Assembly: GCF_044324875.1 (NCBI RefSeq) | Contig: NZ_CP172185.1 | Length of the DNA: 64,000 nucleotides | Strand: one strand, 5' to 3' | Source of the DNA: Escherichia coli | Lineage (GTDB): Bacteria; Pseudomonadota; Gammaproteobacteria; Enterobacterales; Enterobacteriaceae | Shown: piece after piece, positions 1 to 64,000 of the stretch | Layout of the letters: every line of letters begins with the position of its first letter | Position numbering within the stretch: position 1 is the first letter of the stretch | Made by a program: the position numbers and the translations under genes | The notes under the pieces: model-generated | The model's database searches: none | The model's input: only the letters and a program-made list of their open reading frames with translations | Told to the model about the DNA's origin: nothing

Positions 1-1467
1 TTACTGGTATCAGAAATAGCGCCGTCTTTAACGTTGGTGATGGTACTGGTAGTATCTGTACCATGTGCCGCACTATATGCCTTTTTAAGGGAGTCCCATT
101 GTAACGTATTATTGTCCAGGCCCGTTAAGGCGTCGCCAACAGTGCCGAAAATACCACTTTTCAGCCTGTAATTTGGGGAAGTAACGACGCCTTGCGCATT
201 GACGGTAGCCCCCCCACCAAGATTGTCCGCTACTGACTTACTGATAGCATAAAGCTGTGATCCATTGATGGCATCAGTACTGGTAGTGCTGATATCACCT
301 GCTGCCATATTGACAATTTGTCGCTGAGCTGTTGTGTTACCCACAGAAACAGTATCCGCGTCAGTCGCTACAGAACCAGCACCCAGAGCAACTGAATTTT
401 TCCCTTGAGCACTGGCTTGAGCACCAATTGCAGTGCCATTTTCTAAACCGGCATAACTGCCTTGTCCAAGAGCAATAGCATTTACACCACCTGTAATACT
501 ACCATTACCCAGCGCGATAGCATTTGCGCCGTCAGCTTTATTCCCTTGACCGATGGCAATTGCGCCAGCCGCTACTGCCTGACTTTGATTGCCCAGAGCA
601 ATCGTGTTGTCGACATCTGCAATACTGCCGGAGCCCAACGCGATACTATTAAGTCCATTTGCCTCCGCGTTAGTACCAACTGCCGTCGCATTTTCAGCAG
701 CTTTGCTCTCTGCACCCATAGCAATCGCGTTTGCGGCGCTGGCGGCGGATTGTCTGCCGAATGCGAGGCTGTCTACGCCAGCTGCAGCACTGTTGCGGCC
801 TACTGCAATCGCGTTAGCTGCAGATGCGGCGCTACTTGCACCCAGCGCCATTGCATATTCTTTCGACGCATTAGCCGTGGCTCCGAGGGCGATACTCATA
901 ATTCCTAAGGCCTTGCTTTCACGTCCAAATGCGATGGCGTCATCAGCACCAGTCTCTGCGTAATCCCCTTGTGCAATAGAAAATTCACCTGTTGAGTTTG
1001 CATAACGACCAAGTGCGATTGAAAATCCACCCGTTGACGTTGCCGATGCACCTATAGCGAGGCTTCGCTCACCTGCTGAGGTAGTGTTAATCCCTAACGC
1101 CACTGATGCTTCGCCAAGCGAATGGGTCTTAGCGCCGAGGGCTGTTGACCACCTTCCGTCAGCAGTTGCGTGATAACCTACTGCGGTGCTGGAGCCACCC
1201 CCGGTGTCTGTAAAACTATTTGCTTTTACATCTTCACCGATAGCAACCCAGCCTGTTCCTGTTCCCTGGCCATAATTGACGCCCTGACCGTTGTCCCTTC
1301 CTGCCTGAGCCTGTACCCCAAACGACGACAACATTCCCCCAGCAACCAGAGCAGAAATTAACAGCTTACTGCGCCCGGATTTCTTGCCACGGCTCTTCGC
1401 CGTTTCGCTGGCAACGGTGTAACTGCCCGTCGCCGGATTCCAGATAACTTTAAATATTTTGTTCATT
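1..1467 (-). CDS. Trimeric autotransporter adhesin (YadA-like; UpaG/EhaG/SadA-type), N-terminal part only; C-terminus lies beyond the window start
   Basis: Minus-strand ATG at 1465-1467; translation begins [21 protein letters not shown] (extended autotransporter signal peptide) followed by many Gly/Ala/Ser-rich head repeats (SxALG, NAIAxG); reading frame stays open to position 1. Confidence 0.8.
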
Positions 1468-1509
1468 ATTGATGCTCTCTATTCCTTGATATAAGCGCAG
1501 AAGCTGCAT

Positions 1510-2193
1510 TTATTTTTTGTTTTTTCGCTGCCGAGTTTCAGCAGGTTGAACAGTGTCGAACTGGAGATTGTCCATATTGATGGACAACTTCAGATACTTC
1601 AGGTTATTAGGCGAAACGCCTTTTAATGTCAGATTAATGTCTTGCCATTGGCCAGGCATTAATTGCAGAGTGGAATTCATGGTGGTGTTGAAAAGTAATT
1701 GTTGCCACTTTGCCAGAGCTTTGGCATCGGTGGGTCTTTCATTGCCCCATGTCGCATGAAAGCCAATATTTGATACGGGAACGCTTAAAAGGTTAACCAG
1801 CGAAATACGAATAACACTGCCATTTTCAACCGCATCAATAGCCAGCACCCGGCCTGCCAAACCGACCGATCCGTTATTTAAAATGAAATATTGTGTTTGT
1901 GCTGGGTTAAATTCTGTAAAGACAAATTCGTCCTGCTTGTCTTTAACCGCTTTCACCACGCCAGCGAGCGTCTTGGTACTATTTATGACAGTAGTTTGTT
2001 GTTTTTCAAAATGTTCTATCTTTCGCTTATCGAGTTCCTGCTGTTTCTCAAGCGCCTCAATTTTGCTTTTTTGCAACTCTTGCTGTGTAACGAGGTCGTC
2101 GACCTTACTCGCTTTTTCAATATAGTCACACCCTGCCAATAAGCAGAGAGGCACTATTATTAACACGCTTAACAGTGTTTTCTTTAGGTTCAT
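1510..2193 (-). CDS. Lipoprotein with N-terminal coiled coil, SadB-like putative partner of the downstream adhesin
   Basis: Track ORF 227 aa; signal peptide with lipobox LLAGC; heptad-like Q/E/K-rich segment; stop 1510 lies 42 bp upstream of the adhesin start on the same strand. Confidence 0.6.
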   Translation of the reverse strand: MNLKKTLLSVLIIVPLCLLAGCDYIEKASKVDDLVTQQELQKSKIEALEKQQELDKRKIEHFEKQQTTVINSTKTLAGVVKAVKDKQDEFVFTEFNPAQTQYFILNNGSVGLAGRVLAIDAVENGSVIRISLVNLLSVPVSNIGFHATWGNERPTDAKALAKWQQLLFNTTMNSTLQLMPGQWQDINLTLKGVSPNNLKYLKLSINMDNLQFDTVQPAETRQRKNKK

Positions 2194-2750
2194 AGGATGA
2201 ATTCCTTTTCATAATCCCGATACAGTTGATAATTACGGCACAATCATTTTTTTATGAATGATTAGAGTGGAGCATATCCGACAAATAAATTTGTTAGAGA
2301 ATTTTTGTATTAATTGGTTGTGCGAATATGTTATTAAGTGTCAAACAATTTCGGTTTGTGGCCAATAATATTAATCGCGCGGATTTTAATGATCGGTGTC
2401 AATCAATGTCAAATGTTTCACCGGATAAAGATATAGCGGAGGGAAAGGTAAATATTCAGTTGAGTGATGTTTTATTGCGAAGTTTGCGATGCTGATAGAA
2501 AAATTTAAATAATTAATTATGTTTCAAGCATTGATATGCGGTAATTCATTGTTGATATTGATACATCATTATTTAATTTGTACCTGCTTTTCAGAATTTA
2601 GCCTGCTCCGAGCGCTCAGAAGTGTAGGTGGAGTTGAATATATAATGTTAAGAACGTTACAAATATTCGATCTCTGAAACAGGCTCCTGCATGTGCCAGC
2701 AGGAGCGAGTAAATCGTGAGTGGCTGTAATTACAGCGACGAGAAAGGAAC

Positions 2751-3113
2751 TTAAAACGCAGTCTTAGAGAACCCTGTCATCTCTTGCAGGCCCATTTCGC
2801 GGCCCAGCGCGGTCATTGGGTGCACAACGACCAGTCCGCGAACGCTCTTCTTCAGTTTGCCCATATCAGCTTGCTCTTTTTTAGTAATCGCGCGCTGGAA
2901 CGGCATCTTCATCAGCTTCTGTGCTTCCTTACTGAGTTTCTGGCTGTGAACTTCGCGCAGGCGAGCAATTTCTGCTTCCAGAGTGGCTTTCTCTTTTTCC
3001 AGTTCAGCATATTTGTCTGCGGCTTCAACCAGCGACAGATCGGCCTGCTGGTGGCGGATGGCGTCCAGACGATCGCTGAGACGTTTGATTTCGTTTTTTT
3101 CGACTTCTTTCAT
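2751..3113 (-). CDS. yibL: YibL, conserved ribosome-associated protein
   Basis: 120-aa ORF beginning [23 protein letters not shown]; position next to mtlR/yibT. Confidence 0.8.
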
Positions 3114-3396
3114 GTGATGGCTTCTGATAAAGATAAATTTATAGCCCCTAGTATGCGCGACCAGGTGCTTTATTCACAACTGATGACATTGCAATAGTTC
3201 TATAACGTAAACATTAACATGCTTAAAAACTACGCAATTTATTGATTAATTAAGAAATTTAAAGAAAAAAGATAGTTAACAAAAGCGGATGATTATTGAG
3301 GATTGAGCACGTTTTCCTTAATGTCATTTATACCGGGATCTAAACTAAAATTGGCGGCCGCGCATTCCCGGCGCGGGGTTATACGGAGATATCATC

Positions 3397-3606
3397 ATGG
3401 GCAAATTAGGTGAAAACGTTCCGCTTCTTATCGATAAAGCCGTAGATTTCATGGCATCGAGCCAGGCGTTCCGGGAGTATCTGAAAAAACTACCTCCCCG
3501 TAACGCGATTCCGTCCGGAATACCTGATGAAAGCGTGCCGTTATATCTACAACGTCTGGAGTATTATCGTCGGCTTTATCGGCCGAAGCAGGTAGAGGGG
3601 CAGTAA
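3397..3606 (+). CDS. yibT: YibT small protein
   Basis: 69-aa [17 protein letters not shown]..., convergent with mtlR. Confidence 0.65.
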
Positions 3607-3617
3607 GCAGGCGTTGC

Positions 3618-4205
3618 TTACTTTTGGAAGGCTTTTTTTAAGCTGATTTTGGAAATCAGCTCTGTCAGTGAAAGGACCATTGTTGATCGCACAGCCTGTT
3701 GGTAACGCTGAATTTGCATTGCATACAAACTGGAGTCTGCAGGTTCAAACTGTGGCGGCGGTGGTAACGCCGCCACGCAATGCAGTTCACCAAAGGGTCC
3801 AAGGATTTCGTCGTCGGTAAACGCGTACTCGTTGCCGTCGTGATTTAGCTCTTCACGCAATGCCATCAGTAGCTCCGCATCTTCGTATTCCTGGCGGTTA
3901 ATGACGCCCAACCCGTAAATGAGTTTTAAACGCACAGAAAGATCGCCCAGCGGACCGTCGCCGTCGAGTAACGGTTCTACAGCATACTTCACCGCGTAAT
4001 CGTCTTTGCGGAATACCTGAAGCACCAGAAGATTTACCGCCTCGGTCAAAAGCTCGACGGCGGTGATCAGAAAGCTTCGCACGGTTTTGCCAGCATTCAG
4101 ACGCTCAAGCACACGGTTTTCAAAGGCCTGGGTTTGTTCCATTGTTGCCTGCATATCTGACAATCTGTTATTCGGGCGCAGGGTATCCTGCGCCTGGTCC
4201 ACCAT
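3618..4205 (-). CDS. mtlR: Mannitol operon repressor MtlR
   Basis: 195-aa ORF immediately downstream of mtlD on the same strand. Confidence 0.9.
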   Translation of the reverse strand: MVDQAQDTLRPNNRLSDMQATMEQTQAFENRVLERLNAGKTVRSFLITAVELLTEAVNLLVLQVFRKDDYAVKYAVEPLLDGDGPLGDLSVRLKLIYGLGVINRQEYEDAELLMALREELNHDGNEYAFTDDEILGPFGELHCVAALPPPPQFEPADSSLYAMQIQRYQQAVRSTMVLSLTELISKISLKKAFQK

Positions 4206-5353
4206 TATTGCATTGCTTTATAAGCGGTTACCGCCTCGGATACAACCTCGCTGTTGGCATCAAGACCGGAAATCTGTGCCAGCGCCGCCTGCGGACCTTT
4301 GTCAGCGATCAGTGCTGCCAGTTCCTGAGCCTGCGGATCATCTTCACTGCGGAAGTGCATTGCAGCGGCAATACCTTCAATCAGGTTTTTATGTGGCAGA
4401 CCATATTCCAGCGTTCCGAGCAGTGGCTTGATCAGACGGTCGCCAGCACTCAGTTTACGCAGCGGCTGACGGCCTACGCGCTCTACATCATCTTTCAGAT
4501 ACGGGTTCTCGAAACGACCGAGGATTTTCCGGATGTACGCCGCATGTTTGTCTGCGTCAAAGCCGTAGCGCTTGATCAATACTGCACCACTTTCTTCCAT
4601 CGCACCTTTTACCACCGCGCGGATTTTCTCGTCGAGAATAGCGTCACGAATGGTCTGATGACCGGCCAGTTTTCCGAGGTACGCGGTTATAGCATGACCC
4701 GTGTTCAGGGTGAAGAGTTTACGTTCGACAAATGCCATCAGGTTGTCGGTTAACTCCATGCCTGGAATGTTCGGCAACGCGCCTTTGAACTGGGTTTTAT
4801 CAACAATCCATTCGCTGAATGTTTCTACCGTCACTTCCAGCGGATCGTTGGTTGCAGAAGCCGAAGGCGGCACGATGCGGTCAACGGCGGAATCGACAAA
4901 GCCAACGTGTTCTTCTACCCACGCTTTGGCATCTTCCGGCAGGGCGTTCATTACATGGCCTTTCAGCTGCGTGGTGCCGCGTACCATGTTTTCACAGGCG
5001 ATGATGTTCAGCGGGGATTCATTACCTTGTTCTTTACGTTTCACCAGCCCTTTGGCGATTGCCGGGGCAATACGTTCCAGCACAACCGGACCAACGGCGG
5101 TAGTGACTAAATCAACCTGAGCAATCAGATCAACGACATCATCACCAATGCTGCTGACGGCATTGACGCCGGAAACGGTATCTACCTGCTCGGTTTCACC
5201 GACCACATGAACCTGATAGCTATGACGGGCATTCAGGGCATCAAGTACCACCTGATTGACATCGGCAAACGTCAGTTGGATACCCGCGTCTGCCAGCAGT
5301 TTACCGATAAAGCCACGACCGATATTACCTGCGCCAAAATGTAATGCTTTCAT
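4205..5353 (-). CDS. mtlD: Mannitol-1-phosphate 5-dehydrogenase
   Basis: Track ORF trimmed to the internal ATG at 5351-5353 giving [15 protein letters not shown] (Rossmann GxGxxG), 382 aa. Confidence 0.95.
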
Positions 5354-5383
5354 AGTATTAACCTTCATCAATGTTTTTACCCG

Positions 5384-5575
<192 letters not shown>

Positions 5576-5581
5576 ATTGGA

Positions 5582-7495
5582 TTACTTACGACCTGCCAGC
5601 AGTTCCAGCACTTCATCCACGCTGGTGGTGTGTGCCAGACGCTCGATGACAGACTCATCATCCAGTGCATTGGTCAGGCTGGTGATAACCTGAATGTGCT
5701 CGTTGTTACGGGCAGCAATACCAATCACCAGACGGGCAATGTCATCTTCTTCTTCACCGAAGCGCACGCCTTCCGGGTACTGGCAGAACACCACGCCCGT
5801 TTTCAGTACGCGATCTTTCGCTTCAACCGTACCGTGCGGTACCGCGATGGACTCACCCAGATAAGTCGGGGTCAGTTTTTCACGATCCAGCATCGCCTGA
5901 ACGTATTCCGGCTCAACGTAACCGCCTTTCACCAGCTGCTCGCCAGCAAAACGAATCGCTTCTTCTTTGGTGGCCGCTTTGCGACCGAGGAAGATGTTCT
6001 CCGCGCCCAGTTTGAACAGGTTAGCACTGGAATCGTCAAAGCTGTCTTTCAGACTGTCTTTCACTTTCACTTCGTTTTCAGTATGGCGCTGGGCAGCAAC
6101 CAGACGTTCGGTCAGGCTGGTGTACAGGCCGCTGTCGAGGAAGTTGGTCAGCGAAATATGCTGTGCCTGCGGAACCTGGCGCATAGCGCGTTCGGTCAGG
6201 TCACGGTGAGTGATGACCAGGTCCACATCTGGCGGCAGGTTGTTGATCGCGCTGTTAGTAACAGAAATCTGCGACAGACCTGCATCCTGAATTTTCTTAC
6301 GCAGCACACCTGCGCCCATCGCACTGGAACCCATACCGGCATCACAGGCAACGATGATTTTACGTACGTGGCTCAGGTCGTTAGTCACATCGCCCGCAGA
6401 CAGCGGGGACGCACCTTTAGACTCAGCTTTCATGTCCTGCATACGACGAGTTGCTGCTTCAATATCATCTTCTTCTTTCACTTTGCTGGTTTTCAGCAGA
6501 ATGGCAGAGACAACGAAGGAGACAGCCATCGCCGCACACACACCCGCGATGTTAGCGAAATAAGCACCTTTTGGTGTCATCGCCAGTACAGCAAGGATAG
6601 AACCCGGAGATGCCGGAGAAACCAGACCACCGCCCAGGATAGTCAGCGTGAACACGCCAGTCATACCACCGAGGATAACGGCCAGAATCAGACGCGGATT
6701 CATCAGCACATACGGGAAGTAGATTTCGTGGATACCGCCCAGGAAGTGGATGATTGCCGCACCGCCCGCAGACTGTTTAGCGCTACCACGACCAAAGAAC
6801 ATGTACGCCAGCAGCACGCCCATACCCGGACCTGGGTTAGCTTCAATCAGGAAGAAGATGGATTTACCCAGTTCATGGGACTGCTGAATGCCCAGCGGCG
6901 AGAAGATACCGTGGTTAATGGCGTTGTTGAGGAACAGGATTTTCGCCGGTTCAACAAAGATAGACGCCAGCGGCAGCATGTCATGGACAACCATGAAGTT
7001 AACGCCCGCAGCCAGCATTTTGGACAGGGCTTCAACAATCGGGCCAATGCCGAGGAATGCCAGAATAGCGAGGATCATCCCGATGATGCCTGCGGAGAAG
7101 TTATTCACCAGCATCTCAAAACCGGATTTGATCTTACCGTCTACCCAGCGGTCGAAGTGCTTAATGCACCAGCCACCCAGCGGACCTGCAATCATAGAAC
7201 CGAGGAACATCGGCATGTCTGCGCCGACGATAACGCCCATGGTGGTAATGGCACCGACTACGCCGCCACGTTCGCCGCCTACCAGCTTACCACCGGTATA
7301 ACCGATCAGCAGCGGCAGGAGATAAGTGATCATCGGCCCGACCAGCTTCGCCAGCGTTTCGTTCGGTAACCACCCTGTTGGAATAAATAACGCGGTGATG
7401 ATACCCCACGCGATAAACGCGCCGATATTTGGCATCACCATGTTGCTGAGGAAACGACCAAAGCTTTGCACTTTGATCTTAATATCGGATGACAT
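5582..7495 (-). CDS. mtlA: PTS mannitol-specific EIICBA component
   Basis: 637-aa ORF, MSSDIKIKVQSFGRFLSNMVMPNIGAF..., long membrane domain followed by EIIB and EIIA domains. Confidence 0.95.
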   Translation of the reverse strand: MSSDIKIKVQSFGRFLSNMVMPNIGAFIAWGIITALFIPTGWLPNETLAKLVGPMITYLLPLLIGYTGGKLVGGERGGVVGAITTMGVIVGADMPMFLGSMIAGPLGGWCIKHFDRWVDGKIKSGFEMLVNNFSAGIIGMILAILAFLGIGPIVEALSKMLAAGVNFMVVHDMLPLASIFVEPAKILFLNNAINHGIFSPLGIQQSHELGKSIFFLIEANPGPGMGVLLAYMFFGRGSAKQSAGGAAIIHFLGGIHEIYFPYVLMNPRLILAVILGGMTGVFTLTILGGGLVSPASPGSILAVLAMTPKGAYFANIAGVCAAMAVSFVVSAILLKTSKVKEEDDIEAATRRMQDMKAESKGASPLSAGDVTNDLSHVRKIIVACDAGMGSSAMGAGVLRKKIQDAGLSQISVTNSAINNLPPDVDLVITHRDLTERAMRQVPQAQHISLTNFLDSGLYTSLTERLVAAQRHTENEVKVKDSLKDSFDDSSANLFKLGAENIFLGRKAATKEEAIRFAGEQLVKGGYVEPEYVQAMLDREKLTPTYLGESIAVPHGTVEAKDRVLKTGVVFCQYPEGVRFGEEEDDIARLVIGIAARNNEHIQVITSLTNALDDESVIERLAHTTSVDEVLELLAGRK

Positions 7496-7638
7496 AAAAA
7501 CACCCCTTCTTATGTTTGCTGTCGCGCAGGCTGGAAGCCCGAGGTTTTTTGTTAATGTGGCGGCAGAGGTAGCCGGACCTTGTAGATACTGCGAAATCTG
7601 GCACTGAATCGGTTAACTGTCCAGTCGACGGCCTTTTG

Positions 7639-7815
7639 TGTGATATCGGTCACATAAATATAGGGGGTAGAGAGGTAATTGACGTGATGCTCATCACAAA
7701 ACTATTGTGTAAAAAAGCAACAAGGCGGCGATTTTCGCTAAAAATGGCATTTAAATGTGAGTAATGTCACATTTTTGTTTTGTTGGTTTGTTGAATCTTT
7801 GTGATCTGAATCACA
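7639..7815. promoter_or_regulatory. mtlA upstream control region with an array of CRP-type sites
   Basis: TGTGA-N6-TCACA matches at 7639-7654 (tgtgatatcggtcaca), 7683-7698 (cgtgatgctcatcaca), 7756-7771 (tgtgagtaatgtcaca), 7800-7815 (tgtgatctgaatcaca), plus a half-site at 7843-7847. Confidence 0.6.
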
Positions 7816-8031
7816 AGATATTTTCTTACGGCGTTCACCTGATGTGATCTACAGCATGTTATGCCCTCGTCATAAAATCGTTATGTAACTAAGCAACTCA
7901 TCACCTCTAAAAATTATTCTTTGGTGTTATGGCGAGAATCGCGAACCCGAATTATTGTCAAAATATCAGCCTGACTCCCTTCTGGCTGCCAGCCAAAAAA
8001 CAACACTGATAAACGTGAATCCGAGGCAGAT

Positions 8032-8394
8032 ATGTTTCTAAACTATTTCGCGTTGGGAGTGCTGATCTTCGTCTTTCTGGTGATTTTTTATGGAATCATC
8101 GCGATACATGACATCCCTTATCTGATTGCCAAAAAGCGCAACCACCCCCATGCCGACGCTATTCATACAGCGGGCTGGGTGAGCCTGTTTACTCTGCATG
8201 TTATCTGGCCGTTTCTGTGGATCTGGGCGACGCTCTATCAACCGGAGCGCGGCTGGGGCATGCAGTCACATGTTGCGTCGCAAGAGAAAGCGACTGACCC
8301 GGAAATCGCCGCACTTTCTGACCGAATTTCCCGGCTGGAGCACCAACTCGCCGCCGAGAAAAAGACTGACTATTCCACGTTCCCGGAGATCTAA
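8032..8394 (+). CDS. yibI: Small inner-membrane protein, DUF3302 family
   Basis: 120-aa [24 protein letters not shown] with N-terminal TM segment; GAGG-like SD upstream; paralog of yiaW at 17175. Confidence 0.85.
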
Positions 8395-8396
8395 AT

Positions 8397-9533
8397 ATGG
8401 ATCTATTGATTGTTTTAACTTACGTGGCGCTGGCGTGGGCGGTCTTTAAAATCTTCCGCATTCCGGTGAATCAGTGGACGCTGGCGACGGCGGCGCTGGG
8501 AGGCGTGTTTCTGGTGAGTGGTTTGATTTTGTTGATGAACTACAACCACCCTTACACTTTTACCGCGCAAAAGGCAGTGATAGCGATCCCCATCACGCCA
8601 CAGGTGACGGGAATTGTTACTGAAGTCACCGACAAAAATAATCAGCTTATTCAGAAGGGCGAGGTGCTTTTTAAGCTCGACCCGGTTCGTTACCAGGCGC
8701 GAGTTGACAGACTTCAGGCTGACCTGATGACGGCGACGCATAATATAAAGACGCTGCGCGCGCAGCTCACTGAAGCGCAGGCCAACACCACCCAGGTTTC
8801 AGCGGAGCGCGACCGTCTGTTTAAAAATTATCAACGTTACCTGAAAGGCAGCCAGGCGGCGGTGAATCCGTTCTCGGAACGTGACATCGACGATGCGCGG
8901 CAAAACTTCCTCGCGCAGGACGCGCTGGTGAAAGGCTCGGTGGCGGAGCAGGCGCAGATCCAGAGCCAGCTCGACAGTATGGTTAACGGCGAGCAATCGC
9001 AGATTGTGAGCTTAAGAGCGCAACTTACTGAAGCAAAATATAACCTTGAGCAGACTGTCATTCGCGCACCAAGCAATGGCTACGTTACTCAGGTACTGAT
9101 CCGCCCAGGTACATACGCAGCTGCCTTGCCGCTACGTCCGGTGATGGTTTTCATCCCCGAGCAAAAACGGCAAATTGTCGCCCAATTTCGGCAGAACTCG
9201 CTGTTACGTCTGAAACCCGGCGATGATGCGGAAGTGGTGTTTAACGCGCTACCTGGGCAGGTGTTCCACGGCAAACTGACCAGTATTTTACCTGTCGTGC
9301 CAGGCGGTTCGTATCAGGCGCAAGGGGTATTGCAATCATTAACGGTCGTGCCCGGCACGGACGGTGTGCTGGGAACCATTGAACTGGACCCCAACGATGA
9401 TATCGATGCCTTACCCGACGGCATCTACGCCCAGGTGGCGGTTTACTCCGACCATTTCAGCCATGTTTCGGTGATGCGAAAAGTGCTGCTAAGAATGACC
9501 AGCTGGATGCATTATCTTTATTTGGATCATTGA
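8397..9533 (+). CDS. yibH: HlyD-family membrane fusion protein (periplasmic adaptor)
   Basis: 378-aa ORF, N-terminal TM segment, long coiled-coil region (RLQADLMTA...), starts 3 bp after yibI; paralog of yiaV. Confidence 0.85.
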
Positions 9534-9603
9534 GACTTATATCACCTGTGTTTTGCGTGAGCCTGAGCCATACTGATATTTTTCCTCGCACAAAGGACTC
9601 GGC

Positions 9604-10212
9604 ATGAAACTCGTCGGTAGCTACACCAGCCCGTTTGTACGCAAACTTTCTATTCTGTTGTTAGAAAAGGGCATAACTTTCGAATTTATTAATGAACTGC
9701 CCTATAACGCGGACAACGGCGTGGCGCAATTTAACCCGTTAGGGAAAGTGCCGGTGCTGGTGACCGAAGAGGGCGAATGCTGGTTTGATTCGCCGATCAT
9801 CGCTGAATATATTGAATTAATGAATGTCGCTCCGGCGATGTTGCCGCGCGATCCGCTGGAGTCGTTGCGGGTGCGCAAAATTGAGGCACTGGCGGATGGC
9901 ATTATGGATGCCGGGCTGGTATCGGTGCGTGAACAGGCGCGTCCAGCGGCGCAGCAGTCTGAAGATGAATTGTTACGCCAGCGGGAGAAAATCAACCGCA
10001 GTCTGGATGTGCTGGAAGGATATCTGGTCGATGGCACACTCAAAACCGATACGGTCAATCTGGCGACTATCGCCATTGCCTGTGCCGTCGGATATCTCAA
10101 TTTCCGCCGCGTTGCGCCAGGTTGGTGTGTCGACCGCCCACACTTAGTCAAACTGGTCGAAAACCTGTTTAGCCGCGAAAGTTTTGCTCGCACCGAACCG
10201 CCAAAGGCTTGA
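9604..10212 (+). CDS. yibF: Glutathione S-transferase family protein
   Basis: 202-aa ORF with GST N-terminal thioredoxin-like fold motifs. Confidence 0.85.
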
Positions 10213-10309
10213 TGCGCGATATGTCCTCCTGACCCATCTCACGTTACAATCCGTGGTTATGTTAAACGCCCTTCTCCGTGTGAGAGGGCCTTGATCAGCC
10301 AGGTTTCCT

Positions 10310-11701
10310 ATGACAACCGAAACGCGTTTCCTCTATAGTCAACTTCCGGCTATTGATCGCTTATTGCGCGATAGCTCCTTCCTTTCTTTGCGTGATACTT
10401 ATGGTCACACCCGCGTGGTGGAATTGCTGCGTCAGATGCTTGACGAAGCGCGAGAAGTGATTCGTGACAGCCAGACGCTGCCCGCATGGTGTGAAAACTG
10501 GGCGCAAGAAGTCGATGCCCGACTGACGAAGGAGGCGCAGAGCGCGCTGCGTCCGGTGATCAACCTGACGGGAACCGTGCTGCATACCAACCTTGGTCGA
10601 GCTTTACAGGCGGAAGCCGCGGTGGAAGCCGTTGCGCAGGCTATGCGTTCGCCAGTGACCCTCGAGTACGATCTGGACGACGCCGGACGCGGACATCGCG
10701 ATCGGGCGCTGGCGCAGCTGCTGTGCCGTATTACGGGGGCGGAAGATGCCTGTATCGTTAATAACAATGCGGCGGCGGTGTTATTGATGTTGGCGGCCAC
10801 TGCTAGCGGGAAAGAGGTGGTGGTATCTCGCGGCGAACTGGTGGAGATTGGCGGCGCGTTTCGTATTCCTGATGTCATGCGTCAGGCAGGCTGCACCCTA
10901 CACGAAGTAGGGACCACCAACCGCACGCACGCGAATGATTATCGTCAGGCGGTGAATGAAAATACCGCACTGTTGATGAAAGTACATACCAGTAACTACA
11001 GCATTCAGGGGTTCACCAAAGCGATAGACGAAGCTGAACTGGTGGCGCTTGGCAAAGAACTGGATATTCCCGTGGTGACTGATTTAGGCAGTGGCTCGCT
11101 GGTCGATCTTAGCCAGTACGGTTTGCCGAAAGAGCCAATGCCGCAGGAGTTGATTGCGGCGGGCGTCAGTCTGGTGAGTTTCTCCGGCGACAAGTTGTTA
11201 GGCGGGCCGCAGGCAGGGATTATCGTTGGTAAAAAAGAGATGATCGCCCGCCTGCAAAGCCACCCGCTGAAGCGTGCATTACGCGCGGATAAAATGACCC
11301 TCGCGGCGCTGGAAGCCACGTTGCGTCTTTATTTACACCCTGAAGCTCTGAGTGAAAAATTACCGACCCTGCGCCTGCTTACCCGCAGCGCAGAGGTCAT
11401 TCAAATCCAGGCACAACGTTTACAGGCTCCCCTTGCCGCACATTACGGCGCGGAGTTTGCGGTACAGGTTATGCCATGTCTTTCGCAGATTGGCAGTGGT
11501 TCGCTGCCGGTTGATCGCCTGCCGAGCGCGGCATTAACGTTTACACCCCATGATGGACGCGGTAGCCACCTTGAGTCATTAGCCGCCCGCTGGCGTGAAT
11601 TGCCAGTGCCGGTGATTGGTCGTATTTATGACGGACGATTGTGGCTGGATTTACGCTGCCTTGAAGATGAGCAACGGTTTTTGGAGATGTTGTTGAAATG
11701 A
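10310..11701 (+). CDS. selA: L-seryl-tRNA(Sec) selenium transferase
   Basis: 463-aa [24 protein letters not shown]..., PLP-lysine region [13 protein letters not shown]. Confidence 0.95.
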
Positions 11702-13542
11702 TTATTGCGACTGCCGGACACGTTGACCACGGCAAAACAACCTTATTGCAGGCGATTACTGGCGTAAATGCCGATCGTCTGCCGGAAGAAAAAAAGCGCG
11801 GCATGACCATCGATCTCGGCTATGCCTACTGGCCGCAGCCGGATGGTCGCGTGCCTGGTTTTATCGACGTACCCGGTCATGAAAAGTTTCTTTCCAACAT
11901 GCTGGCGGGCGTTGGTGGTATCGATCACGCGCTGTTGGTGGTGGCGTGCGATGACGGCGTGATGGCTCAGACTCGTGAGCATCTGGCGATTTTGCAGCTG
12001 ACCGGTAACCCGATGCTGACAGTGGCGCTGACCAAAGCCGATCGCGTGGACGAAGCGCGTGTTGATGAGGTTGAACGCCAGGTAAAGGAGGTGCTGCGGG
12101 AATACGGTTTTGCTGAGGCAAAACTGTTTATCACCGCAGCAACCGAAGGTCGGGGAATTGATGCCCTGCGCGAGCATTTGCTTCAGTTACCAGAACGTGA
12201 ACACGCCAGCCAACATAGTTTCCGCCTCGCGATCGACCGTGCATTTACCGTAAAAGGTGCCGGGCTGGTCGTCACCGGTACGGCGTTAAGCGGGGAAGTG
12301 AAGGTAGGCGATTCACTCTGGCTGACTGGTGTAAATAAACCGATGCGTGTACGTGCGCTGCATGCACAAAACCAGCCAACAGAAACCGCCCATGCCGGGC
12401 AGCGTATCGCGCTTAACATCGCGGGTGATGCGGAAAAAGAGCAGATTAACCGTGGCGACTGGCTGCTTACCGATGCGCCGCCGGAGCCGTTCACACGGGT
12501 GATTGTCGAGCTTCAAACCCATACACCGCTGAACCAGTGGCAGCCGCTGCATATTCACCACGCCGCCAGCCACGTCACGGGACGCGTTTCGCTGCTTGAA
12601 GATAACCTTGCCGAGCTGGTGTTCGACACGCCGCTATGGCTGGCGGATAACGATCGCCTGGTGCTGCGCGATATCTCGGCCCGCAACACGCTGGCGGGGG
12701 CGCGTGTGGTGATGCTTAACCCGCCGCGTCGCGGTAAGCGTAAGCCGGAATATCTGCAATGGCTGGCGTCTCTTGCACGGGTGCAGAGTGATGCCGATGC
12801 GTTATCTGTTCATCTGGAACGCGGAGCGGTTAACCTTGCAGATTTCGCCTGGGCACGGCAGCTCAACGGCGAAGGGATGCGCGAACTGCTGCAACAGCCT
12901 GGTTATATTCAGGCTGGTTATAGCTTGTTGAATGCGCCGGTTGCCGCCCGCTGGCAGCGGAAAATTCTCGACACATTAGCGACTTATCATGAGCAACATC
13001 GCGATGAACCTGGTCCTGGGCGAGAACGTCTGCGACGTATGGCGTTGCCAATGGAAGATGAAGCGCTGGTACTGTTGCTGATTGAAAAGATGCGCGAAAG
13101 CGGCGACATCCTCAGTCATCACGGTTGGCTGCATCTGCCGGATCATAAAGCGGGCTTCAGCGAAGAGCAGCAGGCCATCTGGCAAAAAGCAGAGCCGCTG
13201 TTTGGTGACGAGCCGTGGTGGGTGCGTGATCTGGCAAAAGAGACGGGAACCGACGAGCAGGCAATGCGCCTGACGCTACGCCAGGCGGCGCAGCAAGGAA
13301 TTATTACCGCGATCGTTAAAGATCGTTATTACCGTAACGATCGGATTGTCGAGTTTGCCAATATGATCCGCGATCTCGATCAGGAGTGTGGTTCAACCTG
13401 CGCGGCGGATTTCCGCGATCGCTTAGGTGTTGGTCGAAAACTGGCAATTCAAATTCTGGAATATTTTGACCGCATTGGCTTTACGCGTCGTCGTGGAAAT
13501 GATCATTTATTGCGCGACGCATTATTATTTCCGGAAAAATAA
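11698..13542 (+). CDS. selB: Selenocysteine-specific translation elongation factor
   Basis: 614-aa ORF with GTPase P-loop [11 protein letters not shown], overlapping the selA stop by 4 bp. Confidence 0.95.
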
Positions 13543-13601
13543 GGAAATGATTAATTAAGTTTTAAAATAAATTAATACAAAATTCTTATGAATTTAAAAA
13601 A

Positions 13602-13637
13602 AGCACATTGTTTAATGAATACAATGTGCTTTTTATT
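13602..13637 (+). terminator. Rho-independent terminator downstream of selB
   Basis: 9-bp stem agcacattg / caatgtgct followed by tttttatt. Confidence 0.55.
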
Positions 13638-13731
13638 AGATTAATTTTGATAATCAATAATACTGATCATATTTTTGAATGAAAATCCTCAGTAAGCTGC
13701 CCGCCCTTTTTTACACTTTCAGGAGTGTGTT

Positions 13732-14883
13732 ATGGCAGCTTCAACCTTTTTTATTCCTGCCGTGAATGTTATTGGTGCTGATTCATTGAATGATGCAATG
13801 AATATGATGGCAGATTATGGATTTACCCGTACCTTAATTGTCACTGACAATATGTTAACGAAATTGGGTATGGCGGGTGATGTGCAAAAAGCACTGGAAG
13901 AACGCAATATTTTTAGCGTTATTTATGATGGCACCCAACCTAACCCCACCACGGAAAACGTCGCTGCAGGTTTGAAATTACTTAAAGAAAATAATTGCGA
14001 TAGCGTGATTTCCTTAGGCGGTGGTTCTCCACACGACTGCGCAAAAGGTATTGCGCTGGTGGCAGCCAATGGTGGCGATATTCGCGATTACGAAGGCGTT
14101 GACCGCTCTGCAAAACCGCAGCTGCCGATGATCGCCATCAATACCACGGCGGGTACGGCCTCTGAAATGACCCGTTTCTGCATCATCACTGACGAAGCGC
14201 GTCATATCAAAATGGCGATTGTTGATAAACATGTAACTCCGTTGCTTTCTGTCAATGACTCCTCGCTGATGATCGGTATGCCGAAGTCACTGACCGCCGC
14301 AACGGGTATGGATGCCTTAACACACGCTATCGAAGCGTATGTCTCTATCGCTGCAACGCCGATCACTGACGCTTGCGCACTGAAAGCGGTGACCATGATT
14401 GCCGAAAACCTGCCGTTAGCCGTTGAAGATGGCAGCAATGCTAAAGCGCGTGAAGCAATGGCTTATGCCCAGTTCCTCGCTGGTATGGCGTTCAACAACG
14501 CATCTCTTGGTTATGTTCATGCGATGGCGCACCAACTGGGCGGTTTCTACAACCTGCCACACGGTGTATGTAATGCTGTTCTGCTGCCACACGTTCAGGT
14601 GTTCAACAGCAAAGTCGCTGCTGCGCGTCTGCGTGACTGTGCTGCTGCCATGGGCGTTAACGTGACAGGCAAAAATGACGCGGAAGGCGCAGAAGCGTGC
14701 ATCAATGCCATCCGTGAACTGGCGAAGAAAGTGAATATCCCGGCAGGCCTGCGTGACCTGAACGTGAAAGAAGAGGATTTCGCGGTACTGGCCACCAATG
14801 CCCTGAAAGATGCGTGTGGGTTTACTAACCCGATTCAGGCAACTCACGAAGAGATTGTGGCAATTTATCGCGCTGCGATGTAA
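13732..14883 (+). CDS. yiaY: Iron-containing alcohol dehydrogenase
   Basis: 383-aa ORF with Fe-ADH family motifs ([11 protein letters not shown], histidine cluster). Confidence 0.9.
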
Positions 14884-15083
14884 TCATCATTCCCCCAATG
14901 GCTGGCTAATTGTCAGCCATTTTTTAAACTATCTCAAAATTTGCGATTTTTGAGAGAGTTTTAGTTATCTCTGTAACCCTTGCCCGTAAATTCGTGATAG
15001 CCGTCGTAAAGCTGTTACCGACTGGCGAAGATTTCGCCAGCCACGTCTACCCTTGTTATACCTCACACCGCAAGGAGACGATC

Positions 15084-16622
15084 ATGACCAATAATCCCCC
15101 TTCAGCACAGATTAAGCCCGGCGAGTATGGTTTCCCCCTCAAGTTAAAAACCCGCTATGACAACTTTATTGGCGGCGAATGGGTAGCCCCTGCCGATGGT
15201 GAGTATTACCAGAACCTGACGCCGGTGACCGGGCAGCTGCTGTGCGAAGTGGCGTCTTCGGGCAAACGAGACATCGATCTGGCGCTGGATGCTGCGCACA
15301 AAGTGAAAGATAAATGGGCGCACACCTCGGTGCAGGATCGTGCGGCGATTCTGTTTAAGATTGCCGATCGAATGGAACAAAACCTCGAGCTGTTAGCGAC
15401 AGCTGAAACCTGGGATAACGGCAAACCCATTCGCGAAACCAGTGCTGCTGATGTACCGCTGGCGATTGACCATTTCCGCTATTTCGCCTCGTGTATTCGG
15501 GCGCAGGAAGGTGGGATCAGTGAAGTTGATAGCGAAACCGTGGCCTATCATTTCCATGAACCGTTAGGCGTGGTGGGGCAGATTATCCCGTGGAACTTCC
15601 CGCTGCTGATGGCGAGCTGGAAAATGGCCCCTGCGCTGGCGGCGGGCAACTGCGTGGTGCTGAAACCCGCACGGCTTACCCCGCTTTCTGTACTGCTGCT
15701 AATGGAAATCGTCGGTGATTTACTGCCGCCGGGCGTGGTGAACGTGGTCAACGGTGCAGGTGGGGAAATTGGCGAATATCTGGCGACCTCGAAACGCATC
15801 GCCAAAGTGGCGTTTACCGGCTCAACGGAAGTGGGTCAACAAATTATGCAATACGCCACGCAAAACATTATTCCGGTGACGCTGGAGCTGGGCGGCAAAT
15901 CGCCAAATATCTTCTTTGCTGACGTGATGGATGAAGAAGATGCCTTTTTTGATAAAGCGCTGGAAGGCTTTGCACTGTTTGCCTTTAACCAGGGCGAAGT
16001 TTGCACCTGTCCAAGCCGTGCTTTAGTGCAGGAGTCTATCTACGAACGCTTCATGGAACGCGCCATCCGCCGTGTTGAAAGTATTCGTAGCGGTAACCCG
16101 CTCGACAGCGTGACGCAAATGGGCGCGCAGGTTTCTCACGGGCAACTGGAAACCATCCTCAACTACATTGATATTGGTAAAAAAGAGGGCGCAGACGTGC
16201 TCACCGGCGGGCGGCGCAAGCTGCTGGAAGGAGAACTGAAAGACGGCTACTACCTCGAACCGACGATTCTGTTTGGTCAGAATAATATGCGCGTGTTCCA
16301 GGAAGAAATTTTTGGTCCGGTGCTGGCGGTGACCACCTTCAAAACGATGGAAGAAGCGCTGGAGCTGGCGAACGACACACAATATGGCCTGGGCGCGGGT
16401 GTCTGGAGCCGCAACGGTAATCTGGCCTATAAGATGGGGCGCGGCATTCAGGCTGGGCGCGTGTGGACCAACTGTTATCACGCTTACCCGGCACATGCGG
16501 CGTTTGGCGGCTACAAACAGTCGGGCATCGGACGCGAAACCCATAAGATGATGCTTGAGCATTACCAGCAAACCAAGTGCCTGCTGGTGAGCTATTCGGA
16601 TAAACCGTTGGGGCTGTTCTGA
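15084..16622 (+). CDS. aldB: Aldehyde dehydrogenase B
   Basis: Track ORF trimmed to ATG at 15084 preceded by aaggaga SD; [15 protein letters not shown]..., ALDH catalytic Cys region. Confidence 0.95.
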
Positions 16623-16653
16623 TATAAGAAGCTGGTCGCATTGGGTATTCATT

Positions 16654-16738
16654 GCCTGATGCGACGCTTACGCGTTTTATCATGCCTACGGGGACCTGAC
16701 CGTAGGCCGGATAAGGCGTACACGCCGCATCCGGCATA
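16654..16738. repeat. REP-type palindromic elements downstream of aldB
   Basis: gcctgatgcgacgcttacgcg ... ccgtaggccggataaggcgtacacgccgcatccggc. Confidence 0.6.
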
Positions 16739-17174
16739 AACAAAGCGCACGTTGTTACAATTTACGTTTTAAACCTACGTGCGCAATAACCCAATAACCC
16801 AGACTACGCCAACAGAAGTGCGTTTCTGGGGCGTGTTTTGCCAGGAGTTTAATCTCGCGTTTCGATGGTGAGCGGGCGAACCAGACCATAAATCACCATT
16901 GGCGTTCCGAGGCCAATCAGCAATAAACGGTAGATAATTGAAGGTTTAATACGCTTAATCTGTACTGTGGATGTTTTACTGGAGTTATTCATTAGTTTGG
17001 CCAATAGTTCCATTATTTCAATATGATAAGCCTCGCACTGTTGAAAAGCCAGGCTGCACATTTCAGAAAGTATATAAAAAACAATATGTCGTTATATAAA
17101 TAAGGAAATTGCACCGCATTATGGTATTTCATAATATGCGTTAATTGTTCTTTTCTATATTCTCTGAGGGAAAT

Positions 17175-17498
17175 ATGTTCCTGGATTATTTTGCATTGGG
17201 AGTGCTTATTTTTGTATTTCTGGTGATATTCTATGGGATTATTATTTTACATGATGTTCCCTACCTGATTGCTAAAAAACGTAATCATCCACATGCCGAC
17301 GCCATTCATGTTGCTGGTTGGGTAAGTCTTTTTACGTTACATGTTATCTGGCCATTTTTGTGGATTTGGGCCACGCTTTACCGCCCGGAGCGGGGATGGG
17401 GAATGCAAAACCATGACTCCTCCGTTGTGCAACTACAACAGCGTATTGCCGGGCTGGAGAAACAGCTCGCCGACATCAAATCCTCTTCTGCCGAGTAA
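17175..17498 (+). CDS. yiaW: Small inner-membrane protein, DUF3302 family (yibI paralog)
   Basis: Track ORF starts at TTG 17145; likely true start ATG 17175 after gaggg SD; 107 aa [21 protein letters not shown]. Confidence 0.85.
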
Positions 17499-17503
17499 TA
17501 CTT

Positions 17504-18640
17504 ATGGATTTACTGATTATTTTAACCTATGTGGCTTTCGCATGGGCAATGTTTAAGATCTTCAAAATTCCTGTAAATAAATGGACCATTCCCACAGCGG
17601 CCCTGGGTGGCATATTTATTGTCAGCGGTTTAATTCTGTTAATGAACTATAACCATCCGTATACCTTTAAAGCGCAAAAAGCGGTTATTTCTATTCCTGT
17701 TGTCCCACAGGTGACAGGCGTGGTGATCGAAGTGACGGACAAGAAAAATACGCTGATTAAAAAAGGTGAGGTGCTATTTCGACTGGACCCGACGCGTTAT
17801 CAGGCGCGGGTGGATCGGCTGATGGCGGATATCGTTACCGCAGAACATAAACAGCGGGCGTTGGGCGCAGAGTTAGATGAGATGGCGGCGAATACTCAGC
17901 AGGCAAAGGCCACGCGGGATAAATTCGCTAAAGAGTATCAGCGTTACGCACGCGGCAGTCAGGCGAAAGTAAACCCGTTTTCAGAACGTGATATCGATGT
18001 GGCGCGGCAAAATTATCTGGCACAGGAAGCCTCCGTAAAATCAGCGGCGGCGGAACAAAAACAGATCCTGAGCCAGCTGGATAGCCTGGTGTTGGGTGAA
18101 CATTCTCAAATCGCCAGCCTGAAAGCACAGCTCGCGGAAGCAAAATATAACCTTGAGCAGACGATAGTGCGTGCGCCGAGCGATGGTTATGTGACCCAGG
18201 TACTGATTCGTCCGGGTACCTATGCCGCGTCGCTGCCGCTACGTCCGGTGATGGTGTTTATACCCGATCAGAAACGACAAATCGTGGCGCAGTTCCGTCA
18301 GAACTCCTTGCTGCGACTGGCTCCTGGCGACGATGCGGAAGTGGTGTTTAATGCTCTGCCAGGTAAGGTATTCAGCGGTAAGCTGGCAGCCATTAGTCCA
18401 GCCGTTCCCGGCGGAGCTTATCAGTCGACCGGCACCTTACAGACGTTAAACACAGCGCCGGGTTCAGATGGCGTTATCGCGACCATTGAACTGGATGAGC
18501 ATACTGATTTGAGCGCATTACCAGACGGTATTTACGCCCAGGTGGCGGTCTACTCTGATCATTTCAGCCATGTCTCGGTGATGCGCAAAGTACTGTTACG
18601 CATGACCAGCTGGGTGCATTACCTTTATCTCGATCATTAA
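17504..18640 (+). CDS. yiaV: HlyD-family membrane fusion protein (yibH paralog)
   Basis: 378-aa [23 protein letters not shown]..., same architecture as yibH. Confidence 0.85.
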
Positions 18641-19611
18641 TCTTCGCTTTCCGCCGTTTGTTCAGGCCGCAGTTGCTGCGACTGAGCAAGCTGGTGGCGA
18701 ATTTCACGCAGCATTTCATCCAGCACATACTGGACCCGCCAGGGCTGGTATTCCCGTTTACGGAAGATAGCCACCAGATCCAGCCACCATTCATACGGGT
18801 GCTGAAAGCAGGGCACCAGCGTGCCGTCTTGCAGGTCGCTCTGCACACTTTTGTCTGGCGCAAACACAATCCCCAGGTGATTTCGTGCCAGCTCCAGCGC
18901 AGATTGCGTGTTGTCGCAAACGTAATTTCCCTTCACGCGATAATCCCGCACCTCTTTACTCCCGGCGACGTTGAAGCGCCAGATATTCGCGTCGTCGATC
19001 ATCATCGAGTCGATCAAAATACAGGAGTGATGTTCGAGTTCGTCAGGACGGCTAATGGGATGTTTCTCAAGATAGCGCTGGCTGGCATAAGCGGTTACGG
19101 CATATTGGGTAATAAAACTGGCAACCAGCGATTCATCTTTTGGTTGGGCGTAGCTGATTAAAACATCACAATCATCGGGAAATTCGACGCCTTCATAAAA
19201 GGCATTACGCTCAAGATTGCAGGTTTTTAGCGATAAGGTGATATCACCGATATCTTTAATTTTATCGATTACATGTTTGGATAAATAGGTAATTATGCCG
19301 GTTGGTGCATAGATAGTGACCCGACCACGTTTCTCATGCTTATAATCTGCAATAAAATTATTAAGCTGCTCGTTTCTGTCCAGCATGTCGTTGATGTACG
19401 GTAACAGCACGGTGCCAAAAGGTGTGAGCATCAGCTGTCGGGTGGTTCGGTCAAAGACTTTTAAACCCACTTTTGATTCAAAATCAGCAAGATATTTGCT
19501 GACGTTGGCCTGTGCGATGCCAAGTACAGTCGCGGCATGGCTGATATTTTCACTGGCAGCGATTACCGAGATAATTTTTAACTCCCGGTACTTAAGTTGT
19601 AATTTTGTCAT
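18637..19611 (-). CDS. yiaU: LysR-family transcriptional regulator
   Basis: 324-aa ORF with N-terminal HTH ([27 protein letters not shown]); convergent with yiaV and overlapping it by 4 bp. Confidence 0.9.
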
Positions 19612-19734
19612 CGCAACAGCCCAATTATATATAATTTTATATATTACTATATAAATATGAATCTTGCACCGGATAAATTGTAAGCATTACTATGCCGACT
19701 CTTTTTTATCTTATTTTAAAATGGAATACCGGAC

Positions 19735-20475
19735 ATGTTAATTAACCGCAATATTGTGGCGTTATTTGCGTTGCCTTTTATGGCAAGCGCAACTGCTTCT
19801 GAATTATCCATTGGTGCTGGTGCGGCTTATAATGAATCGCCTTATCGCGGTTATAATGAAAATACAAAGGCAATTCCGCTGATTAGTTATGAAGGTGATA
19901 CTTTTTATGTTCGTCAGACCACGTTAGGTTTTATTCTGTCGCAAAGTGAAAAAAATGAACTTAGCCTGACCGCATCCTGGATGCCGCTGGAATTTGACCC
20001 TGCCGATAATGACGATTATGCCATGCAACAGCTTGATAAGCGTGATAGTACGGCTATGGCGGGGGTTGCCTGGTATCACCACGAGCGTTGGGGAACCGTG
20101 AAAGCCTCTGCGGCTGCGGACGTTCTGGATAACAGCAACGGCTGGGTGGGGGAGCTATCGGTATTCCACAAAATGCAGATAGGTCGCCTGTCGCTGACAC
20201 CTGCGCTGGGCGTTCTCTATTATGACGAGAATTTCAGTGACTATTACTATGGCATTTCAGAGAGTGAGTCCCGTCGTAGCGGTCTGGCAAGTTATTCCGC
20301 GCAGGATGCCTGGGTGCCCTATGTCAGCCTGACGGCAAAATACCCGATAGGAGAGCACGTCGTATTGATGGCGAGCGCAGGATACAGCGAGCTGCCGGAA
20401 GAGATTACCGACAGCCCGATGGTTGATCGTAATGAGAGTTTTACCTTTGTCACTGGCGTGAGCTGGCGTTTTTAA
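19735..20475 (+). CDS. yiaT: Outer-membrane protein, MipA/OmpV family
   Basis: 246-aa ORF with signal peptide and C-terminal ...SWRF beta-barrel terminus. Confidence 0.85.
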   Translation: MLINRNIVALFALPFMASATASELSIGAGAAYNESPYRGYNENTKAIPLISYEGDTFYVRQTTLGFILSQSEKNELSLTASWMPLEFDPADNDDYAMQQLDKRDSTAMAGVAWYHHERWGTVKASAAADVLDNSNGWVGELSVFHKMQIGRLSLTPALGVLYYDENFSDYYYGISESESRRSGLASYSAQDAWVPYVSLTAKYPIGEHVVLMASAGYSELPEEITDSPMVDRNESFTFVTGVSWRF

Positions 20476-20499
20476 TTCACCGGTGGATGTCGGTGCGGC

Positions 20500-20610
20500 T
20501 GGCCTACGCTCTCGCACCGACTTGTAGGCCTGATAAGACGTGTTAAGCGTCGCATCAGGCAATGTGCACCCTACGGTGGATGCGGCGCGAGTGCCTTATC
20601 CAACCTACGG
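20500..20610. repeat. REP-type palindromic elements at the yiaT side of the accessory locus
   Basis: gtaggcctgataagacgtgttaagcgtcgcatcaggc and ggatgcggcgcgagtgccttatcc units. Confidence 0.6.
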
Positions 20611-22575
20611 ATGGCAATGCTTTTCCTCATTCACCCAGATCCGCATTTCGCCTTCACCCCGGTTGGCCCAGCTAAACCACGGGATAAACGTCAGAATTTG
20701 CGGCTGGCGTTTGGCTGGCGCGCTGTCGTAATGCCACAGCGGTTGCTGCTCTGGATTGCTCTGTTCATACCGGTAACCCGGTGCCTGGATTAAGATCTTA
20801 TGGCTGAACAATCCCTTACCTTCAAATGTCGTAAATGGCGCATCGGCGGGCAGCCACAGGTTATGCAGTGACTCGCCGTTGTCGGCCTGTTCCAGGCAAT
20901 ACACCAGCGGGCCGCGCTGAATCGCCACTTTTCCGGCGACGTGACGCACCAGAGGGTTACCGTAAACGCGGCGTACCGGCATCGGCAAAGTCAGATTCAG
21001 CGTATCGCCCTCCTGCCATTCGCGGGTAATGTGCAAATACCCTTTACGAATATCCTGCTCGACCTCTTCCCCATTCAATATGATCTGCGGCTGTGTGCAC
21101 CAGTCCGGCAGACGTAAAGCCAGCGTATGACGCACCGGCTGGGGCGATTCAACCGCAATTGTCACCTGTTCCTGCCACGGATAGTTCCCGCTAACCCGCA
21201 GGCGCAACGTGCCATTTTCTACCGGCACTTCCATGCTGTTTCCTGCGTAGATGTTGATATACAACGCATCTTCACGCGGCGTGTAGAGATAATGACCAAT
21301 CGAGGTCAGTACGCGGGCGATATTTGGCGGACAACAAGCGCAGCCAAACCAACGCTGGCGGAGCGGTTTAACGTGATCGTAGATATGGTTGAATTTCAGC
21401 GATTTTGGATGTACTTCCAGCGGATTCACATAGAAGAAATGTTTGCCATCCAGTGCCATGCCGCCGAGCACAGTGTTGTACAGCGCGCGCTCCATCACAT
21501 CGGCATATTGACTGTCGCCTTCCATTTCCAGCATTCGCCGGGCAAACATCATCAGGCCGATGGAGGCGCAACTTTCAGCGTATACCGTGTCATTCGGCAG
21601 ATCGTAATCGCTGCTGAACGCTTCACCGCTGCTTTGTGAGCCAATGCCGCCGGTAATATATAACTGACGCTGGGCCATATTGTTCCACAGCCGCAGGCAA
21701 TCCTGACGCTTGCTTTCATCGTGACTTAAACGCGCCAGATGTGCGACGCCAGTCATCAGGTAGACAAAGCGTACTGCATGTCCGATGGCGGTTTGTTGCT
21801 GTGCGATGGGCAAATGCGCCTGGCTGTAGGCTTTATCTTTCACCATCCACGCCGGGCCGTAGGTGTGCCAGTGCGAGGTCTGCCCGCGCTTTTCATATTC
21901 CTGGTCGTAATAGTGCGGTTGCGCACCACGCTGTTCGACAAAATAGTTCGTCAGCGCCAGGTAGCGCGGCTCTTCGGTCACTTCATACAGGCGCATTAGT
22001 GCCAGTTCAATTTCCGGGTGACCAGGATAACCGTGTAACTTACTTTCACCTGGACCAAATACGCTGTCGATATGATCGGCCAGACGGCAAACCACTTCCA
22101 GCAAGCGCCGCTTGCCCGTGGCCTGGAAGAAGGCGACTCCGGCTTCAATCAGATGACCGGCGCAGTAAAGTTCATGACACTCCGCCAGATTGCTCCAGCG
22201 TTCTTCGGGCGCTTTTACCGTAAAGTAAGTATTGAGATAGCCATCTTCGCACTGGGCGGAGGCGATCAGTTCAATCACCTCGTCAGCAGTTTTTTCCAGT
22301 TCGGCATCCGGCTTCTGGCACAGCGACCAGGCTACCGCTTCCAGCCATTTGGCGACGTCGCTGTCCTGAAACACCATCCCGTAAAATTCACCGTCTTGCA
22401 GTCCTGCGGCAATGCGAAAGTTTTCAATCGCATGGCTGGGTTCCGCTTCTGGGATACGATCGTTCAAGGCGTCCCACTGATAAGGAATCACCACATCGCG
22501 GACCAGTTGTTGGTACTGACCGAGGAACGGATCGCTGACCGTCAGTTTATGCAGATCGACTTCCGAAATGTTCAT
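20605..22575 (-). CDS. Glycoside hydrolase, GH127-like (DUF1680; beta-L-arabinofuranosidase-type)
   Basis: Track ORF trimmed to ATG 22573-22575, preceded by TAAGGAG SD that overlaps the upstream transporter stop; 656 aa; Cys-rich motif WFGCACCPPN typical of the family. Confidence 0.75.
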   Translation of the reverse strand: MNISEVDLHKLTVSDPFLGQYQQLVRDVVIPYQWDALNDRIPEAEPSHAIENFRIAAGLQDGEFYGMVFQDSDVAKWLEAVAWSLCQKPDAELEKTADEVIELIASAQCEDGYLNTYFTVKAPEERWSNLAECHELYCAGHLIEAGVAFFQATGKRRLLEVVCRLADHIDSVFGPGESKLHGYPGHPEIELALMRLYEVTEEPRYLALTNYFVEQRGAQPHYYDQEYEKRGQTSHWHTYGPAWMVKDKAYSQAHLPIAQQQTAIGHAVRFVYLMTGVAHLARLSHDESKRQDCLRLWNNMAQRQLYITGGIGSQSSGEAFSSDYDLPNDTVYAESCASIGLMMFARRMLEMEGDSQYADVMERALYNTVLGGMALDGKHFFYVNPLEVHPKSLKFNHIYDHVKPLRQRWFGCACCPPNIARVLTSIGHYLYTPREDALYINIYAGNSMEVPVENGTLRLRVSGNYPWQEQVTIAVESPQPVRHTLALRLPDWCTQPQIILNGEEVEQDIRKGYLHITREWQEGDTLNLTLPMPVRRVYGNPLVRHVAGKVAIQRGPLVYCLEQADNGESLHNLWLPADAPFTTFEGKGLFSHKILIQAPGYRYEQSNPEQQPLWHYDSAPAKRQPQILTFIPWFSWANRGEGEMRIWVNEEKHCHP

Positions 22576-22585
22576 CTTGTGCTCC

Positions 22586-23986
22586 TTAAGGCTGTACATG
22601 ACGCTGACGCAGGTCGCTAGCAATGCGTGACATCATAGGGTTATTGAGTTTGCAAAAGCGGATCGCCATCGCCAGCAGCAGGTGGAATAGCGCAGGCAGC
22701 AATGTTTCCATTGCTGTGATCCCGCCAAGCGAACTGGCGGTCTGGTTTTCCACGCCTGGCTGGTAGGCGACAAAAATAAACAGCAGGCTGATGATCCCGG
22801 CGCTGGAGGCCCAGGCCAGCTTGATGAAAAACAGATTGAAGGCGAAGTTCATGCCGGAAGAACGTACGCGGGTTTTCCACTCGCCGTAGTCATCGGCAAA
22901 GGCCATCAATGAGAAGTGCAGTGGCAATGTGAAGCCAAGAATCACGCCATTACCGAGGATCACCGCCAGCCACAGCGTTTGATAAGCCGGGCCAGAGGGC
23001 AGGAACCACATCAACACCGCCAGCGCAGCGAGGAGCAGGTTGGTGTAGTAGTAAATTTTGACGGTATCGAAACGCCGCGTTAATGGGCTGACAATCACCG
23101 AGCCGATAATGGAGGCGAAGGTGACCATGGTGAAGAACAGCGACGTGTAGCCCGTACTGCCTTGTAAGACGTAGGTAATGAAGTACATATACCCACCGCC
23201 GCGAATATTAAAGACGTTAATCAGCAGGAAAGACATGACCAGCATCAGCAGCAGTTGGTCGTTGTTTCGCAGCCCGGCAAGATGTTCGCGCAGGGTAAAT
23301 TTCCCCATTGTGGAGAGTGGTACCCGTTCACGAACCCAGAAGAAACAGCACAGGAACATCACCACAGCGATGGCGCACAGCACGCCGACGCCCAGTTGAT
23401 AGCCGCGCGCGGCATTACCCTGACCGAAGAGATCCACCATCCACGGTAAGCCTACCGAAACCAGAAATCCCGCTACACCGCAGAGAACGAATCGCCAGGA
23501 CTGGCAGGAGATCACTTCATTGTGGCGGGTGGTCATGGTGTTGATCAGCGCGCAGTACGGCACGTTGATGGCGGTATAACCGACTGAAAGGAGCAGGTAA
23601 GTGCCGAACGCCCAGGCGATTTTTACTCCCATGCTGGCATCTGGCACGGTGAACGTCAGGATGCCGATAATGCCGATGGGAATGGCAATCCATAACTGCC
23701 ACGGACGAAAGCGCCCCCAGTGACTTTGCGTCCGGTCGGCAATGACGCCCATCACCGGGTCGGAGATGGCATCAAACACGCGCAGTGCAATAAACAGCGT
23801 GCCGACCAGCGCCGGAGTTAAGCCAAAAACGTCGGTGTAGAAAAAGGTGAGAAAGTTCATGATCAGGCAAGTTATTACGGTGCCGCCTGCGTCACCCAGG
23901 CCGTAGCCTATTTTTTCCCGTACAGATAACGCATCGTCAATTTTACCTTTAGCGATATCAGCGGTAGTAATCGGTGTAGAGGTCAT
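22586..23986 (-). CDS. Glycoside-pentoside-hexuronide (GPH) family cation symporter
   Basis: 466-aa ORF, about 12 TM segments, motifs GYGLGDAG and [14 protein letters not shown]. Confidence 0.85.
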
Positions 23987-24211
23987 AGATATTCCTCGTA
24001 AATAGGGAGCAATTTTTAGTTTTATTGCAATGACCTGATTAATTCTGCCGTGAACGGGAATATCAACAAGGCGAGAAAAGAGTAAAAAAAGGTGACGATT
24101 CCGACCTGAATTTAAAAGTGTGAATTGGATCAGGTGAAATTAATGTTTTTGATTAATAATCAAAAGGTAATGTGTTTGATCATTAATGAATAAGCGGGAA
24201 ATTACATATCA

Positions 24212-25027
24212 ATGCTCGAATTATCCATGACGTTACCGATTAAAGTGCAAAATGGTGGATTATTTATTTCCCGTGGCGTAGGGAGGCATCCGGCAAGGCG
24301 GCTGGAGTCATGGGAAATTATCTTTGTCGAAAAAGGTCGATTAGCGATTCAGGAAGAAGAGCGGATATTTCTGGTCGATGCGGGAGAGAGTTTATTACTC
24401 TGGCCGAACCGACAGCATGTTGGGGTAGAGGATTTTCCCGCCGATCTCAAATTTTACTGGCTGCATTTTGAGGTTAAAGCGCCGGACAACGACCCGCGCT
24501 GGCTCACTCATCTTAGCGTGCCGCAACAAACAAAGGTTGCCGATCGGCAGGCGCTGGTGGCCCTGTTTCGCCAGTTCTTAAGCGAACAGGAAAAGCATCA
24601 ACGCACTCCGGCGCTGGAGTTTATTGTGCTGCTGATTTTGCAGCAACTCACCCGTGACGCGCGTCTTGATGAACAGGCCGATGCCGCAGGTACCACGCTT
24701 GCCTGGAAAGCGCAGAAACTGATCCGCACGCAATATCATCGCCCGCTTTCCACGGCGCTTTTAGCCCGCGAGCTGTACTGCAATGCCGATTATCTTGGGC
24801 GCGTCTACCGGCGGGTGTTTCATCTGACGTTAACAGAAGCAATTCATCGCCAGCGAGTGCGCGAAGCCGAAAAGCTGTTAATTAGCGAAGCGCGATCGCT
24901 CACTGAAGTGGCTGCGTTGTGCGGGTTTAATGACGTTGGCTATTTCCGACAGATTTTTCGCAAACACACCGGTTTAACGCCAGCTGCGTGGAAGCGACGT
25001 TACAGCAAGGAACATATCAATTCGTAG
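24212..25027 (+). CDS. AraC/XylS-family transcriptional regulator (cupin sensor plus HTH)
   Basis: 271-aa ORF divergent from the symporter; C-terminal HTH region (TEVAALCGFNDVGYFRQIFRKHTG). Confidence 0.85.
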   Translation: MLELSMTLPIKVQNGGLFISRGVGRHPARRLESWEIIFVEKGRLAIQEEERIFLVDAGESLLLWPNRQHVGVEDFPADLKFYWLHFEVKAPDNDPRWLTHLSVPQQTKVADRQALVALFRQFLSEQEKHQRTPALEFIVLLILQQLTRDARLDEQADAAGTTLAWKAQKLIRTQYHRPLSTALLARELYCNADYLGRVYRRVFHLTLTEAIHRQRVREAEKLLISEARSLTEVAALCGFNDVGYFRQIFRKHTGLTPAAWKRRYSKEHINS

Positions 25028-25058
25028 TGCCGGGGCAATGAAGCCCCGGCGTGAGGGA

Positions 25059-25754
25059 TTACTGCCCGTAATAGGCATTGGCCCCATGCTTACGCAGGTA
25101 GTGCTTATCTAACAGTTCGTTTTGCATCGCAGGGAGCTGCGGCGCAAGCTGACGCGAGAACAGGCCCATATAGGCACACTCTTCCAGCACCACGGCGTTA
25201 TGCACTGCATCGGCGGCATTTTTTCCCCAGGCGAACGGGCCGTGAGAATGTACCAGAACCGCCGGGATTTGCGCTGGACTCCTGCCGCGTTCTTCGAGGG
25301 TTTCAATGATCACTTCGCCAGTCTGGTATTCATACTCGCCGTTGATCTCTTCTGCGGTCATCAGGCGCGTGCAGGGGATGGCTCCATAGAAGTAATCGGC
25401 GTGCGTGGTGCCCCAGGCGGGGAGATCCAGCCCGGCCTGTGACCAGATGGTCGCGTGGCGCGAGTGGGTATGCACAATGCCACCGATTTCGGCATAGCGA
25501 CGGTAGAGCGCCAGATGCGTTGGCGTGTCGGACGAGGGCTTTTTGCTGCCTTCCACCCCCTTACCGCTGGCTATCTCAACCACCACCATATCGTCGGCGG
25601 TCATCACGTCGTACTCGACGCCGGAAGGTTTGATTACCATCCATTGCCGCGTTTCGTCTACCGCGCTGACATTGCCCCAGGTGAACGTCACCAGATGGTG
25701 AGCGGGAAGCGCCAGATTCGCCGCCAGCACGTCGGCTTTCAGTTGCTCTAACAT
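25059..25754 (-). CDS. sgbE: L-ribulose-5-phosphate 4-epimerase
   Basis: 231-aa [33 protein letters not shown]..., class II aldolase/epimerase fold. Confidence 0.95.
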
Positions 25755-26608
25755 ATAAATCCAGCCTCCTGCATACGCGCTTCAATCCAGCGCCGCGCCT
25801 GAATAATCTCCAGCACCGGCTCTTTGGCTTTTTCGGTCCACATCTCAATCAGGAAAGAACCGCGATAGTTCAGTTCATGCAGCGTTTTGAAGATGCCAAC
25901 GAAATCGACGCAGCCTTCGCCAAACGGCACATCACGGAACTGTCCGGGACTTTGCTCGGTGACTGGCCGGGTGTCTTTCAGGTGGATTGCGGCAATACGG
26001 TCAATGCCCAGTTTCAGTTCGGCGGAAACATCATTGCCCCAGGCGCTGAGGTTGCCGACGTCCGGGTAGACGGTGAACCACGGCGAGGCGAGCATCTCGT
26101 CCCACTTTTTCCATTTGCTGATGGAGTTCATAAACGCGGTATCCATAATCTCCACCGCCAGCATTACTTGTGATGCCGCCGCCTGTTCGACCGCCCACGC
26201 CAGCCCTTCAGCAAAACGTTGCTGGGTGCCTTCGTCGTGGTCTTCGTAATAGACGTCATAACCCGCCAGTTGAATGGTGCGAATGCCGAGATCGCGCGCC
26301 AGGCGAATCGCTTTACTCATGATTTCCCGCGCCCGTTCGCGCACCGCCTTGTCCCGGCTGCCAAAGGGGAAACGACGATGGGCAGACAGGCACATTGACG
26401 GAATGGCAACACCCGTTTCGATCATCGCAGTGACCAGCGAAGCACGTTGTGCGGCGCTCCAGTCAAGGCGTGACAAACGTTCGTCAGTTTCATCCACCGA
26501 CATTTCGACAAAATCAAAACCGCAGCTTTTCGCCAGCACCAGCCGCTCGGGCCAGGAGAGATCTTTCGCCAGCGCTTTTTCATAAACTCCTAACGGATGA
26601 TTACGCAC
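25748..26608 (-). CDS. sgbU: L-xylulose-5-phosphate 3-epimerase
   Basis: Track ORF starts at a far-upstream TTG; likely start is GTG at 26606-26608 preceded by GGGGAGG SD, giving 286 aa [15 protein letters not shown]... Confidence 0.85.
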
Positions 26609-27263
26609 GCGCGCCTCCCCAGATGGCATCAATTTGCGCATGAAAATCAGCGGCCACTTGCGCCGGATTTGCTGCGCCTGCCAGCGCCCGCCCGGCAATA
26701 AACGCTTTCACGCGGATATCTTTAAACAGCGGCAGGTCAGCAGGGGTAATCCCGCCGGTAATGGAAAGCTCAAGGCCGATATCGGAAAGTGCCTTCATGC
26801 GTGCCAGATCGGCTTCGCCCCACTGTTGCCCGCTGGCTTGCGCGTCACGACCGCGATGATAAATGGCCTGCCGCACGCCAATACGATGCCAGTCGCGGGC
26901 GTCGTCCAGCGTCCAGTTACCGAACAGCTCTATCTGAATTTCACCACCGCAGCGTTGCGCCATCGCGTGGCCTTTTTCCACCGTCGCGAGCGGCGCGGCG
27001 CAGATGATGGTCATCCAGTTGGCACCCGCGCCAAACGCCTGTTGCGCGAGCGTTTCACCCGCGTCGGCGACCTTCCAGTCAGCAACGATGATTTTATCCG
27101 GGCATTGTTCGCGTAAGGCTTTCACCGCGCCAAGCCCTTCGTTTAAACAGAGAATGGTGCCTGCTTCGACGATATCGACGCTGTCTTTTAACAGCGTCAC
27201 GTCGCGCTGTGCGTCTTCAAGTGATGAGTGGTCGAGGGCCAGTTGCAGAAGTGGTCGGCTCAT
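26601..27263 (-). CDS. sgbH: 3-keto-L-gulonate-6-phosphate decarboxylase
   Basis: 220-aa [24 protein letters not shown]..., OMP-decarboxylase-like. Confidence 0.95.
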
Positions 27264-28756
27264 AATGTGTGCTCCTTGATGCGGGCGTGAAAGCCCTGAA
27301 GTGCGGCAATGAGATGCTGATAGCGTTGGTATTTTTGTTGGTAAAGCTGATGTGCGGTCATATCCGGCAGCAGGGTGCGTACCGGGTGCTGTAAATCACG
27401 TTGGGCTTCGCTGAAATCGCGATAAACTCCGGTGCCGACGCGGGCGGCAAGTGCCGCACCAAAGCAGCCGGTTTCTTCCACCTGCGGCAGTTCGATACGC
27501 AGCCCGCTGACGTCCGCCAGCATTTGCATCCAGACATCGGAATGCGCCGGGCCGCCAGTGACGCGCAGGGTGTGCACATCAGTAAAACGTTCGCGCATCC
27601 GGTTGAGATGGGTCATATGGCTGAACACCACGCCTTCATAAATGGCCTGCAACAGGTGTGCGCGGGTGTGAATGGCCTGCATCCCGTAGAAACCGCTGGT
27701 CATCTCGAGTCCGGCGTTGCTGCCGTACAGGAACGGCAGGAAAAAGAGATCGCCCCCGGCCTTTGGCAAGCTGGCAACGGCCTGGTTAATCTCATCAAAC
27801 GAGATTTCTCCCCACTGTGCGGTAAACCATTCGAGGTTGCCGGAAGAGGTGGGGCTGGCTTCGTGAACGATAAATTGACCATCGTTAACGTAGCGACCAT
27901 AGACATACGGATGCGCTTCACCGTCACGTAAACCACGGGTTATGCCGCTGGTCACCGCCCAGGTTCCCATCACCGCATTGAGGGTGAATTCGTCTTCGAT
28001 CCCGGCGCAGAGTGCGGTGGAAACCACATCAAACAGGCCGCCGACAACGGGCGTACCCGCTTTCAGACCGGTCAGTGCGGCTGTCTGAGCGGTGATCTCC
28101 CCGCAGATTTCGGCAGATCCGACAACAGGCGGCAGGGCGTGGTTGATTTCAGCGATCCCCAGCCAGTCGGTGAGGCACGGGTCATATTCCCCAAGACTCA
28201 TGTTGTAGAGATTGGACTCAGAAATATTGCTCTCTTCGCAACCTTTGACGCCGGTTAAACACCAGCGCAGGTAGTCGTGCGTCATCATCACGCAGCCAAT
28301 TTGCGCGTAGCGTTCCGGTTCGTGCTCTTTCAGCCAGCGTAATAGCGACACCGGATGCCCGGTCCACAAGGTTTGTCGCGTCAGCGGGTAGAGTTTTTCC
28401 GGGATGCCATCTTCCTGCCAGCGACGAACGATTTCCATCGCCCGGCGATCCGAGGACAAAATGGCGTTACCGAGCGGCTTGTCGTTTTTATCCAGCAAAA
28501 ACAAGCCCTTTCCCTGTGCGGAGATGCCGATACCGACTATTTGTTCCCCGCTAACACCAGAATGAGTAAGCAGGGGGCGAATGACAGCCATGCAGCATTG
28601 CCACAGTTCTGCCATATCGCGCTCTGCCCAGCCTGGCTGCGGGCTTAATGCGCACAGCGGCAGGCGTTGTACGCCTGCCTCCCGGCCTTCGCGGTCATAC
28701 AGCCCGGCTTTCAGCCAGCTACCGCCACAATCTAACCCCAGCCAGTATTGCGTCAT
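27260..28756 (-). CDS. lyxK: L-xylulose / 3-keto-L-gulonate kinase
   Basis: 498-aa ORF, FGGY sugar kinase signature (MTQYWLGLDCGGSWLKAGLYD). Confidence 0.95.
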   Translation of the reverse strand: MTQYWLGLDCGGSWLKAGLYDREGREAGVQRLPLCALSPQPGWAERDMAELWQCCMAVIRPLLTHSGVSGEQIVGIGISAQGKGLFLLDKNDKPLGNAILSSDRRAMEIVRRWQEDGIPEKLYPLTRQTLWTGHPVSLLRWLKEHEPERYAQIGCVMMTHDYLRWCLTGVKGCEESNISESNLYNMSLGEYDPCLTDWLGIAEINHALPPVVGSAEICGEITAQTAALTGLKAGTPVVGGLFDVVSTALCAGIEDEFTLNAVMGTWAVTSGITRGLRDGEAHPYVYGRYVNDGQFIVHEASPTSSGNLEWFTAQWGEISFDEINQAVASLPKAGGDLFFLPFLYGSNAGLEMTSGFYGMQAIHTRAHLLQAIYEGVVFSHMTHLNRMRERFTDVHTLRVTGGPAHSDVWMQMLADVSGLRIELPQVEETGCFGAALAARVGTGVYRDFSEAQRDLQHPVRTLLPDMTAHQLYQQKYQRYQHLIAALQGFHARIKEHTL

Positions 28757-28759
28757 GGT

Positions 28760-29746
28760 TTATTGCACCTCATCCACGGCTTTCAGCAGATCAGCTCCCT
28801 GCGGCACATCTTTAACAAACATGTCGCGAACCTGATTCCCCAGTGCGTCGCTAAAGGCTTTGCGGTCGAGATCGGTGATGACTTCCACGCCCGCTTCTTT
28901 CATGCCGTCGATGATTTTTTGCTGATCTTCGGCAACCAGTTTGCGCTGGTAGTTACCCGCTTCCTGCGCAGATGAGATCAGCGCCTGCTGGAACTCCGGG
29001 GTTAAGCCGTCAAACTTCGCTTTGTTGATCACCACCAGAAGTGGCGAATAGGCGTGGTGCGTCAGAGAAAGGTACTTCTGTACTTCGAAAAATTTTGCTG
29101 ACCAGACGACGTTGATCGGGTGTTCCTGAGCGTCGATAGTGCGCGTTTCCAGCCCGGTATAGACTTCGGCAAACGGCATCGGGATCGGGTTAGCGCCAAA
29201 GACTTTGAATGCGGCGATATTCATCGGGCTATTGTTGGTGCGAATTTTCAGCCCTTTCAGGTCGGCGGGGGTTTTAACCGGTGCGCGCGAGTTGGTGACA
29301 TCGCGCCAGCCGTTTTCCCAGTAGGCAAGTACTTTCAGTCCTTTACCTTCAAGGGAGACTTTCAGGTCATCACCGACTTTGCCGTCGAGCGTTTTATGCG
29401 CGTGAGCGGTATCGCGGAACAGGAAAGGGACATCAAGCAGGTTGATGACGGGCGAGAGTCCCGTAAAGTTATTGGAGCCGGACATCTCCATATCAATAGT
29501 GCCGCCACGCACGCCGCTGATCATCGCCTGCGCATTACCGAGGGTGCTATCCGGAAACAATTTTAATTTCAGTTCGCCTTTGGTTTTTTCCTGTAATAAT
29601 TCATTGAATTTTTTCGCTGCAATATGTTGCGAGTCGGTTTGCGATGTTTCATAACCGAAACGTAATGATTGTGCCGCCAGAGAAGATGTGCTGAACGCCG
29701 CCACTCCGGCAATTAATAAAGCGTAGGTTACAGAACGTAATTTCAT
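28760..29746 (-). CDS. yiaO: TRAP transporter solute-binding protein (2,3-diketo-L-gulonate)
   Basis: 328-aa ORF with signal peptide, DctP-family. Confidence 0.9.
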   Translation of the reverse strand: MKLRSVTYALLIAGVAAFSTSSLAAQSLRFGYETSQTDSQHIAAKKFNELLQEKTKGELKLKLFPDSTLGNAQAMISGVRGGTIDMEMSGSNNFTGLSPVINLLDVPFLFRDTAHAHKTLDGKVGDDLKVSLEGKGLKVLAYWENGWRDVTNSRAPVKTPADLKGLKIRTNNSPMNIAAFKVFGANPIPMPFAEVYTGLETRTIDAQEHPINVVWSAKFFEVQKYLSLTHHAYSPLLVVINKAKFDGLTPEFQQALISSAQEAGNYQRKLVAEDQQKIIDGMKEAGVEVITDLDRKAFSDALGNQVRDMFVKDVPQGADLLKAVDEVQ

Positions 29747-29758
29747 TATGATTTCCTT

Positions 29759-31036
29759 TTAACTCATCCATTTAAGAGGAGCGGTAATGAGCTCCGGTAT
29801 AAAAATAAATAATGCTAACAACATGAATAAAACCATGACGTAAGGCGCAACGCCTTTTACCGCATCGTCAAATTTAAGTTTCGCTACGCCGCATACCACG
29901 TTAAGAACATTACCGACCGGAGGCGTAATCAGTGATATTGAACAGTTGATAATAAACATGATGCCGAAATAGACCGGATCTATTCCCGCTTCTTTCACTA
30001 ATGGCATTAATACTGGTGTAAGAATTAATACGGTAGGCGTTAAGTCCATGACCGTACTGATCACCATAATAGCGAGCATAATAACGATGAATAATAAGCG
30101 AGGCGAATCAACCAACGGTTGTAATAGCTCCGATACCATCATGGGTAATTCGGCGATCGTAATAAGCCATGCAGATACCTCAGCAGAGGCCACCAGGAAC
30201 ATCACCACGGAAGTGGTTTTCGCCGCGTTAATCAGGACATGATAAAGCGTGGAGAAGGTCATTTCGCGATAGACCACCACCGAGACGAACAGAGCGTAGA
30301 AGGCGGCAACCGCGCCTGCTTCGGTCGGTGTAAATAACCCCGAACGGAAACCGCCAATAATAATTATCGGTAAAAAGAGCGCCCAAATACCGGAAACTAA
30401 GGATTGCCAGACTTCTCGCAGTGAGGCTTTCGGCTGACAAGGTAAATTCAGTCGTTTTGCCTGCCACCACCAGGTAACCATCAGCGTGACACCCATCATG
30501 ATGCCCGGTGCGATGCCCGCCATAAACAGTTTGCTGATGGAGAGTCCGCTGGAGACGCCGAAGATAATGAGCGGAATAGAGGGCGGGATAATGGCCGCAA
30601 TAATACCCCCGGAACCGATAAGCCCGGCGGCGCGGTTTACCGGATAGTTGGCCTGGCGCATCATCGGCACCAGCAGTGCCGCAACAGCTGCGGTATCAGC
30701 AACAGCAGAACCGGACAGGCTTGCCATGATCATCGCTGCCAGCACGCCCACGTAACCCAGACCGCCTGGTCTGTGGCCCACCAGTTTCATTGGCAAGTCG
30801 ACAATACGTTGCGACAGGCCGCCTGCGTTCATGATCTCACCCGCCAGCACAAAGAAGGGAATGGCTAACAGGGAGAAGCTGTCTGCGCCATTTACCAACG
30901 TTTGCGCCAGAATCTGGACATCGAAGATGTCCATCCAGAACATCAATGAGATGCCGCACAGTAATAATGCCCAGGCGATGGGAACGCCAAGAGCGATAGC
31001 CCCTAACAAACTGACAATAAATATAAGGATTGTCAT
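29759..31036 (-). CDS. yiaN: TRAP transporter large permease
   Basis: Track ORF trimmed to ATG 31034-31036 (MTILIFIVSLLGAIALGVPIAW), 425 aa, polytopic. Confidence 0.9.
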   Translation of the reverse strand: MTILIFIVSLLGAIALGVPIAWALLLCGISLMFWMDIFDVQILAQTLVNGADSFSLLAIPFFVLAGEIMNAGGLSQRIVDLPMKLVGHRPGGLGYVGVLAAMIMASLSGSAVADTAAVAALLVPMMRQANYPVNRAAGLIGSGGIIAAIIPPSIPLIIFGVSSGLSISKLFMAGIAPGIMMGVTLMVTWWWQAKRLNLPCQPKASLREVWQSLVSGIWALFLPIIIIGGFRSGLFTPTEAGAVAAFYALFVSVVVYREMTFSTLYHVLINAAKTTSVVMFLVASAEVSAWLITIAELPMMVSELLQPLVDSPRLLFIVIMLAIMVISTVMDLTPTVLILTPVLMPLVKEAGIDPVYFGIMFIINCSISLITPPVGNVLNVVCGVAKLKFDDAVKGVAPYVMVLFMLLALFIFIPELITAPLKWMS

Positions 31037-31038
31037 CG

Positions 31039-31506
31039 TCAGGCTCCTTGTTGTTTTCGGCTGGGGGTATTTGTGAACTGCCGGTATAAGTGACGCAATT
31101 CCAGCAATGCGATAATCAGACTGGTGGGGATAGCGGCGGCGTACATTAAGCCAACGGGGACGCCAAGAATGGGCGATAAGTTGCTCCAGTCTTGCGCTGT
31201 TTTTTCTATAGCGCCCCAGGCCAGCCCCAGACACAGCAATAAAATGAGCGTATGGGTTAGCAGCGAAACACGTTGTTGATTAGCAGGTGAGAGTTTTTCG
31301 ACTAAAAAAGTAACCTGCACATGGCTGTTGTCCATATAAGCAACGATTGCGCCAATAAAGGTTAACCAGACAAATAAAAGTCGGGATAATTCATCAATCG
31401 ATAATATACTTGTGTGGAATCCATATCGAAGAATGATATTAATAAAAATAATACAAGACAGTATTGCGATGATGATCGCAAGAATGCCTTCGAGTATCCG
31501 TTTCAT
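31039..31506 (-). CDS. yiaM: TRAP transporter small permease
   Basis: 155-aa ORF with four hydrophobic segments. Confidence 0.9.
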
Positions 31507-31620
31507 AACGAGTCCTTCTTGTTATGCTATATGTTTTCATTAATTGATATTATTGGTATTCGTAATATTTATTGGAAAGCGACTAATCAGAGATTCAATG
31601 TGCTATTTAAGTGAAACGGA

Positions 31621-32541
31621 TTAACGAGATTCATTCAGAGAGTGAATGCCGTTACGTAATATTTCGATGCGATGGTGCACATCAGCCGTCGCATTTATTT
31701 CCAGTAGCTTGATCCCAGCAAAATGCAATGTTGACGATTCTGCTACATTAAATAACTCGCGAACATGATCTGTGGTCATCAGGCTTTCTGCGCAGAATGG
31801 TGCAAACGGCGCGTGTAAATCCTGCCATTCTCCGTATGCTCCGTTTAGCGTCGTACCAGAGAACATCAACGCGCCGAGTTTTCCGGCTTGTTTCGCCATT
31901 TGGGTATGGGTCAGCGGCAACGCTGTATTGCGCCCTTCAATAGCGGAGCGCGCCCAGTTTATACAGATGCTGATGTCATAATCGGCAATAACTTCCAGCA
32001 CATTTTCTAAAGGCAAAAAGCCTTTGCGTGGAGAGGCAGATGTCATGGCGTCGCAGTGTTCCAGCACCAGTTTGCACGGCCAGTCCCAACTGGCGATTTC
32101 TTTTAACGAGCGGGCAAAAGCATCCGTCGCTTGTATAACATTAGGATTCGTTGCTAACGGTGCAGCCTGGATCTCCAGTGCGAGAACTTTATTGGCCTGC
32201 AATGAGTTGATTTTATTTAATAAGTGTCGATAGTACGCCACGCAGGCCTTGCGTTGTTCTTCATCGCTGGAGGCGAGACCAAAGCCGTTGTTTTCGCTGC
32301 GGCGACGCATGGTTTCCATCACTGCGGTGACGACAAATTTCCAGCTCTCTGGCGTATGACGGAGTAACCATTGATCGCCAAGAGGGTGGAAATTTTCCAG
32401 GCAGGGTTGTTCCAGACCGCGAATATCAGGGGTATCTGATAATTGTCGCCAGAATTCCTTCTCTTCCTCTTCACTTCTTTGATGAAAAGAAGGTGCACAG
32501 GGATACGCACCGATAATATAACCGGCATTATTCGCTTTCAT
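31621..32541 (-). CDS. Hypothetical protein (306 aa) embedded in the yiaK-sgbE operon; not a member of the recalled K-12 operon set
   Basis: Complete ORF co-oriented with the operon, 23 bp downstream of yiaL and 114 bp upstream of yiaM; no recognisable motif by eye. Confidence 0.65.
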
Positions 32542-32564
32542 TTTGTGCTCCAGTAATAACTTTT

Positions 32565-33032
<468 letters not shown>

Positions 33033-33040
33033 TTATCTCC

Positions 33041-34039
33041 TTATAACGCCTGGATTTTTGCCCACACGCTGTCATCAACCGTAATGCCGTTACGGCGGTT
33101 TTCGGCCAGCAGGGTAGTAAATTCGTGGCCGGGTAATCGAATGGCCTGATTTTCGTCAGCGCGTTCAGCGGTGGTAACGTAATCCATGATGCGTTGCAGC
33201 TTGGCATCGCGGGTGGCACCGTCGATAAGCTTGTCCACTTCAATGGCAATAAAAATTTGTGAAATGCCGTATTCGTCGCTGTTGTCCTGGGTGACTTCGG
33301 CAACCGATGCGCCGTCAGAAAGGAGAGTGGCGATCATATCCAGCACAATCGACATGCCCGAACCTTTCCAGTAACCCATCGGCAAAATTCGGCGATTTTT
33401 CTCGATAACGCCAGGTTCTTTGGTCAAATTACCCTCATCATCAAAGCCACCATCTACCGGGAGCTGACGACCTGCCAGACGGTTAACTTCTAACATGCCG
33501 TAGGAAAACATCGACATCGACATATCGACAATGGTGATTGGGGTAGAAGGAATGGCGACGATCAGCGGGTTAGTGCCGATGCGACACTCTTTTGCGCCCC
33601 ACGGCGGCATTACGGCAATGGAGTTGGTCCAGCAAATACCAATATAGCCTTTTTCCGCCGCTTGCCAGCCGTAGCTACCACCGCGCATCCAGTGGTTGGC
33701 ATTACGTAGTGCCACCAGACCAATACCGTGATCGGCAGCCAGTTCAATGGCGCGATCCATCATCTTTTTCGCCGTCAGATTGCCGATCGAACGCTGGGCG
33801 TCCCACTGTTCAATTGCGCCAAGGCTGGTTATACGTTTGGGTTGGGCATCAGGAATGATATCGCCGTTTTCCAGCTGTTGAATGAAACGAGGGAAACGAT
33901 TAACGCCGTGAGAATAAACGCCGGATTCGGTGGTGCGGGCGAACATCTCTGCACAGGCGTCAGCCGTTTCACTGTCAACGCCGCGTGAAATTAAGACTCG
34001 ATTAAAGGCTGCTTTTAACTGCTCAAATGTCACTTTCAT
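33041..34039 (-). CDS. yiaK: 2,3-diketo-L-gulonate reductase
   Basis: 332-aa ORF, Ldh_2 (malate/L-lactate dehydrogenase-like) family. Confidence 0.95.
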
Positions 34040-34240
34040 CCCTGGCTTCCTTGTTTTTTTTGATCGCTTTTTTGGCTTAAAATTTCAATATGCGAAATCT
34101 GATTTCAAATATATCGATCGCTTTTTAACAAAGCAATCTGATTGATGAATTTCAAAAAACTTAAAAATCAAGTGGTTATAAATTATCTGTCGAGATCGTG
34201 AACTACGACACACTTTGCGCTACCATCAGGACGCGACAAA

Positions 34241-35089
34241 ATGGGGAAAGAAGTGATGGGAAAAAAAGAGAACGAGATGGCGCAGGCAAAAGAGCGTCCA
34301 GCCGGAAGCCAGAGTCTGTTTCGCGGGTTGATGCTGATTGAGATTTTGAGCAACTATCCAAACGGTTGTCCGTTGGCGCATCTTTCGGAGCTGGCTGGTT
34401 TAAATAAGAGTACCGTCCATCGCTTATTGCAGGGATTACAGTCCTGCGGCTATGTGACCACCGCGCCCGCCGCAGGGAGTTACCGCCTGACTACCAAATT
34501 CATTGCCGTCGGGCAGAAGGCGCTGTCTTCGCTGAATATCATTCATATCGCCGCTCCGCATCTTGAGGCACTGAACATCGCCACTGGTGAAACCATTAAC
34601 TTCTCCAGCCGCGAAGACGATCACGCTATTTTGATTTATAAGCTGGAACCCACAACCGGGATGCTGCGAACTCGTGCCTATATAGGCCAGCATATGCCGC
34701 TCTACTGTTCCGCAATGGGCAAGATCTACATGGCGTTTGGTCACCCGGACTACGTGAAGTCATACTGGGAAAGCCATCAGCAAGAGATCCAGCCGTTAAC
34801 CCGCAATACCATTACCGAGCTGCCTGCGATGTTCGACGAACTGGCGCACATTCGTGAAAGCGGAGCGGCGATGGACAGAGAAGAAAACGAACTCGGCGTC
34901 TCCTGTATTGCTGTTCCGGTGTTTGATATTCATGGGCGGGTGCCGTACGCCGTGTCGATTTCTCTTTCGACATCACGTCTGAAACAGGTGGGGGAGAAAA
35001 ATCTCCTGAAACCACTGCGTGAAACCGCGCAGGCTATTTCTAATGAACTGGGATTTACTGTCAGGGACGACCAGGGCGCGATCACATAA
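34241..35089 (+). CDS. yiaJ: IclR-family transcriptional repressor
   Basis: 282-aa ORF, N-terminal HTH (LSELAGLNKSTVHRLLQGL), divergent from yiaK. Confidence 0.9.
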   Translation: MGKEVMGKKENEMAQAKERPAGSQSLFRGLMLIEILSNYPNGCPLAHLSELAGLNKSTVHRLLQGLQSCGYVTTAPAAGSYRLTTKFIAVGQKALSSLNIIHIAAPHLEALNIATGETINFSSREDDHAILIYKLEPTTGMLRTRAYIGQHMPLYCSAMGKIYMAFGHPDYVKSYWESHQQEIQPLTRNTITELPAMFDELAHIRESGAAMDREENELGVSCIAVPVFDIHGRVPYAVSISLSTSRLKQVGEKNLLKPLRETAQAISNELGFTVRDDQGAIT

Positions 35090-35184
35090 CGCTTTAGACA
35101 AGTGCCAAAACTTTAACATTTCCTTCGTTGGATCAAAGCAGTAGAGACGCGCTCTCTGGCACTCTGCTGTTTTAGTGCAAAGGA

Positions 35185-35675
35185 GTGATCATGAACCGGT
35201 TTATTATTGCGGATGCGACGAAATGTATCGGTTGCCGTACCTGTGAAGTGGCTTGCGCAGTGTCGCATCAGGAGAATCAGGATTGCGCTGCGTTGTCACC
35301 AGACGAGTTTATTTCCCGTATTCGTGTTATTAAAGACCACAGCTGGACCACGGCTGGACCACGGCTGTAGCCTGCCATCAATGTGAAGATGCACCGTGCG
35401 CGAATGTCTGCCCTGTTGACGCGATAAGCCGCGAACATGGGCATATTTTCGTTGAACAATCACGTTGCATTGGCTGTAAAAGCTGTATGCTGGCTTGCCC
35501 GTTTGGTGCGATGGAGGTCGTTTCTTCGCGCAAAAAGGCGAGGGCGATTAAGTGCGATCTGTGCTGGCATCGGGCGACGGGACCGGCCTGTGTTGAAGCC
35601 TGCCCGACAAAGGCGTTGCAGTGCATGGATGTCGAGAAAGTGCAGCGACATCGGCTACGGCAGCAGCCTGTTTGA
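35185..35675 (+). pseudogene. ysaA: 4Fe-4S ferredoxin-type protein YsaA, interrupted by a frameshift
   Basis: Track ORFs 35185-35370 and 35487-35675 both carry CxxCxxCxxxCP ferredoxin motifs; an 11-bp unit ctggaccacgg is tandemly duplicated at 35343-35364, and removing one copy restores a single ~159-aa frame. Confidence 0.6.
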
Positions 35676-35723
35676 AACGTTTTTCCGGCGTTTCTCAACG
35701 CAGGGATAGTGCGCTTTGTTTAT

Positions 35724-35822
35724 GCCGGATGCGGCTAAAACGCCTTATCCGGCCTACAAATTCTACCAAATTCAATATATTGCAGAAATCATGTAGGCCT
35801 GATAAGCGTAGCGCATCAGGCA
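35724..35822. repeat. REP-type palindromic elements between ysaA and avtA
   Basis: gccggatgcggctaaaacgccttatccggcctac ... gtaggcctgataagcgtagcgcatcaggc. Confidence 0.6.
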
Positions 35823-35826
35823 ATTT

Positions 35827-37080
35827 TTAGTGACTTTCAGCCCAGGCTCTTTCTATCTCTTCTGCCAGAATCTTCACACCCGCCTCAATTTTCTCCGGCT
35901 CCGGCACGTAGTTCATGCGCATACATTGATGTGTATGTGGCCACGGTTTATCCAGCCCTGGGAAGAAGTTGTGCCCCGGCACCATCAGCACGCCCCGTGC
36001 TTTCAGGCGCTGGTAGAGCTGCTCGGTCGTAATTGGCAAATCCTTAAACCATAGCCAGAGGAAAATGGCTCCTTCGGGTTTATGAATCAGGCAGCGATCT
36101 TCCGGTAAATAGCGGCGAATGATAGCGATAGTTTCCTGAACACGCTGGTAGTAAAACGGTTTGATGACTGTTTCAGACAGGCGCAGCAGATCGTTACGCT
36201 TAATCATTTCACACATCATCGCCGGACCAATACCGCCAGGTGCCAGGCTGATAATGCCGTTCATATTGGTGATGGCGGTGATGATTTTTTCATTGGCGAT
36301 GATAATGCCGCAGCGGGAGCCAGGTAGCCCCAGCTTGGAAAGACTCATGCACAGTACGATATTCGGATTCCACAGCGGGCGCGCTTCGCTGAAGATGATA
36401 CCCGGGAACGGGACGCCATAAGCGTTATCAATCACCAGCGGAATGCCGTGTTGATTCGCCAGCGCGTCAAGCTTCAGCAACTCTTCGTCAGTAATCACAT
36501 TGCCTGTTGGATTCGTCGGCCGGGAGACGCAAATCATCCCGGTTTCTTCGCCAATATGCAGATGCTCAAAATCGACGTGGTATTTAAACTGGCCTTCCGG
36601 CAGCAGTTCAATATTCGGACGTGCAGAGACAAACAGATCTTCTTCCAGTCCGGCGTCAGCGTATCCAATGTATTCCGGTGCCAGCGGAAACAGCACTTTT
36701 TTGACCCGACCGTCGGCACGGCGTCCGGCGAACAGATTAAATAAGTAGAAAAACGCGCTCTGGCTGCCGTTTGTTAGTGCAATATTCTGTGGTTCGATAT
36801 CCCAACCCAACTTCTCGCGCAGCATTCCGGCAAGCAGTGTGAGTAGCTCCGTTTTCCCCTGTGGACCGTCGTAATTGCACAGTGCATCAGTCGCTTTGCC
36901 ACTTTCCAGCATGTCGGTCAGTAGCGTCTGGAAGTAGTCCTGCATTTCCGGGATCTGCGCTGGATTACCGCCGCCGAGCATAATCGCGCCAGGCGTGCGT
37001 AAACCGTCGTTCAGATCTTCCATCAGCAGCGTAATGCCGGAGTGGCGGGTAAATTTGTCACCAAAAAGGGAGAATGTCAT
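35827..37080 (-). CDS. avtA: Valine-pyruvate aminotransferase
   Basis: Track ORF trimmed to ATG 37078-37080 (MTFSLFGDKFTRHSG), 417 aa, aminotransferase class I PLP lysine region. Confidence 0.95.
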   Translation of the reverse strand: MTFSLFGDKFTRHSGITLLMEDLNDGLRTPGAIMLGGGNPAQIPEMQDYFQTLLTDMLESGKATDALCNYDGPQGKTELLTLLAGMLREKLGWDIEPQNIALTNGSQSAFFYLFNLFAGRRADGRVKKVLFPLAPEYIGYADAGLEEDLFVSARPNIELLPEGQFKYHVDFEHLHIGEETGMICVSRPTNPTGNVITDEELLKLDALANQHGIPLVIDNAYGVPFPGIIFSEARPLWNPNIVLCMSLSKLGLPGSRCGIIIANEKIITAITNMNGIISLAPGGIGPAMMCEMIKRNDLLRLSETVIKPFYYQRVQETIAIIRRYLPEDRCLIHKPEGAIFLWLWFKDLPITTEQLYQRLKARGVLMVPGHNFFPGLDKPWPHTHQCMRMNYVPEPEKIEAGVKILAEEIERAWAESH

Positions 37081-37257
37081 AGCGGGATATCTGTCGAACT
37101 CTGTAGCAAGGAAGGTAACAATAACGCTACATTTGCTGGGGTGCAAATCGGTCTGTTGAAGAGTGAGCGGCGATTTATCCTGCAACGCTGATTAGGCCTG
37201 ACATTTTATCCTGGTTAGCGGCTTCCCGAGGTACTGACGAACGGGAAGCCGGAAAAG

Positions 37258-39288
37258 TCACTGTTGCCCAGCCCAGATGACCAGCACTTTATCGTCGCCA
37301 TGCTCACGAACAAAGCCGTAGCCCTGCTTCAGCGAAAGTGTCGTTTGTTTGCCCTCGCCAATTGCGGGATGGCGGGCGCGGAACTGGCTGATTTTCTGCC
37401 AGTGCGCGACGCTGGCGGCAGATTTACCGCTAACATCCTGCCAGTTCATATCCGAACGCGTACCTTGCAGCGGATCCGAACCGGTGGGGCCGAACGGACG
37501 CGAGGATTCATCACCATAAAAGATTTGTACCGCGCCTGGCGCTAATAATAATAACTCTGCTGCTTTGTCGCCTCCTTCACGGAACAGGCGGGTATCATGC
37601 GACGAGAGGTAGCTCAACACGTTGAAATCCTGCAATTTCTCCGCCATTTGCTGCCAGGTCGTATCCATCTGCGCCAGACAATCGACTGCTTTAGCCGCCT
37701 GCTCCTGATAATCGAAATTGATCATCGCATCGAAGCCGTGGCGATAGTAGTCACTTTGCATCACGACGTGGCCCCAGGCTTCACCGGTCATCCAGAACGG
37801 TTTGTCATCTAATGCTTTATCGGGGTTAGCTTTTTTCCATTCGCGAAGCGCGGCGCAGGCTTCGGTTTTCAGTTGCTGCCAGGCGGGCAACTCAACATGT
37901 TTGGCGGTGTCGACCCGAAAACCATCAATCCCATAGTCGCGGACCCACTGACTTAACCAGTGGGTTAAGTAATCGCGAGGGGTAAAGCCGTCGATGACTT
38001 TAGCGTGGGTATCCGTTTTGTTTTTATAGAACACCGGCAGACCAGAAGCGGTCGTTGATTCGGTTTTGATATCCGGCAAAAAGGCCAGCGACATAGTGAG
38101 ATCGTCGAATCCAGGATTGTCGTAATCGCCGATATCGGTTCTGATCCAGTTTTTTCCCCACCATTTATCCCAGCCTGTTTTGTCGCTGAAATTAATGTAA
38201 TCGTTAAAGCTATGCCAGGTTTGCCCGGCGGCAGGTTTCCAGTCGCTCCAGCGTTCACCCAACGTTTTTTTCACTTCGTCACCAGAAAGATATAACGCGC
38301 CAAACTGATACTCCTGCATATCCGCCAGCGTGGCATAGCCAGTGTGGTTCATCACGACATCAAAGAGAATACGAATACCGCGCTGATGCGCGCTATCAAC
38401 CAGCGTCCGTAGATCGGCTTCGCTGCCCATATTGGCATCAAGATTCGTCCAGTCCTGTGTGTAATAACCGTGGTAGGCATAATGCGGGAAATCACCTTTT
38501 GTACCGCCGCCGACCCAGCCGTGAATTTGCTCAAATGGGGCGCTTATCCATAAAGCATTAACGCCCAACTGCTGGAGGTAATCCAGTTTGTTGGTCAGGC
38601 CGCGTAAATCGCCGCCGTGAAAAGTGCCAATTTCTGCCATACCGTCTTTATGACGTCCGTAACTCTGGTCATTACTGGGATCGCCGTTTTCGAAACGATC
38701 TGTCAGCACAAAGTAAACTGTGGCGTTATGCCAGTCAAAAGGGGCAGGGGCGTCAGTTTCTGCCCGTTCCAGCAGGAGTAAACCGTTGCTGGTGGCAGCG
38801 GGTTGTAACGTTATTTGACCGTTCTTCACTATCGCAATTTGCTGGCTGTAATAATCCCGTACGGCGGCTCCTTCCGGGAAAGTGGCGCTGACATCCAGTG
38901 TGAGCGGTAATCCATCCCATTTCGGGCATTCACGGACCAGGCTTGCTACCGGTTCGACGGCGTTCTGGATGGAAATCATCAATGTTGGTGTACCGGAGCG
39001 GGTGTCTAGTTGCAGCGTATATTCGCCGTCCCTGAACAATCGCCATTGAGGCGGCGTGTTGCTACAAGGTTGCAGGGAAAGCATCTGATTGAGTTTTATC
39101 GCATCCGCAGGCTGCCAGCACTGTTGGTCAAAATTTAGCGTTAGTGGACGCGTACCTTTGGGCAACTGTGCGTGGCTGACAAATGTTCCCGTCCCCTGTT
39201 CGCTAAAGGCGGGAAACCCCGGAGAAGTCCAGCTGGCGGCAACGGCGAAGCCAGGAAGGAGCGTCAGAAAACAGGCGGCGAGTTTCAT
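37258..39288 (-). CDS. malS: Periplasmic alpha-amylase
   Basis: 676-aa ORF with signal peptide and GH13 motifs (GFRVDTAKH, FDVVMNH). Confidence 0.95.
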   Translation of the reverse strand: MKLAACFLTLLPGFAVAASWTSPGFPAFSEQGTGTFVSHAQLPKGTRPLTLNFDQQCWQPADAIKLNQMLSLQPCSNTPPQWRLFRDGEYTLQLDTRSGTPTLMISIQNAVEPVASLVRECPKWDGLPLTLDVSATFPEGAAVRDYYSQQIAIVKNGQITLQPAATSNGLLLLERAETDAPAPFDWHNATVYFVLTDRFENGDPSNDQSYGRHKDGMAEIGTFHGGDLRGLTNKLDYLQQLGVNALWISAPFEQIHGWVGGGTKGDFPHYAYHGYYTQDWTNLDANMGSEADLRTLVDSAHQRGIRILFDVVMNHTGYATLADMQEYQFGALYLSGDEVKKTLGERWSDWKPAAGQTWHSFNDYINFSDKTGWDKWWGKNWIRTDIGDYDNPGFDDLTMSLAFLPDIKTESTTASGLPVFYKNKTDTHAKVIDGFTPRDYLTHWLSQWVRDYGIDGFRVDTAKHVELPAWQQLKTEACAALREWKKANPDKALDDKPFWMTGEAWGHVVMQSDYYRHGFDAMINFDYQEQAAKAVDCLAQMDTTWQQMAEKLQDFNVLSYLSSHDTRLFREGGDKAAELLLLAPGAVQIFYGDESSRPFGPTGSDPLQGTRSDMNWQDVSGKSAASVAHWQKISQFRARHPAIGEGKQTTLSLKQGYGFVREHGDDKVLVIWAGQQ

Positions 39289-39607
39289 GGTGAATGAGTC
39301 CTTATTGCTGCGATTTCAGACAGTTTGCCAGCGATAAGCCAGACAAAACTCATCCCTGAGCGGTAAGTCCACAGGATGAGAAGCAAGGGTGAGCGATCGC
39401 GCGCAAAAAACGGCTGAATTTTGCGATAAACCCCACATTTTCTGCGATTTAGCGCCAATCTGAATCGTTAACTCGTGACATAGTTTCAGATTTGGACTAT
39501 TCCTTGGGGTGCTCTTGACAGCTATTTTTGATATGATTTGAGATTCAACTCTCAAATTTGTGAAAAATATAAGGTGTTGGAATGATTAAATCCGACCAGG
39601 AGACCTG

Positions 39608-40432
39608 ATGATTTTGACTCCCATACGACGATATGGGGCGATGATTCTTATGTTACTCACTCTGGTGTTTTCGAGTGAGGTGTTAGCGAAGACGCACACA
39701 ACAACAGCGAGTCAAAAGTCCCACTTAACTAAAGCTAGTAATAAACAGGTAAGCAGTAAACAAGAGTATTCTCGCAATAGTGCAAAGAGTAGTTCACTTC
39801 CTGATTTGCGAAAATACCCTTCCGGAACACCAAGGAAAAAGGCGTTTCTCCGGACCGTAATGCCTTACATTACCAGCCAAAATGCAGCCATTACTGCGGA
39901 ACGTAACTGGCTGATTTCAAAACAGTATCAGGGCCAATGGTCACCTGCTGAGCGTGCGCGTCTGAAAGACATCGCCAAACGCTACAAGGTGAAGTGGTCT
40001 GGTAATACGCGAAAAATCCCGTGGAATACCTTGCTCGAACGCGTAGACATTATCCCCACCAGTATGGTGGCGACGATGGCTGCAGCAGAAAGCGGTTGGG
40101 GAACGTCGAAGCTGGCGCGCAACAACAACAATCTGTTCGGCATGAAATGCATGAAAGGACGTTGTACTAATGCGCCGGGTAAAGTGAAGGGGTACTCACA
40201 GTTTAGTTCTGTCAAAGAATCGGTGAGCGCCTATGTTACTAACCTGAATACGCATCCGGCTTACTCTTCGTTCCGTAAATCGCGTGCACAGCTGCGTAAA
40301 GCGGATCAGGAAGTGACTGCCACAGCGATGATTCACAAGCTGAAGGGCTACTCGACCAAAGGGAAGAGTTATAACAACTACCTGTTCGCAATGTACCAGG
40401 ATAACCAACGGTTAATCGCGGCACATATGTAA
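39608..40432 (+). CDS. bax: Bax protein (glucosaminidase-domain)
   Basis: 274-aa ORF with N-terminal hydrophobic segment. Confidence 0.85.
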   Translation: MILTPIRRYGAMILMLLTLVFSSEVLAKTHTTTASQKSHLTKASNKQVSSKQEYSRNSAKSSSLPDLRKYPSGTPRKKAFLRTVMPYITSQNAAITAERNWLISKQYQGQWSPAERARLKDIAKRYKVKWSGNTRKIPWNTLLERVDIIPTSMVATMAAAESGWGTSKLARNNNNLFGMKCMKGRCTNAPGKVKGYSQFSSVKESVSAYVTNLNTHPAYSSFRKSRAQLRKADQEVTATAMIHKLKGYSTKGKSYNNYLFAMYQDNQRLIAAHM

Positions 40433-40539
40433 TTGCATTTCCTCGAGCCTTATCCGACTTGTCGGTCGGATAAGGTTTTTGCTCGCATCAGGTGATTGTG
40501 CTGGGTTACCTGATGTGACGCCGACAATTCTCATCATCG

Positions 40540-41718
40540 CTACAACATGACCTCGCTATTTACATCGCGATACTCTTTTGGCGTCGTGTCATATGCTTTT
40601 TTAAAAACAGAGTAGAAATATTGCAGCGATGGATAACCGCACATTTGCGATATCTCATTGATCGACAAGGTGGTTGAAATCAGCAGACTGCGCGCTTTCT
40701 CCAGCTTCTCGGCATGAATCATGGCATGGATGGTTTCACCCACCTCTTCTTTAAAACGCTTCTCAAGATTGGAGCGCGAGATCCCGACCGCATCGAGTAC
40801 CTGATCCACTTTAATCCCTTTACAGGCGTTATTACGAATGTAATGCATGGCCTGAATAACGGCGGGATCGGTCAGCGAGCGGTAATCTGTTGAGCGCCGT
40901 TCAATGACGCGAACTGGTGGGACCAAAATCCGCTGTAGCGGCATTTCTTCTTTATCTAATAATCGATGCAACAGTTTTGCCGCCTGATAGCCCATTTGCC
41001 GCGCGCCCTGAGCGACCGAAGAAAGGGCGACACGCGACAGATAGCGGGTCAGTTCTTCGTTATCGATGCCAATCACGCATAATTTTTCCGGTACGGGAAT
41101 GTGTAGATGTTCACATACTTGCAGAATATGCCGCGCCCGGGCGTCAGTAACGGCAATAATCCCGGTTTGCGGTGGCAGCGTTTGTAGCCAGTCTGCCAGC
41201 CGATTTTGCGCGTGTTGCCAGTTCTCTGGCGCGGTTTCTAACCCCTGATAAACCACTCCGCGATACTTTTCTTCGGCGACAAGCTGACGAAATGCATATT
41301 CGCGTTCAGTGGCCCAACGTTTACCGCTTGATTCCGGAAGACCATAAAAAGCAAAGCGGTTAACGCCTTTCTCTTTTAAATGCAAAAATGCGCTTTCAAC
41401 CAGCGCATAGTTATCGGTGGCAATGTAATGAACGGGTGGGTAACTTTCGGCAAGGTGATACGAGCCACCAACCCCAACAATGGGGACGTCGACATCAGCC
41501 AGCGCTTGCTCGATTTGTTTGTCGTCGAAGTCGGCAATGACGCCATCTCCTAACCAGTCCTTGATTTTATCAATGCGGGCGCGGAAATCTTCTTCAATGA
41601 AAATATCCCATTCCGATTGTGACGCCTGTAAATATTCCCCTACGCCTTCTACTACCTGCCGGTCATAGGCTTTATTGGCATTGAACAGTAATGTGATGCG
41701 GTGACGTTTAGTAAACAT
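40540..41718 (-). CDS. xylR: Xylose operon activator (AraC family with periplasmic-binding-protein-like domain)
   Basis: 392-aa ORF, C-terminal AraC HTH. Confidence 0.95.
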   Translation of the reverse strand: MFTKRHRITLLFNANKAYDRQVVEGVGEYLQASQSEWDIFIEEDFRARIDKIKDWLGDGVIADFDDKQIEQALADVDVPIVGVGGSYHLAESYPPVHYIATDNYALVESAFLHLKEKGVNRFAFYGLPESSGKRWATEREYAFRQLVAEEKYRGVVYQGLETAPENWQHAQNRLADWLQTLPPQTGIIAVTDARARHILQVCEHLHIPVPEKLCVIGIDNEELTRYLSRVALSSVAQGARQMGYQAAKLLHRLLDKEEMPLQRILVPPVRVIERRSTDYRSLTDPAVIQAMHYIRNNACKGIKVDQVLDAVGISRSNLEKRFKEEVGETIHAMIHAEKLEKARSLLISTTLSINEISQMCGYPSLQYFYSVFKKAYDTTPKEYRDVNSEVML

Positions 41719-41795
41719 GGTTCTTTTCCTGCTGAATCATGCAAAAACTCAAAACCGGTAATACGTTACCGGCTTTGAGAAAATTTTTATCAAAA

Positions 41796-42977
41796 TCAAG
41801 AACGGCGTTTGGTTGCGGAGTCCATCCATACTGCCAGCAACAGAATCGCACCTTTAACGATATACTGCCAGAAAGTCGGTACATCCATCATACTCATGCC
41901 GTTATCCAGTGAAGCCATGATGAATGCCCCCATTACCGCTCCGGCCACGCTCCCGACGCCGCCTGCCAGACTGGTGCCGCCAATCACGCATGCTGCAATT
42001 GCGTCCAGCTCGGCGATATTTCCCGCAGAAGGTGAACCAGCGCCAAGTCGAGAACTGAGGATTAATCCGGCGATAGCGACCATTAATCCGTTAATAGCGA
42101 ATACGGCAAGTTTGGTGCGTTCAACGTTAATCCCGGAGAGACGTGCTGCTTCCAGATTGCCGCCGATGGCATAAATGCGTCGTCCAAATGCCGTCCGCGT
42201 TGCCATAAACATTCCGCCGAGTAACAGCAACGTCAGCAGCAGAACAGGAGTGGGAACGCCACGGTAATCGTTCAACAGCCAGATTGCGCCTAAGACGATA
42301 ATCGCCGTTAATGCCTGGCGACCGACAACTGCGGTAGAGGCCGGAGACTGCAAACCCAAAGCCTGACGGCGCATTCTTCCGCGCCATTGCCAGCCAACAA
42401 AAGCCATTAAGCCAAGCGCGCCAATGATGAAGCCGGTGCTGGCGGGTAGATAGCTTTGCCCGATTTGTGACATCGCGGCGCTGGTGGGGGAAACAGTCGT
42501 GCCGTTGGTGATGCCAATGAGTATGCCGCGAAATGCCAACATGCCCGCGAGGGTGACAATAAATGAAGGGACTTTGCGGTAAGCGACCCACCATCCGTTC
42601 CAGGCACCGAGAAGCAGTCCCAGAACCAAAGTCACAATGATGGTAAGTGGCAAAGGCCAGCCTAACCAAACGTCACAAATCGCCGCGACGCCACCTAACA
42701 GCCCCATCATTGAGCCGACGGAAAGGTCGATTTCAGCAGAAATTATGACGAACACCATTCCTACCGCGAGGATGCCGGTAATCGCTGTCTGGCGTAACAG
42801 GTTGGAGACGTTACGGGCGCTTAAGTAGGCACCATCGGTGGTCCAGGTAAAGAACAGCATGATTGCGATGATAGCTGCAATCATCACGAAGACCTGCAAA
42901 TTCAGTGACTTCAGCCCGGAAAAGCCACCGGATGTCGGTACGGCCAATTTCACTTCAGACGGATTGCTTTTCGACAT
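41796..42977 (-). CDS. xylH: Xylose ABC transporter permease
   Basis: 393-aa polytopic ORF; overlaps the xylG stop by 23 bp. Confidence 0.95.
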
Positions 42978-44496
42978 GATGTTCGCTCCTCAATGCGGCT
43001 TCCATCACCTGCTCCTGAGTCAGGTTATGATTTATCAGGTTGGCTTTTAGTTTCCCTTCATGCATCACCAGTACACGATCGCTAAGGCCGAGCACTTCAG
43101 GTAATTCGGAAGAGATGACAATAACGGCAATACCCTGCTGGACGAGTTGGTTAATTAATTTGTAGATCTCGTATTTCGCGCCAATATCGATACCCCTGGT
43201 AGGCTCATCAAGAATGAGAATGCGCGGGTTGAGTAACAGGCAGCGAGCGAGGATCGCTTTTTGCTGATTACCGCCGCTCAAACGTCCAATAGCAAGGTCG
43301 GGGGACGACGTTTTAACTTTGAGTTGCTGGATTGATTCCAGAATACATTTTTGCTCTGCCGCGTCATCAAGCTGGCTAATACCGCCGGTAAATTTATTGA
43401 GTGCGGCGAGGGTAATATTTTTACCAACCGCCATTACCGGAACGATGCCGTCGCGCTTTCTGTCTTCGGGGACCATCGCAATCCCCTGGGCGATGGCTTG
43501 CTGACAGTTACGAATATCTACCTGTTTGCCATCAATATAAATTTTTCCTTCCCATTGTCCGGGCCACACGCCAAACAGGCACTGAATGGTCTCGGTACGT
43601 CCGGCACCAACGAGTCCGGCAATACCCAGTATTTCGCCACGTTTCAGGGAAAACGAGACATCATTAACTCGTTTAATATGACGATTAACCGGATGCCATG
43701 CCGTCAGATGTTCAATACGTAATATTTCATCTCCGGTGGTATGTGGTTCATTAGGGTAAAGCGCGGTTAACTCTCGCCCGACCATCATGGTGATAATATC
43801 GTCTTCACTCATTCCGGCAGCATCACGCGTACCAATGTGCTGACCGTCGCGAATAACGCAAATCGTATCGGAAATCGCTTTGACTTCGTTGAGTTTGTGC
43901 GAAATATAAATACAGGCGATACCGTGCTGTTGTAGATCGCGAATAATATCCAGTAAAACCGACGTTTCCTGCTCAGTTAATGAGGCTGTCGGTTCATCGA
44001 GAATTAACAAACGCACCTGTTTATTAAGTGCCTTGGCAATTTCAACCAGTTGTTGTTGCCCAAGCCCTAAATCGCCAACGCGGGTATCGGGTGAAATGGA
44101 TAAACTGACCTGTGCGAGCAGCTTCTGACAGCGTAGTGTCATCAGGTCATAATCCATAATGCCATTGTGGGTTATTTCGTTACCCAGGAAGATATTTTCC
44201 AGCACAGTCAATTCTTTCACCAGGGCCAATTCCTGGTGAATAATGGCGATACCTTTGCGTTCGGTATCGCGGATGTGACTCGCCTGAATCTCTTCTCCCG
44301 CAAAAATAATTTCGCCTTCGTAGGAACCATGGGGATAAATACCACACAGCACTTTCATCAGCGTTGATTTACCAGACCCATTTTCCCCACAGAGTGAGAC
44401 GATTTCGCCAGCATTCAACCGCAAGCTGACGTTATCAATCGCCTTCACACTGCCGAAGGTTTTGGTAATGTTCTTCATTTCAAGTAGATAAGGCAT
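42955..44496 (-). CDS. xylG: Xylose ABC transporter ATP-binding protein (tandem ABC domains)
   Basis: 513-aa ORF with two Walker A motifs ([18 protein letters not shown]). Confidence 0.95.
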
Positions 44497-44573
44497 AACG
44501 ACTCCACCTAAGCCAATTCATTCACGCGGCATGGAGAGAAATCACGCCCCCGCTCCTCGCCGGGGCGTAACGC

Positions 44574-45566
44574 TTACAGCTCGCTCTCTTTGTGGAATCC
44601 GTCTTTAACTACCGTTTCTTTGATGTTGTTTTTATTCACATCGATCGGTGTCAGCAGGCGGGAGGGAACATCTTTCAGACCATTATTCAGAGTGGTATCT
44701 GCTTTTGGTTCCTGACCATTGCCCAACTCAACGGCAATTTCTGCGGCAGTATTTGCCAACAATGTAATAGGTTTATACACCGTCATAGTTTGCGTACCGG
44801 CAGCAATACGTTTAATACCTGCGAGATCCGCATCCTGGCCGGAAATTGCTACTTTCCCTGATAAACCTTGCGCACTTAATGCCTGAATTGCCCCACCTGC
44901 GGTGGCATCGTTTGAGGCAACTACAGCATCAATTTTGTTATTATTGGCGGTTAGCGCGTTTTCCATAATTTTCAATGCGTTTTCCGGTAACCAGCCATCA
45001 ACCCATTGGTCACCAACGACTTTAATTTTTCCGGAATCAACGTAAGGTTTTAACACTTTCATTTGCCCGGCGCGGAACAGCTTGGCGTTGTTATCTACCG
45101 GCGAGCCGCCCATCAGGAAGTAATTACCTTGCGGAACAATATCGACCAGGGCTTTTGCCTGCAGTTCACCGACTTTTTCGTTATCGAAAGAAATATAAAA
45201 ATCGATATCCGCATCGTTAATCATACGGTCGTAAGCTAATACTTTAATACCTTCTTGTTTGGCTTCTTTTACAACGTTACTTAATACCTGACCGTTATAC
45301 GGAATAATGACAAGAACATCGACGCCCCGGTTAATCATGTTTTCAATCTGCGACATTTGTGTTTCTTCATTGCCATTTGCAGACTGTACAAATACTTTCG
45401 CGCCGAGAGATTCTGCCTTTTTCACAAAAATATCTCGATCTTTTTGCCAGCGTTCAAGACGGAGATCATCAATCGCCATACCTATTTTGACTTCTTTGGC
45501 GTGTGCCGCAACGTTGGTAAGCAGAAGTGAGGTGCAAAGGGTGAGTAGAATGTTCTTTATTTTCAT
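44574..45566 (-). CDS. xylF: D-xylose ABC transporter periplasmic binding protein
   Basis: Track ORF trimmed to ATG 45564-45566 (MKIKNILLTLCTSLLLTNVAAHA signal peptide), 330 aa. Confidence 0.95.
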   Translation of the reverse strand: MKIKNILLTLCTSLLLTNVAAHAKEVKIGMAIDDLRLERWQKDRDIFVKKAESLGAKVFVQSANGNEETQMSQIENMINRGVDVLVIIPYNGQVLSNVVKEAKQEGIKVLAYDRMINDADIDFYISFDNEKVGELQAKALVDIVPQGNYFLMGGSPVDNNAKLFRAGQMKVLKPYVDSGKIKVVGDQWVDGWLPENALKIMENALTANNNKIDAVVASNDATAGGAIQALSAQGLSGKVAISGQDADLAGIKRIAAGTQTMTVYKPITLLANTAAEIAVELGNGQEPKADTTLNNGLKDVPSRLLTPIDVNKNNIKETVVKDGFHKESEL

Positions 45567-45931
45567 GGTGTAGGGCCTTCTGTAGGTAGAGGACAGCTTT
45601 AATAAGTAACAATCACCGCGATAAACGTAACCAATTTTTAGCAACTAAACAGGGGAAAACAATTACAGATTTTTATCTTTCGATTACGATTTTTGGTTTA
45701 TTTCTTGATTTATGACAGAGATCTTACTTTTGTTGCGCAATTGTACTTATTGCATTTTTCTCTTCGAGGAATTACCCAGTTTCATCATTCCATTTTATTT
45801 TGCGAGCGAGCGCACACTTGTGAATTATCTCAATAGCAGTGTGAAATAACATAATTGAGCAACTGAAAGGGAGTGCCCAATATTACGACATCATCCATCA
45901 CCCGCGGCATTACCTGATTATGGAGTTCAAT
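45567..45931. promoter_or_regulatory. Divergent xylFGH / xylAB control region
   Basis: 365-bp AT-rich intergenic region; CRP-like site ttgtgaattatctcaata near 45819-45834; known XylR/CRP-controlled divergent promoters in this family of loci. Confidence 0.5.
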
Positions 45932-47254
45932 ATGCAAGCCTATTTTGACCAGCTCGATCGCGTTCGTTATGAAGGCTCAAAATCCTCTAACCCGTTAGCA
46001 TTCCATCACTATAATCCCGACGAACTGGTGTTGGGCAAGCGTATGGAAGAGCACTTGCGTTTTGCCGCCTGCTACTGGCACACCTTCTGCTGGAACGGGG
46101 CGGACATGTTTGGTGTGGGGGCGTTTAATCGTCCGTGGCAGCAGCCTGGTGAGGCACTGGCGTTGGCGAAGCGTAAAGCAGATGTCGCATTTGAGTTTTT
46201 CCACAAGTTACATGTGCCATTTTATTGCTTCCACGATGTGGATGTTTCCCCTGAGGGCGCGTCGTTAAAAGAGTACATCAATAATTTTGCGCAAATGGTT
46301 GATGTCCTGGCAGGCAAGCAAGAAGAGAGCGGCGTGAAGCTGCTGTGGGGAACCGCTAACTGCTTTACAAACCCTCGCTACGGCGCGGGTGCGGCGACGA
46401 ACCCAGATCCAGAAGTCTTCAGCTGGGCGGCAACGCAAGTTGTTACAGCGATGGAAGCAACCCATAAATTGGGCGGTGAAAACTATGTCCTGTGGGGCGG
46501 TCGTGAAGGTTACGAAACGTTGTTAAATACCGACTTGCGTCAGGAGCGTGAACAGCTGGGCCGCTTTATGCAAATGGTGGTTGAGCATAAACATAAAATC
46601 GGCTTCCAGGGTACGTTGCTTATCGAACCGAAACCGCAAGAACCGACTAAACATCAATATGATTACGATGCTGCGACGGTGTATGGCTTCCTGAAACAGT
46701 TTGGTCTGGAAAAAGAGATTAAACTGAACATTGAAGCTAACCACGCGACGCTGGCAGGTCACTCTTTCCATCATGAAATAGCCACCGCCATTGCGCTTGG
46801 CCTGTTCGGTTCTGTCGACGCTAACCGTGGCGATGCACAACTGGGCTGGGACACCGACCAGTTCCCGAACAGTGTGGAAGAGAATGCGTTGGTGATGTAT
46901 GAAATTCTCAAAGCAGGCGGTTTCACCACCGGCGGTCTGAACTTCGATGCCAAAGTACGTCGTCAAAGTACTGATAAATATGATCTGTTTTACGGTCATA
47001 TCGGCGCGATGGATACGATGGCGTTGGCGCTGAAAATTGCAGCACGCATGATTGAAGATGGCGAGCTGGATAAACGCATCGCGCAGCGTTATTCCGGCTG
47101 GAATAGCGAATTAGGCCAGCAAATCCTGAAAGGCCAAATGTCACTGGCAGATTTAGCCAAATATGCTCAGGAACACAATTTGTCTCCGGTGCATCAGAGT
47201 GGTCGCCAGGAGCAACTGGAAAATCTGGTAAATCATTATCTGTTCGACAAATAA
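45932..47254 (+). CDS. xylA: Xylose isomerase
   Basis: Track ORF trimmed to ATG 45932 ([18 protein letters not shown]), 440 aa, GGAG SD upstream. Confidence 0.95.
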
Positions 47255-47325
47255 CGGCTAACTGTGCAGTCCGTTGGCCCGGTTATCGGTAGCGATACCG
47301 GGCATTTTTTTAAGGAACGATCGAT

Positions 47326-48780
47326 ATGTATATCGGGATAGATCTTGGCACCTCGGGCGTAAAAGTTATTTTGCTCAACGAGCAGGGTGAGGTGGTTGCT
47401 TCGCAAACGGAAAAGCTGACCGTTTCGCGCCCGCATCCACTCTGGTCGGAACAAGACCCGGAACAGTGGTGGCAGGCAACTGATCGCGCAATGAAAGCCC
47501 TGGGCGATCAGCATTCTCTGCAGGACGTTAAAGCATTGGGTATTGCCGGCCAGATGCACGGTGCAACCTTACTGGATGCCCAGCAACGGTTATTACGCCC
47601 TGCCATTTTGTGGAACGACGGGCGCTGTGCGCAAGAGTGCGCTTTGCTGGAAGCGCGAGTTCCGCAATCGCGGGTGATTACCGGTAACCTGATGATGCCC
47701 GGATTTACTGCGCCTAAATTGCTATGGGTTCAGCGGCATGAGCCGGAGATATTCCGTCAAATCGACAAAGTATTGTTACCGAAAGATTACTTGCGTCTGC
47801 GTATGACGGGGGAGTTTGCCAGCGATATGTCTGACGCAGCTGGCACCATGTGGCTGGATGTCGCAAAGCGTGACTGGAGTGACGACATGCTGCAGGCTTG
47901 CCACTTATCTCGTGACCAGATGCCCGCATTATACGAAGGCAGCGAAATTACTGGTGCTTTGCTACCTGAAGTTGCGAAAGCGTGGGGTATGGCGGCGGTG
48001 CCAGTTGTCGCAGGCGGTGGTGATAATGCAGCTGGTGCGGTTGGTGTAGGAATGGTTGATGCTAATCAGGCAATGTTATCGCTGGGGACGTCGGGAGTCT
48101 ATTTTGCTGTCAGCGAAGGGTTCTTAAGCAAGCCAGAAAGCGCCGTACACAGCTTTTGCCATGCGCTACCGCAGCGTTGGCATTTAATGTCTGTGATGCT
48201 GAGTGCAGCGTCGTGTCTGGATTGGGCTGCGAAATTAACGGGCCTGAACAATGTCCCAGCTTTAATCGCGGCTGCTCAACAGGCTGATGAAAGTGCCGAT
48301 CCAGTTTGGTTTCTGCCTTATCTTTCCGGCGAGCGTACACCACACAATAATCCCCAGGCGAAGGGGGTTTTCTTTGGTTTGACTCATCAACATGGCCCCA
48401 ATGAACTGGCGCGAGCAGTGCTGGAAGGCGTGGGTTATGCGCTGGCAGATGGCATGGATGTCGTGCATGCCTGCGGCATTAAACCGCAAAGTGTTACGTT
48501 GATTGGTGGCGGGGCGCGTAGTGAGTACTGGCGTCAGATGCTGGCGGATATCAGCGGTCAGCAACTCGATTACCGCACGGGGGGGGATGTGGGGCCAGCA
48601 CTGGGCGCAGCAAGGCTGGCGCAGATTGCGGCGAATCCAGAGAAATCGCTCATTGAGTTGTTGCCACAACTGCCGTTAGAACAGTCGCATTTACCAGATG
48701 CGCAGCGTTATGCCGCTTATCAGCCACGACGTGAAACGTTCCGTCGCCTCTATCAGCAACTTCTGCCATTAATGGCGTAA
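47326..48780 (+). CDS. xylB: Xylulokinase
   Basis: 484-aa ORF MYIGIDLGTSGVKVILL, FGGY kinase family. Confidence 0.95.
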   Translation: MYIGIDLGTSGVKVILLNEQGEVVASQTEKLTVSRPHPLWSEQDPEQWWQATDRAMKALGDQHSLQDVKALGIAGQMHGATLLDAQQRLLRPAILWNDGRCAQECALLEARVPQSRVITGNLMMPGFTAPKLLWVQRHEPEIFRQIDKVLLPKDYLRLRMTGEFASDMSDAAGTMWLDVAKRDWSDDMLQACHLSRDQMPALYEGSEITGALLPEVAKAWGMAAVPVVAGGGDNAAGAVGVGMVDANQAMLSLGTSGVYFAVSEGFLSKPESAVHSFCHALPQRWHLMSVMLSAASCLDWAAKLTGLNNVPALIAAAQQADESADPVWFLPYLSGERTPHNNPQAKGVFFGLTHQHGPNELARAVLEGVGYALADGMDVVHACGIKPQSVTLIGGGARSEYWRQMLADISGQQLDYRTGGDVGPALGAARLAQIAANPEKSLIELLPQLPLEQSHLPDAQRYAAYQPRRETFRRLYQQLLPLMA

Positions 48781-48947
48781 ACGTTATCCCCTGCCTGACC
48801 GGGTGGGGATAATTCACATCTATATATCTCAGTAATTAATTAATATTTAGTATGAATTTATTCTGAAAATCATTTGTTAATGGCATTTTTCAGTTTTGTC
48901 TTTCGTTGGTTACTCGTAATGTATCGCTGGTAGATATGGAGATCGTT

Positions 48948-49289
48948 ATGAAAACCTCAAAAACTGTGGCAAAACTATTATTTGTTGTCGGGGCGCTGGT
49001 TTATCTGCTTGGGCTATGGATCTCATGCCCATTGTTAAGTGGAAAAGGCTATTTTCTTGGCGTGTTAATGACAGCAACTTTTGGTAACTATGCATATCTT
49101 CGCGCAGAAAAACTCGGGCAACTGGATAATTTTTTTATCCATATCTGCCAGTTAGTCGCGTTAATCACTATCGGTCTCTTGTTTATCGGTGTTTTAAACG
49201 CACCTATCAATGCTTATGAAATGGTGATCTACCCTATCGCCTTTTTTGTCTGCTTGTTTGGTCAAATGCGTTTGTTTCGCCCGGCATGA
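48948..49289 (+). CDS. yiaB: Inner-membrane protein YiaB
   Basis: 113 aa from ATG 48948 (MKTSKTVAKLLFVVGALVYLLGLW). Confidence 0.8.
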   Translation: MKTSKTVAKLLFVVGALVYLLGLWISCPLLSGKGYFLGVLMTATFGNYAYLRAEKLGQLDNFFIHICQLVALITIGLLFIGVLNAPINAYEMVIYPIAFFVCLFGQMRLFRPA

Positions 49290-49334
49290 GCAACATAAAG
49301 CTCTTACACATTCAGGAATGAAAGGAATGCTGTG

Positions 49335-49772
49335 ATGGACAACAAAATATCAACCTATTCTCCGGCATTCAGTATTGTGTCATGGATAGCTCTCGTTGGT
49401 GGTATCGTTACCTATCTGTTAGGGCTATGGAATGCAGAGATGCAGTTAAATGAAAAAGGATATTATTTTGCTGTACTGGTATTAGGACTGTTTTCTGCGG
49501 CGTCTTATCAAAAGACCGTTCGGGACAAGTATGAAGGCATACCGACCACCTCCATTTATTATATGACCTGCCTGACTGTCTTTATTATCTCTGTTGCGTT
49601 ACTGATGGTAGGTCTGTGGAATGCGACGTTATTACTCAGCGAGAAAGGTTTTTATGGACTGGCTTTCTTCTTAAGCTTGTTTGGTGCAGTAGCGGTGCAG
49701 AAGAATATTCGTGATGCCGGAATAAACCCACCAAAAGAAACACAGGTTACCCAGGAAGAATACAGCGAATAA
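49335..49772 (+). CDS. yiaA: Inner-membrane protein YiaA (YiaB paralog)
   Basis: 145 aa from ATG 49335; shares the repeated LLGLWN...EKGYY motif with YiaB. Confidence 0.8.
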
Positions 49773-49813
49773 TTCACATAAGCCCGGTCAGTCCAATGTG
49801 ACCGGGCTTTTAT

Positions 49814-50809
49814 TTAACTCACTAGTCTGTTTCTGTCGATTCGTTGTACCAGCATAGAAAGTAATAAACTCGCTGCCAACGTCGCGCAAAAGATCCAAAT
49901 AATATCGAGTATTGGCCAGTTTTTAAGCTCAATCCCCCGGGTGCGCAGTGCATGGATAATCAAGGCGTGGAACCCGTATATGCCCAACGAATGGCGGGAG
50001 ATTAAGCCAAGTCCGCGAACGGTACGCGTATCAAGCGTGTTTTTAACCAGAGTCAATAGCGTGATTGCGCAGATAAAAACCATCGGCCCACAGTAAAGAT
50101 ACCAGGTATCGGCAAAATTTCCGCGCCACTGCAATTCATATAATGTCCCGCGAGAGATAATAAAAACCCCCGTCGCAAACAGTGCGGCGCTCCCCCACGA
50201 CAGTGCTTTATGCTGTGTGTCCATCATCCCTATAGCGCGGCCCAACATGCCATAAAGGATGTAGTAAAAAGTATCGCCATTGATATATAAGTTAATTGGC
50301 AGCCATTCAAAACCGTCAATTTTCTGCGGCACTGTGTTTGGGTTAGCGATAATACCAATCACCACCATTAGCACCAGCAACATTTTTCCGCCGACGTTCT
50401 TCACCTGAATCAGCGGTGAAACCAGATAAATCACCGCAATCGCGAAGAAAAACCATAAGTGGTAAAACACTGGCTTTTGCAGCAGGTTTTTCAGCGCTAA
50501 CTCCACATTGATGGAGGTAAACAGCGCAATGTAGAGCAGTGCGATTGCGCTATAAAAAAGCAGACATAAGCCGATACGCAAGAAATGGCGCGGCTGGGCG
50601 CTGCGTTCGCCAAAAAAGGGATAGCCGGAAATCATGAAAAATAGCGGCACGCTGACACGAGAGGCAGAATTCAGAACATTGGCGATATCCCATGTGACGG
50701 GGCTAACACTATGAGCATTGGTCACATACCAGGTAGTGGTGTGAATCATCACCACCATTAAACACGCTATCCCTCGCAGGTTATCAATCCAGTAAATTTT
50801 GGGCTGCAT
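49814..50809 (-). CDS. wecH: Acyltransferase-3 family O-acetyltransferase
   Basis: 331-aa polytopic [27 protein letters not shown]. Confidence 0.85.
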
Positions 50810-50983
50810 CTGTGTCTCTGTATCTGGTTAAAAAAAGTCTGACCGATAAATCATTCGGTTGGCGCACTGGAATAATCTGAGTTTTATCACTACAGCTTAT
50901 AGAGGCTTAAGGAAATTCGTAAGATATCAGCCACTATACCGATATAAATAATAAGACTCACCTGCAAACCAGACGGTAATTTA

Positions 50984-51292
50984 ATGATGATGAACTCTTT
51001 CTTTCCGGCAATGGCGCTTATGGTGCTTATGGCGCTAGTGGGTTGTTCTACACCGCCACCCGTGCAGAAAGCACAACGGGTAAAGGTTGATCCTCTGCGT
51101 TCGTTGAATATGGAAGCGTTATGCAAGGATCAGGCGGCGAAACGTTATAACACCGGCGAGCAAAAAATCGACGTCACCGCATTTGAACAGTTCCAGGGAA
51201 GCTACGAAATGCGCGGTTATACCTTCCGTAAAGAGCAGTTTGTCTGTTCTTTTGACGCAGATGGCCATTTTTTGCATCTTTCCATGCGTTAA
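50984..51292 (+). CDS. ysaB: Small lipoprotein YsaB
   Basis: About 100 aa with signal peptide and lipobox LVGCS. Confidence 0.7.
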   Translation: MMMNSFFPAMALMVLMALVGCSTPPPVQKAQRVKVDPLRSLNMEALCKDQAAKRYNTGEQKIDVTAFEQFQGSYEMRGYTFRKEQFVCSFDADGHFLHLSMR

Positions 51293-51386
51293 GCCCTGCT
51301 TTTTCCCGTTTCGTACTGTATATCTTCCATCCAGCGGGTATACTGATCCCTTCCTTTAAATCCACACGTATCCAGCACGAAATAAT

Positions 51387-52298
51387 ATGCAAAAGTTTGA
51401 TACCAGGACCTTCCAGGGCTTGATCCTGACCTTACAGGATTACTGGGCTCGCCAGGGCTGCACCATTGTTCAACCATTGGACATGGAAGTCGGCGCGGGA
51501 ACCTCTCACCCAATGACCTGTCTGCGCGCGCTGGGGCCAGAACCGATGGCGGCTGCTTATGTTCAGCCTTCTCGTCGCCCGACCGATGGTCGCTACGGCG
51601 AAAACCCCAACCGTTTACAGCACTACTATCAGTTCCAGGTGGTCATTAAGCCATCGCCGGACAATATTCAGGAGCTGTACCTTGGTTCTCTGAAAGAGCT
51701 GGGCATGGACCCGACCATCCACGACATCCGTTTCGTGGAAGATAACTGGGAAAACCCGACGCTGGGTGCCTGGGGGCTGGGCTGGGAAGTGTGGCTGAAC
51801 GGCATGGAAGTGACGCAGTTCACTTACTTCCAGCAGGTTGGTGGTCTGGAGTGTAAACCGGTTACCGGCGAGATCACCTACGGTCTGGAACGTCTGGCAA
51901 TGTACATTCAGGGCGTAGACAGCGTTTACGACCTGGTCTGGAGCGACGGCCCGCTGGGTAAAACCACCTACGGCGACGTGTTCCATCAGAACGAAGTGGA
52001 GCAGTCCACTTACAACTTCGAATACGCGGATGTGGACTTCCTGTTCACCTGCTTTGAGCAGTACGAGAAAGAAGCGCAGCAGCTGCTGGCGCTGGAAAAT
52101 CCGCTGCCGTTGCCAGCCTACGAACGTATTCTGAAAGCCGCCCACAGCTTCAACCTGCTGGATGCGCGTAAAGCCATCTCCGTCACCGAGCGTCAGCGCT
52201 ATATTCTGCGCATTCGCACCCTGACCAAAGCAGTGGCAGAAGCATACTACGCTTCCCGTGAAGCCCTCGGCTTCCCGATGTGCAACAAAGATAAGTAA
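51387..52298 (+). CDS. glyQ: Glycine--tRNA ligase alpha subunit
   Basis: 303-aa [28 protein letters not shown]. Confidence 0.95.
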
Positions 52299-52307
52299 GA
52301 GGCGGCT

Positions 52308-54377
52308 ATGTCTGAGAAAACTTTTCTGGTGGAAATCGGCACTGAAGAGCTGCCACCAAAAGCACTGCGCAGCCTGGCTGAGTCCTTTGCTGCGAACTTT
52401 ACTGCGGAGCTGGATAACGCTGGCCTCGCACACGGCACCGTTCAATGGTTTGCTGCTCCGCGTCGTCTGGCGCTGAAAGTAGCTAACCTGGCGGAAGCGC
52501 AACCGGATCGTGAAATCGAAAAACGCGGCCCGGCGATTGCCCAGGCGTTCGACGCTGAAGGCAAACCGAGCAAAGCGGCAGAAGGCTGGGCGCGTGGTTG
52601 CGGTATTACCGTTGACCAGGCTGAGCGTCTGACTACCGATAAAGGTGAATGGCTGCTGTATCGCGCCCACGTGAAGGGCGAAAGCACCGAAGCACTGCTG
52701 CCGAATATGGTTGCGACTTCGCTGGCGAAACTGCCGATCCCGAAACTGATGCGCTGGGGTGCAAGCGACGTGCACTTCGTGCGTCCGGTGCACACCGTGA
52801 CCCTGCTGCTGGGCGACAAAGTTATTCCGGCTACCATTCTGGGCATTCAGTCCGATCGCGTGATTCGCGGCCACCGCTTTATGGGCGAGCCGGAATTCAC
52901 TATCGACAATGCCGATCAATACCCGGAAATTCTGCGTGAGCGCGGGAAAGTCATCGCCGATTACGAAGAACGTAAGGCGAAGATTAAAGCCGATGCCGAA
53001 GAAGCGGCGCGTAAGATTGGCGGTAACGCTGACTTAAGCGAAAGCCTGTTGGAAGAAGTCGCTTCGCTGGTGGAATGGCCGGTTGTGCTGACCGCAAAAT
53101 TCGAAGAGAAATTCCTCGCGGTGCCGTCTGAAGCGCTGGTTTACACCATGAAAGGTGACCAGAAGTACTTCCCGGTGTATGCGAACGACGGCAAACTGCT
53201 GCCGAACTTTATCTTCGTTGCCAACATCGAATCGAAAGATCCGCAGCAAATTATCTCTGGTAACGAGAAAGTCGTTCGTCCACGTCTGGCGGATGCCGAG
53301 TTCTTCTTCAACACCGACCGTAAAAAACGTCTGGAAGATAACCTGCCGCGCCTGCAAACCGTGCTGTTCCAGCAACAGCTGGGTACGCTGCGTGACAAGA
53401 CTGACCGCATCCAGGCGCTGGCTGGCTGGATTGCTGAACAGATTGGTGCAGACGTTAACCACGCAACCCGTGCGGGCCTGCTGTCTAAGTGTGACCTGAT
53501 GACCAACATGGTCTTCGAGTTCACCGACACCCAGGGCGTTATGGGGATGCACTACGCGCGTCACGATGGCGAAGCGGAAGATGTGGCAGTGGCGCTGAAC
53601 GAGCAGTATCAGCCGCGCTTTGCCGGTGATGACCTGCCGTCTAACCCGATAGCCTGTGCGCTGGCGATTGCTGACAAGATGGACACCCTGGCGGGTATCT
53701 TCGGTATCGGTCAGCATCCAAAAGGCGACAAAGACCCGTTTGCGCTGCGTCGTGCCGCACTTGGCGTGCTGCGTATTATCGTTGAGAAGAACCTCAACCT
53801 TGATCTGCAAACGCTGACCGAAGAAGCAGTGCGTCTGTATGGCGATAAGCTGACTAATGCCAACGTGGTTGATGATGTTATCGACTTTATGCTTGGTCGC
53901 TTCCGCGCCTGGTATCAGGACGAAGGTTACACCGTTGACACCATCCAGGCGGTACTGGCACGTCGTCCGACTCGTCCGGCTGATTTCGATGCCCGAATGA
54001 AAGCGGTATCGCACTTCCGTACCCTGGAAGCAGCTGCAGCACTGGCGGCGGCGAACAAGCGTGTATCTAACATTCTGGCGAAGTCTGATGAAGTGCTGAG
54101 CGATCGCGTGAATGCTTCTACTCTGAAAGAGCCGGAAGAAATTAAACTGGCGATGCAGGTGGTTGTGCTGCGCGATAAACTGGAGCCGTACTTCGCCGAA
54201 GGTCGTTACCAGGACGCGCTGGTCGAACTGGCTGAATTGCGTGAACCGGTTGATGCCTTCTTCGATAAAGTGATGGTCATGGTTGATGACAAAGAATTGC
54301 GAATCAACCGTCTTACCATGCTGGAGAAACTGCGCGAATTATTCCTGCGCGTTGCGGATATTTCGCTGTTACAGTAA
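52308..54377 (+). CDS. glyS: Glycine--tRNA ligase beta subunit
   Basis: 689-aa [23 protein letters not shown]. Confidence 0.95.
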
Positions 54378-54394
54378 TAACGCCGTTATTAAAA

Positions 54395-54421
54395 AGCCTG
54401 CCATCTGGCAGGCTTTTTTAT
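54395..54421 (+). terminator. Rho-independent terminator of glyQS
   Basis: Stem agcctgcc / ggcaggct, loop atct, followed by tttttt. Confidence 0.6.
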
Positions 54422-54673
54422 CGCTAAATAATAGAGCAACCTTTAATAATCTTCTGCTGAATAAAGATTGTCTCATATATTAATTTTATGAGATTTTTTT
54501 AGGATTATATCAAGGAGAAGAAACGAACTTATTAAGCTAGAATAGCCACGGGTGCTTGAGACTGTTTGTCTCAGGTATTCACCGAAAGGCAGACAGAGAA
54601 AAGCCCCACCTGACTATAAATCAAAGTGTACTGCACCCATTTTGTTGGACGATGAAATGGAATAGCCCCTGAT

Positions 54674-55195
54674 ATGTCAAAGCCAAAATACCCTTTTGAA
54701 AAGCGCCTTGAAGTCGTGAATCACTACTTCACTACTGATGATGGTTACAGGATCATCTCGGCACGTTTTGGTGTCCCCCGAACCCAGGTCAGGACATGGG
54801 TTGCCCTCTATGAAAAACATGGAGAAAAAGGTTTAATTCCCAAACCTAAAGGTGTTAGTGCTGATCCTGAGTTGCGTATTAAGGTCGTGAAAGCTGTGAT
54901 CGAGCAGCACATGTCCCTTAATCAGGCTGCTGCTCACTTTATGCTTGCTGGTAGTGGTTCTGTAGCCAGGTGGCTGAAGGTTTATGAAGAGCGCGGAGAA
55001 GCTGGTTTACGCGCGCTCAAGATTGGCACCAAAAGAAACATTGCAATATCAGTTGATCCAGAAAAAGCGGCATCAGCATTGGAGCTGTCAAAAGACCGAC
55101 GCATTGAGGATCTTGAAAGGCAAGTTCGATTTCTTGAAACGCGGCTTGTGTATCTAAAAAAGCTGAAAGCCTTAGCTCATCCCACGAAAAAGTGA
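54674..55195 (+). CDS. insJ: IS150 transposase OrfA (HTH)
   Basis: 173-aa ORF MSKPKYPFEKRLEVVNHYF...; slippery heptamer A-AAA-AAG at 55156-55162 in frame near its 3-prime end. Confidence 0.9.
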   Translation: MSKPKYPFEKRLEVVNHYFTTDDGYRIISARFGVPRTQVRTWVALYEKHGEKGLIPKPKGVSADPELRIKVVKAVIEQHMSLNQAAAHFMLAGSGSVARWLKVYEERGEAGLRALKIGTKRNIAISVDPEKAASALELSKDRRIEDLERQVRFLETRLVYLKKLKALAHPTKK

Positions 55196-56043
55196 AAGTA
55201 CTCAACGAGCTAAGGCAGTTTTATCCTCTTGATGAGCTTCTCAGGGCTGCGGAGATACCGCGCAGTACGTTTTATTACCATCTAAAGGCTCTCAGCAAGC
55301 CTGACAAGTATGCGGACGTTAAAAAGCGTATTGGTGAGATTTATCATGAGAATAGAGGCCGATACGGATACCGTAGGGTAACGCTGTCTCTTCATCGAGA
55401 AGGGAAACAGATTAACCATAAAGCTGTTCAGCGCCTGATGGGAACCCTCTCACTTAAGGCAGCGATTAAGGTCAAGCGATACCGCTCTTACAGAGGAGAG
55501 GTAGGGCAAACCGCCCCCAATGTTCTCCAAAGAGATTTCAAGGCTACGCGGCCAAACGAGAAGTGGGTTACCGATGTTACTGAATTTGCAGTCAATGGGC
55601 GCAAGCTGTATTTGTCTCCAGTAATAGATCTCTTCAACAACGAAGTTATTTCTTACAGCCTTTCGGAAAGACCAGTGATGAACATGGTCGAGAATATGCT
55701 CGATCAGGCATTCAAAAAGCTTAATCCTCACGAGCATCCTGTTCTGCACTCTGACCAGGGATGGCAGTATCGTATGAGAAGATATCAAAATATCCTTAAA
55801 GAATATGGTATTAAACAAAGCATGTCCAGAAAAGGCAATTGTCTGGATAATGCTGTGGTGGAGTGTTTCTTTGGAACCTTAAAATCGGAGTGTTTTTATC
55901 TTGATGAGTTCAGTAATATAAGCGAACTGAAGGATGCTGTTACGGAATATATTGAATACTACAACAGCAGAAGAATTAGCCTGAAATTAAAAGGTCTGAC
56001 TCCAATTGAATATCGGAATCAGACCTATATGCCTCGTGTTTAA
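55192..56043 (+). CDS. insK: IS150 transposase OrfB (DDE integrase core), expressed by -1 frameshift fusion with OrfA
   Basis: 283-aa ORF in the -1 frame relative to insJ; DDE/rve motifs ([19 protein letters not shown]). Confidence 0.9.
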
Positions 56044-56144
56044 CTGTCCAACTTTTTGGGGTCAGTACAAAGTGAGGCCCCTCTATGCATAGACACCATA
56101 AGGTTAGCCTCTTACTCGTTGGAAATCAACACAGGAGGCTGGGA

Positions 56145-56297
56145 ATGCCGCAGAAATATAGATTACTTTCTTTAATAGTGATTTGTTTCACGCTTTTATT
56201 TTTCACCTGGATGGTAAGAGATTCACTGTGTGAATTGCATATTAAACAGGGAAGTTATGAGCTGGCGGCATTTTTAGCCTGCAATTTGAAAGAGTAA
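56145..56297 (+). CDS. hokA: Hok-family small toxic membrane peptide
   Basis: 50 aa MPQKYRLLSLIVICFTLLFFTWMVRDSLCELHIKQGSYELAAFLACNLKE after AGGAGG SD; an in-frame upstream ATG at 56085 gives a 70-codon mok-like ORF. Confidence 0.8.
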   Translation: MPQKYRLLSLIVICFTLLFFTWMVRDSLCELHIKQGSYELAAFLACNLKE

Positions 56298-56455
56298 GAG
56301 TCTTCGGCGGGAAGTTATTCCCGCCTTTCTTACGGTGTTGGGTATTCTCAATGCACCCTAATTTATTTCTTTAATGAATGTTTTTTTTAAAAATACGAAT
56401 GGATTTGGCTATTAGATAAGTTTTTAATCGGGAACAGGAATGGTTCGGAGCCTTC

Positions 56456-56827
56456 ATGAATAAACTGCTTTTACTGTTGATAATGCTCTATCAACGACAT
56501 CTTTCTCCTCGCAAAGGATACCGCTGTGCTTACAGTGTGTTGTACCAAACGCAGGGATGTTCGGGAGCAGTCAAAGAGATTATTCAACAGAAAGGTGTTA
56601 TTGCAGGCTGGGGCGAGATACGTCAGCGTTTTGCAGATTGCCGACTTGCGGCACAGACAATCAGGCAGAAGCAACACCTGAACGAGGTAATACGTAAAAA
56701 GAAGAATAATAATTGTGATTGTTCCGGGTGCGATGGTGCGGTCTGTCGTGATTGCGACATTCCGGTGCCGGATCTGGATTGTTCCTGGGACTGTTCTTCT
56801 CTACATATAAAGCGTTTTTTCCAATAA
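56456..56827 (+). CDS. YidD-like (DUF37/hemolytic domain) protein with Cys-rich C-terminal tail
   Basis: 123-aa ORF; N-terminal LYQRHLSP...C...KGVIAGWGEIRQRFADC resembles the YidD family pattern; C-terminal CDCSGCDGAVCRDCD cluster. Confidence 0.5.
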   Translation: MNKLLLLLIMLYQRHLSPRKGYRCAYSVLYQTQGCSGAVKEIIQQKGVIAGWGEIRQRFADCRLAAQTIRQKQHLNEVIRKKKNNNCDCSGCDGAVCRDCDIPVPDLDCSWDCSSLHIKRFFQ

Positions 56828-56852
56828 AAAAATCCCCGCCAAATGGCAGGGA
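56826..56852 (-). terminator. Rho-independent terminator of cspA
   Basis: On the minus strand: stem tccctgcc / ggcgggga followed by ttttttt, about 30 nt after the cspA stop. Confidence 0.55.
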
Positions 56853-56880
56853 TCTTAGATTCTGTGCTTTTAAGCAGAGA

Positions 56881-57093
56881 TTACAGGCTGGTTACGTTAC
56901 CAGCTGCCGGGCCTTTAGCGCCGCTTTCGATGGTGAAGGACACTTTCTGACCTTCGTCCAGAGATTTGTAACCATCGTTCTGGATAGCAGAGAAGTGTAC
57001 GAACACGTCTTTAGAGCCATCGTCAGGAGTGATGAAGCCGAAGCCTTTGTCAGCGTTGAACCATTTTACGATACCAGTCATTTTACCGGACAT
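56881..57093 (-). CDS. cspA: Major cold-shock protein CspA
   Basis: 70 aa [38 protein letters not shown] with RNP1/RNP2 motifs. Confidence 0.95.
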
Positions 57094-57373
57094 AGTGTAT
57101 TACCTTTAATAATTAAGTGTGCCTTTCGGCGATATGGCGTGCTTTACAGATTTTGAAGCGTTAAAGGAATGTGCACTACGAGGGGTATCAACGATAACTC
57201 TTGAAGGGACTTGCCTTACTACACTGCTTTAATGGTCTGTACGTCAAACCGTTGATGTGCATTAAGCCACGCATTGGCGGGTGATGCAACAATTATTTTT
57301 CATATTTATGATTAATCGGTTGGAAAACGGTCCTGTCATCAGGACCGTAAACAGCAATAAAGTGGATAAAAGT

Positions 57374-57664
57374 CTATTCCATCAACTGCTTACTTAATGC
57401 CGGGTTGGCTTGAATCAAACGCATCAATTTTAGTTCGGCACTTGAAGGCTTCACGCGTCTGGATTCCCATTCCTTTACCATGGCGACTGATACGCCCAAA
57501 ACCCGGGCGAAATCATCGATTTTTAACCCTGTCCCTTTTCGTAACTGCTCAATTTCGGTACAGGACGTTGTTCTGTGCGTCAGGGTAATTTTCTGCGTTT
57601 CATCTTTAAAAACAATCTGTTCCAGGCTGCTCAACAGCTCATGCATTGGATCTTTATATTCCAT
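57374..57664 (-). CDS. yiaG: HTH-type (XRE-like) transcriptional regulator YiaG
   Basis: 96-aa ORF with HTH (LKIDDFARVLGVSVAMVKEWE). Confidence 0.85.
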   Translation of the reverse strand: MEYKDPMHELLSSLEQIVFKDETQKITLTHRTTSCTEIEQLRKGTGLKIDDFARVLGVSVAMVKEWESRRVKPSSAELKLMRLIQANPALSKQLME

Positions 57665-58097
57665 TGAAAACTCCTCAAATCACACTGCGGGATCGTGAAT
57701 TGCATCGAAGCTCATTAAGAATAGTCGGGAAAAACAGACACAGCGGGGTGAAGTCAGGGCATGCTCTGGCTATGATTCGATTCAGCCACTCATTTAGCGT
57801 GACTTATAGCCACCTAACGATCTGATAAATGCCGATATATCTCTTACCACTCCCGGTTTGTAAAGATTTCGAAAATCTAACGTTCTGAGAAGGCGTAAAT
57901 CTCTGGCTACAAAAAAAGCAACGTCACTATCATTTTTTAACAATGAAACAACAAATTAACCTTGTTTCATTTTCTCCATGATTTTACCAGGAAGATTACG
58001 TAGAAAGGGTATCCTGCAAGCCTGTCCTGGACTATCCTTGTCACGTCAGACACGCGTGTGTCGTTGTGCGCTTTTTTTGGGTGAAAGGAGTAAGAAA

Positions 58098-58808
58098 ATG
58101 GCGACAGGAAAGTCCTGCTCTCGCTGGTTTGCGTCTCTTGCGGCGTTATTAATGGTAGTTAGCCTGAGTGGGTGTTTTGATAAAGAAGGCGATCAGCGTA
58201 AAGCGTTTATCGACTTCCTGCAGAATACAGTGATGCGTAGCGGTGAACGTCTACCTACCCTGACTGCCGATCAGAAAAAACAGTTTGGTCCTTTTGTCTC
58301 TGATTACGCGATTCTGTATGGTTATTCTCAGCAGGTGAATCAGGCGATGGATTCCGGTCTGCGCCCGGTTGTAGACAGCGTTAACGCAATTCGCGTACCG
58401 CAGGATTACGTTACGCAAAGCGGCCCACTGCGTGAAATGAACGGTTCTCTGGGCGTACTGGCGCAACAGCTGCAAAATGCGAAGTTGCAGGCCGATGCTG
58501 CGCACTCTGCGCTAAAACAGAGCGATGACCTGAAACCGGTCTTCGATCAGGCATTCACCAAAGTGGTAACGACGCCAGCTGATGCGTTGCAACCATTGAT
58601 TCCGGCGGCACAAACTTTCACGCAACAACTGGTGATGGTTGGAGACTACATTGCTCAGCAAGGTACTCAGGTGAGCTTTGTCGCAAATGGCATCCAGTTC
58701 CCGACTTCGCAGCAGGCAAGTGAATATAACAAACTGATTGCGCCATTACCGGCACAGCATCAGGCGTTTAATCAGGCCTGGACTACAGCAGTTACTGCAA
58801 CCCAATAA
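58098..58808 (+). CDS. yiaF: Lipoprotein YiaF (DUF3053)
   Basis: Track ORF trimmed to ATG 58098 after aaggag SD; signal peptide with lipobox LSGC; 236 aa. Confidence 0.85.
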   Translation: MATGKSCSRWFASLAALLMVVSLSGCFDKEGDQRKAFIDFLQNTVMRSGERLPTLTADQKKQFGPFVSDYAILYGYSQQVNQAMDSGLRPVVDSVNAIRVPQDYVTQSGPLREMNGSLGVLAQQLQNAKLQADAAHSALKQSDDLKPVFDQAFTKVVTTPADALQPLIPAAQTFTQQLVMVGDYIAQQGTQVSFVANGIQFPTSQQASEYNKLIAPLPAQHQAFNQAWTTAVTATQ

Positions 58809-58857
58809 AGAGTAAAAGCCCGAGCGATTATCGGGCTTTACTCCACGCAGTCGCGGC

Positions 58858-59832
58858 TTAGTCCGCGACGTGCGGATTCACACAGTTCTTCTCAACCTTT
58901 CCTTGTAACGCATCAATCAAGTTATCCACGGCACAGGCGGCCATGCCATAACGCGTCTCATGAGTGGCAGATCCAATATGCGGTACTGCGACGACGTTGG
59001 CCATTGAGAGCAACGGCGAATCTACGGATAGTGGCTCTTGTTCGAAGACATCCAGCCCGGCAGCGTGAATTTCCCCTTTCTGCAATGCAGCAATCAGTGC
59101 ATTTTCATCAACCACCGGGCCACGTCCGGCATTAATGAATATGGCGGAGGATTTCATTTTGGCGAATTGTTCTGCGCCAAACAGATGATGCGTTTCATCA
59201 GTTAACGGCAGGATCAGGCAAACGAAATCTGACTCTTGTAACAGTGTATCCAAATCGCAGTAGCGGGCGTTGAAGCGTTCTTCTGCTTCTTTATGGTGGC
59301 GGCGCGCGTTATAGAGGATGGGCATATTGAAGCCAAAGTGCGCACGTTGTGCCAGCGCCATGCCGATCCGTCCCATCCCGACAATGCCCAGTGTTTTATG
59401 GTGAACGTCAGTGCCGTACCAGTCCGGGCCTATGCTCGCGGTCCATTCGCCTGCTTTTACTCGTTCTGCTACCTCCACAACCCGACGAGCGGTAGACAAC
59501 ACCAGCGCCATCAGCGTATCGGCGACGGTTTCTGTTAATACGGTTGGCGTGTGCATCAGCAGAATTTTTCGGGCGGTAAGCGCATCGACATCAAAATTGT
59601 CATAGCCTACGGAGATCGTTGATGTGGCACGCAGTTTCGGCATTTTTTCCAGCAATGCGGCATCAACATTCTCGTTTGAACCCAGTAAACCTTCAGCTTC
59701 GGCAAAAATTGCTGCATTTTGTTCGACGGTTTGTGGGCTGAGGTTTGCCACCTGGTGAACGGTGAAATGCTCTTGCAGGCGTTGCAGTAAATCATCAGGT
59801 AAGGCTTTGTAGAGGATAACGGACGGCTTCAT
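58858..59832 (-). CDS. ghrB: Glyoxylate/hydroxypyruvate reductase B (2-ketogluconate reductase)
   Basis: 324 aa from ATG 59830-59832 ([14 protein letters not shown]), D-2-hydroxyacid dehydrogenase NAD-binding GxGxxG. Confidence 0.9.
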
Positions 59833-59935
59833 TCTTCTCTCCATTCACTGATAAGGCGATCACCTTAGCCTGAAATATGATGAAGGAAAACTGAAGAATG
59901 CCAGGTGATTTTTGCATCACCTGGCATGAAAGGGA

Positions 59936-60595
59936 TTACAGCGGGCTTAAGGTAATTTCTACACGGCGGTTTTGCGCCTTACCTTCTGCGGTGCTGTTGC
60001 TGGCGATTGGGTTAGCCGGGCCAAGGCCCTGAGTACGGATGCGGCTGGCGTCCACGCCCTGGGTGATCAACGCGCTGGCAACGGAATCCGCACGCTGCTG
60101 GGAGAGACGCATGTTCAGGTCGTGACCACCCGTGCTGTCGGTATAACCAATCACGTTAACCGCCGTTTTCGGATACTCTTTCAGTACCATTGCCACGCCG
60201 GTCAGGGTGTTAGCGCCCGCCGGTTTCAGGGTTGCGCTGCTGCTGTCGAAGGTCACATTGTTCGGCATATTGAGGATAATGTTATCCCCGCTGCGGGTTA
60301 CGCTAACACCAGTGCCGCGCATTTTGTCACGTAGCTTCGCTTCCTGCACATCCATGTAATAACCAACGCCGCCGCCCAGAGCTGCACCCGCTGCTGCGCC
60401 AATCAGCGCGCCTTTACCGCGATCTTTCTTCGAAGAAGAGAGCGCACCAATACCCGCGCCAACGAGAGAGCCCAGACCTGCGCCGATAGCAGATTTACCT
60501 GCTTCGCGTTCGCCGGTGTAAGGGTTAGTTGTACAGCCAGATACCGCCAGAGCGCCACTCACTACGGCGGCAATAAGATAAACACGTTTCTTCAT
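59936..60595 (-). CDS. yiaD: OmpA-domain lipoprotein
   Basis: 219-aa ORF, lipobox VSGC, Gly-rich linker, C-terminal OmpA-like peptidoglycan-binding domain. Confidence 0.9.
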   Translation of the reverse strand: MKKRVYLIAAVVSGALAVSGCTTNPYTGEREAGKSAIGAGLGSLVGAGIGALSSSKKDRGKGALIGAAAGAALGGGVGYYMDVQEAKLRDKMRGTGVSVTRSGDNIILNMPNNVTFDSSSATLKPAGANTLTGVAMVLKEYPKTAVNVIGYTDSTGGHDLNMRLSQQRADSVASALITQGVDASRIRTQGLGPANPIASNSTAEGKAQNRRVEITLSPL

Positions 60596-60747
60596 TGTTA
60601 ATCCTTAATAACCTTTTTATTCTTTGCCACGGGTTCCGTGGCGGGAGATTATGCCGCGTGAACATGAAGATTATTCCTGGGAATACTCGGAAATTTGTAA
60701 GTAATATTTAACTGCTCAATACATTTAACCTTTCAGGAGCCTTCGGT

Positions 60748-63081
60748 TTGGCCAACTCATCCTCACGATATTCCGTTCTGACTGCCGCCCACTGGGGGCC
60801 CATGCTGGTTGAAACCGACGGCGAAACCGTGTTTAGCTCGCGTGGCGCGTTAGCCACAGGAATGGAAAACTCCTTGCAGAGCGCGGTTCGCGACCAGGTT
60901 CACAGTAATACGCGGGTGCGATTTCCAATGGTGCGCAAAGGCTTTCTTGCGTCACCGGAAAATCCGCAAGGCATTCGTGGGCAGGATGAATTTGTTCGCG
61001 TGAGTTGGGATGAGGCGCTGGATCTCATCCATCATCAACATAAACGTATTCGTGAGGCTTATGGTCCGGCGTCGATTTTTGCGGGTTCCTACGGCTGGCG
61101 TTCAAACGGCGTGCTGCATAAGGCCTCGACATTATTACAACGCTATATGGCGCTGGCAGGCGGTTATACCGGGCATCTGGGGGATTATTCGACCGGTGCA
61201 GCACAGGCGATCATGCCGTATGTCGTGGGGGGCAGCGAAGTTTATCAACAGCAAACCAGTTGGCCGCTGGTGCTGGAACATAGCGATGTTGTGGTGCTGT
61301 GGAGTGCTAATCCACTCAATACGCTGAAAATTGCGTGGAATGCATCCGATGAGCAGGGGCTTTCTTACTTTTCCGCACTGCGTGACAGCGGGAAAAAGCT
61401 GATCTGCATTGATCCAATGCGATCGGAAACCGTCGATTTCTTTGGCGATAAAATGGAGTGGGTGGCACCGCACATGGGCACCGATGTTGCGCTGATGCTG
61501 GGGATCGCCCATACGCTGGTGGAAAATGGCTGGCACGACGAAGCGTTTCTGACGCGTTGCACCACAGGTTATGACGTCTTCGCCTCTTATTTGCTGGGCG
61601 AGAGCGACGGAATAGCGAAAACCGCCGAATGGGCGGCAGAGATTTGTGGTGTTGGCGCAGCGAAAATCCGCGAACTGGCGGCTCTTTTCTACCAAAATAC
61701 AACCATGCTGATGGCTGGCTGGGGAATGCAGCGCCAACAGTTTGGTGAGCAAAAACACTGGATGATCGTCACGCTGGCGGCAATGTTGGGGCAAATCGGC
61801 ACACCCGGCGGCGGTTTTGGACTTTCTTACCATTTTGCCAATGGTGGTAACCCCACGCGCCGCGCTGCGGTGCTCTCTTCCATGCAGGGCAGCTTGCCTG
61901 GCTGCACCGATGCGGTAGATAAAATCCCTGTTGCCCGCATTGTTGAAGCACTGGAAAACCCTGGTGGCGCATATCAACACAACGGTATGAACCGACATTT
62001 CCCGGATATTCGTTTTATCTGGTGGGCGGGCGGTGCCAACTTTACTCATCATCAGGATACCAATCGCCTGATCCGTGCCTGGCAAAAACCGGAGCTGGTG
62101 GTGATCTCTGAATGCTTCTGGACGGCGGCGGCGAAACACGCGGATATCGTTCTGCCTGCGACCACTTCGTTTGAGCGTAATGATCTCACCATGACCGGCG
62201 ATTACAGCAATCAGCATCTGGTGCCGATGAAACAAGTGGTGCCGCCACGTTATGAAGCGCGTAATGATTTTGATGTCTTTGCCGAGTTGAGTGAACGTTG
62301 GGAGAAGGGCGGCTATGCGCGGTTTACGGAAGGAAAAAGTGAGCTGCAATGGCTGGAAACGTTTTATAACGTTGCCCGGCAACGCGGGGCAAGCCAGCAG
62401 GTTGAATTGCCGCCATTTGCTGAGTTCTGGCAAGCCAACCAGTTAATTGAGATGCCGGAAAACCCGGACAGCGAGCGGTTTATTCGCTTCGCCGATTTTC
62501 GCCGCGATCCGCAGGCGCATCCATTAAAAACCGCCAGCGGTAAGATTGAAATATTCTCGCAGCGTATTGCCGATTATGGTTACCAGGATTGCCCTGGGCA
62601 TCCGATGTGGCTGGAGCCGGATGAGTGGCAGGGCAATGCCGAACCAGAACAGTTGCAGGTACTTTCTGCTCATCCGGCACATCGTCTGCACAGCCAGCTG
62701 AATTACAGTTCTCTGCGCGAATTGTACGCGGTGGCAAATCGTGAGCCTGTCACCATTCATCCTGACGATGCCCAGGCGCGCGGCATACAAGATGGCGATA
62801 TTGTTCGGTTGTGGAACGCACGCGGGCAAATTCTTGCCGGAGCGGTCATTAGCGAGGGAATTAAACCTGGCGTGATTTGTATTCATGAAGGGGCATGGCC
62901 GGATCTGGATTTAACCGCTGACGGTATTTGTAAAAACGGCGCGGTGAACGTTCTGACCAAAGATCTCCCCAGCTCGCGGCTGGGGAATGGCTGTGCGGGT
63001 AATACGGCACTGGCATGGCTGGAAAAATACAACGGTCCGGAACTGACACTTACAGCGTTTGAACCACCGGCCAGCTCATAA
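60748..63081 (+). CDS. bisC: Biotin sulfoxide reductase (molybdopterin oxidoreductase)
   Basis: 777-aa ORF beginning at TTG 60748, [19 protein letters not shown]..., DMSO-reductase family. Confidence 0.9.
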
Positions 63082-63490
63082 TCCAGGTGGGTAGTTGGGT
63101 TTCATCCTGCCATGCGCAGTCGACAATGTGAAAACCCTGCGCATGGTAAAAATCTATCGCCGGTTGATTTTTTTGATAAACCTCCAGCATCAGATGGGGA
63201 TGGCGCTGCTGCACATACTGCATTAGCGCCTTACCAATACCGCGTCTGACGGCCTTCGGTGCGACAAACATTGCAGCCAGAAATCGGCCTTCCATAATGC
63301 TGACAAAACCGAGAAGCTTACCGTCTTCTTCCCAGACCCAGTTTTGCGCGTTGGCAAGATAGGCATCCCGCACCAGCGGAATGCAATCACGCCAGTAATT
63401 CGCTTTTATAAAGGGATGCCCCCAGGTTGTACTTTCCAGCCACAGTTCGAGGATCGCGGGGAGTTCTGAACGTTGCGCTTCCCGAATCAT
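63050..63490 (-). CDS. yiaC: GNAT-family N-acetyltransferase
   Basis: 146-aa ORF with acetyl-CoA binding motif (RRGIGKALM); 3-prime end overlaps bisC by 32 bp on the opposite strand. Confidence 0.85.
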
Positions 63491-64000
63491 GGTTTATTTC
63501 CCGGATAGCAACAGCAGCCAACCACATGATCATTCACCAGCCCACATGCCTGCATAAAGGAGTAACAGATTGTGGTACCAACAAACTTAAAACCACGCTT
63601 TTTCAGGGCTTTAGATAGAGCGTCGGAGGCGGGCGTAGATGTAGGGATTTCGCTCAACGTTGTGGCTTGTGTCACCTGTGGTTGATGATTGACAAACGAC
63701 CAGACAAAGTCGGCAAACGGTTCGCCGTTCTGTTCCATTTGCAGGTACGCCCGCGCATTACCAATAATTGCCTGAATTTTCCCGCGATGGCGGATAATCC
63801 CGGCGTCCTGTACCAGTCTTTCGACATCCTCTTCCTGCATTGCAGCCACCTTCACCGGATCGAACTGATGAAAGCTGGCGCGATAGTTTTCGCGTTTTTT
63901 GAGGACGGTGATCCACGATAATCCAGCCTGCTGCCCTTCAAGGCAGATCATTTCGAACAGTTTTTTACTGTCAGTTTCAGGCACGCCCCATTCATTATCA
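63487..64000 (-). CDS. tag: 3-methyladenine DNA glycosylase I, C-terminal part; N-terminus beyond the window end
   Basis: Minus-strand frame open to the window edge; ...PETDSKKLFEMICLEGQQAGLSWITVLKKRENYR... Confidence 0.85.
   Translation of the reverse strand, partial: DNEWGVPETDSKKLFEMICLEGQQAGLSWITVLKKRENYRASFHQFDPVKVAAMQEEDVERLVQDAGIIRHRGKIQAIIGNARAYLQMEQNGEPFADFVWSFVNHQPQVTQATTLSEIPTSTPASDALSKALKKRGFKFVGTTICYSFMQACGLVNDHVVGCCCYPGNKP

Follow-up and report, generated by a model that had tools for sequence, protein, structure and literature searches.

An 11-bp tandem duplication that very probably inactivated ysaA in one lineage of Escherichia coli

In the 64,000-nucleotide stretch of Escherichia coli DNA analysed here (the window), the gene ysaA, which in its intact form encodes a ferredoxin-like protein with four cysteine-rich motifs, is interrupted by an exact 11-bp tandem duplication that shifts the reading frame and ends the product after 59 residues. 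From comparison of sequences and assemblies, we consider it very likely that this duplication is a genuine, recent and lineage-specific pseudogenization of ysaA. Below, we describe the lesion and the gene that it interrupts, the evidence that the duplication is real, its distribution, its probable effect on the protein and the way in which it may have arisen.

Structure of the interrupted locus

The elements of the locus are listed here in the numbering of the window.

34241-35089, plus strand: yiaJ, IclR-family regulator, intact upstream neighbour
35181-35185, plus strand: AGGAG, Shine-Dalgarno-like, 5 nt upstream of ATG 35191 (sequence read)
35191-35675, plus strand: ysaA, probable pseudogene of a HydN/HycB-type ferredoxin-like protein with four Cys motifs (megablast, synteny, repaired translation, Pfam Fer4)
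35335-35367, plus strand: period-11 tract of three copies (Tandem Repeats Finder, alignment with ST2747 and GF43, BLAST gap list)
35335-35345, plus strand: GACCACAGCTG, ancestral imperfect copy
35346-35356, plus strand: GACCACGGCTG, perfect copy
35357-35367, plus strand: GACCACGGCTG, perfect copy
35343-35364, plus strand: two perfect 11-mers, CTGGACCACGG twice, in the phasing of the first-pass annotation
35368-35370, plus strand: premature TAG stop from the frameshift (sequence; product on record as SRB15941.1)
35487-35675, plus strand: downstream ORF, corresponding to YsaA residues 96-157 (ORF list)
35827-37080, minus strand: avtA, valine-pyruvate transaminase, intact convergent downstream neighbour

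Direct reading of the plus strand places CTGGACCACGG as a tandem pair at 35343-35353 and 35354-35364, and the 11-mer occurs nowhere else in the window. The 22-mer formed by the two units is found once in the window and in none of 100 dinucleotide-preserving shuffles. Tandem Repeats Finder reports a period-11 array of 3.0 copies at 35335-35367 with 95% matches, inside which the perfect period-11 tract runs from 35342 to 35367. Because the tract is perfect over this range, the 11 inserted bases can be phased anywhere inside it, and 35343-35364 is one valid phase; in the phase that we list, the insertion is one of the two perfect copies of GACCACGGCTG. The first-pass annotation of this DNA had proposed an 11-bp tandem duplication at 35343-35364, and the sequence, the 22-mer and 11-mer counts and the repeat finder all bear it out. 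Its two tandem copies are there, but a third, imperfect copy, GACCACAGCTG, had gone unmentioned.

Across the duplication the window reads ...AAAGACCACAGCTGGACCACGGCTGGACCACGGCTGTAGCC..., and the second CTGGACCACGG is followed by CTG TAG. The duplicated length of 11 bp is indivisible by 3, and the +11 shift brings the TAG at 35368-35370 into frame four codons past the junction, in agreement with the earlier attribution of this stop to the duplication.

The gene measures 485 nt here, compared with 474 nt in intact alleles, and its coding sequence is divided between the ORFs 35185-35370 (61 aa from a GTG) and 35487-35675 (62 aa), both present as previously listed. Removal of one 11-mer yields 480 nt and 159 aa when counted from GTG 35185, and 474 nt and 157 aa when counted from ATG 35191. 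Fusion of the two ORFs by removal of one copy, as first suggested, is thus reproduced; the length of about 159 aa then given for the fused frame is not retained, the native protein being 157 aa from ATG 35191. This ATG is likely to be the start, and not GTG 35185, because it is preceded by the AGGAG at 35181-35185; the RefSeq annotation of the orthologues begins at the equivalent ATG.

Because ysaA stands alone and converges on avtA, the frameshift is not expected to have a polar effect. The AvtA of the window has 100% protein identity to that of GF43. A consensus scan of 35050-35860 for promoters and terminators found none. The ysaA-avtA intergenic region carries REP-like palindromic units at 35724-35824 (gccggatg...cgcatcaggc), and a REP-like copy about 80% similar to them is located at 5443-5544, at the 3' (low-coordinate) end of the minus-strand ORF 5582-7495 (637 aa), which is mtlA by megablast match.

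Identity of the gene

A megablast search with 35150-35720 gave matches in 5,423 of the 5,426 complete RefSeq E. coli genomes, and the CDS under every match is annotated 'ysaA: 4Fe-4S binding protein'. In both ST2747 and GF43 the gene is located between yiaJ and the convergent avtA, collinear with the window. The repaired protein is identical at 157 of 157 residues to WP_001296520.1, the allele of ST2747, which is a common and widespread YsaA allele; compared with the allele of GF43 its sole difference is at residue 51, Ser versus Thr. This residue also separates the intact alleles WP_001296520.1 (Ser51) and WP_001306607.1 (Thr51). At the DNA level, the window copy shares with intact YsaA alleles the yiaJ-avtA locus and departs from the ST2747 allele only by the 11-bp insertion and a single synonymous base; unlike them, it has the duplication after codon 55, which leaves a product of 59 aa.

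In the repaired frame, cysteines fall at positions 12/15/18/22, 58/61/66/70, 89/92/95/99 and 118/121/130/134. Pfam assigns Fer4_11 to residues 55-142 (E=8.9e-13), together with other Fer4/4Fe-4S families, and the closest solved chain is HycB of the formate hydrogenlyase complex (7z0s_B, E=1.6e-36). The description of the gene as a ferredoxin-like ysaA is therefore confirmed by megablast, synteny, Pfam and the identity over all 157 residues. The best NCBIfam match of the repaired protein is the HydN model NF007658, an equivalog (E=8e-65), at 217.7 bits, below the cut-off of 260. An identity as HydN was rejected on this score, and YsaA is a HydN paralogue.

YsaA (YiaI) is the closest paralogue of HydN in E. 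coli, with 62% identity, and interacts with FDH-H, HydN and HycB; deletion of ysaA reduces benzyl-viologen-linked FDH-H activity to 57% of the parental value and leaves FHL-dependent H2 production unchanged (Pinske 2018, PMC6004506). HydN and HycB, small subunits or partners of formate dehydrogenase H, have the same fold family and the same four Cys-rich motifs. They differ in that YsaA is not encoded with hydrogenase genes, and in that the window copy is broken.

Recurrence of the duplication in independent assemblies

The first-pass annotation had allowed for either a genuine mutation or an assembly artefact. The reality of the duplication rests on concordance between independent assemblies. 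Five loci were fetched, and all five contain the 30-base junction: L002 (GCA_958308375.1), L003 (Logan assembly SRR17262565), L005 and L006 (GCA_031910025.1) and L007 (GCA_900482385.1). The junction, in identical flanking DNA, occurs in four named public assemblies and in the independent assembly of one run, and identity to the window is 100% over 6,180 bases for L002, 3,628 for L003 and 5,849 for L005. The 59-aa product is itself on record in a collection of about 15 billion proteins, as SRB15941.1, 'electron transport protein YsaA [Escherichia coli]'; it is found on 89 contigs (NCBI and Logan), indexed in 92 blocks.

The surroundings of the lesion are intact. When aligned with ST2747 and GF43, the gene has an 11-column gap as its sole indel. 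A 40-kb alignment with GF43 contains eight gaps, among which the 11-base ysaA insertion is the only frame-breaking intragenic indel. The window has counterparts of 43 GF43 proteins; 42 of these are complete and stop-free, and only YsaA is split, with residues 1-55 and 49-157 in two frames. The integrity of these 42 neighbours argues against both a noisy assembly and a generally decaying genome. The identity of the repaired protein to a living allele indicates that the lesion is young and has been followed by no further decay.

Were the duplication an artefact of sequencing or assembly, the true genome would hold one 11-mer and an intact ysaA, and the rarity of the allele, present in no complete RefSeq genome, would fit. 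This reading is extremely unlikely, however, given that the same junction with identical flanks was deposited separately in four assemblies and assembled independently from the Logan run, that the truncated product is carried by so many contigs and that no other frame-breaking indel exists across the surrounding 40 kb; moreover, short-read assemblers do not typically err by introducing a perfect 11-bp duplication. Recurrence across assemblies, the 89 contigs, a repaired frame equal to WP_001296520.1 and the single unit in all 5,423 complete genomes with the gene decide for a genuine mutation.

Distribution and lineage

By megablast, none of the 5,426 complete RefSeq E. coli genomes has the duplication. 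All 5,423 that hold ysaA have a single copy of the unit, and this comparison with orthologous alleles yielded none with two copies. The best full-length identity is 97.9%, which corresponds to the 11-bp gap plus one mismatch. When an 81-base query spanning the junction was used, no complete genome gave a single uninterrupted match, and five records listed with 'full coverage' consist of two pieces spanning 70 record bases. A 30-mer of the exact junction had no match in GTDB species representatives and none in JGI metagenome contigs. The duplicated allele is rare and confined to isolate data.

The exact YiaJ protein of the window is indexed in 197 blocks. Of the 24 longest contigs with this protein, 22 have no ysaA call, two have the 59-aa product and none has the 157-aa protein; inspection of the sequence of one of the 22 contigs without a call revealed the duplication. 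Carriage is established by sequence at the five fetched loci and deduced from gene calls on the other contigs, and with this basis the duplication looks fixed in one clonal lineage. The carriers appear to be clonal, with identical flanks, which points to one mutational event and not to independent recurrences. The remaining truncated sequences in the 90% cluster either stop at contig ends or carry unrelated truncations, and none is truncated at the repeat.

No complete RefSeq genome is closely related to the lineage of the window; the best segment-wise megablast identities are 97.9-99.3%. The nearest genomes are T-HYM1 and C4 for 1-14 kb (99.3%), GF43 and N3 for 24-48 kb (97.9%) and strain 042-like genomes for 36-54.6 kb (99.0%). 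Because the nearest relatives change from segment to segment, the window may be a recombination mosaic.

Several other features were observed in the window. Its most diverged part is 25-34 kb, at 3-5% from the nearest complete genome. A 306-aa DUF4862 gene (31621-32541, minus strand) is located between yiaM and yiaL of the yia/sgb operon; GF43 has this gene too (94% protein identity), ST2747 lacks it, with yiaM directly preceding yiaL, and no NCBIfam model matches it. GF43 has a 1.3-kb Fic-family gene between yiaY and aldB, for which tblastn found no match in the window, where yiaY and aldB are nearly adjacent (14884-14993). A YiaW (DUF3302) paralogue with 74% protein identity (8032-8370) is located upstream of a 378-aa ORF (8397-9533), and this pair, 8032-9533, seems to duplicate the yiaW-yiaV-like pair at 17175-18640. 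Finally, a 1.44-kb segment between glyS and hokA (54629-56067), absent from GF43, contains two overlapping ORFs, 54674-55195 (173 aa) and 55192-56043 (283 aa), which match an IS3-family transposase model, the second with 348.7 bits. The segment looks like an IS150-like insertion beside hokA; the repeat finder, at the settings used, returned no terminal inverted repeats for it.

The truncated product

The product of the interrupted gene consists of 55 native residues followed by GPRL (MNRF...SWTTAGPRL). Four Cys-rich motifs (Cx2Cx2-8Cx3C) are not found together in this 59-aa polypeptide: it keeps only the first (CxxCxxCxxxC), and the other three are lost. Because only the first motif is retained, the window copy is best regarded as a probable pseudogene of the YsaA family and not as a functional member. 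Each cluster of a dicluster ferredoxin fold draws its ligands from two motifs, and a peptide with the first motif alone should therefore not hold a cluster. Most likely, the 59-aa product would be unable to assemble [4Fe-4S] clusters or to transfer electrons. With three of the four motifs gone, loss of ysaA function is likely.

The consequences for the cell may be small. As an accessory, partly HydN-redundant partner of FDH-H, YsaA would be expected to be lost at mild cost, and the mild published phenotype of the ysaA deletion fits a near-neutral loss (PMC6004506). We infer that the loss was near-neutral; the allele probably reached fixation in the clonal lineage through drift or hitch-hiking.

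A proposed slippage mechanism for the duplication

The ancestral state of the site, as aligned in ST2747, is AAAGACCACAGCTGGACCACGGCTGTAG. In this ancestral Ser51 (AGC) allele, the adjacent 11-mers GACCACAGCTG and GACCACGGCTG match at 10 of 11 positions, differing at a single base, whereas in the commoner Thr51 (ACA) allele the corresponding pair, GACCACACATG and GACCACGGCTG, matches at 8 of 11. From these sequences we infer that the duplication arose by backward replication slippage on the pre-existing 10/11 imperfect repeat. The nascent strand, having copied the second unit, would have re-paired one unit back with the complement of the first, where the 11 bp of pairing would contain just one G.T mismatch. 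Renewed copying of the second unit would then have given the order imperfect, perfect, perfect of the three-copy tract at 35335-35367. Given 8/11 in Thr51 against 10/11 in Ser51, the Ser51 background would be the more slippage-prone of the two.

The event has much in common with other slipped-strand frameshift pseudogenes of clonal enterobacterial lineages, in which, likewise, a short exact tandem duplication on pre-existing microhomology, with a length indivisible by 3, introduces an early stop, the gene shows no additional decay and the change is fixed in a single clone. The sole particular here is the unusually good template repeat, 10/11, offered by the Ser51 (AGC) allele.

Could the interrupted gene still serve the cell?

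Two speculative roles can be imagined for the interrupted gene: a low-frequency reversible switch that toggles an accessory formate-electron route, or a 59-aa peptide, which retains the conserved HydN/HycB N-terminus, docking on FDH-H or modulating it. We regard either as very unlikely.

One alternative is that the 11-bp tract gains and loses units and so acts as a reversible on/off switch for ysaA expression. Like simple-sequence-repeat contingency loci, ysaA has an intragenic repeat tract in which the unit length shifts the frame; two perfect 11-mers and one imperfect one could in principle lose a unit and restore the frame, and a revertant would work, the repaired protein being undamaged. 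However, known contingency loci are long tracts of short units and not two or three 11-mers, whereas ysaA has only two perfect units and no copy-number polymorphism in the data sets searched. Predicted products of 0-, 3-, 4- and 5-copy tracts are absent from the collection of about 15 billion proteins, as are products of the duplication on Thr51 or Cys51 backgrounds. The copy number is the same in all fetched carrier loci, the 24 longest contigs with the YiaJ allele of the lineage give no intact ysaA call, and the 5,423 other genomes are uniformly single-copy. As no other copy-number variants were found, phase variation is unsupported, and we hold such a switch to be improbable in the extreme.

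Equally hard to credit is the proposal that ysaA remains functional through ribosomal frameshifting, through restart of translation or as two useful fragments of 59 aa and 62 aa, even though both fragments score on ferredoxin models, such as that of HydN (89 and 56 bits), and some pipelines annotate the N-terminal peptide as a gene. None of the orthologues has the frameshift, which leaves no conserved recoding site, and the junction (35350-35370) has no slippery heptamer. No Shine-Dalgarno-like sequence was read upstream of ATG 35487. The exact 62-aa sequence of the downstream ORF is absent from the collection of about 15 billion proteins, indicating that gene callers skip it, and this ORF is probably untranslated. 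Even if both fragments were made, residues 56-95 would be missing, and with them the second Cys motif and most of the third (cysteines 58, 61, 66, 70, 89, 92 and 95). Finally, PGAP-annotated assemblies give no protein at ysaA, which is consistent with a pseudogene call.

Discussion

The interrupted ysaA, which when intact encodes a dispensable accessory ferredoxin, is an ordinary and recent frameshift pseudogene specific to one lineage. Nothing about it is surprising or of a new kind, and its significance beyond annotation is small. The ORFs 35185-35370 and 35487-35675 are best annotated as a single ysaA pseudogene. For this E. coli lineage, which lacks a close complete RefSeq genome, the 11-bp duplication provides a clean clonal marker. 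The two backgrounds, Ser51 AGC with a 10/11 repeat and Thr51 ACA with 8/11, would offer a clear case of a synonymous-looking allele difference that alters mutability. Lastly, the lineage would be a natural ysaA knockout, which may be compared with laboratory deletion strains for the role of YsaA, beyond laboratory conditions, in formate metabolism.

Follow-up and report, generated by a model that had tools for sequence, protein, structure and literature searches.

The YiaAB family (TC 9.B.44) has been listed among the families in which an element of two transmembrane segments (TMSs) was duplicated to give proteins with four TMSs (PMC3061005), and the corresponding Pfam entry is PF05360 (yiaA/B two helix domain; TCDB 9.B.44). 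The two genes considered here, yiaB and yiaA of Escherichia coli, the family to which they belong, and the internal duplication from two to four transmembrane (TM) helices are all already described, and the locus itself therefore has little discovery value. What is gained by the present analysis is a corrected history, in which most probably a hairpin duplication came first, a gene duplication followed later, and the second unit of YiaB was eroded after that.

The literature mentions these genes only indirectly, and no functional study of yiaA or yiaB was found in it; many of the matches to 'yiaA' are typographical errors for yjaA or unrelated strings. The two genes are handled as separate transcription units (PMC10127797). 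A mutant Lrp activates both of them, Salmonella yiaB has a SoxS ChIP site nearby, yiaB is named in lists from overexpression and silver-sensitivity screens, and a YiaAB protein is up 26-fold in Variovorax biofilm. According to one paper (PMC10519446), yiaA is controlled by sigma-32, and for this reason YiaA is possibly stress-induced or part of a membrane-stress response.

The stretch of DNA that was analysed, here called the window, is 64 kb long. The original prediction placed the gene pair at 48948-49772, and these limits are exact, 48948 being the A of the yiaB ATG and 49772 the final base of the yiaA stop. The yiaB coding sequence (48948-49289, + strand, 342 nt, 113 amino acids) was identified from its open reading frame (ORF) and from the RefSeq annotation of the orthologous locus, and yiaA (49335-49772, + strand, 438 nt, 145 amino acids) from its ORF and RefSeq annotation. 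Four TM helices are predicted for each product; YiaB is the fast-evolving paralogue and YiaA the conserved one. The pair occupies a conserved slot bounded upstream by xylB (xylulokinase, 47326-48780, + strand) and downstream by the convergent neighbour wecH (O-acetyltransferase, 49814-50809, - strand), within the gene order xylA-xylB-yiaB-yiaA-wecH-ysaB-glyQ.

The 45-bp spacer between the two genes (49290-49334) contains, as read from the sequence, a Shine-Dalgarno-like AAAGGAA ahead of the yiaA ATG. Between yiaA and wecH there is a GC-rich hairpin followed by a T-run, which resembles an intrinsic terminator (49780-49809, + strand; an 11-bp stem with seven GC pairs, then TTATTT). An inverted repeat, ATCCCC...GGGGAT, is located just past the xylB stop at 48786-48810, with no T-run behind it, and a very AT-rich stretch of 130 bp lies between this repeat and yiaB. 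In a scan upstream of the two genes, the best match to the sigma-32 consensus scored 10/14, which equals the background of the window, and a sigma-70 scan of the yiaB-yiaA region found no promoter on the + strand.

A 1.2-kb query covering the yiaB-yiaA region found a match in 5,425 of 5,426 complete E. coli genomes, at 95-99% nucleotide identity, and the RefSeq labels at the matched E. coli locus are 'inner membrane protein YiaB' and 'inner membrane protein YiaA'. Each protein scores best against its own NCBIfam model: YiaB gives 169.5 bits with NF008492 (cutoff 130) compared to 45.5 bits with the YiaA model, while YiaA gives 197.8 bits with NF008482 (cutoff 150) compared to 75.9 bits with the YiaB model. 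PF05360, whose gathering cutoff is 26.6 bits, matches YiaA with 135.5 bits and YiaB with 42.5 bits. The region consists of the known and already annotated E. coli/Shigella genes yiaB and yiaA, which encode small inner-membrane proteins of the YiaAB family.

The two ORFs had been noted to share a repeated motif, LLGLWN-x-EKGYY. The repeated pattern is indeed present in both, but the literal string is exact only in unit 1 of yiaA, and yiaB has I in place of N and G in place of E. Translation of the whole window in six frames gives three occurrences of the motif in its more general form, GLW-x8-KG[YF][YF], all within yiaB and yiaA. The yiaB copy is GLWISCPLLSGKGYF (49011-49055), and the two yiaA copies, of 15 residues each, are at 49422-49466 in unit 1 and at 49611-49655 in unit 2. 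The motif forms part of a longer unit, whose consensus order is TM - GLWNA-x4-L-x-EKG[YF]Y - TM - QKxxRD. In YiaA the first unit comprises residues 12-64 (49368-49526, + strand), with a GLW-type motif and QKTVRD, and the second comprises residues 75-127 (49557-49715, + strand), with a GLW-type motif and QKNIRD; as separate half-proteins they match Pfam with 76.9 bits (E = 1.4e-21) and 69.7 bits (E = 2.5e-19), respectively. Unit 1 of YiaB, residues 6-51 (48963-49100, + strand), carries the yiaB copy of the motif and gives 38.2 bits (E = 1.6e-9) as a half-protein. Unit 2 of YiaB, residues ~63-105 (49134-49262, + strand), is degenerate, with its motif eroded to GVLNAPINAYEMVIY, and on its own gives 14.7 bits (E = 0.037).

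BLASTP aligns residues 7-105 of YiaB with residues 15-117 of YiaA at 34% identity (E = 3e-13), and the alignment is colinear across both units. The significance of the similarity was assessed by comparing Smith-Waterman scores with those of 2000 composition-preserving shuffles, and profile-profile comparisons were made with hhalign, using orthologue alignments of each unit. The shuffle z-score is 18 for full-length YiaA against YiaB and 16 for the first half of YiaA against its second half, with 0/2000 shuffles reaching the observed score. For the individual units (A and B denoting YiaA and YiaB, and 1 and 2 the unit), z is 10.4 for A1-B1, 6.9 for B1-A2, 12.9 for A2-B2, 0.5 for A1-B2 and -0.2 for B1-B2. 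The hhalign scores are 77 for B1-A1 (E = 1e-16), 50 for B1-A2, 65 for B2-A2 (E = 4e-14), 40 for B2-A1 and 22 for B1-B2 (probability 34%), and unit 1 of YiaA matches unit 2 with E = 6e-27. Short residual DNA repeats pair B1 with A1 and B2 with A2; their offsets, 411 and 423 nt, are colinear. The claim that yiaB and yiaA are adjacent paralogues is thus upheld, by the BLASTP match, the full-length z-score and the Pfam domain common to both. The two halves of YiaA likewise bear out the proposed internal duplication of a two-helix unit, and the check suggested at the outset, an alignment of the yiaA halves against yiaB, gave significant matches for A1-B1 and A2-B2.

Both units are present in every aligned homologue, from Enterobacterales, Betaproteobacteria, Xanthomonas, Bacteroidota, Neobacillus, Chloroflexi, Acidobacteria and Campylobacteraceae. 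The hairpin duplication is ancient and took place before the whole-gene duplication, because all the homologues examined have two units, apart from four singleton collapsed variants of 79-90 amino acids with two TM segments. In these single-hairpin variants of YiaA (P0289 from K. pneumoniae, of 84 amino acids, together with P0368, P0360 and P0381), TM1 of unit 1 leads directly into the loop and TM4 of unit 2, with the junction at GLWNA. They are probably either deletions produced by recombination between the repeats (the DNA repeat at 49417-49435 and 49606-49624) or assembly errors. The existence of stable single-hairpin members of the family was considered and rejected, all four forms inspected being singletons of this kind.

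The distribution of the YiaAB family is patchy, with 524 clusters at 50% identity. The YiaA homologues of Bacteroidota, Neobacillus, Chloroflexi and Acidobacteria are 55-66% identical to E. coli YiaA, a range that is biased upward by being taken from the best 80 of 543 loci. Examples from distant phyla within loci L020-L089 are Hymenobacter (L021), Neobacillus (L063) and Chloroflexi (L039). Such identity across phyla is unusually high for a small membrane protein, and points to strong constraint or to horizontal spread, or to the two together. At a locus unrelated to the xylB-wecH slot (L018, 3995-4450), 'Citrobacter sp. Cu233' has a second YiaA, which is Hafnia/Providencia-like, is 65% identical to E. 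coli YiaA, and is possibly a horizontally acquired extra copy. It is found ~1.2 kb downstream of a 930-residue ORF resembling, on inspection by eye, an invasin/intimin-type adhesin, with a 236-residue ORF between them. Across 76 loci there is no conserved gene-neighbourhood partner of the YiaA family, the sole recurrent neighbour being a Crp/Fnr-type cNMP-binding regulator that is upstream in 15 Bacteroidota loci. This regulator has ~187 residues, matches Pfam PF00027, and is on the same strand as the yiaA homologue, at a median of 82 bp upstream of it (for example at 3338-3901 in locus L052).

The homologous loci were surveyed using one genome per species, the best 80 of 543 loci, and a profile from 12 sequences. 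All ORFs in 89 fetched loci, with ~4 kb on either side of each homologue (~8 kb), were scanned with the HMM. A yiaB-like gene paired with yiaA was found in Escherichia, Salmonella, Citrobacter, K. pneumoniae and Superficieibacter only, and always in the xylB-wecH slot; with this sampling of a single genome for each species and of the best 80 loci, the taxonomic range of the pair is approximate. Phytobacter, Yersinia, Serratia, Rouxiella and Cedecea have a single family gene within the ~8-kb locus, and 70 further loci have one family gene each in ~8 kb, 69 of these being outside Enterobacterales and the exception being 'Citrobacter sp. Cu233'. Single copy here means single at the locus and not genome-wide, because ~4 kb was fetched on each side. 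In Phytobacter, yiaA is alone in the xylB-wecH slot, and two unrelated genes occupy the position of yiaB. In Phytobacter massiliensis these lie between xylB and yiaA (L014, 2438-3891) and are ORFs of 179 and 305 residues, which by eye resemble an isochorismatase-type hydrolase and a GlxA/AraC-type regulator. The single yiaA genes of Rouxiella, Cedecea, Yersinia and Serratia sit at other loci.

A search with YiaB as query returned 139 proteins, of which all those bearing a species or genus name are from Escherichia, Shigella, Citrobacter or Klebsiella. In neighbour-joining (NJ) trees the YiaB clade is monophyletic in 495/500 bootstraps. A clade uniting YiaB with the YiaA of Enterobacteriaceae is present in the point NJ tree, yet it occurs in 113/500 bootstraps, and the attachment of YiaB is poorly resolved. 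In the manner of tandem duplicates, the two genes are adjacent, both on the + strand, separated by 45 bp, and significantly paralogous over their full length. The most parsimonious explanation is a whole-gene tandem duplication in the core Enterobacteriaceae, later than the hairpin duplication. Because of the low bootstrap count at this node, the tandem duplication rests on parsimony (adjacency, shared strand and distribution) and not on phylogeny. The local duplication history that was originally suggested therefore agrees with the adjacency and common strand of the genes and with the restriction of the pair to core Enterobacteriaceae.

The two copies have diverged unevenly. Over the same genera the mean corrected distance is 0.81 within YiaB compared to 0.15 within YiaA, and the comparison of E. 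coli with Salmonella gives a dN of 0.35 for yiaB and 0.11 for yiaA. YiaB has evolved approximately 3-5 times faster than YiaA. Values of dN/dS are 0.05-0.24 for yiaB, 0.046-0.075 for yiaA (in pairs with both dN and dS above zero) and 0.034-0.086 for xylB; the yiaB range comes from six pairs with estimable dS, one of which, Salmonella-Citrobacter at 0.119, depends on a dS of 2.5 that is close to saturation. The QKxxRD motifs that end each unit of YiaA have been lost from YiaB. The W-N...EKG motif of the second YiaB unit has been lost in Escherichia, and this loss is lineage-specific. The signature of the first YiaB unit, CPL[LF]SGKGYFLGVL, is strictly conserved in the YiaB clade except in Superficieibacter, and the yiaB ORF is intact, at 112-126 amino acids, across Escherichia, Salmonella, Citrobacter, Klebsiella and Superficieibacter.

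In C. freundii (L002, 5001-5354) and K. oxytoca (L003, 5001-5381), yiaA is cleanly missing from the locus and yiaB has been kept, with its stop overlapping or abutting the wecH stop. Both genes have been kept by other Citrobacter (L007, L011 and L012) and by K. pneumoniae (L009). These cases look like two independent losses of yiaA at the locus. The retention of yiaB at a locus from which yiaA has been deleted argues that YiaB may have no need of an adjacent, co-located YiaA partner.

Other explanations have to be weighed against this history. YiaA and YiaB consist almost wholly of hydrophobic helices, and low-complexity TM segments often align spuriously, which raises the question of whether the similarity is a by-product of composition and not homology. 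This has practically no probability: no shuffle attained the observed scores (z of 10-18), and the similarity is therefore not explained by hydrophobic composition. In addition, the motif is position-specific, with its copies at colinear sites, and the curated Pfam and NCBIfam models are matched above their cutoffs. A different origin was put forward in the original prediction, namely that the unit occurs once in yiaB and that YiaA arose from it by doubling, either through internal duplication or by fusion of two yiaB-like units. The YiaB protein of the window does give this impression, in that the conserved motif is visible in it only once, its C-terminal half is under the Pfam cutoff, and its two units do not match each other significantly. 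The C-terminal halves of other YiaB orthologues give 17-21 bits with Pfam, and that of E. fergusonii gives no match. However, the second-unit motif of C. freundii YiaB is nearly intact (VGVWNAPLSPLEKGLY), and its C-terminal half alone gives 30.8 bits (E = 3.5e-7), above the gathering threshold. From this result, together with the colinear alignment to YiaA over two units, the strong B2-A2 match by both shuffling and hhalign, and the four predicted helices, it is concluded that YiaB is a two-unit, four-helix protein with an eroded second unit. Its second PF05360 unit, like the two tandem units of YiaA, is thus present, and is recognisable through unit 2 of YiaA and through less-diverged orthologues. 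Furthermore, two-unit proteins are found in phyla that have no YiaB, so that the doubling occurred long before yiaB. The single-unit origin is refuted by these results, and we regard any version of it as extremely unlikely.

The place of yiaB beside yiaA could also have come about by chance, if yiaB had been acquired horizontally from a divergent member of the family. The long branch of YiaB and its poorly supported attachment would fit this, as would the observation that for some YiaB sequences the nearest neighbour by raw distance is a non-enterobacterial YiaA, and the family as a whole has signs of wide horizontal spread, in its identity across phyla and in the Hafnia-like copy of Citrobacter sp. 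Cu233. Nevertheless, the name-bearing matches include no YiaB-like donor lineage outside Enterobacteriaceae, in five genera yiaB and yiaA share a strand and stand directly side by side in a conserved chromosomal slot, and the mean distance of YiaB is lowest to the YiaA of Enterobacteriaceae (1.51, compared to 1.58 and 2.00 for the other groups). An acquisition of this type is considered unlikely. Even less likely is that yiaB is a decaying and non-functional relic, in effect a pseudogene, as might be supposed from its fast evolution, its loss of the signature polar motifs, and the many truncated variants seen in E. coli assemblies. Truncated variants occur for yiaA too, the unit-1 signature and the ORF have been preserved as described above, and yiaB is kept where yiaA has been deleted. 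Five of the six pairs with estimable dS give the range of 0.05-0.24, apart from the pair with near-saturated dS. Judged from these dN/dS values, yiaB is a maintained gene, under purifying selection with relaxed or altered constraint, and no pseudogene.

We therefore favour, with high confidence, an ancient hairpin duplication, then a tandem gene duplication in the xylB-wecH slot, and finally uneven divergence in which unit 2 of YiaB was eroded. In this sequence of events, duplication of a two-TM hairpin produced the four-TM protein long ago, as is demonstrated by the two-unit homologues. Most parsimoniously, the four-TM gene would then have been doubled in tandem in the ancestor of Escherichia, Salmonella, Citrobacter, Klebsiella and Superficieibacter. 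Thereafter, as the distances and motif comparisons demonstrate, YiaA remained highly conserved, while YiaB changed quickly under purifying selection, losing QKxxRD and, in Escherichia, the W-N...EKG motif of unit 2.

Structures predicted by AlphaFold2 (AF2) have four helices in both proteins, at residues 10-33, 38-66, 73-96 and 101-129 in YiaA (pLDDT 92.8) and at residues 5-26, 30-55, 61-84 and 89-110 in YiaB (pLDDT 88.7). No informative structural relative was found for these four-helix bundles. The hydrophobic segments are uncharged, except for K9 at the N-terminal edge of the first segment of YiaB. Two pairs of near-invariant polar motifs mark the hairpins, W-N...E-K-G at one end and Q-K-x-x-R-D at the other. 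K and R are more numerous in the central loop and in the C-terminal tail, which fits an N-in/C-in arrangement and points to a cytoplasmic location of the central loop and of both termini. A global study of E. coli inner-membrane topology is reportedly associated with such a placement in the inner membrane. From the charge counts and published topology data, the W-N/E-K-G motifs are predicted to be at the periplasmic ends of the helices and the Q-K-x-x-R-D motifs at the cytoplasmic ends.

With low confidence, YiaA may be pictured as a small protein embedded in the inner membrane, probably oligomeric, whose function would depend on the W-N/E-K-G and Q-K-x-x-R-D pairs as interface motifs. YiaB would then be a sub- or neo-functionalised derivative in which the interface motifs of YiaA have fallen out of use. 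A more specific version, which we offer as a tentative and somewhat doubtful suggestion, is that YiaB is a neo-functionalised paralogue that has shed these motifs (both QKxxRD and the second W-N...EKG) and acts without YiaA, and that YiaA is unusually constrained and horizontally mobile and has an important role, possibly related to sigma-32 or membrane stress. The reading of neo-functionalisation derives from the retention of yiaB in C. freundii and K. oxytoca after the clean deletion of yiaA. The locus illustrates, cleanly and on a small scale, how two copies diverge asymmetrically after tandem duplication. What YiaA does, as a very widely conserved small membrane protein, is a question for the whole family, and is not specific to this locus.

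Compared with YiaA and YiaB of E. coli K-12, the genes of the window are the same genes at the same locus, and there is no difference of substance. The window YiaA is 100% identical to that of strain E300010 and also to a Shigella dysenteriae protein. The window YiaB is 99% identical to that of strain E300010, differs by a few residues from common E. coli variants, and is 96% identical to the best cluster representative. With respect to Pfam PF05360 and TCDB 9.B.44, both proteins match the domain, YiaA with two full copies, whereas the second copy in Escherichia YiaB is below threshold. The duplicated c-subunits of F-type ATPases, which are named beside YiaAB (PMC3061005), have followed a like route, in which a hairpin was doubled to give a four-helix bundle with a pseudo-two-fold repeat.

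Follow-up and report, generated by a model that had tools for sequence, protein, structure and literature searches.

The hokA/sokA locus and its IS150 copy

The window, that is, the whole stretch of DNA analysed, comprises 64,000 nucleotides of an Escherichia coli genome (contig NZ_CP172185.1). It includes a chromosomal hokA/sokA locus whose leader region is interrupted by a copy of IS150, an insertion sequence of the IS3 family. The elements found at the locus are collected in Table 1.

Table 1. Features of the interrupted hokA/sokA locus, with positions as numbered in the window
Feature	Position	Strand	Remarks
Putative hokA promoter −10 (TAGAAT)	54538..54543	+	Severed from mokA/hokA; assigned by position only
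Orphaned hokA mRNA leader, first 77 nt	54550..54626	+	Matches first ~83 positions of RF01794
tac element GGGTGCTTGAG	54550..54560	+	Within orphaned hokA leader
sokA 3′ fragment, about 34 nt, with terminator end	54593..54626	−	Homologous to the 35-nt 'sokA pseudogene' beside K-12 IS150
Anti-SD/ucb box AGCCCC	54602..54607	+	Homology to R1 positions A70-C72 (PMC9841398)
AAG target-site duplication, left copy	54624..54626	.	Single AAG at empty site
IS150 (IS3 family), complete	54627..56069	+	1443 bp; 14 differences from K-12 IS150
IRL, left inverted repeat	54627..54657	+	
insJ (orfA, 173 aa, HTH)	54674..55195	+	M159V, single substitution relative to K-12
A-AAA-AAG −1 frameshift heptamer	55156..55162	+	In insJ phase; −1 frame runs on into insK
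Frameshift-stimulating stem-loop	55169..55216	+	10-bp perfect stem GCCUUAGCUC/GAGCUAAGGC, 6 nt past heptamer
insK (orfB, 283 aa, rve/DDE integrase domain)	55192..56043	+	
Terminator-like site, 15-bp hairpin then TTTAATTT	55992..56026	−	Faces transcription entering IS150 from the right
IRR, right inverted repeat	56039..56069	+	
AAG target-site duplication, right copy	56070..56072	.	
sokA 5′ fragment, about 22–25 nt	56070..56094	−	Complementary to mok SD and AUG; runs into IS150
TGAGGC, mok Shine-Dalgarno region and recurrent IS150 target motif	56073..56078	+	Y-GAGGC one nt past the duplication
mokA reading frame (70 aa), intact	56085..56297	+	
Putative sokA promoter, intact	56101..56129	−	−35 TTGATT 56129-56124, 17-nt spacer, −10 TAACCT 56106-56101; assigned by homology only
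hokA (50 aa), intact	56145..56297	+	3 substitutions relative to K-12 HokA
hokA mRNA 3′ end: stem-loop and fbi CTCAATGCACCC	56306..56358	+	Stem-loop 56306-56325; fbi 56347-56358, complementary to tac

The left end of the element, tgtactgcaccc, begins at position 54627 and the right end, ggggtcagtaca, finishes at position 56069; both the coordinates and the sequence agree with the exact length of 1443 bp and the perfect 3-bp flanking repeat described in an earlier note on this DNA. When compared over its full length with the annotated IS150 of E. coli K-12, the element was identical at 1429 of 1443 positions (99.0%). IS150 copies at a level of at least 80% are present in 3349 E. coli records. 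The terminal inverted repeats are 31 nt long, imperfect (71% complementary), and end in 5′-TG...CA-3′. A −1 shift at the AAAAAAG heptamer yields a 456-aa InsJK fusion free of stop codons (54674–56043), and the stem-loop that follows has a predicted folding energy of −20.4 kcal/mol (z = −3.0). The Pfam domain HTH_28 was found in a product of locus L010 that is identical to the InsJ of the window, while precomputed matches to rve, rve_3, rve_2 and HTH_21, made at the level of whole domains, were found in the 456-aa product of locus L008; L008 and the window differ at a single base, which lies outside IS150. The length, the inverted repeats, the near-identity to the reference, the 3-bp duplication, the 0/−1 phase of orfA and orfB and the rve domain are all as expected for IS150. 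With the heptamer in phase, and the stem-loop and both reading frames intact, the element looks undamaged and transposition-competent, as had been proposed in the earlier note on the basis of the heptamer.

A 3-bp repeat is by itself weak evidence of a simple insertion (it would occur by chance in 1 of 64 cases). The claim that this is such an insertion was settled by the existence of a precise empty site. When the joined flanks were aligned with loci lacking the IS, as the earlier note had suggested, locus L013 (Logan SRR21141939) was found to correspond to the window minus IS150 and one AAG, the 7256-bp alignment containing 1 mismatch and no gaps; the presence or absence of IS150 is therefore polymorphic in an otherwise identical background. 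The same insertion was found in two independent assemblies (L010, 100% identical; L008, 1 mismatch), and in four further lineages of E. coli the site is empty and colinear. The distance of 16 bp to mokA given earlier requires a small correction, as 15 nt (56070–56084) lie between the end of the IS and the mokA ATG, 16 being the difference between positions 56085 and 56069. It is very probable that a complete, apparently active IS150 was inserted by ordinary IS3-family transposition into the leader of hokA/sokA, a chromosomal type I toxin-antitoxin locus, generating a 3-bp AAG duplication.

To the left of IS150 lie the putative hokA promoter and nucleotides 1–77 of the hokA mRNA, including the tac element and the anti-SD box; to the right lie the mok SD, mokA, hokA and the 3′ fbi element. 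Between the insertion point and the mok SD sequence GAGG downstream of it lie the duplication and 1 nt. The Rfam hok-leader model RF01794 is contiguous in the isogenic empty locus L013 (119.3 bits), whereas in the window IS150 divides it, model positions 1 to about 83 matching on one side and about 84 to 157 on the other. In L013 the leader match runs without a break into the sequence from 56073 onward. This agrees with the earlier claim that mokA and hokA have been separated from their promoter and leader and, since the RF01794 leader is broken by IS150, the window holds a disrupted member of the hok class. The Pfam domain HOK_GEF was found on products homologous to those of mokA and hokA. 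The first base of the Rfam match, 54550, comes 6 nt after the putative hokA −10; a consensus promoter scan did not call this TAGAAT sequence. When the hokA mRNA was reconstituted (364 nt), its predicted fold had an energy of −143.7 kcal/mol (z = −9), with the 5′ end paired with the 3′ fbi. In the window, tac and fbi are both present, parted by IS150 rather than carried by a single transcript.

IS150 also splits the antisense antitoxin gene sokA, which was absent from the earlier account. The 3′ fragment, with the terminator, sits on the glyS side of the element, and the putative promoter and the 5′ recognition end remain on the hokA side; instead of an intact gene for a Sok RNA of ~60 nt, the window contains a sokA that is cut after about 22–25 nt. 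Transcription of sokA would start 7 nt downstream of its putative −10, a position assigned by homology to the R1 sok promoter. The consensus promoter scan did not call the putative sokA promoter (56101–56129). In R1, the Sok promoter has been located in dcb (PMC9841398).

Predicted consequences for hokA expression

The insertion would destroy the canonical hok/sok circuit, which depends on pairing between tac and fbi at the mRNA ends, on slow 3′ processing and on decay directed by Sok. Silencing of hokA by IS150 is plausible; with its own promoter gone, the gene is most probably silent, or weakly expressed by read-through from the element. IS150 is co-directional with hokA and points into the toxin gene. 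Read-through into hokA would be possible, as a scan of the stretch from the insK stop (56043) to the mokA ATG picked up no terminator-like site on the + strand. At the right junction of IS150 with the flanking DNA, a consensus promoter scan found no outward or hybrid promoter-like site. The anti-SD box, which keeps mok untranslated, is stranded upstream of IS150, and a read-through transcript lacking it would adopt a translatable conformation according to the R1 model (PMC9841398). Replacing sokE::IS150 with sokE+ alters a phenotype (PMC11551753), which suggests that insertions of this kind need not be inert. In E. coli C, where hokA is intact, the locus did not mediate post-segregational killing (bioRxiv 10.1101/2025.08.07.668861), and the effect of 'silencing' may therefore be small. 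For annotation purposes, the hokA of the window should not be counted as a functional toxin-antitoxin system.

Read-through might, alternatively, rewire the locus rather than leave it silent. Transcripts from IS150 would then run past its right end and provide a mokA/hokA mRNA that, for want of tac and the anti-SD box, is constitutively open. An antisense RNA of about 105 nt, a Sok::IS150 chimera that begins at the sokA promoter and stops at a − strand hairpin inside IS150, would keep this mRNA in check, and the toxin would become a cargo-like module under the control of the IS. The lack of a + strand terminator-like site ahead of mokA in the scan fits this idea, as do the orientation of IS150, identical in every hok locus examined, the undamaged hokA, mokA and putative sokA promoter sequences, and the different phenotypes of sokE::IS150 and sokE+ (PMC11551753). 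A − strand terminator-like hairpin is indeed present at 56026–55992 (read on the + strand, it has no T tract), and the 115-nt chimeric RNA is predicted to fold with an energy of −38.5 kcal/mol (z = −4.3), leaving the Sok 5′ end free and ending in a 15-bp hairpin followed by U's. We nevertheless consider this reading unlikely: an asymmetric target motif, present at non-hok sites too (see below), is a simpler explanation of the constant orientation, the scan found no promoter-like site at the junction of IS150 with its flank, and the promoter of IS150 is regarded as weak and subject to autoregulation. In addition, in the K-12-type allele (1640 genomes) IS150 is inverted and the mok SD and ATG are missing, which argues that expression is not needed for IS150 to be retained. 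A silent or weakly expressed hokA is the reading that we prefer.

Apparent target preference of IS150 at hok loci

The insertion itself is already known: insertion sequences frequently interrupt the chromosomal hok/sok loci of E. coli, and hundreds of sequenced genomes contain the window allele in annotated form. The remaining point of interest is the target motif. In hokB, hokC, hokE, an R1-type hok and the hok of pXH993, IS150 was found at the nucleotide homologous to the hokA site, with unchanged orientation and each time with its own duplication. In unrelated DNA as in five paralogous hok loci, its right end joins 4–5 nt upstream of Y-GAGGC and its orientation is constant. Of the chromosomal IS150 copies in complete E. 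coli genomes, about 77% abut a hok gene, lying upstream of it and pointing into the toxin gene; the insertion was present at hokB in 632 genomes, at hokE in 498 and at hokC in 435. These three are paralogous loci located elsewhere on the chromosome, unlike the hokA of the window, but in sokE::IS150 and at hokC and hokB the 3-bp duplication ends, as in the window, 1 nt before the mok SD. The hokE target carries GGGGC where the window has GAGGC. Among non-homologous IS150 sites, Y-GAGGC was found in 3 of 7 (P = 3 × 10⁻⁸). Sites unrelated to hok that show this context are the chaA/ldr region, locus L145 and the tac site of R1 hok.

Published insertions fit this pattern. The sokE::IS150 allele is present in XL1-Blue and in more than 400 natural isolates (PMC11551753). 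In three laboratory-evolved lineages, IS150 was found in hokC at REL606 position 16,972 (PMC5419217), which is the natural hokC insertion position and is homologous to the hokA site of the window; the hokE and mokB coordinates given in that paper miss the hok loci in NC_012967.1, and the hokC position alone was used. Unlike the window allele, these E. coli B insertions (at hokC/nhaA and at other hok and ldr loci) arose in the laboratory, within 2000 generations (PMC5419217).

From these natural junctions we infer that the hokA site is a recurrent, orientation-specific preferred target of IS150. We lean, with some reserve, towards the idea that a short asymmetric signal guides IS150 to its targets, namely GAGGC (or GGGGC) after a pyrimidine, placed 1 nt past the duplication on the right-end side and often at the foot of a GC-rich hairpin; if the transposase reads this motif, hok leaders would be safe havens for the element. 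Since the signal is carried by the mok ribosome-binding region, the hok tac element and the chaA/ldr site, type I toxin loci would be the main natural landing pads of IS150. Laboratory-evolution and population studies have seen hok/sok insertions as adaptive inactivation (PMC5419217; bioRxiv 10.1101/527788), and the recurrence could accordingly reflect selection for hok/sok loss, IS150 landing at random and only toxin-inactivating insertions being kept. This seems quite improbable, because selection would tolerate many positions and both orientations, whereas a single phosphodiester and a single orientation are seen in five paralogues, and because the Y-GAGGC context recurs at the three sites unrelated to hok that are named above. 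Selection may still add to the retention of hok insertions. If the transposase does read the motif, the repeated 'inactivation' of hok would be largely transposon-driven rather than selection-driven.

A target defined by sequence or structure, and set by the transposase, is also found in IS1397 and ISKpn1, which belong to the IS3 family and insert specifically into REP palindromic units (PMC1525189). Their target sequence differs from that of IS150, which in the window lies at the 5′ foot of a GC-rich repeat able to form a hairpin (GAGGC...GCCTC), and the preference of IS150 is deduced from natural junctions rather than from transposition assays. Recognition of Y-GAGGC by IS150 would represent a second case of sequence-directed targeting in the IS3 family. 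It would also explain the hok and ldr insertion hot spots of population surveys and evolution experiments, parallel insertions that are currently taken as evidence of selection against the toxins. As for IS911-style targeting, in which the target resembles the ends of the element, the similarity to the IS150 ends detected by eye was weak (TGA..CCCC only) and was not relied on. When species-representative genomes were scanned with the 20-nt right end of IS150, no enterobacterial junctions were present among the matches listed; these included Streptococcus, Granulicatella and Alistipes contigs with IS150-group relatives whose OrfB is about 50% identical.

Probable recurrence at hokA, and the K-12 allele

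Among 5426 complete E. coli genomes, the window configuration was found in 901 and the K-12 type in 1640, while the site was empty in 2815. Repeated insertion at hokA is favoured over one old shared insertion because two kinds of duplication occur (AAG, and the 5-bp AAGTG of L160 and L161), because different IS alleles sit on different flank alleles, and because the isogenic empty site L013 exists. Gene conversion or precise excision may also lie behind this pattern; reversion of sokE::IS150 is on record (PMC11551753).

The earlier note had likened the insertion to the inactivation of hok loci documented in laboratory E. coli. Inactivation of chromosomal hok loci by insertion sequences in such strains is indeed described in PMC7232551 (citing Pedersen and Gerdes 1999) and in PMC11551753, but the event in K-12 generated a different allele. 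In K-12 hokA::IS150 (insJ/insK, b3557-b3558), the same element occupies the same locus, between glyS and cspA, and, as in the window, it separates hokA from its promoter and leader and interrupts sokA; mokA and sokA pseudogenes are annotated at its flanks. The left junctions nearly coincide, differing by no more than 2 bp, IS150 being preceded by AAAG in the window and by AAAGTT in K-12. In contrast to the window, IS150 is inverted in K-12 and has no target duplication (GTA/AAC), a 38-bp deletion takes the mok SD, the ATG and the Sok 5′ end, the two IS150 alleles differ at 14 nt, and the yidD-like gene that adjoins hokA in the window is missing. The window allele therefore does not share the junctions and orientation of the K-12 allele, with which it should not be equated in annotation.

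As a claim separate from a shared insertion event, the K-12 form may derive from a window-type ancestor by later rearrangement. Inverting IS150 together with the two bases that follow it (AA) yields the K-12 left junction, AAAG-TT-IRR, although the 38-bp deletion is left unexplained in one step. That both alleles descend from the same historical insertion is extremely improbable and, as stated, ruled out by the junction sequences: against the common locus and element, and left junctions at most 2 bp apart, stand the opposite orientation, the lack of a target duplication and of 38 bp in K-12, the 14 differing positions, and the isogenic empty site L013. A different IS family, IS186, is said to have been reported by Pedersen and Gerdes in 1999 beside hokC and hokE in K-12, near the toxin frame rather than inside it, these insertions reportedly lying downstream of the hok frame.

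A simple insertion of a predicted competent IS150

The window covers glyS–hokA–cspA in an E. coli lineage to which none of the complete RefSeq genomes compared across glyQS was more than 98.8% identical. Its single IS150 copy begins at 54627 (...ctataaatcaAAG followed by TGTACTGCACCC) and ends at 56069 (GGGGTCAGTACA followed by AAGtgaggcccc); it is 1443 bp long, has AAG on either side and ends in a 31-nt imperfect inverted repeat. The coordinates, length and duplication described in the earlier note thus agree with the sequence. From end to end, it shows 14 differences from the annotated IS150 of E. coli K-12 MG1655; copies with at least 80% coverage occur in 3349 records of complete E. coli genomes.

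Since a 3-bp repeat alone is weak proof of a simple insertion, empty sites were sought. The window flanks joined with a single AAG, the check suggested in the earlier note, aligned without gaps to IS-free hokA loci from four E. coli lineages. A lookup of the window's exact GlyS protein yielded the decisive control, locus L013 (Logan SRR21141939), which equals the window minus IS150 and one AAG, with 1 mismatch and 0 gaps over 7256 bp. Two other assemblies bear the same insertion (L010, 0 mismatches; L008, 1 mismatch). These comparisons establish a genuine, simple insertion that is polymorphic inside one clone-like background.

The reading frames of both insJ (173 aa) and insK (283 aa) are open. 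In the insJ frame, the heptamer from which the earlier note had argued for competence divides as A-AAA-AAG, and slippage by –1 there opens a 456-aa fusion; a perfect 10-bp stem, the expected stimulator, lies 6 nt downstream. The fusion protein differs from that of K-12 by three substitutions (M159V, S221G and H378Y), and Pfam HTH and rve domains are recorded for the product of L008, a locus that matches the window exactly throughout IS150. These intact features, together with the presence/absence polymorphism, support the prediction that the element is competent. A near-perfect 15-bp hairpin within the insK 3′ end is followed by TTTAATTT on the minus strand, where it scores as terminator-like, and lacks a T tract on the plus strand; it could shield IS150 against transcription entering its right end. 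The last 20 nt of that end (AACTTTTTGGGGTCAGTACA) were found exactly in many Streptococcus, Granulicatella and Alistipes contigs among the matches listed (species-representative genomes, L024-L143), adjoining in at least 24 of them an OrfB 47–53% identical to InsK (36% at one further locus); the inverted-repeat tip is thus far more conserved than the transposase.

Separation of the hokA and sokA parts

Rfam family RF01794 is named 'sok', yet what it describes is the sense-strand leader of hok mRNA. It matches the window in two pieces (54550-54626 and 56070-56147, the latter reaching the hokA AUG), and the empty sibling L013 in a single full-length stretch (119.3 bits; gathering score 59). The earlier note was right that IS150 parts mokA/hokA from its promoter and leader; it omitted that the antisense antitoxin gene sokA is also cut. 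In the K-12 annotation, a sokA remnant of 35 nt adjoins that strain's IS150 on the glyS side, equivalent to window 54593-54626 (minus strand). Some 22–25 nt of the Sok 5′ end and the putative sokA promoter stay on the hokA side; both were assigned by homology to the R1 sok promoter, with the Sok promoter located in dcb (PMC9841398), and a consensus promoter scan did not call the putative sokA promoter. The reconstituted 364-nt hokA mRNA has a predicted fold of –143.7 kcal/mol (z = –9) in which 5′ GGGUGCUUGAG pairs with 3′ CUCAAUGCACCC, corresponding to the tac/fbi end pairing described for R1 hok (PMC9841398).

Features of the window at and around IS150
Feature	Position	Strand	Side of IS150	Remark
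STnc370 match	54385-54451	-		sub-threshold, 46 bits (gathering score 54); overlaps glyS terminator
Putative hokA promoter (-10 TAGAAT)	54538-54543		left	
tac element			left	
Anti-SD box AGCCCC	54602-54607		left	homologous to R1 A70-C72
Frameshift heptamer	55156-55162		within	
Stimulator stem	55169-55178 with 55207-55216		within	
15-bp hairpin	55992-56026		within	
mok SD GAGG	56074-56077		right	
mokA	56085-56297		right	
Putative sokA promoter (TTGATT, 17 nt, TAACCT)	56129-56101	-	right (hokA side)	by homology to R1 sok promoter
hokA	56145-56297		right	intact; three substitutions vs K-12
3′ stem-loop			right	
fbi element	56347-56358		right	
123-aa ORF	56456-56827	+		weak Pfam YidD match
cspA thermoregulator RF01766	56826-57253	-		full-length, 501 bits

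After the insertion hokA would be without its own promoter, and the hok/sok control circuit would be unable to operate because tac and fbi no longer lie on one transcript and Sok is truncated. The earlier note took the toxin locus to be probably silenced; the best reading here is a disrupted locus in which hokA is most likely silent or weakly expressed. A minority alternative is that the locus was rewired, with hokA placed under IS150 control: the element is oriented into hokA, a scan from insK to mokA revealed no terminator-like site on the plus strand, and a read-through RNA, devoid of the anti-SD box, would be translatable according to the R1 model (PMC9841398). The putative sokA promoter would now drive a chimeric RNA whose 5′ part would still be complementary to the mok SD and AUG, and which would meet the minus-strand hairpin inside IS150. 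The intact hokA locus of E. coli C mediated no post-segregational killing (bioRxiv 10.1101/2025.08.07.668861). The right end of IS150 (56031-56052) is 73% complementary over 22 nt to 56118-56139, around the hokA Shine-Dalgarno, and these segments pair in the minimum-energy structure predicted for a hypothetical read-through RNA, whose ensemble is diffuse; the pairing may be due to chance.

An orientation-locked target at hok loci and beyond

Matches reaching slightly past IS150 led to five further hok loci where the element points the same way and a separate duplication stops 1 nt short of GAGGC or GGGGC: hokC (ACC), hokB (AAC), hokE (CCC, before GGGGC), R1/F-type plasmid hok (CCA) and pXH993 hok (ACC). 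The natural hokC site is REL606 position 16,972, which was struck in three laboratory-evolved lineages (PMC5419217). Junctions of the window type at hokA were present in 901 genomes, those of the K-12 type in 1640, and those at hokC, hokB and hokE in 435, 632 and 498, respectively; these phylogenetically non-independent counts sum to 4106, against 5298 chromosomal IS150 places (∼77%). Two InsJ alleles returned 20 diverse places, 13 at hok loci and one in the chaA/ldr region. Hok/sok genes are described as insertion hot spots for mobile elements (bioRxiv 10.1101/527788), and sokE::IS150 is present in >400 isolates (PMC11551753).

T-GAGGC also follows the duplication at three sites non-homologous to the mok SD: the tac site of R1 hok on IncF plasmids (CGCT), the chaA/ldr region (CCGG) and an unrelated locus, L145 (GAA). 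Three more non-homologous sites have a weaker motif (TGGCGC, CTGGGC and TGGGGT) and one of the seven has none; exact GAGGC in 3/7 corresponds to P = 3e-8. When 13 distinct sites were compared, the six bases following the duplication were Y (13/13), G (11), R (12), G (11), G (12) and C (12). Just one of the 29 Y-GAGGC sites in the 64-kb window is occupied by IS150, so the motif alone is insufficient for targeting; a GC-rich hairpin beginning at the motif, common to several sites, may be a contributor. IS150 is said to have 'insertion preferences', without detail (PMC10379815), and a description of the Y-GAGGC motif was not found in the literature searched, the coverage of which was partial. The hokA::IS150 insertion in the window is itself an ordinary case, in which both the element and the type of target are known and which many sequenced genomes share; the part worth pursuing is this orientation-locked preference.

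The tac site, right at the mRNA 5′ end, is a second position in R1-type hok that IS150 occupies in many IncF plasmids (for example L144, NZ_CP015086.1), among them one from an O25b:H4 strain; a 240-bp IS150/hok junction query matched 1249 plasmid records at ≥80% coverage, tac and SD sites mixed. At L153 (GCA_000351905.1, 1038793-1043314) IS150 sits in the ldr type I toxin region, with chaA and kdsA on either side, and laboratory-evolution IS150 insertions near ldrC and ldrB have been reported (PMC5419217); given the CCGG/T-GAGGC at L153, the same target may be present in another family of type I toxin loci. One IS150, at L164 (GCA_949767955.1, 4209598-4214119), is flanked by hokE on the left (ybdK side) and by hokC-type sequence on the right, the mark of a chromosome rearranged through recombination of copies at two hok loci.

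Other hokA alleles and neighbouring features

The earlier note likened the insertion to IS-mediated inactivation of chromosomal hok loci in laboratory E. coli. K-12 does have IS150 in hokA, but as a different allele: the element is inverted, it is flanked by GTA and AAC and hence shows no target duplication, and 38 bp comprising the mok SD, ATG and Sok 5′ end have been lost. The hokA site was empty in 2815 of 5426 complete E. coli genomes, and in the window and K-12 configurations in the aforementioned 901 and 1640. The ST405-like strain L002 has the window junctions with the IS allele of K-12 and a different mok allele, and L160 and L161 have a 5-bp duplication, AAGTG, with the right junction of the window; hokA has therefore probably been struck by IS150 more than once. 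Gene conversion and precise excision are possible alternatives, and reversion of sokE::IS150 to sokE+ has been reported (PMC11551753). The K-12 left junction (L001, NC_000913.3 3720633-3722075) reads AAAG-TT-IRR when compared with window 54620-56115, and an inversion that took in a window-type IS plus the two bases beyond it (AA) would yield that junction. This suggests that the K-12 form arose by rearrangement from a window-type insertion, which would account for the junction but not for the 38-bp deletion.

Beside the hokA locus lies the cspA thermoregulator. The 123-aa ORF between hokA and cspA, annotated in other genomes as 'membrane protein insertion efficiency factor YidD', occurs in the window, L002 and CUPF09, and is absent from K-12, O157:H7 and APEC IMT5155, where hokA and cspA are ∼190 bp apart.

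What the first reader, a model, noticed from the sequence alone, without database searches (positions are those of the whole stretch)
56085..56297. hokA with an in-frame 20-codon upstream extension (mok-like)
An ATG at 56085 opens a 70-codon frame that is in the same frame as the 50-codon Hok peptide, which has its own AGGAGG Shine-Dalgarno. Whether the 70-codon frame corresponds to the mok reading frame, and whether a Sok antisense RNA is still encoded, cannot be decided by eye. The toxin sequence itself is intact.
Basis: inference. Interest (0 to 1): 0.35.

Follow-up and report, generated by a model that had tools for sequence, protein, structure and literature searches.

The report
hokA/mokA toxin locus split by IS150
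The 70-codon frame is the known mokA leader frame of the chromosomal hokA toxin gene, but an IS150 element 15 bases upstream separates it from its promoter and regulatory RNA elements and cuts the SokA antitoxin gene in two, an arrangement found in about one in six sequenced E. coli genomes.

Summary
ATG 56085 opens a 70-codon frame in phase with the 50-codon HokA ORF (56145-56297; AGGAGG at 56133-38). HokA is intact (NCBIfam HokA equivalog, 131 bits).

The ATG and its GAGG Shine-Dalgarno align with the experimentally defined mok start of plasmid R1. They are conserved in 15 of 15 hokA-clade species, so this is mokA.

The frame relation is incidental:
- R1 mok lies 58 nt upstream, in the -1 frame.
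- hokC/mokC (57 nt) and hokA (60 nt) are in frame.
- Some natural hokA alleles (59 nt) are not.
- The 20-codon extension shows no third-position excess of variable sites.

A complete IS150 (54627-56069, AAG duplication) sits in the loop of the hairpin that is both the mok-SD/anti-SD stem of the hokA mRNA and the SokA terminator.
- The hokA promoter, the tac element and the anti-SD are now 1.4 kb away.
- sokA keeps its promoter and about 22 nt of its 5' end, but has lost its terminator arm.

Removing IS150 restores a canonical hok/mok/sok locus. The allele occurs in 923 of 5426 complete E. coli genomes, and K-12 carries a related IS150 disruption. This is already known biology and of low interest.

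The parts
54550..54626 (+). First 77 nt of the hokA mRNA, now displaced: the tac element GGGTGCTTGA (54550-59), the 5' hairpin, and the anti-SD/ucb GCCCCAC (54603-09).
   Evidence: Rfam RF01794 matches from model position 1 at 54550. The stretch is colinear with intact loci. In the fold of the restored mRNA, tac pairs with fbi and ucb pairs with SDmok.
54593..54626 (-). 3' part of sokA: the loop, the 3' arm of the terminator hairpin (GUGGGGC) and the U-tail (CUUUUCUCUGU). It is cut off from its promoter.
   Evidence: It is equivalent to the K-12 sokA pseudogene remnant b4614. The restored SokA folds at -24.7 kcal/mol, z = -5.0.
54624..54626 (.). Left copy of the AAG target-site duplication.
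   Evidence: Intact loci carry a single AAG.
54627..56069 (+). Complete IS150, 1443 bp (insJ 54674-55195, insK 55192-56043, terminal inverted repeats TGTACTG...). It has the same orientation as hokA.
   Evidence: It differs from the K-12 IS150 at 14 of 1443 positions. RefSeq annotates it as an IS150 transposase in the matching genomes.
55992..56026 (-). 15-bp hairpin inside the IS150 right end, followed by TTTTAATTT on the minus strand. It could terminate a transcript that starts at the sokA promoter.
   Evidence: Terminator-like site. It is present in the folds of the chimeric RNA. Any function is inferred only.
56070..56072 (.). Right copy of the AAG target-site duplication.
56072..56078 (+). 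mokA Shine-Dalgarno region GTGAGGC (GAGG 56074-77, 7-nt spacer to the ATG).
   Evidence: It aligns with the R1 sequence CACGAGGC upstream of mok. It is conserved across genera.
56073..56094 (-). 5' part of sokA (about 22 nt), antisense to the mokA SD and start codon. The predicted +1 lies opposite mokA nt 9-10 (56093/56094).
   Evidence: By homology to the annotated SokC, whose +1 lies opposite nt 9 of mokC, and to a 64-nt Sok placed on R100. PMC3562002 gives a 52-bp hokA target.
56101..56129 (-). Predicted sokA promoter: -35 TTGATT (reverse complement of 56124-29), 17-nt spacer, -10 TAACCT (reverse complement of 56101-06).
   Evidence: It aligns with the corresponding R1 stretch, which I read as TTGCGC-17-TATCCT, around the invariant GCCTCTTAC block. 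It is too weak for the consensus scan, so it is an inference.
56085..56297 (+). mokA reading frame, 70 codons, in frame with hokA and sharing its stop codon.
56133..56138 (+). hokA Shine-Dalgarno AGGAGG.
   Evidence: It is paired with 56278-82 in all predicted folds.
56145..56297 (+). hokA toxin ORF, 50 codons, intact.
   Evidence: RefSeq annotates hokA at the homologous place.
56306..56325 (+). GC-rich 3' stem-loop GGCGGGAAGTTATTCCCGCC of the hokA mRNA.
56348..56358 (+). fbi element TCAATGCACCC, complementary to tac.
   Evidence: In the restored mRNA fold, nt 1-11 pair with nt 352-363.

Best explanation
This is the chromosomal hokA/mokA/sokA type I toxin-antitoxin locus between glyS and cspA, carrying a simple IS150 insertion in its leader.

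The 70-codon frame is mokA. In this family mok is the leader frame whose translation, started at its own Shine-Dalgarno, opens the structured hok start site and allows Hok synthesis. Its start region is also the target of the Sok antisense RNA.

In the hokA clade mok happens to lie 60 nt upstream of hok, so it is in frame. That appears to be a by-product of a leader with few indels, constrained at the RNA and promoter level. It is not selection for a 70-aa protein.

IS150 inserted with an AAG duplication into the loop of one hairpin. On the sense strand this hairpin sequesters the mok SD with the anti-SD (ucb). On the antisense strand it is the SokA terminator. Three consequences follow.
1. 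Shown from sequence: the hokA promoter, tac and ucb are now 1446 bp upstream of mokA-hokA.
2. Shown from sequence: sokA keeps its promoter and about 22 nt of 5' target-recognition sequence, but has lost its terminator 3' arm and U-tail.
3. Inferred: mokA-hokA can be transcribed only by read-through from the hokA promoter or IS150. Any Sok-like RNA would be a SokA::IS150 chimera. The locus therefore no longer works as a regulated toxin-antitoxin module, as proposed for the IS-disrupted hok loci of K-12.
For: Observation:
- The ORF, SD and toxin are confirmed.

IS150 and the restored locus:
- IS150 boundaries and the AAG duplication are clear.
- Excising 54627-56072 gives a 76-nt junction 100% identical to uninterrupted loci such as FDAARGOS_536, and colinear with O157:H7.
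- Rfam RF01794 (the hok leader) scores 120 bits full length on an intact locus. In the window it is split into 86-bit and 37-bit pieces on either side of IS150.
- The minimum-energy fold of the restored mRNA shows tac(1-11)/fbi(352-363) and SDmok(77-83)/ucb(54-60).
- The restored SokA folds as a 5' tail plus a long terminator hairpin, like SokC and R1 Sok (z = -5.0).

Identity of the ATG as the mok start:
- On R100, mok ATG is at +116 and hok ATG at +174, which reproduces the numbering of PMC9841398.
- The window ATG and its SD fall in the same alignment columns.
- K-12 annotates the mokA pseudogene with the same stop as hokA, places the sokA remnant on the far side of its IS150, and draws mokC in frame with hokC.

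Frame is not under protein-level selection:
- mok-to-hok offsets are 60 (window, O157), 59 (S65EC, 20409, Phytobacter), 58 (R1), 57 (hokC, an IncFII variant) and 55-61 in Edaphovirga, Rahnella and Rouxiella.
- Variable sites by codon position are 5/10/8 in the extension and 20/20/39 in hok. pN/pS is 0.56 against 0.26.
- In R1, translation of mok up to the hok SD is what matters, not its product (PMC9841398).

Population frequencies in 5426 complete E. coli genomes:
- 923 carry this junction, 2792 have an intact leader and 1574 carry the K-12-type junction.
Against: No expression data exist for this allele.
- The sokA promoter is too weak for the consensus scanner. It rests on alignment to R1 and hokC only.
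- A transcript from the hokA promoter could in principle read through IS150 and still carry every element, with long-range pairing across 1.4 kb.
- The 60-nt in-frame spacing is kept in 14 of 15 hokA-clade species. This could instead reflect selection on a Mok-Hok fusion.
- Only 19 codons and 12 sequences went into the codon-position test.
- Even intact chromosomal hokA loci were reported not to mediate post-segregational killing (bioRxiv 10.1101/2025.08.07.668861). 'Inactivation' may therefore change little phenotypically.
Confidence: 0.88

Rival explanations
1. The 70-codon ORF encodes a real N-terminally extended toxin, a Mok-Hok fusion of 70 aa. This proteoform is the selected product, and the in-frame arrangement is functional rather than incidental.
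For: The frame is open and the 60-nt offset is kept in 14 of 15 hokA-clade species from at least five genera. hokC/mokC and an IncFII plasmid variant are also in frame. A basic N-terminal extension on a short hydrophobic toxin would probably be tolerated; that is my own inference, not a result.
Against: The extension shows no third-position excess of variable sites (5/10/8) and has a higher pN/pS than hok. Natural alleles with 59-nt offsets keep an intact hokA (S65EC, 20409, Phytobacter). R1 mok is out of frame, and its product and its translation beyond the hok start are dispensable. The same nucleotides carry the sokA promoter, the Sok target and leader structure, which is enough to explain the lack of indels.
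Confidence: 0.08
2. The locus in the window is still a working toxin-antitoxin pair. The sokA promoter drives a chimeric SokA::IS150 RNA that ends at the IS150 hairpin (55992-56026), and this RNA still represses mokA-hokA transcripts that read out of IS150.
For: The predicted sokA promoter and the 22-nt 5' region antisense to the mokA SD and ATG are unchanged. A 15-bp hairpin followed by a T-run lies about 70 nt downstream on the minus strand. No plus-strand terminator was found at the IS150 right end, so read-through into mokA is plausible. The allele persists in 17% of genomes with an intact hokA ORF.
Against: This is entirely predictive. The Sok stem-loop that gives the RNA its structure is lost. 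In the predicted read-through transcript, SDmok is paired with IS150 GCCUCG (56031-36), with an unpaired probability of 0.01. The toxin may therefore simply be silent without any antisense. At least one carrier of this allele has a frameshifted hokA (wlxctx60), which fits neutral decay.
Confidence: 0.1
3. The upstream ATG is a chance in-frame start with no role. HokA is translated only from its own AGGAGG.
For: A 20-codon stop-free extension is expected by chance about 38% of the time (my own arithmetic). hokA has a strong SD of its own.
Against: The ATG and its GAGG are conserved in every hokA-clade species examined, and they align with the mutationally validated R1 mok start. The hokA SD and ATG are base-paired in every predicted fold (hok ATG unpaired probability 0.00). 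That is the situation which translational coupling to mok resolves in R1.
Confidence: 0.03

Closest known systems
E. coli K-12 hokA (b4455) / mokA pseudogene (b4647) / sokA pseudogene (b4614) with IS150 (Pedersen & Gerdes 1999, Mol Microbiol 32:1090; content cited from my own knowledge, reference listed in PMC3562002)
   Same: Same chromosomal site (glyS...hokA...cspA). Same toxin, with 3 amino-acid differences. Same IS element inserted in the leader, close to but not in hokA. mokA is drawn in frame with hokA. sokA is left as a remnant on the far side of IS150.
   Different: In K-12 and BL21, IS150 is in the opposite orientation and 39 bp of leader are missing, including the mok SD, the mok ATG and the sokA 5' end with its -10. 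The window allele is a clean insertion with an AAG duplication. It keeps the complete mokA frame, its SD and the predicted sokA promoter.
hok/mok/sok (parB) of plasmids R1/R100
   Same: A Hok-family toxin. A mok start with a GAGG SD at the homologous position. The Sok 5' end lies opposite mok codon 3. It has the invariant GCCTCTTAC block, tac/fbi end pairing and an SDmok/anti-SD hairpin.
   Different: R1 mok starts 58 nt upstream of hok and so is in the -1 frame, ending at its own TAA (70 aa). Here the offset is 60 nt, the frame is shared and the stop codon is shared. The R1 locus is uninterrupted and mediates post-segregational killing.
hokC (gef)/mokC/sokC of E. coli K-12
   Same: A chromosomal hok homologue whose annotated mok is an in-frame N-terminal extension (69 against 50 aa). 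The annotated SokC starts opposite nt 9 of mokC.
   Different: The offset is 57 nt rather than 60. That locus is disrupted by IS186 downstream of hokC (at the fbi side), not by IS150 in the leader.
Intact hokA/sokA loci (E. coli C in Pedersen & Gerdes 1999; here O157:H7, FDAARGOS_536, NCTC9064)
   Same: The sequence is colinear and up to 100% identical to the window over the junction once IS150 and one AAG are removed.
   Different: No IS150. The leader, the sokA gene and the Rfam leader model are all contiguous.

Membership tests
[quoted passage not shown] | Small (about 50 aa) hydrophobic toxin matching the Hok/Gef profile. | tested here: met
   Pfam PF01848, 81.9 bits (cutoff 22). NCBIfam HokA equivalog NF007290, 131.5 bits (cutoff 89).
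[quoted passage not shown] | Overlapping upstream mok reading frame with its own Shine-Dalgarno, starting at the position targeted by Sok. | tested here: met
   ATG 56085 and GAGG 56074-77 align to the R1 mok ATG (+116) and its SD. They are conserved in 15 of 15 hokA-clade species. K-12 annotates mokA in this frame.
[quoted passage not shown] | mok in a different frame from hok, as in the R1 prototype. | tested here: not met
   The offset is 60 nt here against 58 nt in R1/R100. The feature is not general: mokC is in frame and offsets of 55-61 nt occur in relatives. It is therefore not a true defining feature.
[quoted passage not shown] | Contiguous cis-antisense sok gene: a promoter inside the 5' end of mok, a 5' single-stranded tail, and a terminator hairpin with a U-tail. 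| tested here: not met
   The predicted promoter and 22 nt lie at 56073-56129 (-). The terminator 3' arm and U-tail lie at 54593-54626 (-). The two parts are separated by IS150. The restored sequence does fold as a Sok-like RNA.
[quoted passage not shown] | hok mRNA architecture: 5' tac paired to 3' fbi, and the mok SD sequestered by an upstream anti-SD (ucb). | tested here: not met
   All elements are present and pair in the fold of the IS150-excised sequence. In the window, tac and ucb (54550-54609) are 1.4 kb from SDmok. The Rfam leader model is split into 86-bit and 37-bit pieces, against 120 bits on an intact locus.
[quoted passage not shown] | Toxicity of Hok, repression by Sok, and killing after Sok decay. 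| not testable with these tools
   Literature only. K-12 HokA is toxic on overexpression, and intact chromosomal hokA did not mediate post-segregational killing (bioRxiv 10.1101/2025.08.07.668861).
IS150 (IS3 family insertion sequence) | 1443-bp element with terminal inverted repeats, two overlapping transposase ORFs (insJ/insK, programmed frameshift) and a short target duplication. | tested here: met
   54627-56069 is 1443 bp, with ends TGTACTG.../...CAGTACA. ORFs of 173 and 283 aa overlap at 55192-95. It differs from the K-12 IS150 at 14 positions. It is flanked by AAG/AAG.

The most novel reading that the evidence does not exclude
The strictly kept 60-nt in-frame spacing across Escherichia, Pseudocitrobacter, Kluyvera, Klebsiella and Citrobacter hokA loci could mean that ribosomes starting at mokA make a 70-aa extended HokA that is itself a functional or alternative toxin proteoform. 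In the IS150 allele, a SokA::IS150 chimeric antisense RNA, ended by the hairpin in the IS150 right end, could still hold it in check. An insertion element would then have rewired the toxin-antitoxin pair rather than killed it.
Probability: 0.08. Interest if true: 0.4.

Novelty: already known. Interest (0 to 1): 0.13.

Why it matters
It matters little beyond correct annotation.
- The locus should be labelled hokA plus mokA, with sokA and the hokA leader interrupted by IS150. It should not be labelled an intact toxin-antitoxin system.
- Two points are mildly useful. First, whether mok is in frame with hok is not a family character, so frame cannot be used to accept or reject a mok call.
- Second, the loop of the SDmok/SokA-terminator hairpin of hokA holds IS150 in about 46% of complete E. 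coli genomes. This involves at least three junction types, which suggests an insertion hot spot or repeated selection for disruption.

Tried and rejected
- Pedersen & Gerdes 1999, the primary description of hokA/IS150, is not held. The supplements of PMC9841398 and PMC3562002 are not held either. Statements about the 1999 paper therefore rest on my own knowledge and on secondary citations.
- An exact-pattern scan of GTDB species representatives for the window-type IS150/hokA junction found nothing. The allele is seen only within E. coli RefSeq genomes.
- The consensus promoter scan found neither the sokA nor the hokA promoter. Both are below its 9-of-12 threshold, so the promoter calls rest on alignment.
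- I first assumed from an IncFII plasmid variant (L006) that R1 mok is in frame with hok. Checking the numbering of PMC9841398 against R100 showed that the true R1 mok is in the -1 frame and that L006 has a 1-nt shorter spacer.
- My remembered K-12 coordinates for hokB were wrong (which hit gapC). hokB/mokB was not analysed.
- I tried to derive the K-12-type allele from the reverse-orientation allele of strain 20409. The far end of that IS150 is cut by IS1, and the K-12 left junction (CAAAGTT|IS) fits no simple duplication, so the history is unresolved.
- The source organism could not be identified. The best glyS identity to any of 5425 E. coli genomes is 98.1%.

Full report
**1. Observation**

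The sequence is as described. The ORF listing gives a 70-aa ATG-initiated ORF at 56085..56297. Its last 50 codons, from ATG 56145, are HokA, preceded by AGGAGG at 56133-38.

The 50-aa peptide matches Pfam HOK_GEF (81.9 bits) and the NCBIfam HokA equivalog (131.5 bits against a cutoff of 89). RefSeq annotates hokA at the homologous place in 5420 of 5426 complete E. coli genomes.

A stop-free 20-codon extension is not unlikely by chance (about 0.38). Its reality has to come from comparison with other sequences.

**2. What surrounds it**

The neighbourhood is glyS, then IS150, then hokA, then a small yidD-like ORF, then cspA on the minus strand.

A complete IS150 occupies 54627-56069. It is 1443 bp with TGTACTG.../...CAGTACA ends, carries insJ and insK, and has the same orientation as hokA. 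It is flanked by AAG at 54624-26 and 56070-72. Its last base is 15 nt upstream of ATG 56085.

Removing IS150 and one AAG gives a sequence colinear with the uninterrupted O157:H7 locus. The resulting 76-nt junction is 100% identical to loci such as FDAARGOS_536.

The Rfam model RF01794 is called 'sok', but it is modelled on the sense strand from the hok mRNA +1 to the hok AUG.
- It matches an intact locus full length at 120 bits, and R100 at 89 bits.
- In the window it falls into two pieces: 54550-54703 (86 bits, real only up to the IS150 junction) and 55992-56147 (37 bits, below the gathering score).

**3. Is the 70-codon frame mok?**

On R100, whose sequence over the stretch compared is the R1-type one, I set +1 at GGCGCTTGAGG. 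That places ATG codons at +116 and +174. These are the mok and hok start positions hit by loss-of-function substitutions in PMC9841398.
- R1 mok is 70 codons.
- It starts 58 nt before hok and is therefore in the -1 frame.
- It ends at its own TAA, 4 nt before the hok stop.

In a MAFFT alignment of leaders, the window's GTGAGGCCCCTCTATG falls on R100's CACGAGGCATCCCTATG, with the two ATGs in the same columns. ATG 56085 is therefore the positional homologue of the R1 mok start, with a GAGG SD 7 nt upstream.

The curated K-12 record supports this. The mokA pseudogene (b4647) shares the hokA stop, mokC shares the hokC stop (a 57-nt offset), and SokC starts opposite nt 9 of mokC.

**4. Does the frame matter?**

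mok-to-hok offsets found:

| Locus | Offset (nt) | In frame with hok? |
|---|---|---|
| Window, O157, 2013C-4187, NCTC9064 | 60 | yes |
| E. coli S65EC and 20409 (GGGAATG changed to GGGATG) | 59 | no |
| R1/R100 | 58 | no |
| hokC; an IncFII hok variant | 57 | yes |

A scan of GTDB species representatives with HokA returned 42 loci.
- In the hokA clade (Escherichia, Pseudocitrobacter, Kluyvera, Klebsiella oxytoca and michiganensis, Citrobacter sedlakii, Phytobacter and two MAGs), the ATG is present in 15 of 15 loci that have upstream sequence.
- The offset is 60 nt in 14 of them and 59 nt in Phytobacter.
- In Edaphovirga, Rahnella and Rouxiella it is 55, 56 and 61 nt.
- Several Rahnella loci have ATA, ACG or CTG at that column, and the Enterobacter clade has no ATG there.

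Among 12 in-frame sequences, variable sites by codon position are 5/10/8 in the extension and 20/20/39 in hok. Pooled pN/pS is 0.56 against 0.26.

The extension therefore does not evolve like a protein-coding segment. These same nucleotides also carry the predicted sokA promoter, the Sok target and leader structure, which is enough to explain the scarcity of indels. This agrees with the R1 result that translation of mok up to the hok SD matters, and neither the Mok product nor translation beyond the hok start does (PMC9841398).

**5. Is Sok still encoded?**

On the minus strand, the stretch that aligns with R1's TTGCGC-17-TATCCT reads TTGATT (reverse complement of 56124-29), a 17-nt spacer, then TAACCT (reverse complement of 56101-06).

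By analogy with the annotated SokC and a 64-nt R1 Sok, the +1 lies at 56093/94.

The restored SokA runs 56094 down to 56073, then 54626 down to 54593. It folds into a 5' tail plus a long hairpin followed by CUUUUCUCUGU (-24.7 kcal/mol, z = -5.0), like SokC and R1 Sok. Its 3' 34 nt coincide with the K-12 sokA remnant b4614.

IS150 sits in the loop of this hairpin. In the window, the promoter and about 22 nt (antisense to the mokA SD and ATG) lie to the right of IS150. The 3' arm and U-tail lie to its left. A normal SokA cannot be made.

A transcript from the sokA promoter would enter the IS150 right end. About 70 nt in, it would meet a 15-bp hairpin followed by UUUUAAUUU (55992-56026, minus strand). 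A chimeric RNA of roughly 105 nt is conceivable but untested.

**6. Consequences for the hokA mRNA**

The minimum-energy fold of the restored 367-nt mRNA shows the family's two hallmark features: tac (1-11) paired to fbi (352-363), and SDmok (77-83) paired to the anti-SD/ucb (54-60).

The insertion point (+77/+78) is the loop side of the SDmok stem. The hokA promoter, tac and ucb (54550-54609) are now 1446 bp from mokA.

No plus-strand terminator-like site was found at the IS150 right end, so read-through into mokA-hokA is possible. In a fold of such a transcript:
- SDmok pairs with IS150 GCCUCG (56031-36), with an unpaired probability of 0.01.
- The hokA ATG remains paired.

This is a thermodynamic prediction only. 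My reading is that the locus is no longer a regulated toxin-antitoxin module, although both reading frames are intact. That is the interpretation given for the IS-disrupted hok loci of K-12 (Pedersen & Gerdes 1999, cited from my own knowledge; context).

**7. How common, and how new?**

Counts from 76-nt junction queries against 5426 complete E. coli genomes:

| Junction type | Genomes |
|---|---|
| Uninterrupted leader | 2792 |
| K-12/BL21 type | 1574 |
| Window type | 923 |

- The K-12 type has IS150 in the opposite orientation. It lacks 39 bp, including SDmok, the mok ATG and the sokA 5' end.
- The window-type junction occurs on at least three leader haplotypes, and in one of them with a different duplication (AAGTG in DJH_183sputum).
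- Strain 20409 has IS150 reversed at the same AAG.
- This points to an insertion hot spot, or to recombination spreading the element.

The window's IS150 differs from the K-12 copy at 14 of 1443 positions. Its glyS is at most 98.1% identical to any E. coli in the collection, so the source is a somewhat divergent Escherichia coli lineage.

**8. Verdict**

The in-frame relation is real, typical of the hokA clade and of hokC, different from R1, and most likely incidental.

The more important fact is the IS150 insertion. It splits sokA and the hokA leader, and it is a frequent allele already present in public genomes and related to the classical K-12 case.

Novelty: already known. Interest: low.

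Noticed in passing
window 54624-56072; loci L003, L013, L059, L001: The loop of the SDmok/SokA-terminator hairpin of hokA holds IS150 in about 46% of complete E. coli genomes (923 window-type plus 1574 K-12-type of 5426). There are at least four junction variants: a + orientation AAG duplication, a + orientation AAGTG duplication, a reverse orientation at the same AAG, and a reverse orientation with a 39-bp deletion. This suggests an IS150 hot spot or recurrent selection.
   Followed up: partly
window 56456-56827 (+): A 123-aa ORF lies between hokA and cspA. It has a weak YidD-like N-terminus (Pfam PF01809, 26.4 bits, just under the cutoff of 27) and a Cys-rich C-terminus. It is present in only 112 of 5426 E. 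coli genomes, where RefSeq calls it yidD. It is also present in a divergent Escherichia species representative (L016), so it may be ancestral and lost from most E. coli.
   Followed up: partly
window 56274-56351 (-): This is the homologue of the K-12 small protein YsaE (b4793), antisense to the hokA 3' end. It lacks the ATG start here (K-12 MRNAVSKAG..., window (L)RIPNTVRKAG... with only a TTG upstream). ysaE is therefore probably not conserved as a gene.
   Followed up: partly
window 55992-56026 (-), inside the IS150 right end: A 15-bp perfect-stem hairpin followed by TTTTAATTT, on the strand antisense to insK. It looks like an intrinsic terminator that would stop transcription entering IS150 from the right flank.
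   Followed up: no
window 56031-56036 with 56073-56078: IS150's GCCTCG, at the insK stop region, is complementary to the mokA SD region. It replaces the displaced anti-SD in the predicted fold of a read-through transcript. This is probably coincidence.
   Followed up: no
Rfam RF01794 hits: window 54550-54703 and 55992-56147; L012 410-561: The Rfam family named 'sok antitoxin' matches the sense strand, from the hok mRNA 5' end to the hok AUG. It therefore models the hok leader rather than the antisense Sok RNA, and its strand and name can mislead annotation.
   Followed up: partly
loci L013 and L014 (E. coli 20409, S65EC): These are natural hokA alleles with a 1-nt deletion between the hokA SD and ATG (GGGAATG to GGGATG). 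The deletion puts mokA out of frame, so it would stop after 30 codons, while hokA stays intact.
   Followed up: partly
window 56826-57253 (-): A full-length cspA thermoregulator with its gene (Rfam RF01766, 501 bits). PGAP labels the identical protein 'cspE' in other RefSeq genomes, whereas K-12 calls it cspA. This is a naming inconsistency.
   Followed up: no
window 52400-54400 (glyS): The best identity to any of 5425 complete E. coli genomes is only 98.1%, and the window's IS150 differs by about 1% from the standard copy. The window comes from a lineage not closely represented in the collection.
   Followed up: partly
locus L006 (IncFII plasmid pMTY1886) 544-759: An R1-like hok locus with an identical Hok protein. 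Its leader has a 57-nt mok-to-hok spacing, so mok is in frame there, unlike in R1/R100. PGAP annotates a truncated Hok (658-759) in that record.
   Followed up: partly

Follow-up and report, generated by a model that had tools for sequence, protein, structure and literature searches.

The window analysed here, a stretch of 64,000 nucleotides from Escherichia coli (NCBI RefSeq assembly GCF_044324875.1, contig NZ_CP172185.1), carries between hokA and cspA a gene for a paralogue of YidD that is distinct from the housekeeping YidD itself. Its membership in the YidD family is close to certain, and the conservation of its reading frame marks the ORF as a functional protein-coding gene. The encoded protein represents a long form of YidD which, as defined by profiles and alignments, is a large, distinct and uncharacterised subfamily of PF01809. 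Comparison of loci shows that the gene is ancestral in Enterobacteriaceae at its place in the order glyS-(hokA)-gene-cspA and that it was lost from most E. coli via a deletion of roughly 380 bp. The best explanation overall, to which we give somewhat more credence than doubt, is a functional ancestral paralogue, mostly deleted, which would act as a membrane-tethered thiolate module. What is new here is the place of the ORF in a distinct and widespread long subfamily, together with the observation that its automatic name probably overstates what is known. The original prediction of a 123-aa ORF between hokA and cspA holds, and the features of the locus are collected in Table 1.

Table 1. Features of the long-form YidD gene and its surroundings (positions in the window)
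Feature	Position	Strand	Evidence or remark
ORF, 123 aa, ATG to TAA	56456-56827	+	long YidD-family paralogue; ORF list
Residues 1-66, YidD-type helical core	56456..56653	+	invariant C24, C35, C62; motif YQRHLSPRKGYRCAY...GCSG...IRQRFADC
Residues 67-86, end of long helix (48-85) and basic patch IRKKKNNN	56654..56713	+	AF2
Residues 87-113, Cys/Asp-rich segment CDCSGCDGAVCRDCDIPVPDLDCSWDC	56714..56794	+	7 Cys, 7 Asp; includes IPxP element
Residues 114-123, hydrophobic/basic C-terminus SSLHIKRFFQ	56795..56824	+	short helix, low-confidence prediction
Shine-Dalgarno GGAG, 5 nt before ATG	56447-56450	+	sequence; kept in 5/5 aligned Escherichia alleles
Upstream intergenic stretch, conserved	56326..56455	+	alignment of Escherichia alleles
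hokA intrinsic terminator	56306..56325	+	terminator scan; cuts ORF off from upstream transcription
cspA intrinsic terminator, stem 56829-56856, T-tract 56819-56828	56819..56856	-	terminator scan
Segment missing in K-12 and ~98% of complete E. coli	56441..56822	.	alignment of window, K-12 and GF4-3
hokA	56145-56297	+	upstream neighbour of ORF
cspA	56881-57093	-	convergent neighbour of ORF

The resemblance to YidD that had been read from the N-terminal part was borne out by profile searches. PF01809 (Pfam) matches residues 3-63 with an E-value of 1.1e-5, and TIGR00278, the NCBIfam equivalog for YidD, scores 75.8 bits (cut-off 40) over residues 3-69, with an E-value of 1.7e-21. Both strings on which the resemblance had been based, YQRHLSP and KGVIAG, are in the translation, and the same applies to the Cys/Asp-rich tail CDCSGCDGAVCRDCD, with cysteine making up 26% of residues 87-113. 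When a profile of 137 relatives was aligned with one of 15 canonical YidD proteins from enterobacteria, hhalign gave a probability of 97.4% and an E-value of 1e-11 over 59 columns and lined up all three family cysteines of the two forms. C24, C35 and C62 of the window protein correspond to C31, C37 and C64 of E. coli YidD; the first two are invariant and the third is invariant or nearly so in the long-form alignments (A2, A3). PF01809 was matched by 135 of the 137 long-subfamily members, while no Pfam family other than YidD was found in them at E<=0.001. A Pfam match of the tail to DUF5363 was rejected as not significant (E 0.36).

As the ORF scores above the curated TIGR00278 cut-off, PGAP and UniProt name it YidD, and RefSeq and UniProt do so wherever the gene occurs. 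The exact protein is already in NCBI under this name on 110 contigs, with close variants in E. fergusonii and Escherichia sp. E4736. The original expectation that reference annotations have no gene at this position is thus right for K-12-type genomes and wrong for carriers, since RefSeq calls yidD in every carrier sampled; the gene was intact and annotated in 60 of 60 sampled carrier rows. Because the equivalog names both forms alike, genomes appear to have two copies of yidD, and the shared name implies a function that, for the long form, is putative. The UniProt and AFDB entries for “YidD” proteins of 100-200 aa belong to the same subfamily as the ORF protein and are the top Foldseek matches to it, with 26-60% full-length identity. 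Examples are A0A564KCZ2 of Klebsiella huaxiensis and proteins of Vibrio cholerae, Pseudomonas amygdali, Beggiatoa and cyanobacteria, all automatically named and none with a described function. A search of the literature on YidD turned up no work on the long form. Even canonical YidD is not well understood, and a structure has been solved for neither form; a second subfamily whose Cys-rich module is conserved provides a starting point for understanding the role of the three invariant core cysteines and of the fold.

Canonical YidD (E. coli b4557, 85 aa; PF01809, formerly “haemolytic domain” or DUF37) is encoded in the cluster rpmH-rnpA-yidD-yidC. It is reported to be a small protein, peripheral on the inner membrane, which improves YidC-dependent insertion (Yu et al. 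2011, cited in PMC8082313). Contact with nascent chains is a further trait of the housekeeping protein. Both forms have a hydrophobic first helix and the motif YQR.[LI]SP, but the ORF protein is only 33% identical to K-12 YidD over 57 aa, with one 5-residue gap (BLASTP). This gap reflects a 5-residue insert between the first and second family cysteines that characterises the long form: their spacing is 6 in canonical YidD (CRFTPTC) and 11 in 209 of 214 long-form members, whereas the second and third cysteines are 27 apart in both. The two spacings of 11 and 27 occur in 209-211 of the 214 long-subfamily members. The third cysteine lies in KCHP in canonical YidD and in ADCR in the window protein, and the signature motif reads LGPHCRF in the former but SPRKGYRCAY in the long form. 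Proteins of the YidD superfamily that consist of the domain alone have about 70-100 aa; the 123 residues of the ORF protein exceed this, as it adds to the core 57 residues with a basic patch and 7 further cysteines, an extension that canonical YidD lacks.

The two genes differ equally in place and retention. Canonical yidD lies by rnpA and yidC in its own cluster elsewhere in the genome, whereas the ORF is convergent with cspA, and a tblastn search around 80 long-form loci of other species found no yidC, rnpA or rpmH within 5 kb. Canonical yidD is universal, being present at >=99% identity in 5424 of 5426 complete E. coli genomes, while the long form is an accessory gene found in 112 of these 5426 genomes (2%), always chromosomal and in single copy. 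It follows that at least 110 of the 112 carriers have both genes. The long form is also the faster-evolving of the two, with 60% identity to its Klebsiella counterpart, as compared to the 72% that canonical YidD still retains to that of distant Providencia.

These differences bear on the possibility that the ORF encodes a redundant second YidD, which would aid YidC- or Sec-dependent insertion like the housekeeping protein and whose tail would be dispensable. A score above the curated equivalog cut-off, the three retained family cysteines and the YQR.[LI]SP motif would all be expected of such a protein. On the other hand, the long form never adjoins yidC, rnpA or rpmH, canonical yidD co-occurs in essentially all carriers, and the low identity is accompanied by an altered spacing of the first two cysteines and the absence of a CHP motif. 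In addition, 211 of 214 members from different phyla have kept a tail with at least three cysteines, a sign that the tail matters. A redundant YidD is therefore considered unlikely.

The history of the gene can be followed from its surroundings. The distance from the hokA stop to the cspA stop is 186 bp in K-12 and 583 bp in the window, and the missing stretch begins 15 nt ahead of the ATG and extends to base 1 of the last sense codon. The K-12-type deletion thereby takes the Shine-Dalgarno sequence and, of all sense codons, spares only the final two bases of the last one. In Escherichia, E. fergusonii, Klebsiella and Superficieibacter, the ORF is convergent with cspA and ends 46-53 nt from the cspA stop, a conserved position that covers several E. 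coli backgrounds and one divergent Escherichia lineage; in Superficieibacter, the long-form gene follows glyS at a distance of 67 nt. The same position and orientation across genera show that the gene is ancestral at this locus and that the arrangement of most E. coli is a derived deletion. For E. coli, this amounts to a clean presence/absence polymorphism adjoining cspA, which is among the most strongly expressed cold-shock genes. In Klebsiella, an ABC-F gene (539-541 aa) on the same strand lies 87-119 nt upstream, between hok/glyS and the YidD-like gene (L003 4263-5882; L005 4295-5914; L022 3274-4899); its best NCBIfam match, “ribosomal protection-like ABC-F”, reaches 336.9 bits and falls below the cut-off of 380.

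Conservation of the reading frame in relatives, proposed from the start as a check on the ORF, was found in Escherichia, Klebsiella and Superficieibacter, at dN/dS values clearly below 1. Full-length homologues have 83-90% identity in other Escherichia lineages and 50-62% in Klebsiella, Pluralibacter and Superficieibacter, and the indels in the reading frame across Escherichia, Klebsiella and Superficieibacter are in-frame only. Against a 130-aa Escherichia allele, which is longer by an in-frame insertion of 7 codons, the Nei-Gojobori method gave dS 0.33, dN 0.069 and dN/dS 0.21. Against diverged Escherichia alleles, the core (residues 1-66) has a dN/dS of 0.11-0.14, while the tail evolves faster (0.28-0.64). 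Within the tail, E. fergusonii and several E. coli alleles have Tyr in place of Cys109 (C109Y) and other Escherichia alleles have Cys in place of Trp111 (W111C; codons 109 and 111, window positions 56780-56790), so that Escherichia alleles have between 6 and 8 tail cysteines.

The region 56290-56470, which contains the upstream intergenic stretch, has a mean column identity of 95% among Escherichia alleles. The search for a promoter upstream of the ORF that had been suggested earlier found no sigma-70 consensus site between the hokA terminator and the ATG, and a relaxed scan yielded only weak 8/12 candidates, none of them convincing. At the other end, the stop codon had been thought to lie within the cspA terminator hairpin. 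The boundaries of stem and T-tract place it otherwise: the last codons of the ORF and its TAA (56825-56827) fall in the T-tract, the stop lying 2 nt outside the stem. The Rfam match to cspA mRNA (56826-57253, minus strand) overlaps the stop codon of the ORF by 2 nt. On the plus strand the cspA hairpin also forms, but without a U-tract; as no terminator is evident for the ORF itself, its transcripts may run antisense into cspA.

Such a restricted distribution could be taken to mean that in E. coli the gene is a decaying relic, whose frame has stayed open although expression and usefulness have ceased, and which is heading towards loss. Only 112 of 5426 genomes carry it, 98 of these at >=99% nucleotide identity to the ORF region of the window, and no consensus promoter is seen upstream. 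Some pairwise dN/dS values within E. coli are near or above 1, although they rest on very few changes and are noisy. Furthermore, frameshifted copies occur in Escherichia and Klebsiella (P0002, P0010, P0012, P0014, P0018), which implies that gene loss is still under way and, together with the absence from 98% of E. coli, that selection is weak or conditional. A relic is nevertheless hard to reconcile with the low dN/dS of the core against diverged alleles, with the intact state of the gene in all sampled carriers, with the intact and syntenic copy in E. fergusonii or with the conservation of the Shine-Dalgarno sequence and the 130 bp upstream. This makes decay in E. coli a quite improbable account of the ORF as a whole.

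Beyond the enterobacteria, the long form is widespread. A 23-member profile, run against a search space of 1.84 billion proteins, retrieved 2404 representatives (clusters at 50% identity) at E<=1e-3 and 1835 at E<=1e-10. A narrow peptide pattern, run on 100,044 species genomes, found 130 relatives, which are spread over Enterobacteriaceae, Rhodobacterales, Burkholderiales, Neisseriaceae, Deinococcus, Abditibacteriota, Actinomycetes, cyanobacteria and Planctomycetota. The range of the long subfamily takes in Proteobacteria, Actinomycetes, Deinococcus, cyanobacteria and at least one phage-like contig. Its architecture is constant, with the YidD-like core followed by a helix with a basic patch and then by a tail rich in Cys, Asp and Gly; at the basic patch, half of the subfamily has 5 or more K/R within 10 residues. 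In 214 members, the tails have a median of 65 residues and 7 Cys, with 10.8% C, 9.9% D and 9.9% G, and CxC is present in 160 and CxxC in 102 of them. Actinomycete (L052-L099) and Deinococcus (L037, L050) tails are short with the near-invariant end GVCCCG[PG]IPIPFRF, and cyanobacterial members end in GCIVIPCCIPI. An [IVL]P.P element is found in enterobacterial tails as well. C-terminal ends comparable to that of the window protein occur in relatives as LRFKGYRK, GVLLRRKKR and IPIPFRF. Metagenome-assembled genomes contributed a 261-aa protein of Arenicella (L027 2084-2869), which continues beyond its Cys-rich part with basic residues, a hydrophobic segment and a further C-terminal region, and a tandem of two long-subfamily genes in a member of the Deinococcales (L045, about 3000-3800).

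Clustering of the neighbours at 80 loci revealed no partner gene common across phyla, the contexts being lineage-specific. In Rhodobacterales, 10-13 loci (among them L025, L028, L033, L034, L039, L040, L043, L048, L053 and L066) share an operon of an acyl-CoA dehydrogenase, a GST-family gene, the YidD-like gene, a thiolase and a FadB-like gene. At 6 of 10 of these loci, about 4 nt separate the end of the GST-family gene from the start of the YidD-like gene, and at the others the gap is 38-92 nt. No match of the GST-family gene comes near the curated cut-offs; the best ones include GSH-dependent disulfide oxidoreductase and maleylacetoacetate isomerase. One 197-aa member (L009 4261-4854) lies on a phage-like contig of many small unannotated ORFs, adjoining Hydrolase_2, a cell-wall hydrolase. 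A phage or defence role for the ORF was considered and set aside, with a non-significant match in PHROGs (E 0.088) and none in PADLOC.

The layout, with a basic linker between a conserved N-terminus and a hypervariable C-terminus rich in Cys, is superficially that of a RiPP-type or secreted peptide, in which the YidD-like part would serve as leader and the C-terminus as modified core. Neither the 80 loci nor the enterobacterial ones have a recurring radical-SAM enzyme, cyclase, protease or exporter as neighbour; the gene is found by cspA and glyS in enterics and by beta-oxidation genes in Rhodobacterales, and its N-terminal part forms a folded domain, a homologue of YidD. A RiPP precursor is thus highly improbable and was rejected. 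That the ORF arose by chance in an AT-rich intergenic region, for which only its absence from K-12 could be cited, is refuted by the HMM match at E 1.7e-21, the homologues across phyla and the purifying selection, leaving a negligible residual probability.

For the functional paralogue favoured here, structure prediction gives some indication of how the parts might work together. AF2, run with the 137-sequence alignment, predicts an all-helical core with helices at residues 2-16, 25-30, 35-46 and 48-85. Confidence is high for residues 21-80 (pLDDT 88-96) and low for residues 99-113 of the Cys region (pLDDT <50), which is modelled as unstructured. A C-terminal helix covers residues 114-122 in one model and only 118-120 in the model from a deeper alignment, with low confidence. 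Foldseek against AFDB50 returned only proteins of 100-200 aa automatically named YidD or “hemolytic domain”, and a family-profile search of the PDB and a fold search found no solved structure matching the long form by sequence or by fold.

The mechanism proposed for the paralogue starts at the inner membrane. Residues 1-66 would fold as a YidD-type helical domain and be held on the cytoplasmic face by hydrophobic helix 1, a location suggested by homology with canonical YidD. Membrane association of canonical YidD was reportedly found by Yu and colleagues in 2011 (J Bacteriol 193:5242), who also used insertion and cross-linking assays. The hydrophobic stretch has only 9 residues, which is too short for a transmembrane helix, and is directly followed by R and K. 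A Sec signal peptide was rejected on the same features and on the homology of the stretch to helix 1 of YidD. The short stretch, the basic residues after it and the one fused relative in which a basic and then a hydrophobic segment come after the Cys region all point to a cytoplasmic location, in which case the 7-Cys cluster would be reduced. The long helix and Lys-rich patch would lead to a loop of 27 residues with 7 Cys and 7 Asp (CxC, CxxC), which is predicted to be disordered alone and would most likely either fold around soft metal ions or an Fe-S cluster or cycle between thiol and disulfide or glutathionylated states; thiol chemistry is favoured by the GST-family partner in Rhodobacterales. 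The hydrophobic/basic C-terminal end may then return the loop to the membrane. The protein would thus act as a thiolate module tethered to the membrane and not as a reserve copy of YidD, and would be dispensable in E. coli. That this mechanism is right in outline is a tentative proposition, to which we give less than even weight.

The metal binding suggested earlier for the tail is putative and is inferred from its composition; a Pfam search of the 137 members found no similarity of the tail to known metal-binding families. Bacterial metallothioneins such as SmtA/BmtA and MymT likewise have short stretches rich in cysteine, with CxC and CxxC motifs, which remain disordered until they bind metal. 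The high cysteine density and these motifs are found in the long form too, but Pfam does not place it in a metallothionein family by sequence, and unlike metallothioneins its Cys stretch is Asp-rich and fused to a membrane-associated domain, so that the likeness is one of analogy only. A similar analogy without homology exists to eukaryotic cysteine-string proteins and S-acylated anchors (CSP, SNAP-25, GAP-43), which also combine a basic patch, a Cys cluster and hydrophobic residues close to a membrane; in the long form, the Actinomycete end GVCCCG[PG]IPIPFRF is an instance. In bacteria, no S-acyltransferase is known that modifies such motifs. In its most far-reaching version, the thiolate module would define a widespread unrecognised family in which the YidD fold is only a membrane tether for a thiolate-rich “cysteine string”. 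This string would buffer soft metals or be reversibly glutathionylated or S-acylated at the inner membrane face, with a dedicated GST-family partner in Rhodobacterales, and would be unrelated to YidC-assisted insertion, making the name “YidD” a misannotation of thousands of proteins. This version is speculative and rather doubtful.

Several smaller features of the locus were recorded alongside the gene. An IS150 element at 54627-56069, between a sok match and hokA, is flanked by a 3-bp duplication (AAG) and followed by the segment 56070-56113. It is inverted with respect to the K-12 copy at the same locus, and about 44 bp of the hokA leader that are missing in K-12 are kept in the window; the inverted orientation and the retained leader suggest an independent IS150 insertion or a rearrangement. 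The Rfam match to sok (RF01794) at 54550-54703 on the plus strand covers the full model with 86 bits, but its 3' half aligns poorly and the real similarity ends at the IS150 junction (54627), so the sok RNA gene is apparently truncated by IS150. The small ORF ysaE of the K-12 annotation (MRNAVSKAGIISRRRLLLFQFAG; 56274-56345, minus strand) has its start codon changed from ATG to ATA in the window. hokA is intact in the window (50 aa), while it is flagged as frameshifted in the carriers GF4-3, XJ5.2 and CUPF09. Finally, the protein WP_000014594.1 is called either cspE (“transcription antiterminator/RNA stability regulator CspE”) or cspA across RefSeq records, a naming inconsistency seen at the loci L001, L002 and L017-L020.
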